Shown here in pieces: positions 1-34,399 of a DNA stretch of 34,399 bases. The DNA lies in the NCBI GenBank assembly GCA_039585935.1, contig JBDGUY010000002.1, positions 1-34,399 on the forward strand, given 5' to 3'. Made by a program: the position numbers and the translations under genes. Numbering within the stretch: position 1 is the stretch's first letter; every line of letters begins with the position of its first letter. The notes under the pieces are model-generated. The model was given only the letters and a program-made list of their open reading frames with translations. It had not been told where the DNA came from and did not search any database. The DNA comes from Gemmatimonadota bacterium. GTDB taxonomy: Bacteria > Gemmatimonadota > Gemmatimonadetes > Palauibacterales > Palauibacteraceae.

Positions 1-123
1 GACCGGGTGTTCCTGATCATCGGACAGGGACATGCGCCGATTCTCCGGCAGGTGCTGACCGACTGGCCCCGATTCTGTCTCGAAGACCCGTTGAACTACC
101 TGCCGGAGCCGGGCGAAGGCTGA
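1..123 (+). CDS. 3' end of a CDS (partial), DUF5694/TraB-like C-terminus
   Basis: Frame 1 reads DRVFLIIGQGHAPILRQVLTDWPRFCLEDPLNYLPEPGEG* with TGA at 121-123. The GxGH..ILR and DPLxYL pattern resembles DUF5694 C-termini (recalled, not searched). Confidence 0.6.
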   Translation, partial: DRVFLIIGQGHAPILRQVLTDWPRFCLEDPLNYLPEPGEG

Positions 124-129
124 ATCCGT

Positions 130-729
130 TCAGCTACCGTCGAGATACCGCTCCGGAATCGGCTGGTCCGGAGTCTCCCCCTGCCAGTAGACCTGGAGGA
201 CCCACCAGCGCTCACCGTCGAACAGGAGCTGGAAGCTGTTGATTCCCCGCATGAAATGATCTCCGGCCTTCATCTCCTCGACGGTGCGATACGACTCGTA
301 GGTGCTGAACACGTGGGCGATATTGCCGAATCGTTCCTCGATCCTGAACGCCTCCACCTCGAAGAATCCGTTCGTCTCCAGCTGTCCACCCGCGCCGGAG
401 ATGTACTCTTCGAGGCTCCACACGAGGTATCGCGCCGAGCCGTCCGGTGCCGTGCCAGAGGGAATGAGGCGAGCCTCCGGCAGGAACAGCGAGCGCATGC
501 GATCCCAATCGCGCGCCTCGCCGGCCGGCCCGGAAATCACGTCGTACACGGCGTTCAGGATCGCACCTATCGATTCGACGTCTTCCGGACGTGCTGCGGG
601 AACGTCTGCATCCGCGGTCGAGCGTGCCTCGTTCTGCGCCGCCGCCGGCTGCGCCAGTGCGAGAATAGCAGCGAACAGGCCGAGCACTCGCGTGGGCACG
701 CGGATTCCAGATTTCTGAGTCGACCTCAT
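130..729 (-). CDS. Secreted hypothetical protein, NTF2/SnoaL-like fold
   Basis: ATG at 729 is preceded by GAGGAGG. Signal peptide LLGLFAAILALAQPAAA-type (VLGLFAAILALAQPAAAQ); motifs DWDRMRSLFLPEARL, FGNIAHVFSTYE and GINSFQL..DGERWW. Confidence 0.75.
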   Translation of the reverse strand: MRSTQKSGIRVPTRVLGLFAAILALAQPAAAQNEARSTADADVPAARPEDVESIGAILNAVYDVISGPAGEARDWDRMRSLFLPEARLIPSGTAPDGSARYLVWSLEEYISGAGGQLETNGFFEVEAFRIEERFGNIAHVFSTYESYRTVEEMKAGDHFMRGINSFQLLFDGERWWVLQVYWQGETPDQPIPERYLDGS

Positions 730-854
730 CAGTACCTCCTCGGGGTGTCGTGCGTCGAGCAGGGTGCCCGACGGGAGCTTCACCCCACAATAACCCCCGA
801 AGCGTTTCTCGTGTTGCGTGGAACACCAGCCGATCGATTTCGGTACCCCGCGGC

Positions 855-1490
855 ATGAGCGCTCACAAGGGCCACCCGATCCGCGGCCGGCTCAACGCCT
901 GGTTCCTGGCGTATGCCGAGACCGCGATGCACGAGGAATACGGCGACCGGAAGGTCAGTATGCTCGGACCGATACCCGAGACAGTCGTAGAGCTCGGTCC
1001 CGGTTCCGGGGCCAACTTCCGCTACTACCCGCGCGGAACTCGTGTCATAGCGGTCGAACCGAACCCGATGATGCATGGGAGAATGAATGCCCAGGCCTCG
1101 CGGCACGGTATCCGGATCGATCTGCGCCACGCGGGAGCCGAGGGAATGGATGTCGAGACCGCGAGCGCGGAGCTCGTCGTTTCGACACTCGTTCTGTGCA
1201 GCGTGAGAGCGCCCGAGCAGGTGGTAGCGGAGGTACGACGCGTGCTCAAGCCGGGCGGCCGGTTCGTGTTCCTGGAGCACGTGGCCGCACCGTCTGGAAC
1301 GCGGCTGCGCAAAGTTCAGGAGATGATCCACCGGCCGTGGCATTGGCTGGGGGAAGGGTGCAATCTCACGCGGGACACGGCCGCGACGCTGGAGAGCGCC
1401 GGTTTCGCGTCGCTCGAACTGGAAAGCTTCGACTCAGGCCTTACCTGGGCTCCTTACTCTCCGCACATCGCGGGCGTGGCCATTCGTTAG
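855..1490 (+). CDS. Class I SAM-dependent methyltransferase (METTL7/Methyltransf_11-like)
   Basis: Motif I VELGPGSGAN, then AVEPN, STLVLCSV and RVLKPGGRFVFLEHV. Start placed at ATG 855. Confidence 0.9.
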   Translation: MSAHKGHPIRGRLNAWFLAYAETAMHEEYGDRKVSMLGPIPETVVELGPGSGANFRYYPRGTRVIAVEPNPMMHGRMNAQASRHGIRIDLRHAGAEGMDVETASAELVVSTLVLCSVRAPEQVVAEVRRVLKPGGRFVFLEHVAAPSGTRLRKVQEMIHRPWHWLGEGCNLTRDTAATLESAGFASLELESFDSGLTWAPYSPHIAGVAIR

Positions 1491-1535
1491 CGCCGGGACT
1501 CGCTTCTCCCGGCGGTCCAGCGGTATCATCCCCAC

Positions 1536-2687
1536 ATGCAGACTGCCCGCAGGACACACGGTTTCACGGAATCCGTGATTCGTGAAATGACTCGCGTCGC
1601 GGACGAATCCGGCGCAATCAACCTGGCGCAGGGTTTTCCCGATTTCCCGGCTCCGGATGTACTCAAGGAAGCCGCGGTCCGGGCGATCAGGGACGATGTG
1701 AACCAGTATGCCGTGACCTGGGGGGCGCCACGTCTTCGCTCGGCGGTCGCGTCGAGCTATGCTCGCTGGTACGACATCGAGATCGATCCGGACCGCGAGG
1801 TCACGATCACCTGCGGGGCCACAGAGGCGATGGCCGCGGTCCTGCTGGCGCTCGTGGACCCGGGCGACGAGGTGATCGTGCTCGAGCCGTTTTACGAGAA
1901 CTACGGCCCTGACGCCGTGCTGTGCGCCGCCAGACCGGTGTTCGTGCGGGTCGAGCCCGGGGAGGGACTCGACCTCGACCGGCTCGCGGCGGCTTTCGGT
2001 CCAGCCACGCGAGCCATCGTTCTGAATACTCCCAATAATCCAACTGGCCATGTACTGACCCGTTCAGAGCTCGAGGCAATCGCCGAGCTGTGCCAACGGC
2101 ACGATGCCTGGGCGATCACCGACGAGATCTACGAACACATCCTGTACGACGGGGTCCACGTGCCCATGGCTTGCTTGCCGGGCATGTCTGACCGCACGGT
2201 GACCGTGAGTGGCGCGTCGAAGACCTTCAGCGTAACCGGCTGGCGAGTCGGCACGATCGTCGCTCCGTCCGGCGCGAGCGGCGCGATACGAAAGGTGCAC
2301 GACTTCCTGACAGTGGGTTCCCCGGCACCGCTTCAGGAAGCGGTAGCCACGGCCCTGGAGACCCTCGGGGACGACTACTACCAGGAACTCGCCAATGCGT
2401 ACCGTCGTCGTCGCGATCTCATGGTCGGAGCTCTGAAGACGGCCGGATTCCTGTGCACTTCCCCGGCGGGTGCGTACTACATCCTGGCCGACTTCTCCGA
2501 AATTTCGGACCAGCGAGACACCGCATTCGCCATGGCCCTGGCCCGGGATGCCGGGGTGGCCCCCGTACCTGGATCGAGCTTCTACGCGGATCCAGCCGAT
2601 GGCAGATCGCTCGTGAGATTCGCGTTCTGTAAGTCGGAGTCACTACTTCGGCAGGCGGCGGCGAGACTGCTCTCTGCATTCTCCTGA
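1536..2687 (+). CDS. PLP-dependent class I/II aminotransferase (YbdL/kynurenine aminotransferase-like)
   Basis: INLAQGFPDF, NTPNNPTG, DEIYEH and SKTFSVTGWRVG (PLP lysine). Confidence 0.93.
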   Translation: MQTARRTHGFTESVIREMTRVADESGAINLAQGFPDFPAPDVLKEAAVRAIRDDVNQYAVTWGAPRLRSAVASSYARWYDIEIDPDREVTITCGATEAMAAVLLALVDPGDEVIVLEPFYENYGPDAVLCAARPVFVRVEPGEGLDLDRLAAAFGPATRAIVLNTPNNPTGHVLTRSELEAIAELCQRHDAWAITDEIYEHILYDGVHVPMACLPGMSDRTVTVSGASKTFSVTGWRVGTIVAPSGASGAIRKVHDFLTVGSPAPLQEAVATALETLGDDYYQELANAYRRRRDLMVGALKTAGFLCTSPAGAYYILADFSEISDQRDTAFAMALARDAGVAPVPGSSFYADPADGRSLVRFAFCKSESLLRQAAARLLSAFS

Positions 2688-2707
2688 TCCGGACCGCGTA
2701 TCCGCGC

Positions 2708-2736
2708 TTGACCACAACATCTTGTGGGGTTATCAT
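2708..2736 (+). promoter_or_regulatory. Sigma70-type promoter TTGACC-N17-TATCAT
   Basis: -35 at 2708-2713, -10 at 2731-2736, 17-bp spacer, in an AT-richer intergenic region. Confidence 0.75.
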
Positions 2737-2759
2737 CCTCCGGGTACAATATATAGCGG
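2712..2759. promoter_or_regulatory. Tandem NrdR-box pair 1
   Basis: CCACAACATCTTGTGG (2712-2727) and GTACAATATATAGCGG (2744-2759) match the acaCwAtATaTwGtgt consensus; the starts are 32 bp apart. Confidence 0.8.
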
Positions 2760-2763
2760 TTTT

Positions 2764-2825
2764 TGTGGAAAACTCGGACCGTTTTTGGGGAAACCGGTGG
2801 AGAAACGGCCGTTGGCCGTGGAAAA
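2764..2825. promoter_or_regulatory. Cluster of co-oriented DnaA-box-like 9-mers
   Basis: TGTGGAAAA 2764-2772 (reverse complement TTTTCCACA fits TTWTNCACA), TGGGGAAAC 2786-2794, GGTGGAGAA 2796-2804 and CGTGGAAAA 2817-2825. Confidence 0.55.
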
Positions 2826-2962
2826 CCGTTCCTCGCCAAGCCCCGGGTCCGGATTGAGAATCTGTTGAGCGGCCCCTTCAACATGGTGGTGTGCAACGTG
2901 AACGGCCGGATGAGGCCGCGGGGTCGCGCACCTGCCGATGCTCCGAGAACGGTGAGGTTGTG

Positions 2963-3175
2963 ATGACTGACTCGATCGGAAGCGCAAATGCCCTTCATGC
3001 TGCTGCCGGCAGGTCAAGCCCGATTCGCAGACCGGCGATTACGGCACGCTGGGTAAGAAATGCGACGGTGGCGAACCGGATCGCGTTCGAGCAGGAGATG
3101 AAACGGGAGAGGCGAATGGGCGTCGATTCCCGTCTCAAGCGATTCGTGAAACAGGTCAGCGCCCGTCAGGCGTGA
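2963..3175 (+). CDS. Small basic hypothetical protein (70 aa)
   Basis: GAGG RBS before ATG 2963; MTDSIGSANALHAAAGRSS...FEQEMKRERRMGVDSRLKRFVKQVSARQA; bracketed by a promoter and an intrinsic terminator. Confidence 0.65.
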   Translation: MTDSIGSANALHAAAGRSSPIRRPAITARWVRNATVANRIAFEQEMKRERRMGVDSRLKRFVKQVSARQA

Positions 3176-3259
3176 GCGGAGAGCACTAGCGAAGCGACCG
3201 CGAACGAGAATACGCCGCAGGCCGGGATTGCGTACAGCGCAGGCCGGCCAACGGGCGCG

Positions 3260-3292
3260 AGGCCCCGGAGCGATCCGGGGCCTTTTCTGTTT
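3260..3292 (+). terminator. Rho-independent terminator
   Basis: AGGCCCCGGA-GCGA-TCCGGGGCCT is a perfect 10-bp stem with a GNRA loop, followed by TTTCTGTTT. Confidence 0.88.
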
Positions 3293-3372
3293 GGGGCCAG
3301 TCCGGGTTACAATCACGCCACATATTCGAGCGAGCAAACGCCAACTGGCCGTTAGTGGAGAGAACCGACCTG

Positions 3373-4656
3373 ATGACCGAAGTCGCACACCGGCAGGAAG
3401 CGCAGCGGAAGGACACTGAAGGCAAGGCCCTGGGGCCACGTCGGCCCACGGTGGTCGTGAATGTCGGCGGCGTGTTGATCGGCGGCGACCATCCGGTGGT
3501 CGTGCAGTCCATGACCAACACCGACACGGCGGATATCGGGGCGACCGTCCTGCAGGTCAGGCAGCTCGCCGAGGCCGGCAGCGAGCTGGTTCGTCTGACG
3601 GTGAACACTCCAGCGGCGGCTCGCGCCGTGCCGGAGATCGCCGAACGCCTGCGAGCTGCTGATGTGACCGTTCCATTGATCGGTGACTTTCATTTCAACG
3701 GACACATTCTGCTTCCCGGGAATCCCGGCTGCGCGGAAGCGCTGGACAAGTACCGGATCAACCCCGGAAACGTGGGTGGTCGTACGTGGGACGCGAATTT
3801 CGCTCGCATCATCGAATGTGCGGCCGAGCATGACAAGCCGGTCCGCATCGGCGTGAACTGGGGATCTCTGGACCAGGCGCTGCTGACTACGATGATGGAT
3901 GAGAATGCCTCTCTCGAGCAGCCTCGTGAGGCGCACGACGTGATGATCGATGCGATGATCGAGAGCGCGATGCGTTCGGCCCGGGTGGCCGAGGAGATCG
4001 GCCTGCCCCACGATCGGATTCTCCTGAGTGCCAAGGTCTCTGGTGTGCAGGACCTGCTGACCGTGTACCGTCGCCTCGCACCACTCTCCGATTACCCGCT
4101 CCACCTGGGTCTGACCGAGGCGGGGATGGGCAGAAAAGGGATCGTGTCGAGCACCGCCGGACTGGCGATTCTCCTCGCCGAGGGTATCGGGGACACGATC
4201 CGCGTCTCGCTCACGCCGACTCCTGGCGGTGATCGAAGTGAAGAGGTCCGGGTCGCGCGGCAGATCCTGCAGTCGCTCGGACTGCGGATGTTCGAGCCTC
4301 AGGTCACGGCCTGCCCGGGCTGTGGTCGGACCACGAGCACGTTCTTCCAGGAAATGGCACAGGAGATCGAGGAGTACTTGCGTGGGCGCATGCCCGAGTG
4401 GAGCGGAACTTACCCGGGAATCGAGAGTCTGAGCGTGGCCGTAATGGGTTGCGTGGTGAACGGTCCTGGTGAATCCCGGCATGCTGACATCGGGATCTCG
4501 CTTCCCGGGAGCTTCGAGGAACCCAGTGCACCCGTGTACGTGGACGGGGAACACCACTCGACTCTACGCGGGGACGCCATCGTCGCTCAGTTCATCGATC
4601 TCCTGGAGGAATATGTGGTGGGGCGGTTCGGGGCGGGGACTGAAGCGATGACCTGA
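3373..4656 (+). CDS. ispG: (E)-4-hydroxy-3-methylbut-2-enyl-diphosphate synthase
   Basis: [50 protein letters not shown] and [10 protein letters not shown]. Confidence 0.98.
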
Positions 4657-4691
4657 TTCGAGGTCGCGGAGATCGTCAGGCGCTTCCGGGA

Positions 4692-5669
4692 TCAAGCGAG
4701 AACGAAGCGCTCTACCCCGTCCTGCTGTTGTCGATCGAGCGCACCGCCGGCCGCGAGGTGACGCAGCATGGCGAGGCGCTCGCGAAGGTACAGGATGAGA
4801 AGGCCGCCGCTCAGCTGGTGGTCGCCACCACTCGCCACCAGGTCCCACGCTGTCGTCGAACCTTGCTCGATCGCCCCCAAAGTGCGGTCGAGTTGCCGAT
4901 TCAGGACTCTGCGCCGGTCCTCGAGGAAGGGAATCGCCGGACGAATTGTGCCCGTGTGACTGGAGCACACGATCAGCGGCTGAAGCCCCAGCGCCCGTTC
5001 CAGTGAGTCCAGGTACATCCCGAAGCTGTCTTCCTCCGGGTCCGAAATGCGGATCGGCGTCTTCCACCTCTGAAGAAACTGGTCGGCGACCAGCAGCACA
5101 CGGTCTTCCGGATGGAACACCATCAGGTGACCCGGCGCATGCCCCTCCGCGAGAATCCACCTCCAGCCTTCCGAATTCGGAATCGGACCCTCCGATCCCG
5201 AGACAGGGTCCGACACGGGAGTCCGGGCGAATGGAGCGCTGCCTACAGGCTCTGTCTCCGGGGCCAGTTTTTCCACCAGTTCGGCCGGGACTCCCATGAT
5301 CTGCAGCGCCGCCCGACCCCGGCTGGATGCTGGTTGCAGATTCCGCATCTCCCGCACGGCGTTCTCGTGGACGAGCAGCCGTGCTGGAGTCCAGCGCAGA
5401 AGGCCGCCGGAATGGTCGAGGTGCGTGTGCGATAGAACGACCCCTGATACGGACTCGGGCGTGAGCGCCAGGGTGTCGAGTCCTGTTCTGAGCGCCGCTT
5501 CCGACTCCGGCATGTCGGCTCCAGAGTCGAGGAGCCACGGAGGGAGGCCGTCGTTCGAGTCGAGGACAAACGCCGAGGTGACCCCGGGAACGAACGGATC
5601 GGGAAGTGGAATCCGCCTGCACCTGGGACTGATCTGCTCGGGAGGCCCGGTCGGATCGAGCTTCTTCAT
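4692..5669 (-). CDS. MBL-fold metallo-hydrolase with C-terminal helical/winged-helix tail
   Basis: LLDSG, SHTHLDHSGG and GHAPGH; ATG 5669 overlaps the stop of the upstream ORF (ATGA). Confidence 0.88.
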   Translation of the reverse strand: MKKLDPTGPPEQISPRCRRIPLPDPFVPGVTSAFVLDSNDGLPPWLLDSGADMPESEAALRTGLDTLALTPESVSGVVLSHTHLDHSGGLLRWTPARLLVHENAVREMRNLQPASSRGRAALQIMGVPAELVEKLAPETEPVGSAPFARTPVSDPVSGSEGPIPNSEGWRWILAEGHAPGHLMVFHPEDRVLLVADQFLQRWKTPIRISDPEEDSFGMYLDSLERALGLQPLIVCSSHTGTIRPAIPFLEDRRRVLNRQLDRTLGAIEQGSTTAWDLVASGGDHQLSGGLLILYLRERLAMLRHLAAGGALDRQQQDGVERFVLA

Positions 5670-6595
5670 CTGGTATCGCCCGGCAGGGAAGTCGCTTCCT
5701 TCCTGCGCACCTCCGCGACCGCGCTCGACAGGGCATCGATCAGCGAGGTGGACTGCAGAGACCTGCCGTCCAGGTTCAAGATTGGCTCCACGCCTCGAAC
5801 GGAACCGGTCATAAAGGCACCGTCGCACTCGCTCAGCTCTCGGGCCGTCCACCGTCCCTCGAGGATCTCGATGTCCAGGTCGCAAGCCTCCTCGATCACT
5901 CTCTGCCGAATGACGCCGGGATAAAGCGGTAACTCGTCATCTGGCGTGAGCAGCCGGCCGCTACGTTCGAAGAACAGGTTGGCCGCAACGCCCTCGGCCA
6001 GCCAATCATCGTAGACGCGGATCACCTCGTCTACGGCGAGTCGGGCCGCATGACCTGCGGCGATGACGTGAGGCAAAGCACTGCAGGTCTTGATGTATGG
6101 AATCGAAGGCCGGGGGACCTCGTCGCTGTCCAGCACACGAACACGGAGGTGTCTGGAAGCAGGAGCTTCCGAAAGCTCGACCAGGGCCAGCGAGTCGCTG
6201 GACCTTCCGAAGCCGCGACCGACATCCGTGGCACTCCACTGACACCGAAGCACGCCAGCGGAGCCGGGTCGCGCGCCAAGATGTACGGCGGCTTCCAGGA
6301 GACGCTCGACGATCTGATTGATGTCGAGCCAGCCGGGCGGCGGATCCAGTCCGATCCCGGCAGCTCCCGCGAGCAGGCGCCCGGCATGCCGCTCGGCGTC
6401 GAGCAACTGTCCGGCATCGATGCGGAGCGTGGCGAACAGGCCATCGCCGTATCTCAGAGCCCGCCGGAGGACACCTGATTCGTAGCCCGATTCAAGCACT
6501 TGCCCGGCAATCCACACGCGGTCCACCTCACCATGAGCCGAGTCGCACCCTTGTCCGGCCGCCGTGCCGCGTGTCAGCTTATTCCGTTCTGTCAT
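5666..6595 (-). CDS. Class IV PLP enzyme (4-amino-4-deoxychorismate lyase/PabC-like); start uncertain
   Basis: RALRYGDGLFATLR, H..RL, PLP lysine in IKTCS, EGVAANLF, YPGVIR and AFMTGSVRGV. Confidence 0.85.
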   Translation of the reverse strand: MTERNKLTRGTAAGQGCDSAHGEVDRVWIAGQVLESGYESGVLRRALRYGDGLFATLRIDAGQLLDAERHAGRLLAGAAGIGLDPPPGWLDINQIVERLLEAAVHLGARPGSAGVLRCQWSATDVGRGFGRSSDSLALVELSEAPASRHLRVRVLDSDEVPRPSIPYIKTCSALPHVIAAGHAARLAVDEVIRVYDDWLAEGVAANLFFERSGRLLTPDDELPLYPGVIRQRVIEEACDLDIEILEGRWTARELSECDGAFMTGSVRGVEPILNLDGRSLQSTSLIDALSSAVAEVRRKEATSLPGDTR

Positions 6596-6681
6596 CCGAT
6601 CCACCGTCGTCTCGGGCATCGATCGGCTCGAATCGATGGTGCGACCGAGCAATGCTGACCCGCCAGGGGAGACAGGAAGTC

Positions 6682-7101
6682 ATGTCGAAGGTTAACGAAC
6701 TCACCGCTCTGATCGCCGCCGTGTTTCTGGCTTTCGGAACATCGGCCTGTGCCAGCAGTCGGGAAGTCGTGGTCGGAACCGATCCAGGTGGAACGGGAGC
6801 GGCCGCCGGCGCGCAGACTACCGGTGCGGCTGTCTCGAATGCCAGTCTCGAATATGAGCTGTCTCGCCTCGTAACGGCTCAAAAGGCCTATTTCGAGGCC
6901 AATGATTATTACGCAGCAGACCTTGGGAGTATCGATTTCACGCCGGGCTCCGGGGTTCGAGTCGATCTCATCCAGGGAGACTCGGACGGCTTCTCGGCGA
7001 TCGCGAAGTCCGAGACCGGAGAGTGCGCCGTATTCGTCGGGGACGTCAGGTCGCCTCGCGGCTACGCCAACACGCCTGAGGTACCGGCCTGCCGGAGCTG
7101 A
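6682..7101 (+). CDS. Lipoprotein with pilin-like C-terminal domain
   Basis: AGGA before ATG 6682; hydrophobic signal ending in lipobox-like TSAC; Gly/Ala/Thr linker; C-terminal domain LSRLVTAQKAYF...GFSAIA...ECAVFVG...PAC. Confidence 0.72.
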   Translation: MSKVNELTALIAAVFLAFGTSACASSREVVVGTDPGGTGAAAGAQTTGAAVSNASLEYELSRLVTAQKAYFEANDYYAADLGSIDFTPGSGVRVDLIQGDSDGFSAIAKSETGECAVFVGDVRSPRGYANTPEVPACRS

Positions 7102-7170
7102 AGACCCCCTGCGAATGCGGTCGGTCAAATCTGTAGGATGGATCCGGAGTAACCCGGAGCGGAGCCGCGC

Positions 7171-7371
7171 TCAGTCGCGCTGCTTCCGCCTCCGGGCATT
7201 GCGCGCGAGCCTTCGCTGTGCGGCCTTCTGCTTACGACGCTTCGCCTCGCTGGGCTTCTCGTAGTGCCTCTTCCGGCGCATGTCCGCGAGAATCCCTGCT
7301 CGCTGTACTTTGCGGCGGAACTGGCGCAGAGCCTTTTCGAGGTTCTGTCCTTCGGCGATCTGAATCTCCAA
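7171..7371 (-). CDS. rpsU: 30S ribosomal protein bS21
   Basis: LEKALRQFRRKVQRAGILADMRRKRHYEKPSEAKRRK; TTG start. Confidence 0.97.
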   Translation of the reverse strand: MEIQIAEGQNLEKALRQFRRKVQRAGILADMRRKRHYEKPSEAKRRKQKAAQRRLARNARRRKQRD

Positions 7372-7447
7372 AACTCGCTCACCCCTTCAGGAACGCGACT
7401 CGCGCGAGACACCACGCCTCGCACGTCTGTATCCGTCTCAGCCGCGC

Positions 7448-7477
7448 AAAATAGTGCATTATCGGGTCAATTGCCAA
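7448..7477 (-). promoter_or_regulatory. Putative sigma70 promoter for rpsU (TTGGCA-N18-TATTTT)
   Basis: Read on the minus strand in the AT-rich part of the intergenic gap. Confidence 0.4.
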
Positions 7478-7536
7478 CTCGCGTCCGCCGTGACGGCCGC
7501 GCGTTCCTCGATGCCGGTTTGCCGGGGGGGTGCTCG

Positions 7537-7929
7537 TCAGCGCAAGAACGTGAAGCGGGATGCGAGTCGCTGCCGGATCTGCTCGGCGAGCGTCTGGAGC
7601 TCCGGGGCAGAGCCTGCGGCCTGCCCGGAATGCCTGGAGCGCCCTGAGTCGCTCCGACTTCCGCGCTGGTCTCGTGAATTCGTAGAGACCTGGTCCGAAG
7701 GCCGTTCCTCCGAGGTCTCGCCGTCGAGCCGCGTGACATTTCGAGCTCGAGGGCCTCGATCCGCTCGTTCGACGTCGAGTTCGACCTCGGCCCCGTCGCG
7801 TAGACTCCGGAAGCCCGAACCCTGGATGTCGGAATGGTGGACGAACACCTCATTGCCATCCTCGAGCCGGATGAACCCCCACCCCTTCTCCGGGTCGAAC
7901 CACTTCACACTGCCACGCAATCGAGTCAT
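7537..7929 (-). CDS. Cold-shock domain protein with C-terminal extension (130 aa)
   Basis: GSVKWFDPEKGWGFI (RNP1), VFVHHSDI (RNP2), GFRSL and GPRARNV, then a ~60-aa tail. Confidence 0.93.
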   Translation of the reverse strand: MTRLRGSVKWFDPEKGWGFIRLEDGNEVFVHHSDIQGSGFRSLRDGAEVELDVERADRGPRARNVTRLDGETSEERPSDQVSTNSRDQRGSRSDSGRSRHSGQAAGSAPELQTLAEQIRQRLASRFTFLR

Positions 7930-8004
7930 GTTCGGCTGATTCCCTTCGTGGTCTACTTTCGGAAACGGTCCAATTCGCGCAGGACGGCCTGGACTCCGTC
8001 GGGC

Positions 8005-8033
8005 ATTGTAGGCGGGCGAACGCGATGCAACAA
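8005..8033 (-). promoter_or_regulatory. Sigma70 promoter of the cold-shock gene (TTGTTG-N17-TACAAT)
   Basis: -35 at 8033-8028, -10 at 8010-8005, about 75 bp upstream of ATG 7929. Confidence 0.65.
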
Positions 8034-8080
8034 GCGTCGGGCCGGCACTCGCCATTGGCCGCGCAACCGGATTCCAAAAC

Positions 8081-8110
8081 TTGACCCACAACATGTGGAC
8101 CCGATAGGTT
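8081..8110 (+). promoter_or_regulatory. Sigma70-type promoter TTGACC-N18-TAGGTT
   Basis: -35 at 8081-8086 and TAnnnT -10 at 8105-8110; same architecture as the promoter at 2708. Confidence 0.55.
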
Positions 8111-8132
8111 GTTTGGGCACCAGATCTTGTAC
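8086..8132. promoter_or_regulatory. Tandem NrdR-box pair 2
   Basis: CCACAACATGTGGACC (8086-8101) and GCACCAGATCTTGTAC (8117-8132); starts 31 bp apart; both keep the CnAnATnTnG core. Confidence 0.7.
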
Positions 8133-8322
8133 TTTCGGTTTCTATACGGGATCGACGTCCGATCGGAACAGGCAAGTCGCGTAGCCGGTCTCCAGTGGGC
8201 ATTCGGACCATGGTTCGTCCCGCCCGGAGAGTTTCTTCCGGCAGTTGGAGATCCTGCCCGGCACATGGTTGCCGATCGAGACACGTCTGATTTTTCCGGG
8301 TGCGGCGCCAGCTGCGCAAAAT

Positions 8323-8352
8323 TTGCCCGAACCCCGTTTCGGGCGGTACTTT
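8323..8352 (+). promoter_or_regulatory. Second putative promoter (TTGCCC-N18-TACTTT) overlapping an inverted repeat
   Basis: -35 at 8323-8328, -10 at 8347-8352; inverted repeat GCCCGAA-N6-TTCGGGC at 8325-8344. Confidence 0.45.
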
Positions 8353-8418
8353 CGTGAGTCGAACCCCTCGGCCCCGGGGTTCCGTTCGATCGCCTACCGG
8401 TGGGTAAGGAGAGGTGCT

Positions 8419-8748
8419 ATGGGAGAGGCCATTCAAATCGCACGGGACGGGTCGTTCCAGCTGGGAGAGCGTTCATACCAGATTCCCGACGTGTTCTCTC
8501 CCCGAGAAGTATTCAGCTATCGAAGGCTGCTGGAACCGATTCCGGACATTCCCGGTGGAACGAGCCTCAGCGGTGAGCAGCGTACAAGGCAGATGGCGTA
8601 TTTCTTCCGCCGGGCAGCCGCATGCGTGATTCCCGGGCTGGAGCCTGCGGAACTCGAGACCCTTCCTTTCGGGACGCTCCAGGCGATGCACGGCTGGATC
8701 GCGGCGCACCGTCCGGAACTCTGTGCCGACGGGCGCCTGATCGCCTGA
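8419..8748 (+). CDS. Hypothetical protein (109 aa)
   Basis: Strong RBS AAGGAGAGG before ATG 8419; globular-looking sequence MGEAIQIARDGSFQLGERSYQIPDVFSPREV...; no family recognised. Confidence 0.75.
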   Translation: MGEAIQIARDGSFQLGERSYQIPDVFSPREVFSYRRLLEPIPDIPGGTSLSGEQRTRQMAYFFRRAAACVIPGLEPAELETLPFGTLQAMHGWIAAHRPELCADGRLIA

Positions 8749-8759
8749 ACGCTGATGAG

Positions 8760-8790
8760 CCCGGGTCCCCTGTCCGCGTGGGGATCCGGG
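8760..8790 (+). terminator. Stem-loop after the 109-aa ORF (possible terminator or processing site)
   Basis: CCCGGGTCCC...GGGATCCGGG forms a 10-bp stem with one G-U pair; no clear U-tract. Confidence 0.35.
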
Positions 8791-8857
8791 TATGCAGCGT
8801 CCGAGTTCCCGCTCGACGCTTCCATCCACCAGAGACCTTCGAAAACGGTTGTTCGTG

Positions 8858-10309
8858 ATGAATGAGAGCCCCGCCTTCCGGCGCGCCAAGATCCTTTGCA
8901 CGCTCGGACCCGCGAGCCGGGACCCGGGGGTATTCAAATCTCTCGTCGAAGCGGGCCTCGACGGGGTGCGCGTGAATTTTTCCCACAGTTCGCACGAGCA
9001 GGCAGCCCGGGCGGTCGAACTCGCGCGCTCCGCGTCCAGGGAGTCCGGTCGCGCGATCTCTGTCCTGGCTGATCTTCAGGGTCCGAAGATTCGGGTTGGA
9101 CTGCTTGCCTCTCCGCTGGAAATCGAGACCGGCGCGACCTACCTGGCCTATCCGGAAGATGAGGTGCCGGGTCCCGCGGATTCGACGGGACCCGTGCAGA
9201 TCCCGACCACGTACCCGGATCTCGCCACAGACCTCGGCCCGGGGGACCGGGTGCTGTTCGACGACGGCAAGATCGAACTGTCCGTGCTCGAGATCCAGGA
9301 CAACCGCGTGCTTCTCGAGGCGCTCGAGGGCGGCCCCCTCCGTTCCGGGAAGGGCATCAATCTTCCCGGGGTGGAGATCGGGGCGCCAAGCCTGACGGAA
9401 AAAGACCGTGAGGACGCCCGACTCGCGCTCGATCTGGGGGTCGATTACATCGCCCTGAGTTTCGTCCGCCGACCGGACGACCTGGACGAGTTGCGCGAGC
9501 TGGTCGCGGGGCGCGCACTGCTGATCGCGAAGATCGAAATGGCCCAGGCCCTTCGAAATCTCCACGGGATTCTGGCCAATGCGGATGGAGTGATGGTGGC
9601 CCGTGGAGACCTCGGAGTAGAGCTGGACTTCGAGGAGGTCCCGCTGGTTCAGAAGCGGATACTCCGCCTCACGAGCAGGGCCGCGAAGCTCGGAATCACG
9701 GCGACGCAGATGCTGGAATCGATGATCGTCTCCTCTCGTCCCACGCGCGCCGAGGTGTCGGATGTGGCAAACGCGCTGTTGGACGGGACGGATGCGGTGA
9801 TGCTCTCTGCAGAGACTGCGATCGGGGAGTATCCGGTCGAGTCGGTCAGCACGATGGCACGCATCATTCAACGGATCGAGCGAGAGCCTGGAATCGACGA
9901 AGACGTACAGGGAAGCGCACGGTTTCGCGGCCTGGCTCCGGTACACCATACGGTCGCCGGCGCCGTCGCCGGAGCGGCGGCTGAGGCCACGGACAGGCTC
10001 GGAGCTCCATTCCTCGTGACGTTCACCAACAGCGGATTCACGGCGTGGGTCCAGTCGGCTCAGCGACTGAAGGTTCCGATCCTGGCCGTTACGGACCAGC
10101 CCCGGACGTTCAGCCAGTTGGCGCTCGCCTACGGTGTCGTGCCGCTGCTGCTCGAAGCGGAAGCCTCGTACGAAAACATGCTGGAGTCGGCGCGGGTATT
10201 TGCCCGGCAGCACGGACTCGGCGAGGAAGGGGCCTCCTTCGTCGTGACAGCCGGAGTACCTTTCCACACCCCAGGCACGACGAACTACATGCGGATCGAA
10301 ACGCTCTGA
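8858..10309 (+). CDS. pyk: Pyruvate kinase
   Basis: KILCTLGPAS, RVNFSH, DLQGPKIR, IAKIE, MVARGDLGVE, ATQMLESM, PTRAEVSDVANA and DAVMLSAETA. Confidence 0.98.
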   Translation: MNESPAFRRAKILCTLGPASRDPGVFKSLVEAGLDGVRVNFSHSSHEQAARAVELARSASRESGRAISVLADLQGPKIRVGLLASPLEIETGATYLAYPEDEVPGPADSTGPVQIPTTYPDLATDLGPGDRVLFDDGKIELSVLEIQDNRVLLEALEGGPLRSGKGINLPGVEIGAPSLTEKDREDARLALDLGVDYIALSFVRRPDDLDELRELVAGRALLIAKIEMAQALRNLHGILANADGVMVARGDLGVELDFEEVPLVQKRILRLTSRAAKLGITATQMLESMIVSSRPTRAEVSDVANALLDGTDAVMLSAETAIGEYPVESVSTMARIIQRIEREPGIDEDVQGSARFRGLAPVHHTVAGAVAGAAAEATDRLGAPFLVTFTNSGFTAWVQSAQRLKVPILAVTDQPRTFSQLALAYGVVPLLLEAEASYENMLESARVFARQHGLGEEGASFVVTAGVPFHTPGTTNYMRIETL

Positions 10310-10317
10310 GGACAGGC

Positions 10318-11094
10318 GTGAACCTTCGATTCCTCGGTACCGGCACTTCGTTCGGCATTCCCGTCATCGGGTGTCGGTGCGCCGTATGCACCTCCACCGA
10401 TTCTCGAAACAAGCGGACTCGCCATGCTGTCGTGCTCGAAGCTGGCGATCACCGGCTGCTGGTCGACACTCCGCCGGAGTTGCGACTGCAGCTCCTGGCG
10501 GCGGACATCGATCGAGTCGATGCGGTGTTCCTTTCACACCCGCATGCCGACCACCTGCACGGGATCGACGATCTGCGCGCATTCACGGGGCACGATGAAT
10601 CCCGAATACCGCTGCACCTCGCGGCCGAGCACGTGGCCGAGGTCGCCACGCGGTTTTCGTACTTCCTGGGCCCCGAGCCCAGCAGACAGCCGGGGACCGT
10701 GGTGCCGAGCGTCGAACTGACGCCGTTTAACGATCGCGACCAGGTACATGCGGCGGGATTCGACCTTCGGGTGATCGGCTTCCCGCACGGGGCCTACCGG
10801 AGCTACGGGTTCCGGTGCGGAGATCTGTCGCTGATCGTTGATGCGAAGCGAGTGCCCGATGAGGTGTGGGGTCTTCTCGAGGGTAGCCGGGTACTGGTTC
10901 TCAACGCACTGTGGTTCGGTTCGCCGCACCCCGCTCATTTCAACGTCGAACAGGCGCTCGAAGTCATCGAGCGAGTACGTCCGGAGAGGGCATTTCTGAC
11001 GCATCTGACGCACAGGTTGGACCACGAGGATTTGAACGAGAGGCTGCCGCAGGGCGTCGAGGCGGCCTGCGATGGAATGGTGGTCGAGATCTGA
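10318..11094 (+). CDS. MBL-fold phosphodiesterase (PhnP/YycJ-like)
   Basis: GTG start 10318; FLGTGTSFGIPVIGCRCAVC, SHPHADHLHGIDDLR, HPAHF and THLTH. Confidence 0.92.
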   Translation: MNLRFLGTGTSFGIPVIGCRCAVCTSTDSRNKRTRHAVVLEAGDHRLLVDTPPELRLQLLAADIDRVDAVFLSHPHADHLHGIDDLRAFTGHDESRIPLHLAAEHVAEVATRFSYFLGPEPSRQPGTVVPSVELTPFNDRDQVHAAGFDLRVIGFPHGAYRSYGFRCGDLSLIVDAKRVPDEVWGLLEGSRVLVLNALWFGSPHPAHFNVEQALEVIERVRPERAFLTHLTHRLDHEDLNERLPQGVEAACDGMVVEI

Positions 11095-11124
11095 TTGCTG
11101 TACGCAGGGAGCGCGTCTTATATT
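11095..11124 (+). promoter_or_regulatory. Putative lepA promoter (TTGCTG-N18-TATATT)
   Basis: -35 at 11095-11100 and -10 at 11119-11124, in the 68-bp gap before lepA. Confidence 0.5.
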
Positions 11125-11162
11125 CGCGCTCCCGAAAATACGCCGAATCACCAGAGGTCTGA

Positions 11163-12962
11163 GTGAAGTTAGATTCGATTCGCAACTTCTCCATCGTCGC
11201 CCATATCGACCACGGGAAGTCGACGCTCGCCGATCGCCTGCTCGAGCGCACGGGCGCCGTAGAGCTCAGGAAGATGAAGGAGCAGGTGCTCGACTCGATG
11301 GATCTCGAGCGAGAACGAGGCATCACGATCAAGCTGAACGCGATCCGCCTGCCATATCGCGCCCTCGACGGTCGGGACTACGAGCTCAATCTGATCGACA
11401 CGCCGGGGCATGTGGACTTCACTTACGAGGTAAGCCGAAGCCTCGAGGCGTGCGAAGGCGCGCTCCTGATCATCGATGCATCGCAGGGAATCGAGGCCCA
11501 GACCATCTCCAACCTGTTTCTGGCCTTGAATGCAGGCCTGGAGATCATCCCGGTGATCAACAAGATTGATCTGCCTGCGGCGGAGCCGGAGCGCCGTCGA
11601 GATGAGGTCTGTGACCTGATGGGGATCGATCCGGACGACGTGCTCTTCGCGTCCGCCAAGGAGGGCTCGGGCATAGACGAGATCCTCGAGGCGATCGTGA
11701 GTCGCGTACCTCCCCCGACCGGGAATCCGGAGGCTCCGCTGCGGGCTCTGATCTTCGATTCCATGTACGACAAGTACCGGGGAGCCGTGCCGTTCATCCG
11801 GGTCGTGGACGGCTCGATCCGACCGGGCCAGAAGATCGGATTCGGAAAGGCCGCTGCGGTCTACGAGGTCGGCGAAGTCGGGTTTCTGCGCCTTGGATAT
11901 CAGCCGGTGGACGAGCTCTCGACCGGTGAAGTGGGCTACCTGACCGCTCAGATCAAGAACATCGCCGATACGAAGGTCGGAGATACGATCGTCGACGCCG
12001 AACGCCGGGCGACGGAGCTTCTGCCGGGCTACCAGGAGGCGAAGCCGGTCGTATTCGCCGGTCTGTATCCGTCGGACTCGGACCAGTTCGAGGAACTGCG
12101 CGATGCCCTGGCGCGCCTGCAGCTCAACGATGCGAGTCTGCATTACGAACCCGAGACTTCTCAGGCCCTCGGATTCGGATTCCGCTGCGGATTTCTCGGA
12201 TTGCTCCACATGGAGATCGTGCAGGAACGGCTCGAGCGGGAGGCAGGGCTCGATCTCGTGACCACGATCCCCAACGTCGAGTACCGTGTTACTCTGACCA
12301 ACGACCAGACGGTCTCGGTGGAAAATCCGAGCAAGATGCCCGAACGGGGTGTGATCGAAACCGTCGAGGAGCCCTACGTCCGAATTCACATGGTGACTCC
12401 GTCCGACTATATCGGCGGTATCCAGGCCCTGTGTCACGATCGCCGGGGAGAGTACGTCGGGCTGCACTACCTGGACTCGAATCGAGTCGAGATTCGCTAC
12501 GACATTCCGCTGGCGGAGATCGTACTCGATTTCTACGATCGGCTGAAGACGATCTCGAGGGGCTACGCGGCGCTGGACTATGAAATGGCCGGATTCCGGC
12601 TGTCCGACCTGGTCAAGCTGGACATCCTGCTGAATGGCGATCCGGTGGATGCGCTCAGCGTAATCGTGCACCGGGATCGCGCCTACGACTACGGCCGCAA
12701 GGTGGCCCGAAAGCTTCGCGAATTGATCCCGAGGCAGATGTTCGAGGTGGCGATTCAGGCGGCGATCGGTCGCGAGGTGATCGCCAGGGAGACAGTGAAA
12801 GCGCTCCGCAAGAACGTCACCGCGAAGTGCTACGGCGGAGACATCTCGCGAAAGCGCAAGCTGCTCGAGAAGCAGAAAGAGGGGAAACGCCGCATGAAAC
12901 AGGTGGGATCGGTCGAGATCCCGCAGGAGGCGTTTCTCGCCGTGTTGCAGGTCGGCGACTGA
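11163..12962 (+). CDS. lepA: Translation elongation factor 4
   Basis: [53 protein letters not shown] and [18 protein letters not shown]. Confidence 0.99.
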
Positions 12963-12978
12963 GGAATCGGGGTAGCCT

Positions 12979-14049
12979 GTGACGGACCGCCTGGTCATAC
13001 GAGCGCCGAACCACCTCGGGGAGATGATTCTCGCGTTGCCAGCACTGCATGCGGCGAGCGCGCGTGAACGAGCCGAAAAAGGCACTGCACCGATCGTCCA
13101 GGCCGTGAGCGGATTGGTACCATTGTTTACACTCGCCGGCCTCGACGCTCGTGTACTGGCGCTGTCGGACCGGCGGGACATTCGGGCCGCAGCTGGTGAA
13201 CTCCGTGACCGGGGCGCTCGGCGGGGAATTCTCCTCACGCCTTCGATCTCTTCTGCGCTCATCTTCCGGGCGGCCGGGCTGGCGACACGCCGCGGAACCA
13301 CCGGGGGCGGGCGTGCCTGGTTGCTGACCGACCCCGTCGACCGGTCCGAACTGCTTACTGATCACCGGGTGAAGGAGTTCATGGCGATCGCCGGGCTGCC
13401 CGTGGCTGAAGGTGAACCGCCGGCCCCGCGTCTCACAGAGCTCACCGCGTCCGCCTCGGCATGGGCGGACAGGCGGAAGGCCCTGCGGATTCCGGACGAC
13501 GGTAGATCGCCCGTGGCCCTGTTCCCTGGTGCGAAGGGAGCATCCCGCCGCTGGCCGGCAGAGAAGTTCGCAGCGCTCGGGCGTTCGCTCGCCGGGCGCG
13601 GGTATCGGGTTCTCGTACTTGGCGGACCCGACGATCGCGAGATTACGGCGGAGGTGACCGGGAGTGCGAGGACGGTCGATGGTCAACACGACGGTTCGGT
13701 GCTCGATCTCGGCGGCCGTACTTCACTGATAGAATTGGCCGGGCTCCTCGCGGAGTGCCATCTTCTGATAACGAACGACACTGGCCCGATGCACCTGGCG
13801 GCGGCACTCGATCGGCCCATCGTGGCGCTTGAGGGGCCGGCGGACATCCGGCAGACGCGTCCGCTCGCGAGTCGTGTGCGGCTGATCGGCCGGTTCGATC
13901 TACCCTGTGTCCCGTGTGTGAAGAACGAATGCCCGCGTACTGGTCGGGGCACCGTGCTCGAGTCGGCGGAGCGTGAGTGCCTCAGGCTCGTAACGGTCGA
14001 TGAGGTGCTCGAAGCCTCGGTCGCCCTTCTCGAGGAGGCGTCACCGTGA
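12979..14049 (+). CDS. Glycosyltransferase family 9 (LPS heptosyltransferase II, WaaF-like)
   Basis: RAPNHLGE, PGA...RRWP, NDTGPMHLAAAL and the Cys cluster CVPC...CP...C. Confidence 0.88.
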   Translation: MTDRLVIRAPNHLGEMILALPALHAASARERAEKGTAPIVQAVSGLVPLFTLAGLDARVLALSDRRDIRAAAGELRDRGARRGILLTPSISSALIFRAAGLATRRGTTGGGRAWLLTDPVDRSELLTDHRVKEFMAIAGLPVAEGEPPAPRLTELTASASAWADRRKALRIPDDGRSPVALFPGAKGASRRWPAEKFAALGRSLAGRGYRVLVLGGPDDREITAEVTGSARTVDGQHDGSVLDLGGRTSLIELAGLLAECHLLITNDTGPMHLAAALDRPIVALEGPADIRQTRPLASRVRLIGRFDLPCVPCVKNECPRTGRGTVLESAERECLRLVTVDEVLEASVALLEEASP

Positions 14050-15044
14050 ATGTGAACGACGGGAAATACATAGTCGGAGTGGACCTCGGTGGGACGACCA
14101 TCAACGTGGGTGTCGTACCGTTCGATGGTGGCTCGGTCCTCGGCATGCGGTCTGCGCCGACCGATGCGGACAAGGGTCCGAAATTCGTGGTGGATCGGAT
14201 CGTCGATCTGATTCGAGACGCGATGCGGGATGCGCAGAAAGAAGCCGGAGTCTCGGAGGATGCGTTCTACGGAATCGGCCTCGGATCGCCCGGTCCGCTC
14301 GATCGACACACGGGGACCGTGATCAACACTCCGAATCTCGGGTGGCGGAACTTTCCGCTGCGCGATCTGATCTCCAATGCGGTCGGTCTCGATGCCGAAC
14401 TCGACAACGATGCGAACGCGGCGGCCCTGGGAGAGTGGTGGCAGGGAGCCGGACGCGGGATCTCCACACTCGTCGGGGTGACCCTCGGCACGGGCATCGG
14501 AGGCGGCATCGTGCTCGATGGGAAGGTATTTCACGGGATCTCTGACGTGGCCGGCGAGGTCGGGCACATGACGATCGACTCGACAGGTCGCCGCTGTAAT
14601 TGCGGCAACTATGGATGCCTGGAGGCATACGCGTCAGGGCCGGCGATCGCTGCTCGCGCGGTGGAAGGTCTGCACTCAGGAGAACCGAGCCTTCTTCCAT
14701 CGATGGTCAGGGGCGATCTGTCACGGATCACTGCCGAGACCGTGTACGAGGCGATCGTGGCCGGGGACGACTATGCGAAGGAAGTCATGCGGGATACGGC
14801 GAAGTTTCTCGGCACGGGAATCGCGAATCTGATCAACATTTTGAATCCGGGGATGGTGGTGATCTCGGGTGGCGTGACTCGCGCCGGAGACCGACTTCTC
14901 GAACCGCTGAAGACAGAAGTGCGACGCCGCGCATTCAGCCACGCGGCGGAGAACTGCCAGATCGTCACGAGTTCGCTCGGAAGCACGGTCGGGGTAATTG
15001 GTGCCGCCTGCGTGTTCCGACAGGAACGGTTCGGCGACCTCTGA
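14046..15044 (+). CDS. ROK family sugar kinase (glucokinase-like)
   Basis: GVDLGGT, NDANAAALGE, TLGTGIGGG, GEVGH and CNCGNYGCLE; no N-terminal HTH. Confidence 0.95.
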   Translation: MNVNDGKYIVGVDLGGTTINVGVVPFDGGSVLGMRSAPTDADKGPKFVVDRIVDLIRDAMRDAQKEAGVSEDAFYGIGLGSPGPLDRHTGTVINTPNLGWRNFPLRDLISNAVGLDAELDNDANAAALGEWWQGAGRGISTLVGVTLGTGIGGGIVLDGKVFHGISDVAGEVGHMTIDSTGRRCNCGNYGCLEAYASGPAIAARAVEGLHSGEPSLLPSMVRGDLSRITAETVYEAIVAGDDYAKEVMRDTAKFLGTGIANLINILNPGMVVISGGVTRAGDRLLEPLKTEVRRRAFSHAAENCQIVTSSLGSTVGVIGAACVFRQERFGDL

Positions 15045-15045
15045 C

Positions 15046-15981
15046 ATGCCCCGACTCGGAGTTCTGGGCACCCTTGTACTCGATACGATTCACCGTCCCG
15101 CTCCGGCCGATGATGTTCTGACGGATTGGGGTGGGATCGCGTACTCTCTCGCGGCGCTGGAAGCGGTCGCCCCGACCGGTTGGAACGTGTTTCCTCTTAT
15201 CAAGGTCGGAGCAGATCTGCGGCCCGAGGCGGATGCCTTCCTGGCCGGTCTCGAGCGGGTAGAGTCGCTGGACGGGGTGGTCACCGTTGCGGAGCTGAAC
15301 AACAGAGTCGATCTGTTCTACAGCTCGAAGCCCCGTCGCTGCGAGAAGCTCACCGGGGGCGTGCCCGGCTGGAGGTGGCCGGAGCTTGCCGGCGCCGTCT
15401 CGACCTGTGATGCATTGATCGTGAATTTCATCGCCGGCTGGGAAATCGACCTGGAGACGGCCGGACGGCTGCGCTCGGACTATCGGGGCCCGGTCTACGC
15501 CGATATCCACTCATTGCTTCTCTCGGTCGGTCCGGACGGAGTTCGCTCTCTGCGGCCGCTCCCTGAGTGGCCTGCATGGCGCCGCTGCTTCGACTTCGTG
15601 CAGATGAATGAGGAGGAGTTGAACACGCTGGCGGAGGCTGACCGAGAGCCGCTGGACGAGGCACGAGAATCCGTGTTGAATGGACCGGAGACCCTGTTCG
15701 TCACCAGAGGTGCGGCGGGATCCCGGTGGTTCACCAGCACGGCCGATGGTGTGCGGGAGGGGGAGGTGGCGACAGAACCCGTGTCGGCCGAGGAGGCTGA
15801 TCCGACCGGATGCGGCGACGTGTGGGGTGCCGCGTGTGCGTCCAGCCTCCTCGCAGGGGAAAGTGCGGCAGCGGCGGCAAGCCGAGCGAACCGGGTCGCA
15901 GGGCTGGCCGCCACGTATAGAGGAACGGCCGGATTGGCGGCAGCGCTACGGTCCGCGGCGGATTCTGGAGGACAAGGATGA
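15046..15981 (+). CDS. PfkB-family carbohydrate kinase
   Basis: GG substrate motif (WGGIAY), QMNEEE, VTRGAAG and DPTGCGDVW. Confidence 0.88.
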   Translation: MPRLGVLGTLVLDTIHRPAPADDVLTDWGGIAYSLAALEAVAPTGWNVFPLIKVGADLRPEADAFLAGLERVESLDGVVTVAELNNRVDLFYSSKPRRCEKLTGGVPGWRWPELAGAVSTCDALIVNFIAGWEIDLETAGRLRSDYRGPVYADIHSLLLSVGPDGVRSLRPLPEWPAWRRCFDFVQMNEEELNTLAEADREPLDEARESVLNGPETLFVTRGAAGSRWFTSTADGVREGEVATEPVSAEEADPTGCGDVWGAACASSLLAGESAAAAASRANRVAGLAATYRGTAGLAAALRSAADSGGQG

Positions 15982-16880
15982 GCCGGGTAATCGATGTTCC
16001 CGAGGTGCTCGATCACCGGGGATTCGAAGAACTCGTCCGGTCCCTACCCGCGGCAGAGGATGCGGCAGGAGCGAGGATCCTCTTCAATGCCAAGCACGTC
16101 CGCTGGGTCTCTCCCTATGGGCTGATCGGACTCCTGGCAGTCGGGCAAGTGGCCCGCGAACGGACCGGTCTGTCGCCCCGTATCGAGGCGCCTGAGACTC
16201 GGGAGGTACGGACATATCTGGATCGGATGGACTTCTGGCAGTCGGCGCACGAGGTGTTCGATCTCGAACCGGGTGCGACACGTTCGCACGGGGCATCGGA
16301 TGCGCTGCTGGAAATCACGCCGATTCGGTCCCATCATGATGTGCATGCAGTCGTCGAGCGTGTCCGGGAACGCTCGGCCGCAATACTGGAGAATCATCTC
16401 CACTACCCGAAGCCATCGGTGATCCAGTTCAGTGTCATGCTGTCGGAAGTGTGTCAGAACATCATCGAGCACGCCGAAACCGTCGGCTGGGTATGCGCGC
16501 AGACCTACAACTACCGCGAGCGGCTCGGGCGCGAAGTGCTCATGCTCGCGGTAATGGACGTCGGGGTGGGATTCGAGGGCTCTCTCGCTTCCGAGCACGC
16601 CCGGAGGTTTGGCGAGTCCTGGTCTGCCGCGACCGCTCTGGAGGCGGCTCTGCTGTTCGGTGAGTCCCGGTTCCGGGATCCGGGCCGTGGGCAGGGACTT
16701 CAGGCAATTCGAAAGCAGGTGGAGAAATGGGATGGAATGCTCGCGATCCGAAGCGGTGATGCTCAGATCGCGCTCGTTCCTGACTGGGACGACTACCCGC
16801 CAATGCAGCGCTCTCTGCCTGCCTTCCCGGGAGCGCAGATCCTGATCGTCATGCCCGCTCGGACGGTGAAGGCTCGATGA
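15978..16880 (+). CDS. STAS-like + GHKL ATPase protein (anti-sigma/Ser kinase-like)
   Basis: N-box EVCQNIIEHA, G1 DVGVG, G2 GRGQGL, terminal PGAQI; the N-terminal ILFNAKHVRWVSPYGLIGLL is STAS-like; no DHp histidine domain seen. Confidence 0.8.
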   Translation: MSRVIDVPEVLDHRGFEELVRSLPAAEDAAGARILFNAKHVRWVSPYGLIGLLAVGQVARERTGLSPRIEAPETREVRTYLDRMDFWQSAHEVFDLEPGATRSHGASDALLEITPIRSHHDVHAVVERVRERSAAILENHLHYPKPSVIQFSVMLSEVCQNIIEHAETVGWVCAQTYNYRERLGREVLMLAVMDVGVGFEGSLASEHARRFGESWSAATALEAALLFGESRFRDPGRGQGLQAIRKQVEKWDGMLAIRSGDAQIALVPDWDDYPPMQRSLPAFPGAQILIVMPARTVKAR

Positions 16881-17518
16881 GCGTTCCGGGCGACGCGTCG
16901 GCGGGACGTGCGGCGATACCGGCGATCGCCGTGGCGAGTCTGTACCAGGAGTATCTCGTGACTCGCCAGACGGGCAGGGCAGTGCGCGACGGAATCGAGC
17001 GTCTGTTCGCCGACCGGTGTGGCGAATCCCTCGCCGTCATCGATTTCCGGGACGTGGTCGTGATCGACTTCAGCTGCGCCGATGAAGTCGTGGCGAAGCT
17101 GGTCATGGGATTCGGTGAGGACCAGGACGCCTCCGGCAATCTGTTCATTCTCGTGCGTGGGGTGCGTGACGACCACATGGATCCCGTCGAAGGGGCGCTG
17201 CGGCGCAGAGGGCTTGCCGTGGCCGCGGAGCGGACCAGCGGAGAGCCTGTGCTGCTCGGAGACGTGGATCCGGACGCCGGCGAGGCGTGGCGCATGCTCT
17301 GTGCATGCGGAAGGATCCGCTCACACGAACTCGCTCAGATGCTTGGCCTGGAGGCCGGGTCGTGCGATCGGCTTCTGGCCGACCTGTACCGACGGCGTCT
17401 CGTCCGGCGGTGCGGGGATGCCTTCGAGTCTCTCTCGTTTGCCGCTTCCGCGGCCGACGACAGGTCTCCCCCGCAGGAGCTTCAGGGCGACGACGGGCAC
17501 GCGCCCAACGACGGATGA
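16877..17518 (+). CDS. STAS-like (DUF4325-like) + C-terminal winged-helix protein
   Basis: LVTRQTGRAVR, IDFRDVVVIDFSCADEVVAKL; C-terminal SHELAQMLGLEAGSCDRLLADLYRRRLV has an HTH pattern. Confidence 0.7.
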   Translation: MSVPGDASAGRAAIPAIAVASLYQEYLVTRQTGRAVRDGIERLFADRCGESLAVIDFRDVVVIDFSCADEVVAKLVMGFGEDQDASGNLFILVRGVRDDHMDPVEGALRRRGLAVAAERTSGEPVLLGDVDPDAGEAWRMLCACGRIRSHELAQMLGLEAGSCDRLLADLYRRRLVRRCGDAFESLSFAASAADDRSPPQELQGDDGHAPNDG

Positions 17519-20004
17519 CGGCCTCGAAACTGAGACGGGTCATCGTCAGTGGTGTCTGCCTCGTGGCCTGGCTGGTCGGGCTGGGCATCACCTGGATGTG
17601 GTTCGAGCTATGGCGGTCGGCGGCCGATCCATCCGGTTCCATAGAGTTGGCCGACCTGTCCGGGCCGGTCAGGGTCTACTCCGACACCTTTGGAATTCCA
17701 CACGTCTTCGCAGACACCGAGCCGGATGCCCTCCGGGCGCTCGGTTTCCTGCATGCGTCAGACCGCCTGTGGCAGATGGAGGTGTTCCGGAGAATCGCAG
17801 CCGGTCGATTGTCGGAAGTATTCGGAGCGCCCGCACTGGCAACCGATCGGTTCGTCCGCACGCTGGGTACCGATGAAGCCGCCCGGGCGGCCGCTGCGGG
17901 TCTTTCCCCCGCCGAGCGCCGGCGAATCGAGGCATACGTATCGGGCGTGAACGCGTTCCTGTCCCGGAACCGGGCTCTGCCACCCGAATTTCGCGTCCTT
18001 CGGGTGAAGCCGGAGCCGTGGGACGTGGAATCGACGCTGGCGGTCGGAATGGTGATGAACCTCGATCTCGCGGTCTGGCGGGCGGAGTTATCCAGGTTCT
18101 GGGCGGCTCGGCACCTGAACCCCGAGCGGGTCGAATTGCTCGTCGACGGCTATCCGGAATGGGGTCCAACGATTCTGGACAGCGAATGGAGTCCGCCGCC
18201 CGGTGCCGGGCTGGCGTTCCCTCCGGAAGCCGCTGAAGGCAATCCGGTTTCGGCCGCCGCATCGGACCCTGTCGCGAGGTGGGGCGCCGCACGGGTCCCG
18301 GGCGTGGGCCGGGTGTCCGTAGAGGACGAGTGGCTACCCATGCGAGTGCTCGCGACGATGTCGGCTCGCTCCGGTTCGAATTCCTGGGTGATCTCGGGTG
18401 ACAGGACGGAATCGGGTTACCCGATTCTCGCCAACGACATGCACCTCGCGCTTCGGGCGCCCTCGCTCTGGTACCTGGCCGCACTGCATGGTGAAGCGGA
18501 CGATTTCGCGGTCGCGGGATTTACGCTGCCGGGTGTGCCCGGCGTCGTTGTCGGGCATAATCGGGACGTCGCGTGGGGGTTCACCAACGGCATGGTCGAC
18601 GACATCGATTTCGTGGTCGAGACCCTGTCGCCGGACGGCCTGCAATACCGGGATCGGGTCGGAGAAGAAATCTTCTGGCGCGACATCGAATCGCGGACGG
18701 ACACCGTGGTCGTGCGTGGCCAGCCATCGGAGCTGATGCAGATCCGGCGGACGCACCGTGGACCGCTTCTCAGCGATGCGCTGGCCGGAGTCGGAGCCGA
18801 CCTGTCTGTCCTGTGGGTGGCGGTTGTGGGCAGCTCGGCGACGACCGGAATCCATGGACTGAACCGCGCCGCGGATCCCGACGCGCTCGACGCGGCGATC
18901 CGGGACTTCGCCCGCCCGCATCAGAACGTCGTGTATGCCGGGCGGGACGGAACGATCGGCTATAGGCTCGGCGGCCGGATCCCGCTGCGCGAGGGCCGGG
19001 ACGGGGCGACGCCCTTGCCGTCGGACTCCGTCGGCGAGGGCTGGTCGGGCTTCTGGCCGACGGATGCACACCCGTCGGCCGTGAATCCGCGACGCGGCTA
19101 CATCGCCACTGCGAATAACCTGCAGGCCCGGGGACTCGGGCGCTCGGTAAGCACCGACTACGCCTCGCCGCTGCGTGCGCTGCGGATTACGCAGGCGCTG
19201 GAGGTGCGACGGGATTGGAGCGCCGATGAGGTGCACGAGCTGCAGCATGACACCAGGAGTCTGCTGGCGGACAGGACGATCGGACGGGCCGTGGCGGCCG
19301 CTCGCCGACTCGGATTCATTGCCGAAGCAGAGCTGCTCGAGAACTGGGATCGCGATGTTCTTGTCGAGTCCCGGGCGGCGCCCCTGTTCTACAGCTGGTT
19401 CTACCGGTTGCGAACACTGATCGCCGCCGACGAGTACGCGGCGGCGCCGGAGTGGGCCTTCTTTCCTCTCGAAGCGACCCTGCGGACGCTCGAGGAGGGC
19501 GACGGCAGTCCGTGGATCGACAATGTGTCGACCTCACAGGTGGAGTCGCTCGAGCAGCTGGAGGAACAGGCCCTGGAGGACGCAGTCCGCGTCACAGCGG
19601 AATCGACATGGGGCGATCTGCACAAGGAGCGACACTCGCACCCGCTCGGGTCTGTCAATTGGCTGAATCGTCTGTTCGGGCTCCACATCGGACCGTATGC
19701 ATCGGAGGGTGGCCCGAACACGCTGCGTCCTGACGATTACCGGATCTGGGCGGCCCTGGATTCCAGCTCCTGGACGCCACCGTGGACCAGCGAATACGGA
19801 CCATCAGAGAGATTCGTGGCAGCGGTTACGCCCGAGGCGATCGTCGGCCGGTTCCTGGTTCCGACCGGGCAGAGCGGGAACCCTCTGAGCAGGCACTATC
19901 GAGACCTGAATTCTCGTTGGCGGGCCGGAGAGCTCGTTGACGTGCCGCTCGACCTGGAAAGGGCGCGAGCTCGTTCCGTGCGCAGCTTTGTACTTGAGCC
20001 GTGA
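17515..20004 (+). CDS. Penicillin acylase family Ntn-hydrolase with N-terminal membrane anchor
   Basis: GIPHVFA, HASDRLWQME, nucleophile GSNSW, ANDMHL, TANN and PTGQSGNP; ATG 17515 overlaps the upstream stop. Confidence 0.95.
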   Translation: MTASKLRRVIVSGVCLVAWLVGLGITWMWFELWRSAADPSGSIELADLSGPVRVYSDTFGIPHVFADTEPDALRALGFLHASDRLWQMEVFRRIAAGRLSEVFGAPALATDRFVRTLGTDEAARAAAAGLSPAERRRIEAYVSGVNAFLSRNRALPPEFRVLRVKPEPWDVESTLAVGMVMNLDLAVWRAELSRFWAARHLNPERVELLVDGYPEWGPTILDSEWSPPPGAGLAFPPEAAEGNPVSAAASDPVARWGAARVPGVGRVSVEDEWLPMRVLATMSARSGSNSWVISGDRTESGYPILANDMHLALRAPSLWYLAALHGEADDFAVAGFTLPGVPGVVVGHNRDVAWGFTNGMVDDIDFVVETLSPDGLQYRDRVGEEIFWRDIESRTDTVVVRGQPSELMQIRRTHRGPLLSDALAGVGADLSVLWVAVVGSSATTGIHGLNRAADPDALDAAIRDFARPHQNVVYAGRDGTIGYRLGGRIPLREGRDGATPLPSDSVGEGWSGFWPTDAHPSAVNPRRGYIATANNLQARGLGRSVSTDYASPLRALRITQALEVRRDWSADEVHELQHDTRSLLADRTIGRAVAAARRLGFIAEAELLENWDRDVLVESRAAPLFYSWFYRLRTLIAADEYAAAPEWAFFPLEATLRTLEEGDGSPWIDNVSTSQVESLEQLEEQALEDAVRVTAESTWGDLHKERHSHPLGSVNWLNRLFGLHIGPYASEGGPNTLRPDDYRIWAALDSSSWTPPWTSEYGPSERFVAAVTPEAIVGRFLVPTGQSGNPLSRHYRDLNSRWRAGELVDVPLDLERARARSVRSFVLEP

Positions 20005-20017
20005 GGAATCAGAACCC

Positions 20018-21028
20018 ATGAGCGAACGGACTGCGATCGTCGTCATCGGCGCCGGTCCCTGTGGCCTGGCAGTCGGAGCGGCCGCGCAGGCCGCCGGCAT
20101 GTCCTGTGTGCTGCTCGACAAGGGACCCGTCGTCAGTTCGATCGAGCGCTACCCGATCGACATGACGTTCTTCAGCACGGCCGACCACCTGGAGATCCGG
20201 GGGGTGCCGTTCATTTCTGACAGCGATAATCCGACGCGCAGCCAGGCGCTCAACTACTATCGCCGGATCGTCGAGTATTTCGACCTGGACGTCCGGCAGT
20301 ACGAGAACGTCACGAGAGTCGAGCGGCTGGACGGAGAACTCGGCGTGCATACCTGCCGGGCGGACGGTACGGAGGGCGGCTATCGTGCTTCCAGCCTCGT
20401 GGTCGCGACCGGCTACTTCGACACACCGAACCTGCTCGAAGTCGAGGGCGAGGACCTGCCGAAGGTCACCCACTATTTCCGCGAGCCGCACCGTTACTTC
20501 GACCAGGACGTCCTGGTGGTGGGCGGTGGGAACTCGGCGGTGGAAGCGGCGCTCACGACCTGGCGAGCTGGAGCCCGGGTCAGCATGGTCCACTTGCTCA
20601 ATGACTTCGACCGGGGCGTGAAGCCGTGGGTACTGCCCGACATCCGGAATCGAGTGTCCAGCGGAGAAATCGAAGTCTTATGGGGCAGCCGGGTGCTCGC
20701 GATCGAGCCCGGCCGCGTGAAGATCGGTCCGGTCGGCGACGGCGGCGAACGGTGGATCGCCAACGATTTCGTGCTCGCGATGACAGGCTTCCGGCCCGAC
20801 CCGCGCTTCCTGCAGGCGCTGGGCGCGCAGATCGACACGACGACGGGGGTACCGGTACACGATCCGGCGACCATGGAAACGACGGTGCCCGGTCTGTTCA
20901 TCGCTGGTGTGCTCGCCGCGGGTCTCGACGCGAACCGTATCTTCATTCAGAACGGACGGGAGCACGGCGACCTGATCGTGGACTCGTTGAGAACGCGTCT
21001 CGTTGACGGGCTTCGGGGGCTCGAATAG
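20018..21028 (+). CDS. ypdA: YpdA-family FAD/NADPH oxidoreductase (putative bacillithiol disulfide reductase)
   Basis: GAGPCG, YP..MTFFST, PTR..AL.YY, ATGYFD.PN, HYFREPH, GGGNSAVEAAL, VKPW and IFIQNGR.HG. Confidence 0.88.
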   Translation: MSERTAIVVIGAGPCGLAVGAAAQAAGMSCVLLDKGPVVSSIERYPIDMTFFSTADHLEIRGVPFISDSDNPTRSQALNYYRRIVEYFDLDVRQYENVTRVERLDGELGVHTCRADGTEGGYRASSLVVATGYFDTPNLLEVEGEDLPKVTHYFREPHRYFDQDVLVVGGGNSAVEAALTTWRAGARVSMVHLLNDFDRGVKPWVLPDIRNRVSSGEIEVLWGSRVLAIEPGRVKIGPVGDGGERWIANDFVLAMTGFRPDPRFLQALGAQIDTTTGVPVHDPATMETTVPGLFIAGVLAAGLDANRIFIQNGREHGDLIVDSLRTRLVDGLRGLE

Positions 21029-21088
21029 CTTCCCGAACTTGCCGGCGCGGTTGCCGGCGCCTCTACGAAGACGTGCACACGGATCCGC

Positions 21089-21358
21089 ATGAACGACGCG
21101 ACGGCTTCCGCTTCGACACGACCGACTCGAGATCGAATCGAGGAAATCCTCGCATCGATCAGGCCGGCCATCCGCGCCGATGGTGGTGACATCGAGCTCG
21201 TCGACTTCGACGAGCTGACCGGAATCGTTCGAATCCGGATGGTTGGCGCCTGCTATGCCTGCCCGATGTCCACCCTGACGCTGAAGGCGGGGATCGAGCA
21301 GCGACTGCGGATGCTGATCCCCGAAGTCAGCAGTGTCGAGTCGGTGGAGACGGTCTGA
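21089..21358 (+). CDS. NifU/Nfu-type Fe-S carrier (single Nfu domain)
   Basis: IRPAIRADGGDIELV and GACYACPMSTLTLKAGIE (CxxC). Confidence 0.93.
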   Translation: MNDATASASTRPTRDRIEEILASIRPAIRADGGDIELVDFDELTGIVRIRMVGACYACPMSTLTLKAGIEQRLRMLIPEVSSVESVETV

Positions 21359-21417
21359 TCCGCAGACGTTGCCGGCCGGACTACAGCCGGATTCACGGCG
21401 AGTTCAACTAACCACAG

Positions 21418-22638
21418 ATGCGAGACATACACGACATGGAGACCCCTTCCCTCGAAGATCGCGTGATGCAGTCGCTGGCCAGGGTCCGGACCGGCAGTGG
21501 TGGCCCGGATGTGGTGGAAGCAGGTGTCATACGCTCGGTGACCGCCAGCCCGGACGGTGAAATCCGTATCAACGTGACGATCCTTCCCGGAGTACCGCAG
21601 GATATCGCGGACACGATCCGCCTCGTGGCGACGGGCGTGCCCGGCGTCTCACGGGCAATCGTCGAACTGGCACAGGCGGCCGGAGGCCCCCCGGACGGAA
21701 CGGTTCCCGCGACACCTCCGCCGACTGGCCGAGCCGCGAAGGGTGGGAAACGGCCGTTGCCCGTCATGGCACCGCCGGGCGGCGAGCGAACACCGGCTCA
21801 GTCGCCGGGCCAGGTCAGTCGCGAAGAGGCAACTCGCCACCCGAGCGAAGCGGAACCGCTGCCAGGCGTACGGAACGTGATCGCCGTGAGTTCGGGCAAA
21901 GGGGGAGTAGGGAAGTCCACGGTGTCGACGAACCTCGCCGCAGCCTGGGCAAGTGCCGGATACCGCGTCGGTCTGATGGATGCGGATATTTACGGCCCTG
22001 ACATTCCGACGATGTTCGGGGCGTACGAGAAGCCTCGCATGGAAGATGACCAGGTGATCCCGGTGGAGGCGCATGGCGTGAAGTTGATGAGCCTCGGGTT
22101 CCTGGTGTCTGACGACACGCCCGCGATCTGGCGTGGACCGATCATCATGGGGATCGTCCGCCAGTTTCTGCACCAGGTCGAGTGGGGCGAACTGGATTAT
22201 CTGATCGTGGATCTGCCACCGGGCACCGGCGACGCACAGCTGTCGCTCGTTCAGCTCGTCCAGGTCACTGGCGCGGTAATGGTGACGACTCCGCAGGACG
22301 TGGCGGTCCAGGGCGTACTGAAGGGAATTCGGATGTTCGAGAGCGTGGACGTTCCGGTGATCGGAATCGTCGAGAACATGCGCGGATTCGTGTGCCCGGA
22401 CTGCCAGACAACGCATGAACTGTTCGGGTCGGGTGGTGGCGAAAAGCTGGCCGCGTCGATCGGTGTACCGTTTCTGGGAGCCGTTCCGCTGGGGCTGGCC
22501 GTGCGGCAGGAAGGGGATCGCGGCACACCGACGGTAATCGGGCGACCCGACTCGCCAGAAGCACAGGCACTGGCCGCGGTGGCCGCACAGGTGGACGAGA
22601 TGGTATCCGCCGGGAACAGAGAGACTTCAGCGACCTGA
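21418..22638 (+). CDS. mrp: Mrp/ApbC/NBP35 Fe-S carrier ATPase (start 21418 or 21436)
   Basis: SGKGGVGKST, DADIYGP, IWRGP, DLPPGTGD, VTTPQ and ENM..FVCPDC; N-terminal DUF59-like domain plus a Pro-rich linker. Confidence 0.95.
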   Translation: MRDIHDMETPSLEDRVMQSLARVRTGSGGPDVVEAGVIRSVTASPDGEIRINVTILPGVPQDIADTIRLVATGVPGVSRAIVELAQAAGGPPDGTVPATPPPTGRAAKGGKRPLPVMAPPGGERTPAQSPGQVSREEATRHPSEAEPLPGVRNVIAVSSGKGGVGKSTVSTNLAAAWASAGYRVGLMDADIYGPDIPTMFGAYEKPRMEDDQVIPVEAHGVKLMSLGFLVSDDTPAIWRGPIIMGIVRQFLHQVEWGELDYLIVDLPPGTGDAQLSLVQLVQVTGAVMVTTPQDVAVQGVLKGIRMFESVDVPVIGIVENMRGFVCPDCQTTHELFGSGGGEKLAASIGVPFLGAVPLGLAVRQEGDRGTPTVIGRPDSPEAQALAAVAAQVDEMVSAGNRETSAT

Positions 22639-22676
22639 GCGAGTCGGTCGGCTTCTTCCGACCGGAGGCGAACGAT

Positions 22677-23459
22677 ATGGGAATCGTGACCCTGACCACG
22701 GATTTCGGGACCGCTGACGGATACGTCGGCGAGATGAAGGGTGTAATCCTCTCGGGGGCGCCCGATGCCAGGCTGGTGGATATCGCGCACGATCTCCCGC
22801 CGGGCGACATAGCGTCGGCAGCCTGGGTGTTGTGGCGGATCTGGGAGCGCTATCCGCCCGGGTCGGTTCACGTCGTGGTAGTGGATCCCGGGGTGGGCGG
22901 TCCGCGGAAGCCGCTGGCAGTCAGTATTTGCGACCGATGGTACGTCGGACCGGACAACGGAATCCTCAGCCGAATCCTGCCGCCGGGCGCGCAGGGATCA
23001 GCCTGGGCACTCGATCCCGGCCGCTATGCGCCAGCCCCGGTCAGTGCGACGTTTCACGGTCGGGACGCGTTCGCCCCGGCTGCGTCTCTCATCGTGTGCG
23101 GCACGGCGCTGGAGGAACTCGGCTCGCCGTTGCCTGTCTCGGACCTGGTTCGATTCGAAGTCGCACAGCCCCAGCGGAACCGTGACTGTGTTCGTGGCCG
23201 GGTGGCGCATGTCGACCGGTTCGGGAATCTGATCACCGATATTCCCGCGTCGTGGGTCGCACCTTCAGCGCTCACGGAAATCGGAGGTGTGGCCATCTCT
23301 GGTGTGCGCAGCGGCTACACGAGTGTGGAATCCGATCGATTCGTGGCCCTGATCGGCTCGGCGGGGACTATCGAGATCGCGGTACGGGATGGAAGCGCTG
23401 CGGATCGCTTGTCGGTGCAGCGAGGAGAACCCGTCAGCGTGAGGCCGGAGCGGGACTGA
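22677..23459 (+). CDS. SAM hydroxide adenosyltransferase / DUF62 (chlorinase-fluorinase family)
   Basis: TLTTDFG, VVDPGVGG.R, GPDNG, SATFHGRDAFAP and HVDRFGNLIT. Confidence 0.95.
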   Translation: MGIVTLTTDFGTADGYVGEMKGVILSGAPDARLVDIAHDLPPGDIASAAWVLWRIWERYPPGSVHVVVVDPGVGGPRKPLAVSICDRWYVGPDNGILSRILPPGAQGSAWALDPGRYAPAPVSATFHGRDAFAPAASLIVCGTALEELGSPLPVSDLVRFEVAQPQRNRDCVRGRVAHVDRFGNLITDIPASWVAPSALTEIGGVAISGVRSGYTSVESDRFVALIGSAGTIEIAVRDGSAADRLSVQRGEPVSVRPERD

Positions 23460-23485
23460 ACGGAGCCCGTTCCGGGTCCGTATTT
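23460..23485. terminator. Hairpin between convergent genes
   Basis: ACGGA(G)CCCG-TTC-CGGGTCCGT followed by ATTT; fills the gap between the two stop codons. Confidence 0.45.
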
Positions 23486-24342
23486 CAGTCGTCGAACGAG
23501 ATGACGACCTTGCCGAACGCCGCCTTCAGGTCGATACGCAGCTGATGCCGTGCGCTCTCCCAGTTCTGCGTCTGCCAACCGTTCTCCACCTTCTCCATCC
23601 CACGCGGATTGAACCCGGCCAGGAACCCGGATTTCTCCAGCCGCACTCCGACATCCCGCGGCAGGACCAGGTGTAGCGCGCCGAGCCCGACGGAGATATC
23701 GGCACGGGCATCGTGCGTCCACTCCCCCGTGAAATCCAGCGTTACGTCGCCGATCGCGCCCTCGAAGTCGAGGACTTCGAAGCCGGAATTCCCCAGGCCC
23801 GACACATCGAACTCCGCCGCGCCGGCGGCAAGCTCCATGCGTCCCAAGCGGCTCGGATTCGGGGAGTCGAAGGTGATTTCGGTGCTGGAAGCGCCGGTCC
23901 GGTAGACGAAGTCTGTGAGCGGGATCCCACCCAACTCCAGCCGGGCCTCGGCCGCGCCCACCTCGAGCCTGACGGACGCGGGCACCTCACGGCTGAGCCC
24001 CAGGCGAAGCCTGCCGAACTCGTCGTCGTCGAAGTCCCACTCCGCATCCGAGTCACCGGCCGATTCGAACTTCAGGTCCAACCGTCCCGCGCTGCCGTCG
24101 ACCGTCCACGAGCGTTCGGGCCGGAGGCGGGCGGCGTCGTATCGCAGGCCAATGTCGTACAGGAGTCCCTGTTCGGCACCGAACACCTCGAGCTTTCCCG
24201 CCACGTACGTGACGCGCGCGTCGACCGAACGGATTCCATCGGTCTGTCTCCGGGCCGACAGGTCGGTCCAGTCGGGCTGCTGCGCTCCGAGGGGAGCGCA
24301 CAGCCCGAACAGGAGTGCGAGTGCGATTCCTGCCTTATGCAC
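23485..24342 (-). CDS. Secreted beta-repeat protein (toast-rack/LiaF-C/DUF2154-like)
   Basis: GTG at 24342 has GGAG upstream and overlaps the previous stop. Signal peptide HKAGIALALLFGLCAPLGA; repeated xxGAA/GAS/GAI/GLG beta units. Confidence 0.75.
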   Translation of the reverse strand: MHKAGIALALLFGLCAPLGAQQPDWTDLSARRQTDGIRSVDARVTYVAGKLEVFGAEQGLLYDIGLRYDAARLRPERSWTVDGSAGRLDLKFESAGDSDAEWDFDDDEFGRLRLGLSREVPASVRLEVGAAEARLELGGIPLTDFVYRTGASSTEITFDSPNPSRLGRMELAAGAAEFDVSGLGNSGFEVLDFEGAIGDVTLDFTGEWTHDARADISVGLGALHLVLPRDVGVRLEKSGFLAGFNPRGMEKVENGWQTQNWESARHQLRIDLKAAFGKVVISFDD

Positions 24343-25930
24343 CGGGCGTCTCCGCGGCGAAGTCCTCTGCATCGTCGAACAGGTCGGTCGCCGAGCCCTC
24401 GACGTATTCCCGGCGGGTTCCGCCGCGGGAGAGGAGTATCGCTCCAAGGCCCGTCGTGATGGCTACCCAGGTGATCACGCCTCCGGCGAAGAACACGAGT
24501 CCTCTCAGGAACCCGAGCAGGCCGCCGAGCAGGTACATCGCGGAGCCGACGGCGAACGGAGCGAGGAGCAGTGCAATGCCCGTCCACACGTACCAGTACG
24601 AGTTGGAGCGACGCAGGTTGAGCCGCTCGACCCAGTCGTACCGCTTCAGATCGAAGATCTCACCCGTCGCGTGCGCAGCAACTATGAAACCGGCCGGAAT
24701 CGCGAGTGCCGCCGCCAGGACGTAGAACGGGATCACCAGCCATGTGACGATTCCCACGACGAGCACGAGCCCGATCGGAACGAACAGCAGCTGTCCGGCC
24801 AGCCCGACGCCGAATGACCTGGTCATGTCGAGGCGCGCCGTGTCCGCCGCGACTTCCAGCCGTGGCCGGAAGAAGTAGACGATCGCGGCACCCAGCAGGC
24901 CAAGTCCGATCAGCCAGCCGAGCGCAAGGGCGATGCCTCCGACAGCGTGGCCGATGTTGTGCCCGATCCGGCCAAAGAAACCCCGATCGTGGCGGCTCGT
25001 GTGAACCCTGACGTCCGGGTCGACCCGTACGTCGACGGTCAGATCTTCGAGTTCGGCGAGCTCGCTGAGACCCTCGAAGTCCTCGAGATCAAACGACACG
25101 GAGACGAGCTCTCCCACCACCACACCGCCCTCGCGCAGCACTTCTCCGCCTACCTGCAGCAGGTCGCCTTCCACCCGGGCGCCTTCCGCCAAAATCAACT
25201 CTCCGTCGAGCACGATCGCATCACCGCGGATCGTGCCCTGAAGGAGAACATCGCCATCGAGCAGTGCAAGGTCCCCTTCGATGACCTGGTCGGCGCCTAC
25301 GACGTAATCATCGTGCACGACGAGCGCGACGTCTTCCCCCGACACAAGCGCGTGCGATCCGATACGCGCCAGGGAGCGGTGTAGTTGTTCCATGCTCCGG
25401 GTCAGACCATCCAGGGAACGAATGCCGGGTGCTATCGAGACCCGGCCATCTCCCAGGTCCCGGACAATCTCTGTTTCTCCCGCCAGCACCGGTTCCGTCG
25501 ACGCCGGCTGCAGAATCTCGATCGCGGAAGCGAGCGCAGCTGCCGATGCGGAGTTTGACTCGGCCGGCGGGCTCCAGCCCAGCAAGAGCTCGTCCACCGC
25601 GTCGGCATCGAGCACGTCAGGATTCCGCAGCAGCTCACGCCACGATCGTTCCAGCGCCCCTCCCGCCTCGTACGATCCGCTCACGGTCCCATCCACAAGG
25701 ACTTCACCGTCCCGGAACGAAATCGTCCGTGTCTCTCCGGAGGCGAGATCCAGTTCCAGCGTTGCCTCTCCGGAGGACATCGTCACGGCGCTGCCGTAGA
25801 CGGGGTTCTCCTGGGCCACCGCCTCGGCTCCCGCCAGCAGGAACAGTCCGAACAGGACTGCCGCTGAAGCGACGCCTCTTCGCAGAAGACGGAGGCTCCC
25901 CGTGTTCGTTCCCCTATCGACCTTCATCAT
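24335..25930 (-). CDS. Membrane protein with exported polymer-forming (bactofilin-like) beta-helix and C-terminal multi-TM domain; start approximate
   Basis: GGAGG precedes a run of four ATGs (25936-25925). Signal peptide ending AEAVA-Q; repeats IEGDLALLDGDV/IRGDAIVLDGEL/VEGDLLQVGGEV; about 5-6 C-terminal hydrophobic helices. Confidence 0.8.
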   Translation of the reverse strand: MMKVDRGTNTGSLRLLRRGVASAAVLFGLFLLAGAEAVAQENPVYGSAVTMSSGEATLELDLASGETRTISFRDGEVLVDGTVSGSYEAGGALERSWRELLRNPDVLDADAVDELLLGWSPPAESNSASAAALASAIEILQPASTEPVLAGETEIVRDLGDGRVSIAPGIRSLDGLTRSMEQLHRSLARIGSHALVSGEDVALVVHDDYVVGADQVIEGDLALLDGDVLLQGTIRGDAIVLDGELILAEGARVEGDLLQVGGEVLREGGVVVGELVSVSFDLEDFEGLSELAELEDLTVDVRVDPDVRVHTSRHDRGFFGRIGHNIGHAVGGIALALGWLIGLGLLGAAIVYFFRPRLEVAADTARLDMTRSFGVGLAGQLLFVPIGLVLVVGIVTWLVIPFYVLAAALAIPAGFIVAAHATGEIFDLKRYDWVERLNLRRSNSYWYVWTGIALLLAPFAVGSAMYLLGGLLGFLRGLVFFAGGVITWVAITTGLGAILLSRGGTRREYVEGSATDLFDDAEDFAAETPGA

Positions 25931-26000
25931 CATCATCCTCCATCTTCCGGACCGCCGTCCAGTAGTACGGCGCATGCTCATGCATGTACCATGGTGTCGA

Positions 26001-26678
26001 TCATCCAATTCGTCTTACTCCGGTCCTTATCGCACTGGGCGAAACTTCCATCAATTTCAGCAGCATCCACATCGAGACCATCCCGACGAGGGTCAACGTC
26101 GCCAGGGCGCCAACGGCGCTCCATGCGTTCAGATCGGCACGGAAAGCACCTACCAACGTCGCGAGGCCGGAGTCATACACGACTCTTCCAACCGCTACGA
26201 CCCCCTGCCAGACGAGGCCTGAACCGCGCTCATACACCAGCCTCGCCATGACGCCCGGAGTGACCTGCGGATAGGTGGTCAGCCAGACGAACGTCCCGAT
26301 CACCGCAGCCATCGCCGTCGCGGCAATCGCCGCCGCTCTCGGCGGGTGCGTGCGGAGACCATCCAGTACCCGGCTCCAGCGCGGAGCCGGCAGCTGAACG
26401 CGAGCCATGACTCGATTGGCGAATCCGGCCGCCGGAACGAGAACCACCAGGGCAGCGAACCGTTCCTGGAGCGATCCGATCTCCGCGACATCCCGCCTGC
26501 AGAGGTCGCACGAAGCGAGATGACGCGACTCGCCCGGCCCGGGCTCTCCGCCCATTCCGATGCGCTCTCTGGCCTCTGCGGCCAGGTGCGTTGTCGTCCC
26601 GTTTCTCGTGTCGTTCATGACAGCGTTTCCTCCATTCCCTCGACCGTACGGTGGCCGGGGTTCTCCGGTTTCAGTCAT
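26001..26678 (-). CDS. Zinc-binding (ZAS-type) transmembrane anti-sigma factor
   Basis: HLASCDLC (HxxxCxxC), PAAGFANRVMARV and hydrophobic helices; ATG 26678 overlaps the sigma stop and follows GAGG. Confidence 0.85.
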   Translation of the reverse strand: MTETGEPRPPYGRGNGGNAVMNDTRNGTTTHLAAEARERIGMGGEPGPGESRHLASCDLCRRDVAEIGSLQERFAALVVLVPAAGFANRVMARVQLPAPRWSRVLDGLRTHPPRAAAIAATAMAAVIGTFVWLTTYPQVTPGVMARLVYERGSGLVWQGVVAVGRVVYDSGLATLVGAFRADLNAWSAVGALATLTLVGMVSMWMLLKLMEVSPSAIRTGVRRIG

Positions 26679-27273
26679 CCGAATCCTCGATCGACCCGGA
26701 AAGTGCGTCACGCAGTTCGCGCCGCGCGCGAAAGATGTATGTCTTCACAGTTCCCAGCGGAATCCCCATGATTTCGGAGATCTCTTCGTACGGACGCCCC
26801 TCGACGTGGCGAAGCAGGATCGCGGTCCGGTAATCCTCCCGGAGGCCGGCGATCGCCTCTTCGAGCTCGCCGGCGAGTTCTTTGGCGACGAGGCGGTCAT
26901 CTGGCGCTTCCTCGTCTGATTCCAGGCTCAGGGAGGTCGCTTCCTGACGCTCGGGCGTCAGCGCGTCCGGGGCTCCGTGTACCGAGATCGTCGGCAGTTC
27001 CCGCTTTCGGAGGTGATCGACCGTGAGGTTGTAGGCGATCTTGAACAGCCATGAAGAAAACCGGTACGAGCGGTCGTAGCGGTCGAGGTTGTTGAAGGTG
27101 CGGACGAAGACCTCCTGCGACAGGTCCTCGGCGAGCTCCCGGTCGCGAACCATGCGGTATACGATGGAGAATACCGGACGCTCGAACCGGTGAACCAGCT
27201 CGCGAGCGGCTCGCTCATCACCGCGCCGACTGAGCCGGACGAGTTCCTTGTCCGTCTTCTCGCTGTAGTCCAA
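26671..27273 (-). CDS. ECF RNA polymerase sigma factor (SigW/RpoE-like)
   Basis: Region 2 AEDLSQEVF...FSSWLFKIAYN..VDHLRK; region 4 YEEISEIMGIPLGTVKTYIFRAR; probable TTG start at 27273. Confidence 0.95.
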   Translation of the reverse strand: MDYSEKTDKELVRLSRRGDERAARELVHRFERPVFSIVYRMVRDRELAEDLSQEVFVRTFNNLDRYDRSYRFSSWLFKIAYNLTVDHLRKRELPTISVHGAPDALTPERQEATSLSLESDEEAPDDRLVAKELAGELEEAIAGLREDYRTAILLRHVEGRPYEEISEIMGIPLGTVKTYIFRARRELRDALSGSIEDSDD

Positions 27274-27449
27274 TCCGGTTCGCCGCTCCCCCTGAGCTGC
27301 TTCAGCGCCGGCGTTGCCGCCCCGTCGGCTCCGCCCTACCGTGGCGGGAACGTAGACGCCGGGCCGGTTCCCCGACAACAGGAATCCCGGAAGAGCTGGC
27401 GCTCTCAGCTCCGGGCGACATGCTCGTGGCGCAGCCCGAGGAGAGATCG

Positions 27450-27938
27450 GTGCGAGTAGGATTGATCAGCGATATCCATGGAAAACTCAGGCCCGGGGTG
27501 TTCGAGCTGCTCGAGGGCGTGGACCGGATTCTGTTCGCCGGGGACGTGGAACGGCTCGAATTGCTGGACGAGCTGGAGGTGATCGCACCCGTCGACGCGG
27601 TCTGGGGCAATGTGGACGGTCACGAGATCCGCAGGTGGACCGCGGAATCGATAGAGATGGAACTGGAGGGTGTGCAATTCGCCGTTACCCATGGGGACAG
27701 GGTCGCGCCCCGATTCGATTCGCTGCTCGAGCTGTATCCGACGGCCGATGTGATCGTGCACGGTCACAGTCACGTACCGCGCTGTGATCGCCGGGGAAAC
27801 AGGTGGATCGTGAACCCGGGAGCGGCCACCAAGCCCAGGTCCGGACATCCCGCGTCGGTTGCCATCGCGCTGGTGGAGAACGGCGAGGTCGAGATTACGC
27901 ACATATCGCTGATAGACGGAGCCCCGTTTACCCCCTAG
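27450..27938 (+). CDS. Metallophosphoesterase (YfcE/MJ0936 family)
   Basis: GAGGAG then GTG 27450; SDIHG, AGD, GNVD, THG, HGHSH and NPG. Confidence 0.93.
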   Translation: MRVGLISDIHGKLRPGVFELLEGVDRILFAGDVERLELLDELEVIAPVDAVWGNVDGHEIRRWTAESIEMELEGVQFAVTHGDRVAPRFDSLLELYPTADVIVHGHSHVPRCDRRGNRWIVNPGAATKPRSGHPASVAIALVENGEVEITHISLIDGAPFTP

Positions 27939-27956
27939 TCGACCGCTCCGTGCGCG

Positions 27957-28784
27957 TCAGCGCTGACAGCCGGGGCAGAAGTAGGTACTCCTGCCCGCCT
28001 GCACGATCCGCCGAATGAGGTGACCACAATTCGTGCACGATTCGCCCTCGCGCCCGTATACCTTGAGCAATGTCTGGAAGGAACCGGATCTGCCGTTTAC
28101 GGCGCGATAGTCCCGGAATGTCGTCCCCGAGCTGCCCAGCGACGAACGCAAGATGCGGCGAAGGGATCGATGCAGCCGCTGGATCTCGCGATCCGTGAGG
28201 TCGGATACCGGGCGAGTCGGATCGATTCGGGCCCCGTGCAGCGCCTCGCTGGCGTATATGTTCCCGACTCCAGCCACACGGGACTGGTCCATCAAAGCAT
28301 TCTTGACGGGGGCGCGACCTTTCCGGAGCGCGTCACCGAGGTCGGAGGCTCGAAAGCCCGTGGCCAGCGGCTCCGGGCCGAAACGTGATTCCTCCCGCGC
28401 CCATTCGGGCCAGGTAAGCAACAGGAAACCTCCGAGCCGCCTTACATCATCGTAGAACAGCGTCCGGCCGTCGTCGAGGTCGAACTCTGCCGCGACGTGT
28501 TGAAAGCCGGCGAGCGGCGGGACTGCTCCCCGTCCGATGGCAAACCGCCCTGTCATCCGCAGCTGGGTCACGAGGAGCCCATCGTCGAATCTCAGCAGGA
28601 GCCACTTCGCGCGCCGGTCCACTCCGCGGATCAACCGGCCCTCCAGTCGGCGGCTGAATTCCGGGCCGGACAGGGAGTCAAGGATGATGTCGGCGTGATG
28701 GATGCGGACGGCCGAAATTCGCCGTCCTTCGAGTTCGGGGGCCAGATCCCGGCGTATCGTCTCTACTTCCGGGAGCTCGGGCAT
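27957..28784 (-). CDS. mutM: Formamidopyrimidine-DNA glycosylase
   Basis: MPELPEVET, RRAK, LRMTG, H2TH motif DQ..VAGVGNIYASE and C-terminal CxxC...CxxC zinc finger. Confidence 0.97.
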   Translation of the reverse strand: MPELPEVETIRRDLAPELEGRRISAVRIHHADIILDSLSGPEFSRRLEGRLIRGVDRRAKWLLLRFDDGLLVTQLRMTGRFAIGRGAVPPLAGFQHVAAEFDLDDGRTLFYDDVRRLGGFLLLTWPEWAREESRFGPEPLATGFRASDLGDALRKGRAPVKNALMDQSRVAGVGNIYASEALHGARIDPTRPVSDLTDREIQRLHRSLRRILRSSLGSSGTTFRDYRAVNGRSGSFQTLLKVYGREGESCTNCGHLIRRIVQAGRSTYFCPGCQR

Positions 28785-30061
28785 CAGCCCAATTCCGACC
28801 GTCCGATGTCGTTCCTCCAGGTCGCACCGTCGAATCTGATTCGGGCTGCTGCGTCGCGGCTCCGCGCGGCGGCCTCGGCCAGATCCGCTCCGATCCCCGT
28901 CGCACCGAATACGCGACCACCGGCCGTGACCAGGCCGTCGGGGCCCAGCGCCGTGCCCGCGTGATACAGGTGCACCGAAGATTCCTCCAGATCGGTCGGG
29001 ATCTCTATTGGAATCCCCTTTGGATACGATCCCGGGTATCCGCCGCTCACCACGACCGTCACGAGTGCGGCGCCGGGTGACAGGTCGGGAGTCCAGCCCC
29101 CGAGACTTCCTCCCCGTGCTACGGCATCCATCGGTTCGACCAGGTCACTGCGGGTGAGCGGCAGAACGACCTGGGCCTCCGGGTCGCCGAGTCGGCAGTT
29201 GAATTCGATCACCTTCGGGCCGTCGGCTGTCAGCATCAGTCCTGCGTACAGGAAGCCCTGATACGGGCTGCCCCGGGACGCCAGACCGGCGAGAACCGGC
29301 TCGGCGACCTCAGTGCGGATTCGGTCGATGAGATCGGCGTCAGCTCCGCGCACGGGAGAATAGGCGCCCATGCCTCCGGTGTTCGGCCCGAGGTCACCCT
29401 CAAGCAGTCGCTTGTGGTCACGCGACGGGACGAGGGGAACGGCCGTCACACCATCGGAGAGGAAGAACACGGACAATTCCTCTCCTTCCATGAATTCCTC
29501 AACGACGAGTTCATCGCCGGCGGAGCCGAATCTCCGGTCGACCATCACCTCTCGGACAGCCTGTTCCGCCTCCTCACGGTCGGAGCAGACGATGGCGCCC
29601 TTTCCGGCAGCGAGCCCGGACGCCTTCACCACTACCGGACCGGATCCGGAACGCACGTAGTCGAGAGCGGCGTCAGGGTCTGTAAACACCTCGAATTCCG
29701 CCGTCGGGACGCCCTCGTCGAACATCAATTGCTTGGCAAACGCCTTGGACGATTCGATCCGTGCGGCTGCAGCACTCGGGCCGAACAGGGGCAACCGTTC
29801 GGCAGCGAATGCATCGCCAATGCCGGCGGCGAGCGGTGCTTCCGGCCCGACGATCGTCAGGCCCGCTCGCTCTGCACGGGCCAGCGCGACCAGGCCCGGG
29901 ACATCGTCCGCCGCGACCTCCACGTTCCGGCCCAACTGTGCCGTACCGGGATTGCCGGGAGCGATGAGCAGCTCCACTCCCGGTGCAGTGCTTCGGATCG
30001 CTGCGGCCATCGCATGCTCACGGCCGCCGTTTCCCACGAGAAGGATCGTTTTCGAGTTCAT
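28784..30061 (-). CDS. purD: Phosphoribosylamine-glycine ligase
   Basis: GNGGREHA, GPEAPL, ESSKAFAK, KASGLAAGKG, DHKR..GD.GPNTGGMG and EFNCRLGDPE. Confidence 0.98.
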   Translation of the reverse strand: MNSKTILLVGNGGREHAMAAAIRSTAPGVELLIAPGNPGTAQLGRNVEVAADDVPGLVALARAERAGLTIVGPEAPLAAGIGDAFAAERLPLFGPSAAAARIESSKAFAKQLMFDEGVPTAEFEVFTDPDAALDYVRSGSGPVVVKASGLAAGKGAIVCSDREEAEQAVREVMVDRRFGSAGDELVVEEFMEGEELSVFFLSDGVTAVPLVPSRDHKRLLEGDLGPNTGGMGAYSPVRGADADLIDRIRTEVAEPVLAGLASRGSPYQGFLYAGLMLTADGPKVIEFNCRLGDPEAQVVLPLTRSDLVEPMDAVARGGSLGGWTPDLSPGAALVTVVVSGGYPGSYPKGIPIEIPTDLEESSVHLYHAGTALGPDGLVTAGGRVFGATGIGADLAEAAARSRDAAARIRFDGATWRNDIGRSELG

Positions 30062-30078
30062 GCGAGCTACGATGCAGA

Positions 30079-30117
30079 GCGCGGCCCGCCCCCGCCACCC
30101 GGCGGGAGGGACCGCGC
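30079..30117 (-). other. Strong 17-bp stem-loop between the M48 gene and purD
   Basis: Minus strand GCGCGGTCCCTCCCGCC-GGGT-GGCGGGGGCGGGCCGCGC, with two G-U pairs and one bulge. Confidence 0.6.
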
Positions 30118-30145
30118 AACTCAGCGGCGGAGATTACCGGCAGGA

Positions 30146-31144
30146 TCAGGTCTCGCGCGACTTCCTCCACACGTCCCCGACTCGGGTCTTGAGCCTGTCC
30201 ACGGCGGCGTCCACCTCGTCGAAGATCTCATGCGCCGAGTCCGTGTATCCGCGCATCGCCTCTGCCACGTCCTGCTTGTACGGGCGCATGTCGGCTTCGT
30301 CGCGGCGCTGGTAGTCGCCCGCCATGATTCTCTCGTAGGTGCCGGAGTCAATCCAGTCGCGAAGCTCGGCAACGCGAACTACCGCGAACGGGTGCGTGGC
30401 CCCGATCGCGTTCAGCACCTTGTACACGGAATCCAGCAGGTCCCCACCCTCGCGGTACTCGTCCGACTGCGCGATGAAGGCTTCGAGGTCGAGCGGCTCG
30501 CCGCGCGTGCCCCCGGCCAGCTTCATGAGCGAGCTCATCACGATTTCCGGATCCTGCATCCCGAGTAGTGCGGCCCGGTCGCAGGACAGCTCTGATTTCC
30601 GGTACCACTCGAGCAGGGCCAGGAGAATCGGGAGAACGGCGATTCCTGCCAGCGGGAACCGAAATACCGTGAGCTTCATGAGGAGCAGCAACAGGGTCCG
30701 GTACAGCACGTGTCCGCTGAGGATATGTCCGACCTCATGCGCGATCACCGCCTCCGTTTCATCCCTGTTCAGCACCTCGAGCATCGAGGAATTGAGCACG
30801 ATGAACGGATCGCCCAGTCCGACGGCGCCAGCGTTCACTACCGGCGTCTGTGATACGTAGAGCTCGGGAACTTCCTTCAGATCGAGAATCTCGCAGACGC
30901 GCAGCAGCCGTTCGTGAACCCAGGGATACTGTACTTCTGAGACCCGCACGGCGTTGGCCTTGAATGCAAGTCGAATCGCACGCTCCCCGAACATCCCGAA
31001 CACCTTGCGCAGGGCAAGATCGAATCCGGGTATCTTCCGCAGGGCGTTGAGTGCCGCCCGGTCAGCGGGGTGTTCCCAGGCGATCGGGCTGATCTCGGTA
31101 AGCACGCGTCGTTGTGACATGTGTTTGCTGTCGTTGTCGTCCAT
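30146..31144 (-). CDS. M48-family zinc metallopeptidase
   Basis: WEHPADR, NAGAVG, HEVGH (HExxH), ELSCDR and THP...R. Confidence 0.92.
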   Translation of the reverse strand: MDDNDSKHMSQRRVLTEISPIAWEHPADRAALNALRKIPGFDLALRKVFGMFGERAIRLAFKANAVRVSEVQYPWVHERLLRVCEILDLKEVPELYVSQTPVVNAGAVGLGDPFIVLNSSMLEVLNRDETEAVIAHEVGHILSGHVLYRTLLLLLMKLTVFRFPLAGIAVLPILLALLEWYRKSELSCDRAALLGMQDPEIVMSSLMKLAGGTRGEPLDLEAFIAQSDEYREGGDLLDSVYKVLNAIGATHPFAVVRVAELRDWIDSGTYERIMAGDYQRRDEADMRPYKQDVAEAMRGYTDSAHEIFDEVDAAVDRLKTRVGDVWRKSRET

Positions 31145-31261
31145 CTCCGCCTTCCATGTGTCCGGAGGTCCCGGGATCCGGTCCAGACCGCTCCCGCCAT
31201 TCGCTACCCGGCACTACGCTAACCGCCCGACCGCGGTTTCAGAATCGTCGTCCGGGGCTGC

Positions 31262-32422
31262 TCAGATGCTGTCGAGTGCCTGCGCCAGGTCGGCGACCAG
31301 ATCGTCCGGGTCTTCGATTCCGACCGACAGTCTGACGAGGCTGTCGGTAAGCCCCATCGCCTCACGTCGTTCGGCGGAAACGGAGGCATGCGTCATACGG
31401 CCGGGCACCGAGATCAGGCTCTCCACTCCGCCGAGACTCTCGGCCAGCGCGAACAATCGGGTCCGACTGGCCATCGCTTCCGCTCGCTCCGGCGTTCCCA
31501 CGTCGAGTGTGATCATCCCCCCGAACCCTTTCATCTGCCTGCGGGCGAGCTCGTGCTGGGGGTGTGCCGGCAGACCTGGATACAGCACCCGCTCGACCCC
31601 CGGATGCTCGTCCAGGAATACGGCGATCCGGGCTGCGTTGTCGCAGTGCGCACGCATACGGACGTGAAGGGTCTTGGTCGAACGGAGGAGGAGAAAGCAG
31701 TCCATCGGCCCGGGAACCGCACCCGTCGCCATCTGCTGCCAGCCGAGCGCTTCGGCGAGAGGATCCGAATTGACCACGACCACGCCTCCGATCACGTCGC
31801 TGTGGCCACCCAGGTACTTGGTGGAGGAATGGACGACGAGGTCTGCGCCGAGTTCGATCGGACGCTGCAGCCATGGTGTCGCGAAAGTATTGTCCACGAC
31901 CAGCAGTGCTCCCGACTCGTGCGCGATCGTCGCGCAGGCGTCGAGGTCTGTGAGCTGCATGAGCGGGTTGGTAGGGGTCTCCAGGAACACGAGGCGGGCA
32001 CCCGAACTGAGCCCGCGTCGAAGAGCCTCCGGATCGGACGAATCGACGAATTCGAATTCGATTCCGAAACGCTCCCAGAACCGAAACAGGCGTTCGCTGC
32101 CCCCGTACAGATTGTCCCCGGCCACCACCCTGTCGCCGGCGGAAAGCGTAGCCTTGAGTACCGCCTCCATCGCCGCGAGTCCGGAGCCGAAAGCCCGGGC
32201 CGCGACACCACCTTCGAGCGCGGCGAGATTCGCTTCCAGCGCGGTGCGGGTCGGGTTCGTCATCCGAGCGTACTCGTAGCCGTTCCTGGGCCGAGCCACT
32301 CCATCCTGGACGAAGGTGGACGTCTGGTAGATCGGGGTCATGATCGCCCCGCTGCGCGGCTCTGGTTCCTGGCCCGCGTGGATCGCGAGAGTCCCGAAAC
32401 CGTCATCGGGAAGCGTGTGCAT
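31262..32422 (-). CDS. Cystathionine gamma-lyase/gamma-synthase family PLP enzyme
   Basis: PIYQTSTF, Y.R..NPTR, ETPTNP, DNTFATP, HSSTKYLGGHSD, AESLGGVESL and RLSVGIE; GGGAGAG RBS favours ATG 32422. Confidence 0.95.
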   Translation of the reverse strand: MHTLPDDGFGTLAIHAGQEPEPRSGAIMTPIYQTSTFVQDGVARPRNGYEYARMTNPTRTALEANLAALEGGVAARAFGSGLAAMEAVLKATLSAGDRVVAGDNLYGGSERLFRFWERFGIEFEFVDSSDPEALRRGLSSGARLVFLETPTNPLMQLTDLDACATIAHESGALLVVDNTFATPWLQRPIELGADLVVHSSTKYLGGHSDVIGGVVVVNSDPLAEALGWQQMATGAVPGPMDCFLLLRSTKTLHVRMRAHCDNAARIAVFLDEHPGVERVLYPGLPAHPQHELARRQMKGFGGMITLDVGTPERAEAMASRTRLFALAESLGGVESLISVPGRMTHASVSAERREAMGLTDSLVRLSVGIEDPDDLVADLAQALDSI

Positions 32423-32571
32423 GGACTTCTCTCCCATTATCTGCTTCTGCTCGGTCAGCCGAATCGCCGGAGCGCTCTCGTAAGGACACGCCCGAAGCTA
32501 CAGCGAATTGGCTGCTCTTCGCACCGGTCGAGCCCGCATGTGCGGTCTCGCGCCGACTTTGAGGCGGCGAT

Positions 32572-32591
32572 GAGTGTCCGAATGAACACTC
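32572..32591. promoter_or_regulatory. Palindromic operator-like site GAGTGT-N8-ACACTC
   Basis: GAGTGTCCGAATGAACACTC lies in the divergent intergenic region. Confidence 0.45.
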
Positions 32592-32718
32592 GGTCATGTA
32601 CTGGAATTACAGATGCAGACAGCGGCCCCGACGGCATGACGACAGAACCCGCGGCGGCAAGGACAAAACCGTTGCGTCGGCAGCCATCCGAGCGACTACA
32701 CGCCCTGTTGCCAGGGAG

Positions 32719-33162
32719 ATGAATACGACCGATCGAGGCTCCGGAAGCCCGGTGGAGACCGAGCGGCGCGACCTCGCGGGCAACGATGCGGTACCTGGCG
32801 ACCACTCCGCGGACCGCTCGGCGCATCGCATCTATGCGGAAGTCCTGTGGTCGACTTTCGATCGCCTGCCGCTCGTGGCGCCGGAGGCGAGGGCGTCCGT
32901 CGAGACAGGGTTGATCGCGCTGTGCCGCCGACTCGATGTGGAACCGGTCGCCGTGAGGGTCTCGGCCACGAGAGCTCGTCTCGTGCTGCGATTCAAGCCT
33001 GCGCACTCGATTGGAGCCGTCGTCACCGCCCTCAAGCTCGGATCCCAGGACGCCGCTGTCGTCGCGGGACGTCCGATCCGCTGGGCCCCTGGTTTCGCCT
33101 GCCTGACTCTCTCGGTGACGGAAGTCCGTCGTCGGGCTCTCCGGCTCCGGGCGCGATACTGA
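32719..33162 (+). CDS. IS200/IS605 TnpA (Y1 transposase)-fold protein lacking catalytic residues; start 32719 or 32752
   Basis: RIYAEVLWSTFDRLPL...TRARLVL..KP..SI..VV..LK.GS...WAPGF...LS is colinear with TnpA YHxVWxTKxRxP...DHVHLL...P..S...V..LKG.S...WxxGY...S. HUH reads RAR and YIxNQ is absent. Confidence 0.7.
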   Translation: MNTTDRGSGSPVETERRDLAGNDAVPGDHSADRSAHRIYAEVLWSTFDRLPLVAPEARASVETGLIALCRRLDVEPVAVRVSATRARLVLRFKPAHSIGAVVTALKLGSQDAAVVAGRPIRWAPGFACLTLSVTEVRRRALRLRARY

Positions 33163-33318
33163 TTTTCCAATTCCTTGCCCGCGCATCCAAAGTTGGACCA
33201 ATGACCTATCCCGCTTTGGGCCGATTGGGGCTATTCTTGCGCTGCCGTCTTGAGATCTGCTTTGTGATGGCGACGACGGATCCAGGGAAAGCAGGAACCT
33301 GGAGACAAGACTATCTGC

Positions 33319-34399
33319 ATGGAGAGGGATGTGTCGGTCACGCACCCATTGATTGTATCCGCGTCCGGAATCCGGGGAATCGTCGGGCACACGATGACAC
33401 CCGAGATCACCAGCCGGTACGGAGCCGCATTCGGAGCGTTTCTGCGCGAGCGTTCGGGGAGCGATGCCACGGGACACTATGTACTGGTAGGGCGGGACTC
33501 CCGGACTTCGGGGCCGCTCCTGGCGGACGCGGTGGCCGCGGGGCTTTGCGCCGCGGGCGTGGATGTCCGCATGACGGGAATCGCTCCCACACCTACCCAC
33601 CTCCTCGCCGTACGGGATGATCCGGCGGCGATCGGTGGTCTGATCGTCACAGCGTCCCACAATCCCGTCGAGTGGAACGGATTGAAACTCGCTTCCGCCG
33701 ATGGCCGATTCGTCAGTCCCGTGGACGGGGAGAAGATCCAGGCGCTGTTCGAGCAGGGGCCGGTCCTCGCGGAATGGGACGACCTCGGATCCCGCACGGT
33801 GCAAGCCGGTGTCATCGAACATCACATCGAGCGGATTCTCGGTCTCGAACTCGTCGATGTCGACGCAATCAGGGATTGGGCCCCAACCGTCGCGCTGGAT
33901 TGCGTTCATGGTGCCGGGTCCGTCGTGGTTCCGGAGCTCCTGCGCAGACTCGGGTGCAGCGTGGCAGGAATCGGGCTCGAGCCCGATGGTCGGTTCCCTC
34001 GCAATCCAGAGCCGACGCCTGAGAACCTGGGCGAGTTGGGAGATCTGGTCCGGGCAACAGGTGCTCCGGTCGGGTTCGCAGTCGATCCGGACTCGGACCG
34101 GTTGTCGATAGTAGATGAGGCGGGGACCCCAATCGGCGAAGACTGGACTCTGGCACTCGCGGTCGAGTACGTACTCGGCCGGCGAACCGGGTCGGTGGTG
34201 ACGAATCTCTCTTCCAGCCAGTCTATCGAAGACGCGGCGGACGCTGCAGGCGTTCCCTTCTTCCGGAGTGCTGTGGGTGAGGCGAGAGTGGCGGAGCGAA
34301 TGGCCGAGACCGGGGCCGTGATCGGTGGGGAGGGGAATGGTGGTGTCATGCTTCCAGATCTCAATCTCACCAGGGACGCTCCTCTCGCGGCGGCGCTCG
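33319..34399 (+). CDS. Phosphoglucosamine mutase/phosphomannomutase family (partial, runs off window; absent from the ORF track)
   Basis: Manual translation gives SASGIRGIVG, VGRDSRTSG, APTP, TASHNP (phospho-Ser), NGLK, DPDSDR and GGEGNGG; start ATG 33319 or GTG 33331. Confidence 0.95.
   Translation, partial: MERDVSVTHPLIVSASGIRGIVGHTMTPEITSRYGAAFGAFLRERSGSDATGHYVLVGRDSRTSGPLLADAVAAGLCAAGVDVRMTGIAPTPTHLLAVRDDPAAIGGLIVTASHNPVEWNGLKLASADGRFVSPVDGEKIQALFEQGPVLAEWDDLGSRTVQAGVIEHHIERILGLELVDVDAIRDWAPTVALDCVHGAGSVVVPELLRRLGCSVAGIGLEPDGRFPRNPEPTPENLGELGDLVRATGAPVGFAVDPDSDRLSIVDEAGTPIGEDWTLALAVEYVLGRRTGSVVTNLSSSQSIEDAADAAGVPFFRSAVGEARVAERMAETGAVIGGEGNGGVMLPDLNLTRDAPLAAAL

Follow-up and report, generated by a model that had tools for sequence, protein, structure and literature searches.

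A predicted NrdR-controlled unit encoding an orphan small basic protein in a Gemmatimonadota family

Positions 2708-3292 of the window, by which we mean the whole 34,399-nucleotide stretch of DNA that was analyzed, hold a monocistronic unit of the Gemmatimonadota family f1 (the source assembly is from Palauibacteraceae). The explanation that we regard as likely is that this unit is under the control of NrdR and encodes a real orphan protein, with occupancy of the promoter region by NrdR and DnaA inferred from its sequence. An earlier note on this DNA had described a promoter, a pair of NrdR-like boxes, a leader of ∼220 nt, a 70-aa ORF with its ribosome binding site (RBS), and a terminator, and each of these elements was found where it had been placed (Table 1).

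Table 1. Coordinates of the elements of the unit within the window
Feature	Position	Strand	Details
Sigma-70-type promoter	2708-2736	+	TTGACC 2708-2713, 17-bp spacer, TATCAT 2731-2736
NrdR box 1, CCACAACATCTTGTGG	2712-2727	.	Inside promoter spacer; 22.1 bits
NrdR box 2, GTACAATATATAGCGG	2744-2759	.	Over expected transcription start; 17.6 bits
DnaA-box-like 9-mers	2764-2825	+	TGTGGAAAA 2764-2772, GGTGGAGAA 2796-2804, CGTGGAAAA 2817-2825
Degenerate DnaA-box-like 9-mer, TGGGGAAAC	2786-2794	+	Member of the array
Conserved leader element, GTTGAGCGGCCCCTTCAAC	2864-2882	+	Near-invariant in 8 genus genomes
RBS, GGTGAGG	2951-2957	+	Core GTGAGG 2952-2957 invariant in 8/8 genus genomes
ORF, 70 aa	2963-3175, stop included	+	pI 12.0, 15 K+R, 5 D+E, no Cys
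Structured 3' domain	3159-3258	+	Helix P1, 3159-3166 with 3251-3258: last codons with bases just before terminator
Two AGCGRAG motifs inside 3' domain, which also holds the stop codon	3175-3181, 3188-3197	+	
Predicted hairpin in 3' domain	3169-3173 with 3212-3216; 3176-3179 with 3198-3201	+	
Hairpin P2	3220-3225 with 3244-3249	+	73.5% paired
Intrinsic terminator, GAGGCCCCGGA / TCCGGGGCCTT	3259-3292	+	Stem 3259-3284, T-rich tail

The proposed promoter was confirmed with 10/12 matches, and it is the sole promoter-like site between positions 2500 and 3500 (shuffles, 0.2 ± 0.5). Its −35 hexamer is identical in all eight genomes of the genus (alignment A2); the −10 hexamer varies, being TATCAT in four of them and other hexamers in the other four. 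Transcription is expected to start near 2743. The same layout, with TTGACC, a first box within the spacer, and a second box 32 bp further on, is seen at the nrdJ promoter of the same genus. The leader, counted from the end of the −10 hexamer (2736) to the ATG at 2963, contains a conserved element that may form a hairpin, as RNAalifold pairs positions 206-212 of A2 with 220-227; a related core, GAGCGGCCCC, is visible in other genera. An upstream ORF in the leader (frame 2763-2963, ending in the TGATG at 2961-2965) was considered and dropped, as neither its ATG nor its frame is conserved in the genus. The terminator is also where the earlier note had it and has 11 pairs (8 of them G-C) and a loop of 4 ahead of the T-rich tail; across 17 loci its stem is 95% paired, and 5 pairs have changed on both sides.

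The two boxes are partially palindromic, 16 bp each, and 32 bp apart from start to start, leaving a linker of 16 bp. The sites were scored with a weight matrix built from 38 sites in the nrdJ (class II RNR) promoters of 19 relatives, with the small-ORF unit itself left out. Both this matrix and the DnaA comparison below rest on relatives because the assembly, which is 71% complete, lacks its own nrdJ promoter and dnaA. Boxes 1 and 2 rank first and second in the whole assembly of 2,422,902 bases, and their scores fall within the range of the training sites (13.1-22.8 bits). As a tandem pair they reach 39.7 bits, the top value of the assembly, with the next pair at 24.4. The wide matrix was used in place of an earlier, narrow one made from nrdJ sites of the genus only, which had ranked box 1 third and penalized box 2. 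Tandem boxes 31-32 bp apart are likewise found at the nrdJ promoters of relatives. A profile match identifies an nrdR gene in the source assembly (G000:C25:9660-10097), at 178.9 bits against a cut-off of 124.65. Six positions of the NrdR box (C4, A6, A8, T9, T11, G13) are given as highly conserved, and the operator linker as 15-16 bp or one helical turn more, in the accessible text of a recent study (J Bacteriol 2026, PMC13584703). Both boxes described here carry all six positions in addition to the 16-bp linker.

The operator also travels with the ORF. Upstream of the ORF, 43 of 44 orthologue loci of the family (duplicate loci L086 and L087 left out) have tandem boxes that are spaced 31-32 bp apart and together score at least 28 bits, and the single miss, L076, is a locus cut by a contig end. 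The earlier note had tentatively placed the unit in the NrdR regulon on the strength of two NrdR-like palindromes, and had proposed to look for nrdR in the genome, to score the sites against nrdAB/nrdJ promoters, and to follow the boxes across orthologues. The palindromes turn out to be the best two sites and the best pair of the assembly, well above background, and the rank in the matrix, the presence of nrdR above its profile cut-off, the co-conservation, and the nrdJ-like promoter layout all support the proposed membership. We consider it likely, as part of the explanation given at the outset and with the confidence that applies to it as a whole, that the unit belongs to the NrdR regulon of family f1, with NrdR predicted to occupy the boxes.

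That the operator is instead a nonfunctional relic of a duplicated nrdJ promoter seems to us extremely improbable. The promoter region does look like the nrdJ promoters of other f1 genera, in which the boxes are followed by phased GTGGA repeats, but the operator has persisted in 43 of 44 loci and many genera, with scores like those of true nrdJ sites, despite free divergence of the adjoining leader sequence.

The operator is of the kind found at RNR operons (Streptomyces coelicolor nrdRJ and nrdAB; Escherichia coli nrdAB, nrdHIEF, and nrdDG): the promoter is overlapped by two partially palindromic 16-bp boxes that carry the six conserved positions and are 15-16 bp apart, and the genome has nrdR. 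It differs in that the outer box positions are C/G-rich in the Gemmatimonadota lineage and in that the gene it precedes encodes an orphan 70-aa protein, which is neither an RNR subunit nor a known RNR accessory protein. NrdR is described as an RNR-specific repressor in the accessible text of two reports (PMC13584703, PMC4409342). According to the second of these, as far as its accessible text goes, Pseudomonas aeruginosa topA is the one experimentally shown non-RNR target of NrdR, with a single box and activation (PMC4409342). The present unit resembles topA, so described, in being a non-RNR gene with an NrdR box, and differs from it in having a full tandem operator in repressor position that is kept across a bacterial family. 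The literature located, some of it accessible only in part, held nothing on Gemmatimonadota together with an NrdR target of this kind, and supplementary regulon tables may hold more.

Downstream of box 2, the transcribed leader carries four DnaA-box-like 9-mers, one of them degenerate, at offsets of +4, +26, +36, and +57 from the end of the box. They form the sole cluster of at least three GTGGA[ATG]AA motifs within 150 bp in the whole assembly. Across 43 loci such boxes occur 114 times on the same strand and twice on the opposite one, and their density is 15.1 per kb, compared with 0.24 per kb-strand elsewhere in the loci, a ∼60-fold enrichment. The offsets seen across loci (+4, +26, +36, +47, +57, +68, +78, and +89) are multiples of ∼10.6 bp, and common orientation with helical phasing is an arrangement that permits oligomerization. 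The DnaA box consensus is TTATCCACA and its complement. Boxes of the array deviate from it at 0-2 positions, the window copies at one or two, and relatives have a perfect TGTGGATAA or TGTGGACAA at the same offsets. TGTGGAAAA is also present in the dnaA promoter spacer of the genus, and CGTGGATAA and TGTGGAGAA sit within the dnaA-dnaN spacer of two relatives, G009 and G005. Boxes of this type accompany nrdJ as well: they were found at the nrdJ promoters of all six f1 genera examined besides g1, mostly at the same phased offsets. The nrdJ promoter of g1 has none of them, and in genus g28 the NrdR pair stands without DnaA-like boxes at two loci. On balance we favor, with moderate confidence, the view that the array consists of DnaA sites that would add repression tied to the state of replication initiation.

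The GTGGAnAA repeats might instead be sites for a different DNA-binding regulator, or might work at the RNA level, their GGA motifs in the leader being recognized by, for instance, a CsrA-like protein. Most copies being one or two bases off the classical consensus would fit this reading, as would the placement in the transcribed leader, the missing dnaA region of the assembly, and the sparse boxes around dnaA in relatives, where the strict pattern was absent from three of the six examined (G013, G015, and G012) and only one to three boxes were found in the others. Phasing at multiples of ∼10.6 bp with a fixed offset from box 2, however, points to one face of a DNA helix rather than to RNA, the perfect copies in relatives stand at equivalent positions, and within the genus the same 9-mer occupies the spacer of the dnaA promoter, the classical layout of autoregulation. 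We therefore judge a non-DnaA role to be unlikely and retain the reading as DnaA sites. A replication origin at this locus was also considered and dropped, as the boxes lie inside a promoter-leader region whose architecture is shared with nrdJ.

From the anatomy of the unit and the published biochemistry of NrdR, the following mechanism can be proposed. NrdR loaded with dATP and ATP would bind both boxes and cover the −35/−10 spacer and the transcription start, which would keep RNA polymerase out, just as at the promoter of nrdJ in this lineage. A fall in dATP would lift repression of the unit and of nrdJ alike, and the gene of the small protein is probably regulated in concert with nrdJ. A DnaA oligomer, which we hold to be somewhat favored, would assemble between about +20 and +81 of the transcript, on boxes that share one strand and are in helical phase, and add a layer of repression linked to the state of replication initiation. 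In E. coli, the DnaA boxes of nrdAB lie upstream of the promoter, whereas the boxes here lie downstream of the start, on one strand and in phase, with three to five sites abutting NrdR box 2. The E. coli promoter is the closest parallel to such a DnaA layer: the accessible part of one source describes nrdAB as repressed by DnaA-ATP, with NrdR and DnaA boxes at one promoter (PMC11853086). The combination of NrdR boxes with DnaA-type boxes, as described there, is what the unit shares with nrdAB, and it recurs at nrdJ in most f1 genera.

Several lines of evidence bear on the coding status of the ORF. Differences at codon positions 1, 2, and 3 number 303, 148, and 582 in genus g1 and 340, 219, and 1260 in genus g13. 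The indels observed in the ORF are in frame, and an in-frame 3-nt insertion variant occurs among the contigs from RNA libraries. Judged from the codon pattern, the ORF is under codon-level purifying selection and its product is a real protein. The earlier note had proposed that a small protein or its leader RNA was the product; the codon pattern, clearly that of a coding sequence, upholds the protein half of that proposal and disfavors the leader RNA as product. Gene callers elsewhere start the protein one codon earlier, at a GTG, giving 71 aa. The N-terminal ∼25 residues are variable and the C-terminal ∼45 conserved, with P24, W30, F42, E43, E45, M46, R48, and R50 invariant (alignment A4). 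AlphaFold2 places a helix at residues 28-69, with mean pLDDT values of 87, 97, 91, 83, and 88 over successive 10-residue blocks from residue 21. The predicted shape is that of a disordered head followed by a single long conserved helix.

Searches for relatives gave no lead to a known family. Pfam, NCBIfam, and PHROGs hold no family for the window protein, the best match in a sequence search of the PDB has an E value of 1.2, Foldseek returned 0 matches in the PDB, and the best score in the ESM Atlas (0.78) is in the chance range. Neither a search of 1.84 billion representatives nor one for longer forms gave an informative relative or a fused form. The ORF was found in 60 of 114 genomes of the family and 17 of its 20 genera; an order-wide search found it in 58 of 113 other f1 genomes and in none of the 31 genomes from sister family f2. 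By these searches the protein is an orphan family confined to f1.

The 3' end of the unit is conserved in its own right. Helix P1, which takes in the last codons and abuts the terminator, is 92% paired with compensatory changes in three pairs, and the whole 3' structure is 89% paired against 32-51% when it is slid along the sequence; RNAalifold on the genus alignment also folds this domain. A perfect complement of at least 7 nt occurs in 27 of 43 loci (1 of 43 in the control), and AGCGRAGCG in 32 of the 43. Neither g1 nor g13 shows any change at the third positions of the last five codons. The assembly contains 18 copies of the motif AGCGAAGCGA, but apart from this locus the two-motif composite is present at a single, unrelated site, so the 3' domain does not belong to a dispersed repeat. 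At the gathering score, Rfam gave 0 matches in the window and none in three nrdJ loci. In part of family f1, the 3' end of the mRNA is predicted to fold into a domain whose closing helix includes the last codons.

Such conservation raises the question of whether the RNA alone might be functional, as a leader or as a 3' domain that gives rise, for instance, to a 3'-derived small RNA, with the ORF incidental. Within the genus the 3' untranslated part is indeed better conserved than the coding part, the fold of the 3' domain is backed by covariation, and a weak Rfam match to BjrC68 over the terminator region (23.1 bits, where the gathering score is 39) could be read in the same direction. We nevertheless find this very unlikely: the codon-position pattern is that of selection at the protein level in two genera, the ORF takes its indels in frame, and the protein is found in 17 genera but the 3' domain in only some of them.

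A protein-coding unit remains the preferred reading, and the gene neighborhood bears on whether the ORF serves its neighbor instead. In 37 of 44 loci ispG directly follows the ORF on the same strand. Upstream, the fetched flank includes a same-strand nrdJ in 14 of 44 loci, and in some other loci nrdJ is more distant; four sister genomes (G009, G008, G002, and G010) have it ∼2 to 7 kb away in the same orientation, and in several other genera it is the adjacent upstream gene. The earlier note had remarked that the window contains no RNR. This is true, and RNR is missing because the window begins at base 1 of its contig (C2). In f2, and in g10 and g15, two f1 genera that lack the ORF, no ispG was seen in the ∼650 nt downstream of nrdJ. 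The adjacency of ORF and ispG fits a cis-regulatory role as well as plain inherited gene order.

Under a cis-regulatory role, a ribosome at the last codons would melt P1 and alter termination or read-through into ispG, with the peptide acting inside the ribosome by arrest of the SecM/MifM type or by leader-peptide attenuation. The constant order of the two genes, the pairing of the last codons through P1 with the bases 5' of the terminator, with its compensatory changes, and the frozen third positions of those codons would all suit such a device. So would genera g2 and g28, in which no terminator is seen between the ORF and the promoter-like motif ahead of ispG, and an RNA-library contig (X15, 2884-3419) that crosses the terminator, although a contig across two genes does not prove a single transcript. 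Against this, conservation of the protein peaks 20-45 residues before the stop rather than at its C-terminal end, a long helix is confidently predicted, and a promoter-like −10 hexamer lies between the terminator and ispG in the aligned genomes of the genus. No conserved antiterminator pairing emerged from RNAalifold or from inspection, and genera g2, g4, g14, and g27-g30 lose the 3' domain yet keep the ORF, the operator, and the adjacency to ispG. Known regulatory upstream reading frames include leader peptides, SecM, MifM, and TnaC. The present ORF resembles them in lying directly upstream of another gene and in forming an RNA helix with its last codons, but it is longer at 70 aa, its protein helix is conserved far from the stop, it has a terminator of its own, and it shows no alternative pairing. 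Overall, a mainly cis-acting ORF appears improbable to us.

Contigs from four RNA libraries, each from a different study, cover positions 2773-3199 of the unit; strand, level, and true ends are not readable from such contigs. Two of them, from different studies, start exactly at 2773, which hints weakly that a 5' end lies downstream of the promoter. Positions 2300-2552 and 2704-2772 have no contigs in any of the four runs, nor do most of 3200-3800 in X16, X18, and X20 and 3706-3800 in X15, an absence that is not evidence of silence.

As for the role of the orphan protein, both operators are shared with nrdJ and the position downstream of nrdJ is kept, and for these reasons we offer the guess that it may act in dNTP supply or DNA replication through binding of its helix to a partner protein or nucleic acid, a guess that we rate as evenly balanced. 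A predicted complex of the NrdJ of G009 with its small protein scored 0.00 against a mark of 0.32, which is evidence neither way. The yeast regulators of RNR Sml1, Spd1, Hug1, and Dif1 are small, partly disordered proteins expressed in step with RNR and replication; they are eukaryotic and controlled mainly by degradation. The 70-aa protein has no sequence similarity to them, and the likeness is one of analogy only, with RNR binding hypothetical here. It is a speculative and rather doubtful extension of this analogy that the small protein is a functional counterpart of such eukaryotic RNR and replication regulators. In that case its disordered head and basic helix would bind NrdJ, NrdR, or DnaA (or fork DNA) and thereby adjust initiation or the synthesis of dNTPs. 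The protein would be produced only after both NrdR, at low dATP, and DnaA had released the promoter, and the end of its own mRNA may be sensed through the 3' domain.

In a phylum where genetic work is nearly absent, the unit provides a clean, testable candidate for a new link between the supply of dNTPs and the initiation of replication. Its operator, which combines NrdR and DnaA-like boxes in a fixed geometry, is also a natural case of a composite operator, and its phased array is shared by nrdJ in most genera. A second NrdR operator lies elsewhere in the window, at positions 8081-8132, and this second NrdR-boxed unit, at 8081-8748, suggests a wider NrdR regulon in the lineage.

The promoter, tandem boxes, leader, 70-aa ORF, ribosome-binding site and terminator that an earlier note had described were all found as written (table below). 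The window begins at base 1 of contig C2 of an assembly (2.42 Mb, 64% G+C, 71% completeness) that named protein hits assign to Gemmatimonadota. The genome does not lack the repressor: nrdR lies on contig C25. The sole ribonucleotide reductase (RNR) of the assembly is a large chain of class II type, encoded on contig C112; nrdD and nrdB were not found in this incomplete genome. Because the 5′ end and promoter of this RNR gene are cut by the contig start, nrdJ promoters were taken from relatives. In the genus these have TTGACC, then a box and a TTAT-type -10, with another box 32 bp on from the first, which is the layout of the unit, and tandem boxes 31-32 bp apart occur at nrdJ promoters across the order. 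We built a weight matrix from 38 nrdJ-promoter sites of 19 genomes, none from the unit (training range 13.1-22.8 bits). Far from scoring at background, the boxes of the unit, at 22.1 and 17.6 bits, fall within this range and are the two best sites of the whole assembly; as a pair (39.7 bits) they also rank first, with just one other pair above threshold. Both boxes carry C4, A6, A8, T9, T11 and G13, highly conserved positions of the NrdR box according to the available text of PMC13584703, in which the predominant linker length is that of the unit.

Features of the NrdR-boxed unit, its flanks and the second operator (plus-strand coordinates)
Feature	Position	Strand	Remarks
Aminotransferase gene	end at 2687		upstream of unit
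Sigma-70-like promoter, TTGACC-17-TATCAT	2708-2736	+	only one of region
NrdR-type box 1	2712-2727		16 bp, partially palindromic
NrdR-type box 2	2744-2759		16 bp, partially palindromic; 16-bp linker from box 1
Leader	between promoter and ORF	+	~220 nt
GGTGAGG, then ATG at 2963	2951-2957 (GGTGAGG)	+	
ORF	2963-3175	+	70 aa, pI 12.0, no Cys
Terminator	3259-3284	+	11 pairs, T-rich tail
ispG	start near 3355-3373		downstream of unit
Second operator, TTGACC	8081-8086		
Second operator, box 1	8086-8101		
Second operator, box 2	8117-8132		15-bp linker

Seven further genomes of the genus align with the unit over its full 600 nt, with 71-86% identity. With a protein profile, the ORF was detected in 60 of 114 family genomes (17 of 20 genera), one copy in each, and an order-wide search placed it in 58 of the family's other 113 genomes and in none of 31 from the sister family. 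Among 1.84 billion proteins, it has just 31 cluster representatives. Upstream of the ORF, 43 of 44 non-duplicate loci have a tandem pair that scores 28 bits or more with 31-32 bp spacing; the exception, L076, is cut by a contig end. In three genomes (G011, G013, G023) the ORF sits directly behind nrdJ and the pair is still upstream of it, so that the ORF has its own operator even there. Taken with the matrix rank and the presence of nrdR, this conservation lets the earlier reading of the unit as a putative, previously undescribed NrdR regulon member stand.

Upstream of the unit, on its strand, is an nrdJ gene: in 14 of the 44 loci it adjoins the unit or falls inside the fetched flank, in some genera it is 1-2 kb away, and in the genus under study (g1) and two others (g12, g13) it is about 2-10 kb away, with an aminotransferase gene and others between. 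The absence of RNR from the window, as the note had it, is thus true of the window, but it is an effect of the contig start. Inteins are suggested in nrdJ of some relatives, where matches to the RNR large-chain domain extend, or are broken up, across several kb (G021:C3:38220-40943, G015:C38:6928-12396, G022:C16:47581-48967) within open frames as long as 2255 aa.

The leader opens, four bases after box 2, with TGTGGAAAA; on the same strand come a degenerate copy, then GGTGGAGAA and CGTGGAAAA. No second cluster of this kind occurs in the assembly. Across 43 loci, the 170 nt after box 2 hold 114 same-strand boxes versus 2 on the opposite strand, a density of 15.1 per kb compared with 0.24 per kb-strand in the remainder of the loci. 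Their offsets (+4, +26, +36, +47, +57, +68, +78, +89) are multiples of about 10.6 bp, which points to a protein oligomer along one face of the DNA rather than to an RNA motif. The dnaA promoter of the genus carries TGTGGAAAA in the spacer between TTGACAG and TAGCAT (L096 about 2415-2445; L097 likewise), by its sequence a classical autoregulation layout, and the dnaA-dnaN spacer is likely oriC because it holds CGTGGATAA and TGTGGAGAA beside an AT-rich stretch (L096 3890-4100; L097 likewise). A search with the strict pattern gave no such box near dnaA in three of six relatives. Such boxes occur, mostly at these offsets, at nrdJ promoters in all six family genera examined other than g1, and as a single stray box in one of 11 sister-family genomes examined. 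The available text of a review (PMC11853086) gives DnaA-ATP control of E. coli nrdAB as established. We consider it reasonably probable that the leader array consists of DnaA sites; the unit and nrdJ would then share a composite operator of NrdR and, probably, DnaA. The nrdJ promoters of g1 had no such boxes in the four genomes examined; we note there an NrdR pair without GTGGA boxes (L011 850-1160 and further nrdJ loci of the genus) and a conserved leader of ~290 nt with no Rfam family match.

On comparative grounds, the unit is judged to encode a real orphan protein. Orthologues differ mostly at third codon positions (303/148/582 for positions 1/2/3 in g1, 340/219/1260 in g13), and indels keep the frame. 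Conservation marks the C-terminal ~45 residues, and P24, W30, F42, E43, E45, M46, R48 and R50 are invariant. AlphaFold2 (22 sequences) gives residues 1-27 no structure and predicts a single helix at 28-69, with mean pLDDT 83-97 for 10-residue blocks from residue 21 onward; searches of families, structures and the 1.84 billion proteins found no known family, no fused form and no solved structure. At 2997, in the variable N-terminal part, contigs from three RNA-library runs have a 3-nt insertion (TGC), a strain variant that leaves the frame intact.

Within the genus, the unit hardly varies from its five final codons onward to the terminator, and the ORF stop codon lies inside this 3′ domain. Across genera, the last codons (3159-3166) pair with 3251-3258, just before the terminator, in a helix, P1, that is 92% paired with compensatory changes in three pairs; the P2 hairpin also covaries. 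The whole 3′ structure is 89% paired, compared with 32-51% when partners are slid, and RNAalifold agrees with the fold. A perfect complement of at least 7 nt occurs in 27 of 43 loci versus 1 of 43 in the control, and an AGCGRAGCG motif in 32; both are absent in g2, g4, g14 and g27-g30. The domain could serve mRNA stability, a 3′-derived RNA, autoregulation or coupling to ispG, the gene behind the ORF in 37 of 44 loci. Downstream of the terminator, many loci (e.g., L053, L064, L073, L089) have CTGGAAC, about 17 nt and TAnnAT ahead of ispG, probably the ispG promoter; the -10 counterpart here is TACAAT at about 3309-3314.

The stretch 2773-3199 is covered by contigs of four RNA libraries, each from a different study. 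Two of the contigs, from different studies, begin at 2773 without a loose end, which weakly hints at a 5′ end shortly after the promoter. Strand, level and true ends cannot be read from contigs.

A second NrdR-type operator, the assembly's one other pair (24.4 bits), has all six conserved positions in both boxes. This promoter and its boxes are conserved in all eight aligned genus genomes; seven of them reach beyond it, and there a leader of ~290 nt leads to AAGGAG and an ATG near 8413. The ORF from this ATG to 8748 has no Pfam match, and pyruvate kinase lies downstream. Upstream of this promoter and divergent from it is a minus-strand cold-shock-domain gene at 7537-7986 (PF00313, E 6e-22).

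Follow-up and report, generated by a model that had tools for sequence, protein, structure and literature searches.

NrdR operators have been described at the nrdRJ and nrdAB genes of Streptomyces coelicolor, the nrd operons of E. coli and the nrdAB and nrdDG genes of Listeria. Passages in two papers describe NrdR as RNR-specific (PMC9110341; PMC12051234), and a section of one of them places the boxes of NrdR sites 15–16 bp apart (PMC12051234). Text in the same source names topA of Pseudomonas aeruginosa as a proposed NrdR target and calls the mechanism questionable (PMC12051234). A full-text literature search, with subscription journals and among them the 2005 NrdR-box paper outside its scope, returned no article that connects NrdR with Gemmatimonadota or with the regulation of ispG or pyruvate kinase.

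We analyzed a window of 34,399 nucleotides, the whole stretch of DNA considered here, from contig JBDGUY010000002.1 of a Gemmatimonadota bacterium. Its host group is marine-sediment Gemmatimonadota. In this window, a pair of boxes at 8086 and 8117 probably forms an NrdR-type operator that drives a transcript containing a long leader, the gene for a 109-aa protein (p109) and the gene for pyruvate kinase (pyk). The promoter and boxes are arranged as follows:

8081–8110, plus strand: sigma-70-type promoter, with −35 TTGACC at 8081–8086, an 18-nt spacer and −10 TAGGTT at 8105–8110
8086–8101, no strand assigned: NrdR box 1, CCACAACATGTGGACC, with a good left half and a right half that is degenerate in this genome
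8117–8132, no strand assigned: NrdR box 2, GCACCAGATCTTGTAC, spanning the position where transcription is expected to start

A sequence-only reading had called an NrdR-box pair here by comparing two stretches, which we located at 8081–8094 (TTGACCCACAACAT) and 2708–2720 (TTGACCACAACAT), and its geometry proved accurate. Box 1 begins on the final base of the −35 hexamer (8086), and box 2 starts 31 bp after the start of box 1, which leaves a 15-bp spacer (8102–8116) that fits the 15–16 bp norm for NrdR sites. Box 1 is flanked by conserved −35 and −10 hexamers, box 2 begins 7 nt past the −10, and we infer a transcription start near 8117, inside box 2. Each of the three operator classes in family f1 has TTGAC directly against box 1, and the TAnnnT hexamer between the boxes (TAGGTT, TAAGTT, TAGAAT, TATCTT, TAGATT, TATAAT or TATAGT) is oriented toward the 109-aa gene or pyk in every genus. 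The order cTTGAC, box 1, TAnnnT, box 2 is common to RNR, 70-aa/ispG and p109 sites. A consensus promoter scanner did not call the promoter at 8081–8110, and TAGGTT is a poor −10 hexamer, which counts against it.

The boxes were scored with a matrix built from 68 boxes (51 unique) in 34 RNR promoters of relatives, none of them from this genome. Box 2 scores 13.6 bits and ranks 7th among 2,417,367 genome positions, and box 1 scores 10.2 bits and ranks 26th. Only two pairs pass the matrix genome-wide, at 2712 (40.0 bits) and 8086 (23.8 bits); by a consensus score over the whole 2.42-Mb genome, 8086/8117 is again the second-best pair, behind 2712/2744. The sequence-only reading had proposed a genome scan for boxes paired at 31–32 bp. 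Its view that the two pairs are unlikely to have arisen by chance is borne out by shuffling: with both boxes required to reach at least 8 bits at a distance of 31 or 32 bp, none of 30 locally shuffled genomes contained any pair, against two in the real genome. A looser pattern, CNANATNTNG-N21/22-CNANATNTNG, is present in 38 of the 41 genomes of the order, and the reversed control pattern in 0 of 41. Extra matches to the pattern occur in relatives (L083, L084, L090, L081, L035/L088 and L040), none of them beside a recognizable start of a nucleotide-metabolism gene.

Eight genera within a single Gemmatimonadota family keep the box pair, often in a form nearer to the consensus. At all 30 of 30 orthologous loci, drawn from eight genera, it lies 23–43 nt before an RNA motif described below, with box starts 31–32 bp apart and 21.8–40.5 bits per pair. 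Individual orthologous boxes in other genera reach 14–21 bits each. Pair sums at 13 sites of the p109 class range from 21.8 to 40.5 bits (median 30.7), this genome being among the weakest, compared with 35.2–45.4 bits at 13 ispG-type sites and 32.5–43.0 bits at RNR sites, the latter self-scored on the promoters that built the matrix. Within the genus, box 2 and the left half of box 1 hardly change, although the adjoining intergenic DNA diverges freely. The pair was undetected in seven family-f1 loci of genera without the RNA motif and in all eight family-f2 loci examined. The genome encodes its own NrdR, with Zn-ribbon and ATP-cone domains (contig C25, 9576–10100, minus strand; TIGR00244, 178.9 bits against a cut-off of 124.65), and nrdR is single-copy in 40 of the 41 genomes of the order. 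The operator does not lie upstream of an RNR operon; the genes downstream of it are p109 and pyruvate kinase.

Between the promoter and p109 lies a leader with the following elements:

8117–8418, plus strand: 5′ leader of about 300 nt
8169–8271, plus strand: three-way-junction RNA motif, a match to model R1 at 58.6 bits and a candidate cis-regulatory element
8325–8344, plus strand: GC-rich hairpin followed by GGTACTTTCGTG, within the leader's genus-specific 3′ portion

The leader start is put at 8117 because of the position of the −10 hexamer, and among 14 aligned loci, 13 have leaders of 274–309 nt and one has a leader of 197 nt. The 109-aa ORF had been drawn as adjoining the promoter; it begins about 300 nt past it. 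The leader and its three-way-junction RNA had been overlooked. Of 121 genomes of the order, 32 contain the RNA motif, always as a single copy, and it was not found outside Gemmatimonadota. Across its alignment 96.8% of cells are paired; four of the five pairs in the outer helix show compensatory changes, and the inner helices hardly vary. The motif ends only 33–46 nt before the p109 start in genera g11 and g28. Searches against Rfam (4227 families) gave no match at the gathering score in the window, nothing at E ≤ 10 in the leader (8117–8418) and, at E ≤ 1 in six orthologous loci, only Xoo8 in L009 (E 0.58; 16.6 bits, far below its gathering score of 90). For the leader as a whole, a minimum-free-energy z-score of −0.33 is uninformative because the DNA is GC-rich. 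The hairpin at 8325–8344 is conserved in genus g1 only, and we conjecture that it could serve as a terminator or attenuator.

The leader is followed by two genes separated by a hairpin:

8419–8748, plus strand: p109 gene, 109 aa, with AAGGAGAGG at 8406–8414; relatives only in Gemmatimonadota
8760–8790, plus strand: strong hairpin close behind the p109 stop codon; in this genome no T run follows it
8858–10309, plus strand: pyruvate kinase, 483 aa (PF00224, E 4e-100; PF02887, E 1.3e-25)

The 109-aa ORF and its upstream element were confirmed at these positions, and p109 is a real protein, encoded by 38 of the order's 41 genomes. Its 114 relatives, none with an assigned name, share 22 invariant residues. 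It belongs to no family in Pfam, NCBIfam or PHROG (the best PHROGs match, at E 0.14, is to a family of unknown function), and a p109 profile run against 1.84 billion representatives gave 12 matches, all from its own small family or spurious long proteins. AlphaFold, one of the proposed checks, predicts a confident fold (AF2 pLDDT 86.4, pTM 0.78). The accompanying Foldseek search of this model against the PDB reached a best E of 1.2, VIA-align against 48,161 chains a best Z of 4.5 and a search of a viral library a best E of 0.035; none of these matches is significant. Phage tail assembly chaperones (gpG-like; PDB 2ob9; Pfam GP24_25) combine a small β-hairpin with helices, as p109 is predicted to do. 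Tail-assembly or tape-measure chaperones fill 12 of the top 50 viral-library rows at a non-significant TM of about 0.35–0.53, PDB 2ob9 appears in both PDB searches at non-significant scores, and a language-model lead connects p109 to a tail assembly chaperone with a score of 0.90. Unlike these chaperones, however, p109 sits in a housekeeping and not a prophage context. Its neighbors in family f2 (a TPR protein, DUF6941 and an amidohydrolase) offer no functional hint, and co-folding of p109 with pyruvate kinase, with alignments for both chains, scored 0.00, which is evidence neither way.

The downstream pyruvate kinase had not been remarked on by the sequence-only reading. It comprises the PK barrel and the C-terminal α/β domain, and its closest relatives are also 483 aa long. 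Among 25 genomes, 21 contain one PF00224 match, three contain two and one contains none, and the 8858–10309 product is probably the genome's main pyruvate kinase. A role for it as stand-in nucleoside-diphosphate kinase was considered and rejected: a substitute dNDP kinase is not needed, because ndk (PF00334) is present in 39 of 41 genomes, this one included.

Contigs assembled from RNA libraries cover the leader and p109 (8184–8474 and 8321–8846), and two others, 8189–8885 and 8662–8846, cross the hairpin after p109 in two RNA libraries, which is weak evidence. Transcript ends are not visible in such contigs, and some DNA may be present in the oligo-dT libraries; contig ends and uncovered parts were left out of the interpretation. 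The promoter region itself (8043–8210) is covered too, as DNA carry-over would.

The second pair in this genome belongs to a sister operator upstream of two further genes:

2708–2759, plus strand: sister operator, with TTGACC, box 1 at 2712–2727, −10 TATCAT at 2731–2736, box 2 at 2744–2759 and a 16-bp spacer
2963–3175, plus strand: gene for a 70-aa basic protein, the first gene after the 2708 operator
3355–4656, plus strand: ispG (PF04551 match), following the 70-aa gene

This operator, the best-scoring pair of the genome, is kept at 13 loci, each time ahead of the 70-aa gene and ispG. The 70-aa ORF encodes a genuine protein, conserved in 20 of the order's 41 genomes (19 of 24 in family f1). 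Sister genomes carry three operators within about 14 kb, at class II RNR, at the 70-aa gene with ispG, and at p109/pyk; Pfam confirmed the RNR identity of the gene at the first of these. The statement that neither pair lies at an RNR gene is correct only inside the window: in the sister genomes roughly 8 kb separate the 2708-type site from the RNR operator upstream of it, a position beyond the start of this contig. The suggestion of a single system formed by the 70-aa and 109-aa proteins found no support; their ranges and leaders differ. By co-occurrence the 70-aa protein is confined to family f1 and p109 extends over the order, and boxes before the 109-aa gene are limited to a subclade.

On the other side of the operator lies a divergent gene, which along with its promoter had also escaped the sequence-only reading:

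7699–7929, minus strand: cold-shock protein gene (csp), 76 aa (PF00313 CSD, E 2e-21)
8005–8034, minus strand: probable cold-shock promoter, TTGTTG, 17 nt, TACAAT, with hexamers conserved in the genus alignment

The cold-shock gene flanks the locus in 20 of 22 family-f1 loci. It lies beside the operator in every locus with sequence available and is joined to it by an RNA-library contig that extends from csp to 8082, so a genuine NrdR site might regulate csp in place of p109 and pyk. We consider this improbable, since csp has its own conserved promoter at least 52 bp from box 1 (52 bp at the −35), the conserved −35 and −10 hexamers around the boxes point away from csp in all genera, and the distance from the boxes to csp varies from 72 to 560 nt whereas that to the RNA motif is held at 23–43 nt. 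The weakness of the pair in this genome raises a different concern, namely that the operator is a decaying relic of an ancestrally functional site, too weak to repress here, with p109 and pyk expressed constitutively or under control of the leader only. A sum near the bottom of its class and a box 1 that has lost its right half-site would agree with decay; the near-invariance of box 2 and left box 1 within the genus and a pair score far above that of any shuffle argue against decay and make a relic unlikely. Use of the sites by another palindrome-binding regulator has nothing specific in its favor and is very improbable, as the boxes fit a matrix taken from the lineage's RNR promoters with the same 15–16 bp spacer, and nrdR is nearly always present as a single copy.

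The promoter and leader could instead yield a small regulatory RNA only, or a transcript that ends before or just after p109, leaving pyk independent and p109 or the RNA as the sole target. The hairpins in the leader (8325–8344) and after p109 (8760–8790) would suit such an end, and at locus L016 the orthologous post-p109 hairpin is followed by T8 and then by a −10-like TATCTT before pyk, so that pyk there may be transcribed mainly from its own promoter. Other genera speak against it: in both genomes of genus g7 the boxes and RNA motif stand directly before pyk, with p109 not found even by profile at E ≤ 1, and the short motif-to-start distance in g11 and g28 is leader-like. The contigs that bridge the p109–pyk gap add a weak argument in the same direction, and we regard a short transcript as possible but doubtful.

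The reading we prefer is that the 8086/8117 pair is a working operator for the genome's own NrdR, with box 1 across the −35 and spacer and box 2 across the start. By analogy with other NrdRs, when dATP is high relative to demand, an NrdR tetramer loaded with dATP and ATP would occupy both boxes and block RNA polymerase, and NrdR with ATP alone would release the DNA; the direction of regulation here is presumably the same. The transcript would then run through the leader of about 300 nt with its RNA motif and p109, and, at least part of the time, would read through the hairpin into pyk. The leader RNA probably constitutes a second control point, acting after initiation. NrdR would in this way tie three units to the dNTP/ATP state, namely class II RNR, the 70-aa gene with ispG, and p109 with pyk. 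Because NrdR-type operators at non-RNR genes are conserved across genera and nrdR is present, the NrdR regulon appears to be expanded in this lineage, as had been proposed; the proposal that it consists of small lineage-specific genes is incomplete, since one unit reaches ispG and the other the main pyruvate kinase. Far more tentatively, NrdR in Palauibacteraceae-like Gemmatimonadota could have been recruited to a small growth-state regulon that couples dNTP demand to the ATP and pyruvate output of pyk and to isoprenoid synthesis by ispG, with the p109/pyk leader a new riboswitch class for a nucleotide or glycolytic metabolite, and with both small proteins, p109 and the 70-aa product, as new accessory factors in the metabolism of nucleotides or in replication.

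The locus presents canonical two-box operators in repressor position at two operons without RNR genes, and several genera conserve them. Should binding be confirmed, genes of central carbon and isoprenoid metabolism would also come under a dATP/ATP sensor, and the further targets of NrdR would become a directly testable question. The structured leader RNA and the well-folded orphan protein are two definite subjects for study in a phylum of which very few members have been cultured.

Like riboswitch-type leaders, the leader RNA is a multi-stem junction that occurs once, within a leader, with internal loops that scarcely vary and an outer helix that covaries, and its compact versions lie just before the ribosome-binding site, as in riboswitches; it differs in matching no Rfam family and could equally be a protein-binding leader. 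Compared with the lineage's own nrdJ and 70-aa/ispG operators, the p109 site has an identical layout, mostly with a 15-bp instead of a 16-bp spacer and with weaker boxes. Phased GTGGA(A/G)A(A/G) repeats occur at 0 of 13 p109 sites, versus 13 of 13 and 11 of 34 at the other two operators, and the three-way-junction RNA is found in their place. With the known NrdR operators this locus shares two partially palindromic 16-bp boxes, a 15–16 bp spacer, a predicted position over the promoter and start and a genome that encodes a Zn-ribbon and ATP-cone NrdR; it differs from them in its putative targets, which are no RNR genes but a small orphan protein and pyruvate kinase, preceded by a long structured leader. 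The topA gene of P. aeruginosa is a proposed non-RNR target as well, but there a single box is present and NrdR would act as an activator, whereas the locus described here has a canonical two-box operator in repressor position that is conserved across genera.

Passages of PMC12051234 describe an NrdR tetramer carrying dATP and ATP that binds two 16-bp boxes 15-16 bp apart, both of them required, and ATP-only forms that do not bind. These passages, like PMC9110341, term NrdR specific for ribonucleotide reductase (RNR), and a single-box case at topA is called questionable (PMC12051234). Reconstructed NrdR regulons in Proteobacteria average 3.2 genes, according to a passage of PMC5343134. As DNA, the box pair upstream of the 109-aa protein p109 shows those defining features that were tested for NrdR operators, save a position at an RNR gene. 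It lies on contig C2 of a metagenome-assembled genome that is 71% complete, with the following features:

2712-2727 and 2744-2759: boxes of the ispG-type site, 16-bp spacer
7699-7929, minus strand: cold-shock gene csp (PF00313, E 2e-21)
8086-8101: box 1 of the p109 site, 15-bp spacer to box 2
8117-8132: box 2 of the p109 site
8419-8748, plus strand: p109, 109-aa ORF preceded by AAGGAGAGG
8858-10309, plus strand: pyruvate kinase gene pyk (PF00224 and PF02887), downstream of p109

The strings quoted in the sequence-only reading are present, TTGACCCACAACAT at 8081-8094 and TTGACCACAACAT at 2708-2720; csp had been overlooked. Because csp is on the minus strand, the 488-bp region upstream of p109 is a divergent intergenic region. 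The pyk start was placed at 8858 because the closest pyruvate kinase relatives are 483 aa long, and the named relatives of both p109 and the pyruvate kinase are Gemmatimonadota without exception. Two long ORFs overlapping csp or the intergenic region (7537-8436, minus, 299 aa; 8245-8748, plus, 167 aa) were rejected as spurious; spurious long ORFs within 7454-8436 are typical of GC-rich DNA, and the true genes are far shorter.

To avoid circularity, the scoring matrix was restricted to RNR-promoter boxes, drawn from 34 RNR promoters of relatives (68 boxes, 51 unique) and excluding the host genome and the p109 and ispG sites; its consensus is CCACAACATGTTGTGG. Among 2,417,367 genome positions, box 2 ranks 7 and box 1 ranks 26. 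The genome scan for paired boxes that had been proposed returned only two pairs passing at 30-33 bp with this matrix, at 2712 (40.0 bits) and 8086 (23.8 bits), and under an NrdR-box consensus the p109-site pair is second best in the whole genome, behind 2712/2744. When each box must reach at least 8 bits at a distance of 31/32 bp, the real genome has two pairs and none of 30 locally shuffled genomes has any. A loose pattern (CNANATNTNG-N21/22-CNANATNTNG) occurs at 1-5 places per genome in 38 of the 41 genomes of the order, and the reversed control pattern matches in 0 of 41. The matrix ranks, shuffles and reversed control thus uphold the view that the pair is unlikely to be chance. Within its class, the host pair is among the weakest (class range 21.8-40.5 bits, median 30.7); ispG-type sites score higher (35.2-45.4 bits). 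Further pattern matches outside the RNR, ispG and p109 units occur in genomes G021 (contigs C34 and C72), G015 (C37), G017 (C164), G033 (C66) and G028 (C1, near 328935); the extra match inspected, locus L083, is flanked by an aldehyde dehydrogenase gene and a GHMP-kinase gene in convergent orientation.

p109 is present in 38 of the 41 genomes. Its arrangement, with csp on the minus strand and p109 and pyk on the plus, recurs in 20 of 22 loci of family f1, the remaining two being cut off upstream, and in 0 of 8 loci of family f2, where pyk still lies on p109's strand, 3-5 kb away. The sequence-only reading named absence of the boxes at orthologous loci as a refutation. In the first sample the pair precedes p109 at every locus of the host's genus (g1) whose upstream region is available, and also in five other genera, where the boxes are nearer the consensus; 7 further f1 loci and the f2 loci gave no detectable pair. 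The genus alignment indicates which gene the promoter probably serves. TTGACC, box 1, a TAnnnT hexamer and box 2 are strongly conserved, and csp has a separate conserved promoter (TTGTTG, 17 nt, TACAAT; 8034 to 8005, minus strand). The hexamer between the boxes (TAGGTT, TAAGTT, TAGAAT, TATCTT, TAGATT, TATAAT or TATAGT) is directed at p109 in every genus, with no comparable hexamer on the reverse strand between the boxes. A simple promoter scanner did not call this site, and its assignment as a putative p109 promoter is based on conservation, not consensus strength.

The 109-aa gene does lie downstream of the operator, as first read, with a leader of ~300 nt separating box 2 from the start of p109. 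In 14 aligned loci the leader core comprises GGCGCCCGGCGGG, a variable hairpin, CCCGTCAGTTGCGCTTCGCC, a loop and GGCGRGGGCGCC, and is predicted to fold as a three-way junction. R1, a covariance model of this RNA, has a match in 32 of the order's 121 genomes, never more than one in each. These 32 belong to f1 (genera g1, g5, g6, g7, g11, g12, g13 and g28); 31 f2 genomes and 32 genomes of the large f1 genus g26 gave none. Across 33 sequences, pairing holds in 96.8% of cells versus 41-61% with partners slid. In the outer helix, 4 of 5 pairs show compensatory changes, and the inner helices vary so little that they are uninformative either way. The motif has no Rfam match. A pattern of its invariant part gave 48 matches in 185,579 species genomes, 34 of them with the whole motif, in genomes titled Gemmatimonadota/Gemmatimonadales, "uncultured bacterium" or two Candidatus Palauibacteraceae genera; the remaining 14, titled other phyla or "bacterium", lack the rest of the motif. 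In 30 of 30 loci the motif is preceded by an NrdR pair at a distance of 23-43 nt, and in 29 of 30 it is followed by p109, with a motif-to-p109 gap of only 33-46 nt in g11 and g28.

NrdR is single-copy in the host genome; the protein combines a Zn-ribbon (CPRC...CLGC) with an ATP-cone and scores 178.9 bits on TIGR00244 (cut-off 124.65); the family occurs in 40 of the 41 genomes. The promoter of the host's own RNR gene is missing because the contig end cuts that gene. In sister genomes, a third pattern match stands directly before a class II RNR gene (PF02867, PF00317, TSCPD). From this match it is ~8 kb downstream to the 2708-type site, and a further ~5.4 kb to the p109 site. All three f1 classes share a layout in which cTTGAC abuts box 1 and a TAnnnT hexamer separates box 1 from box 2. 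In f2 the RNR site is the only class found, and its promoter layout is unlike that of f1. The f2 RNR promoters (L033-L046) have TTGACA ~14 nt upstream of box 1, which covers the -10 and not the -35/spacer. At locus L066 (G021 contig C3, ~9459-13286), the class II RNR gene is split by a ~1.3-kb non-aligning stretch, with the break between query residues ~313 and 310; the interruption could be an intein or some other inserted element.

At the ispG-type site, the basic 70-aa ORF (2963-3175) is a conserved protein, always ~200-300 nt after the boxes, without a family in Pfam, NCBIfam or PHROG; in genome G012 it adjoins csp/p109 and not ispG. The suggested co-occurrence with the 109-aa ORF is not supported: their ranges differ (20/41 genomes, f1 exclusively, versus 38/41). 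In the leader of this operator (2766-2827), GTGGA(A/G)A(A/G) appears 1-3 times, always at set positions ~+8, +40 and +61/+82 nt past box 2. Such repeats occur in 13/13 ispG-type, 11/34 RNR-type (10 in f1) and 0/13 p109-type loci, the background rate being 0.02 per 200 nt; besides the window, the loci concerned are L056, L063-L066, L069-L076 and L092. The ~21 and ~32 nt phasing suggests either an RNA element or sites bound by a second factor. A weak Rfam match to BjrC68 sRNA in the 70-aa ORF/ispG gap (3206-3293; 23.1 bits against a gathering threshold of 39, E 0.0014) is probably due to chance.

In both g7 genomes examined (93% and 81% complete), the boxes (40.5 and 42.4 bits) and RNA motif are followed ~105-130 nt on by pyk; p109 is absent from the locus, and its profile has no match in either genome at E <=1. 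PF00224 matches number one in 21, two in 3 and none in 1 of 25 genomes, so that the pyk at the locus is probably the main pyruvate kinase. The description of the targets as small lineage-specific genes therefore fits p109 but not pyk, which also lies downstream and stands alone in g7. A strong hairpin right after the p109 stop (8760-8790) counts against a simple operon, and p109 alone could be a transcription unit. The counterpart of this hairpin at locus L016 ends in a T8 tail, with a -10-like TATCTT ahead of pyk; we read the hairpin as a putative attenuating or processing element accompanied, in some genera, by an internal promoter. Contigs from four RNA libraries of three studies (at least 93% likeness) cover the leader and p109 (8184-8474, 8321-8846), cross the hairpin (8189-8885, 8662-8846) and, in one case, span the promoter itself (8043-8210). 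Transcript ends and strand are not visible in these contigs, two of the four libraries are oligo-dT, and the support for leader/p109/pyk transcription is weak. A role for pyk as substitute dNDP kinase finds no support, since ndk is present in 39/41 genomes.

The 114 relatives of p109 are 73-176 aa long, and 111 fall within 102-115 aa; wherever the source supplies a name, it is "hypothetical protein". A profile search across 1.84 billion representatives gave just 12 matches. Its 22 invariant residues fall within the block PREVFSYRRLLEPIPDIPGG ... RRAAACVIPGL ... H.W. The structural check suggested earlier gave a confident AlphaFold model (pLDDT 86.4, pTM 0.78) of a beta-hairpin and four or five helices, and no significant fold match (best PDB Foldseek E 1.2, VIA-align Z 4.5, viral library E 0.035). 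Phage tail-assembly/tape-measure chaperones fill 12 of the top 50 viral rows (TM ~0.35-0.53) and PDB 2ob9 appears in both PDB result lists, all non-significant; a language-model lead points the same way (0.90). This likeness is the only recurring theme and is taken as a lead only. Our working guess, a low-confidence one, is that p109 acts as a small adaptor or chaperone-like protein and binds a partner made under dNTP demand.

Taken together, the operators point to an NrdR regulon expanded by conserved non-RNR targets, with binding predicted. The expansion proposed in the sequence-only reading thus survives at these non-RNR units, though not as one of small genes only, since pyk and ispG are included. 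By analogy with published NrdRs, high dATP would lead NrdR to shut the p109/pyk promoter along with nrdJ, the class II RNR gene, and the 70-aa/ispG unit, and the leader RNA would add a second control layer. A phrase search of PMC13584703 found no passage on non-RNR NrdR targets, and full-text searches of main texts other than the 2005 NrdR-box paper found no paper joining NrdR with Gemmatimonadota, ispG or a pyruvate kinase target; the one match for Gemmatimonadota mentions each term once, and the two for ispG are incidental. The p109 site differs from known NrdR operators in lying upstream of p109/pyk, not of an RNR gene. The NrdR system itself is known; what appears new is the conserved set of predicted targets, an undescribed leader RNA and an orphan protein.
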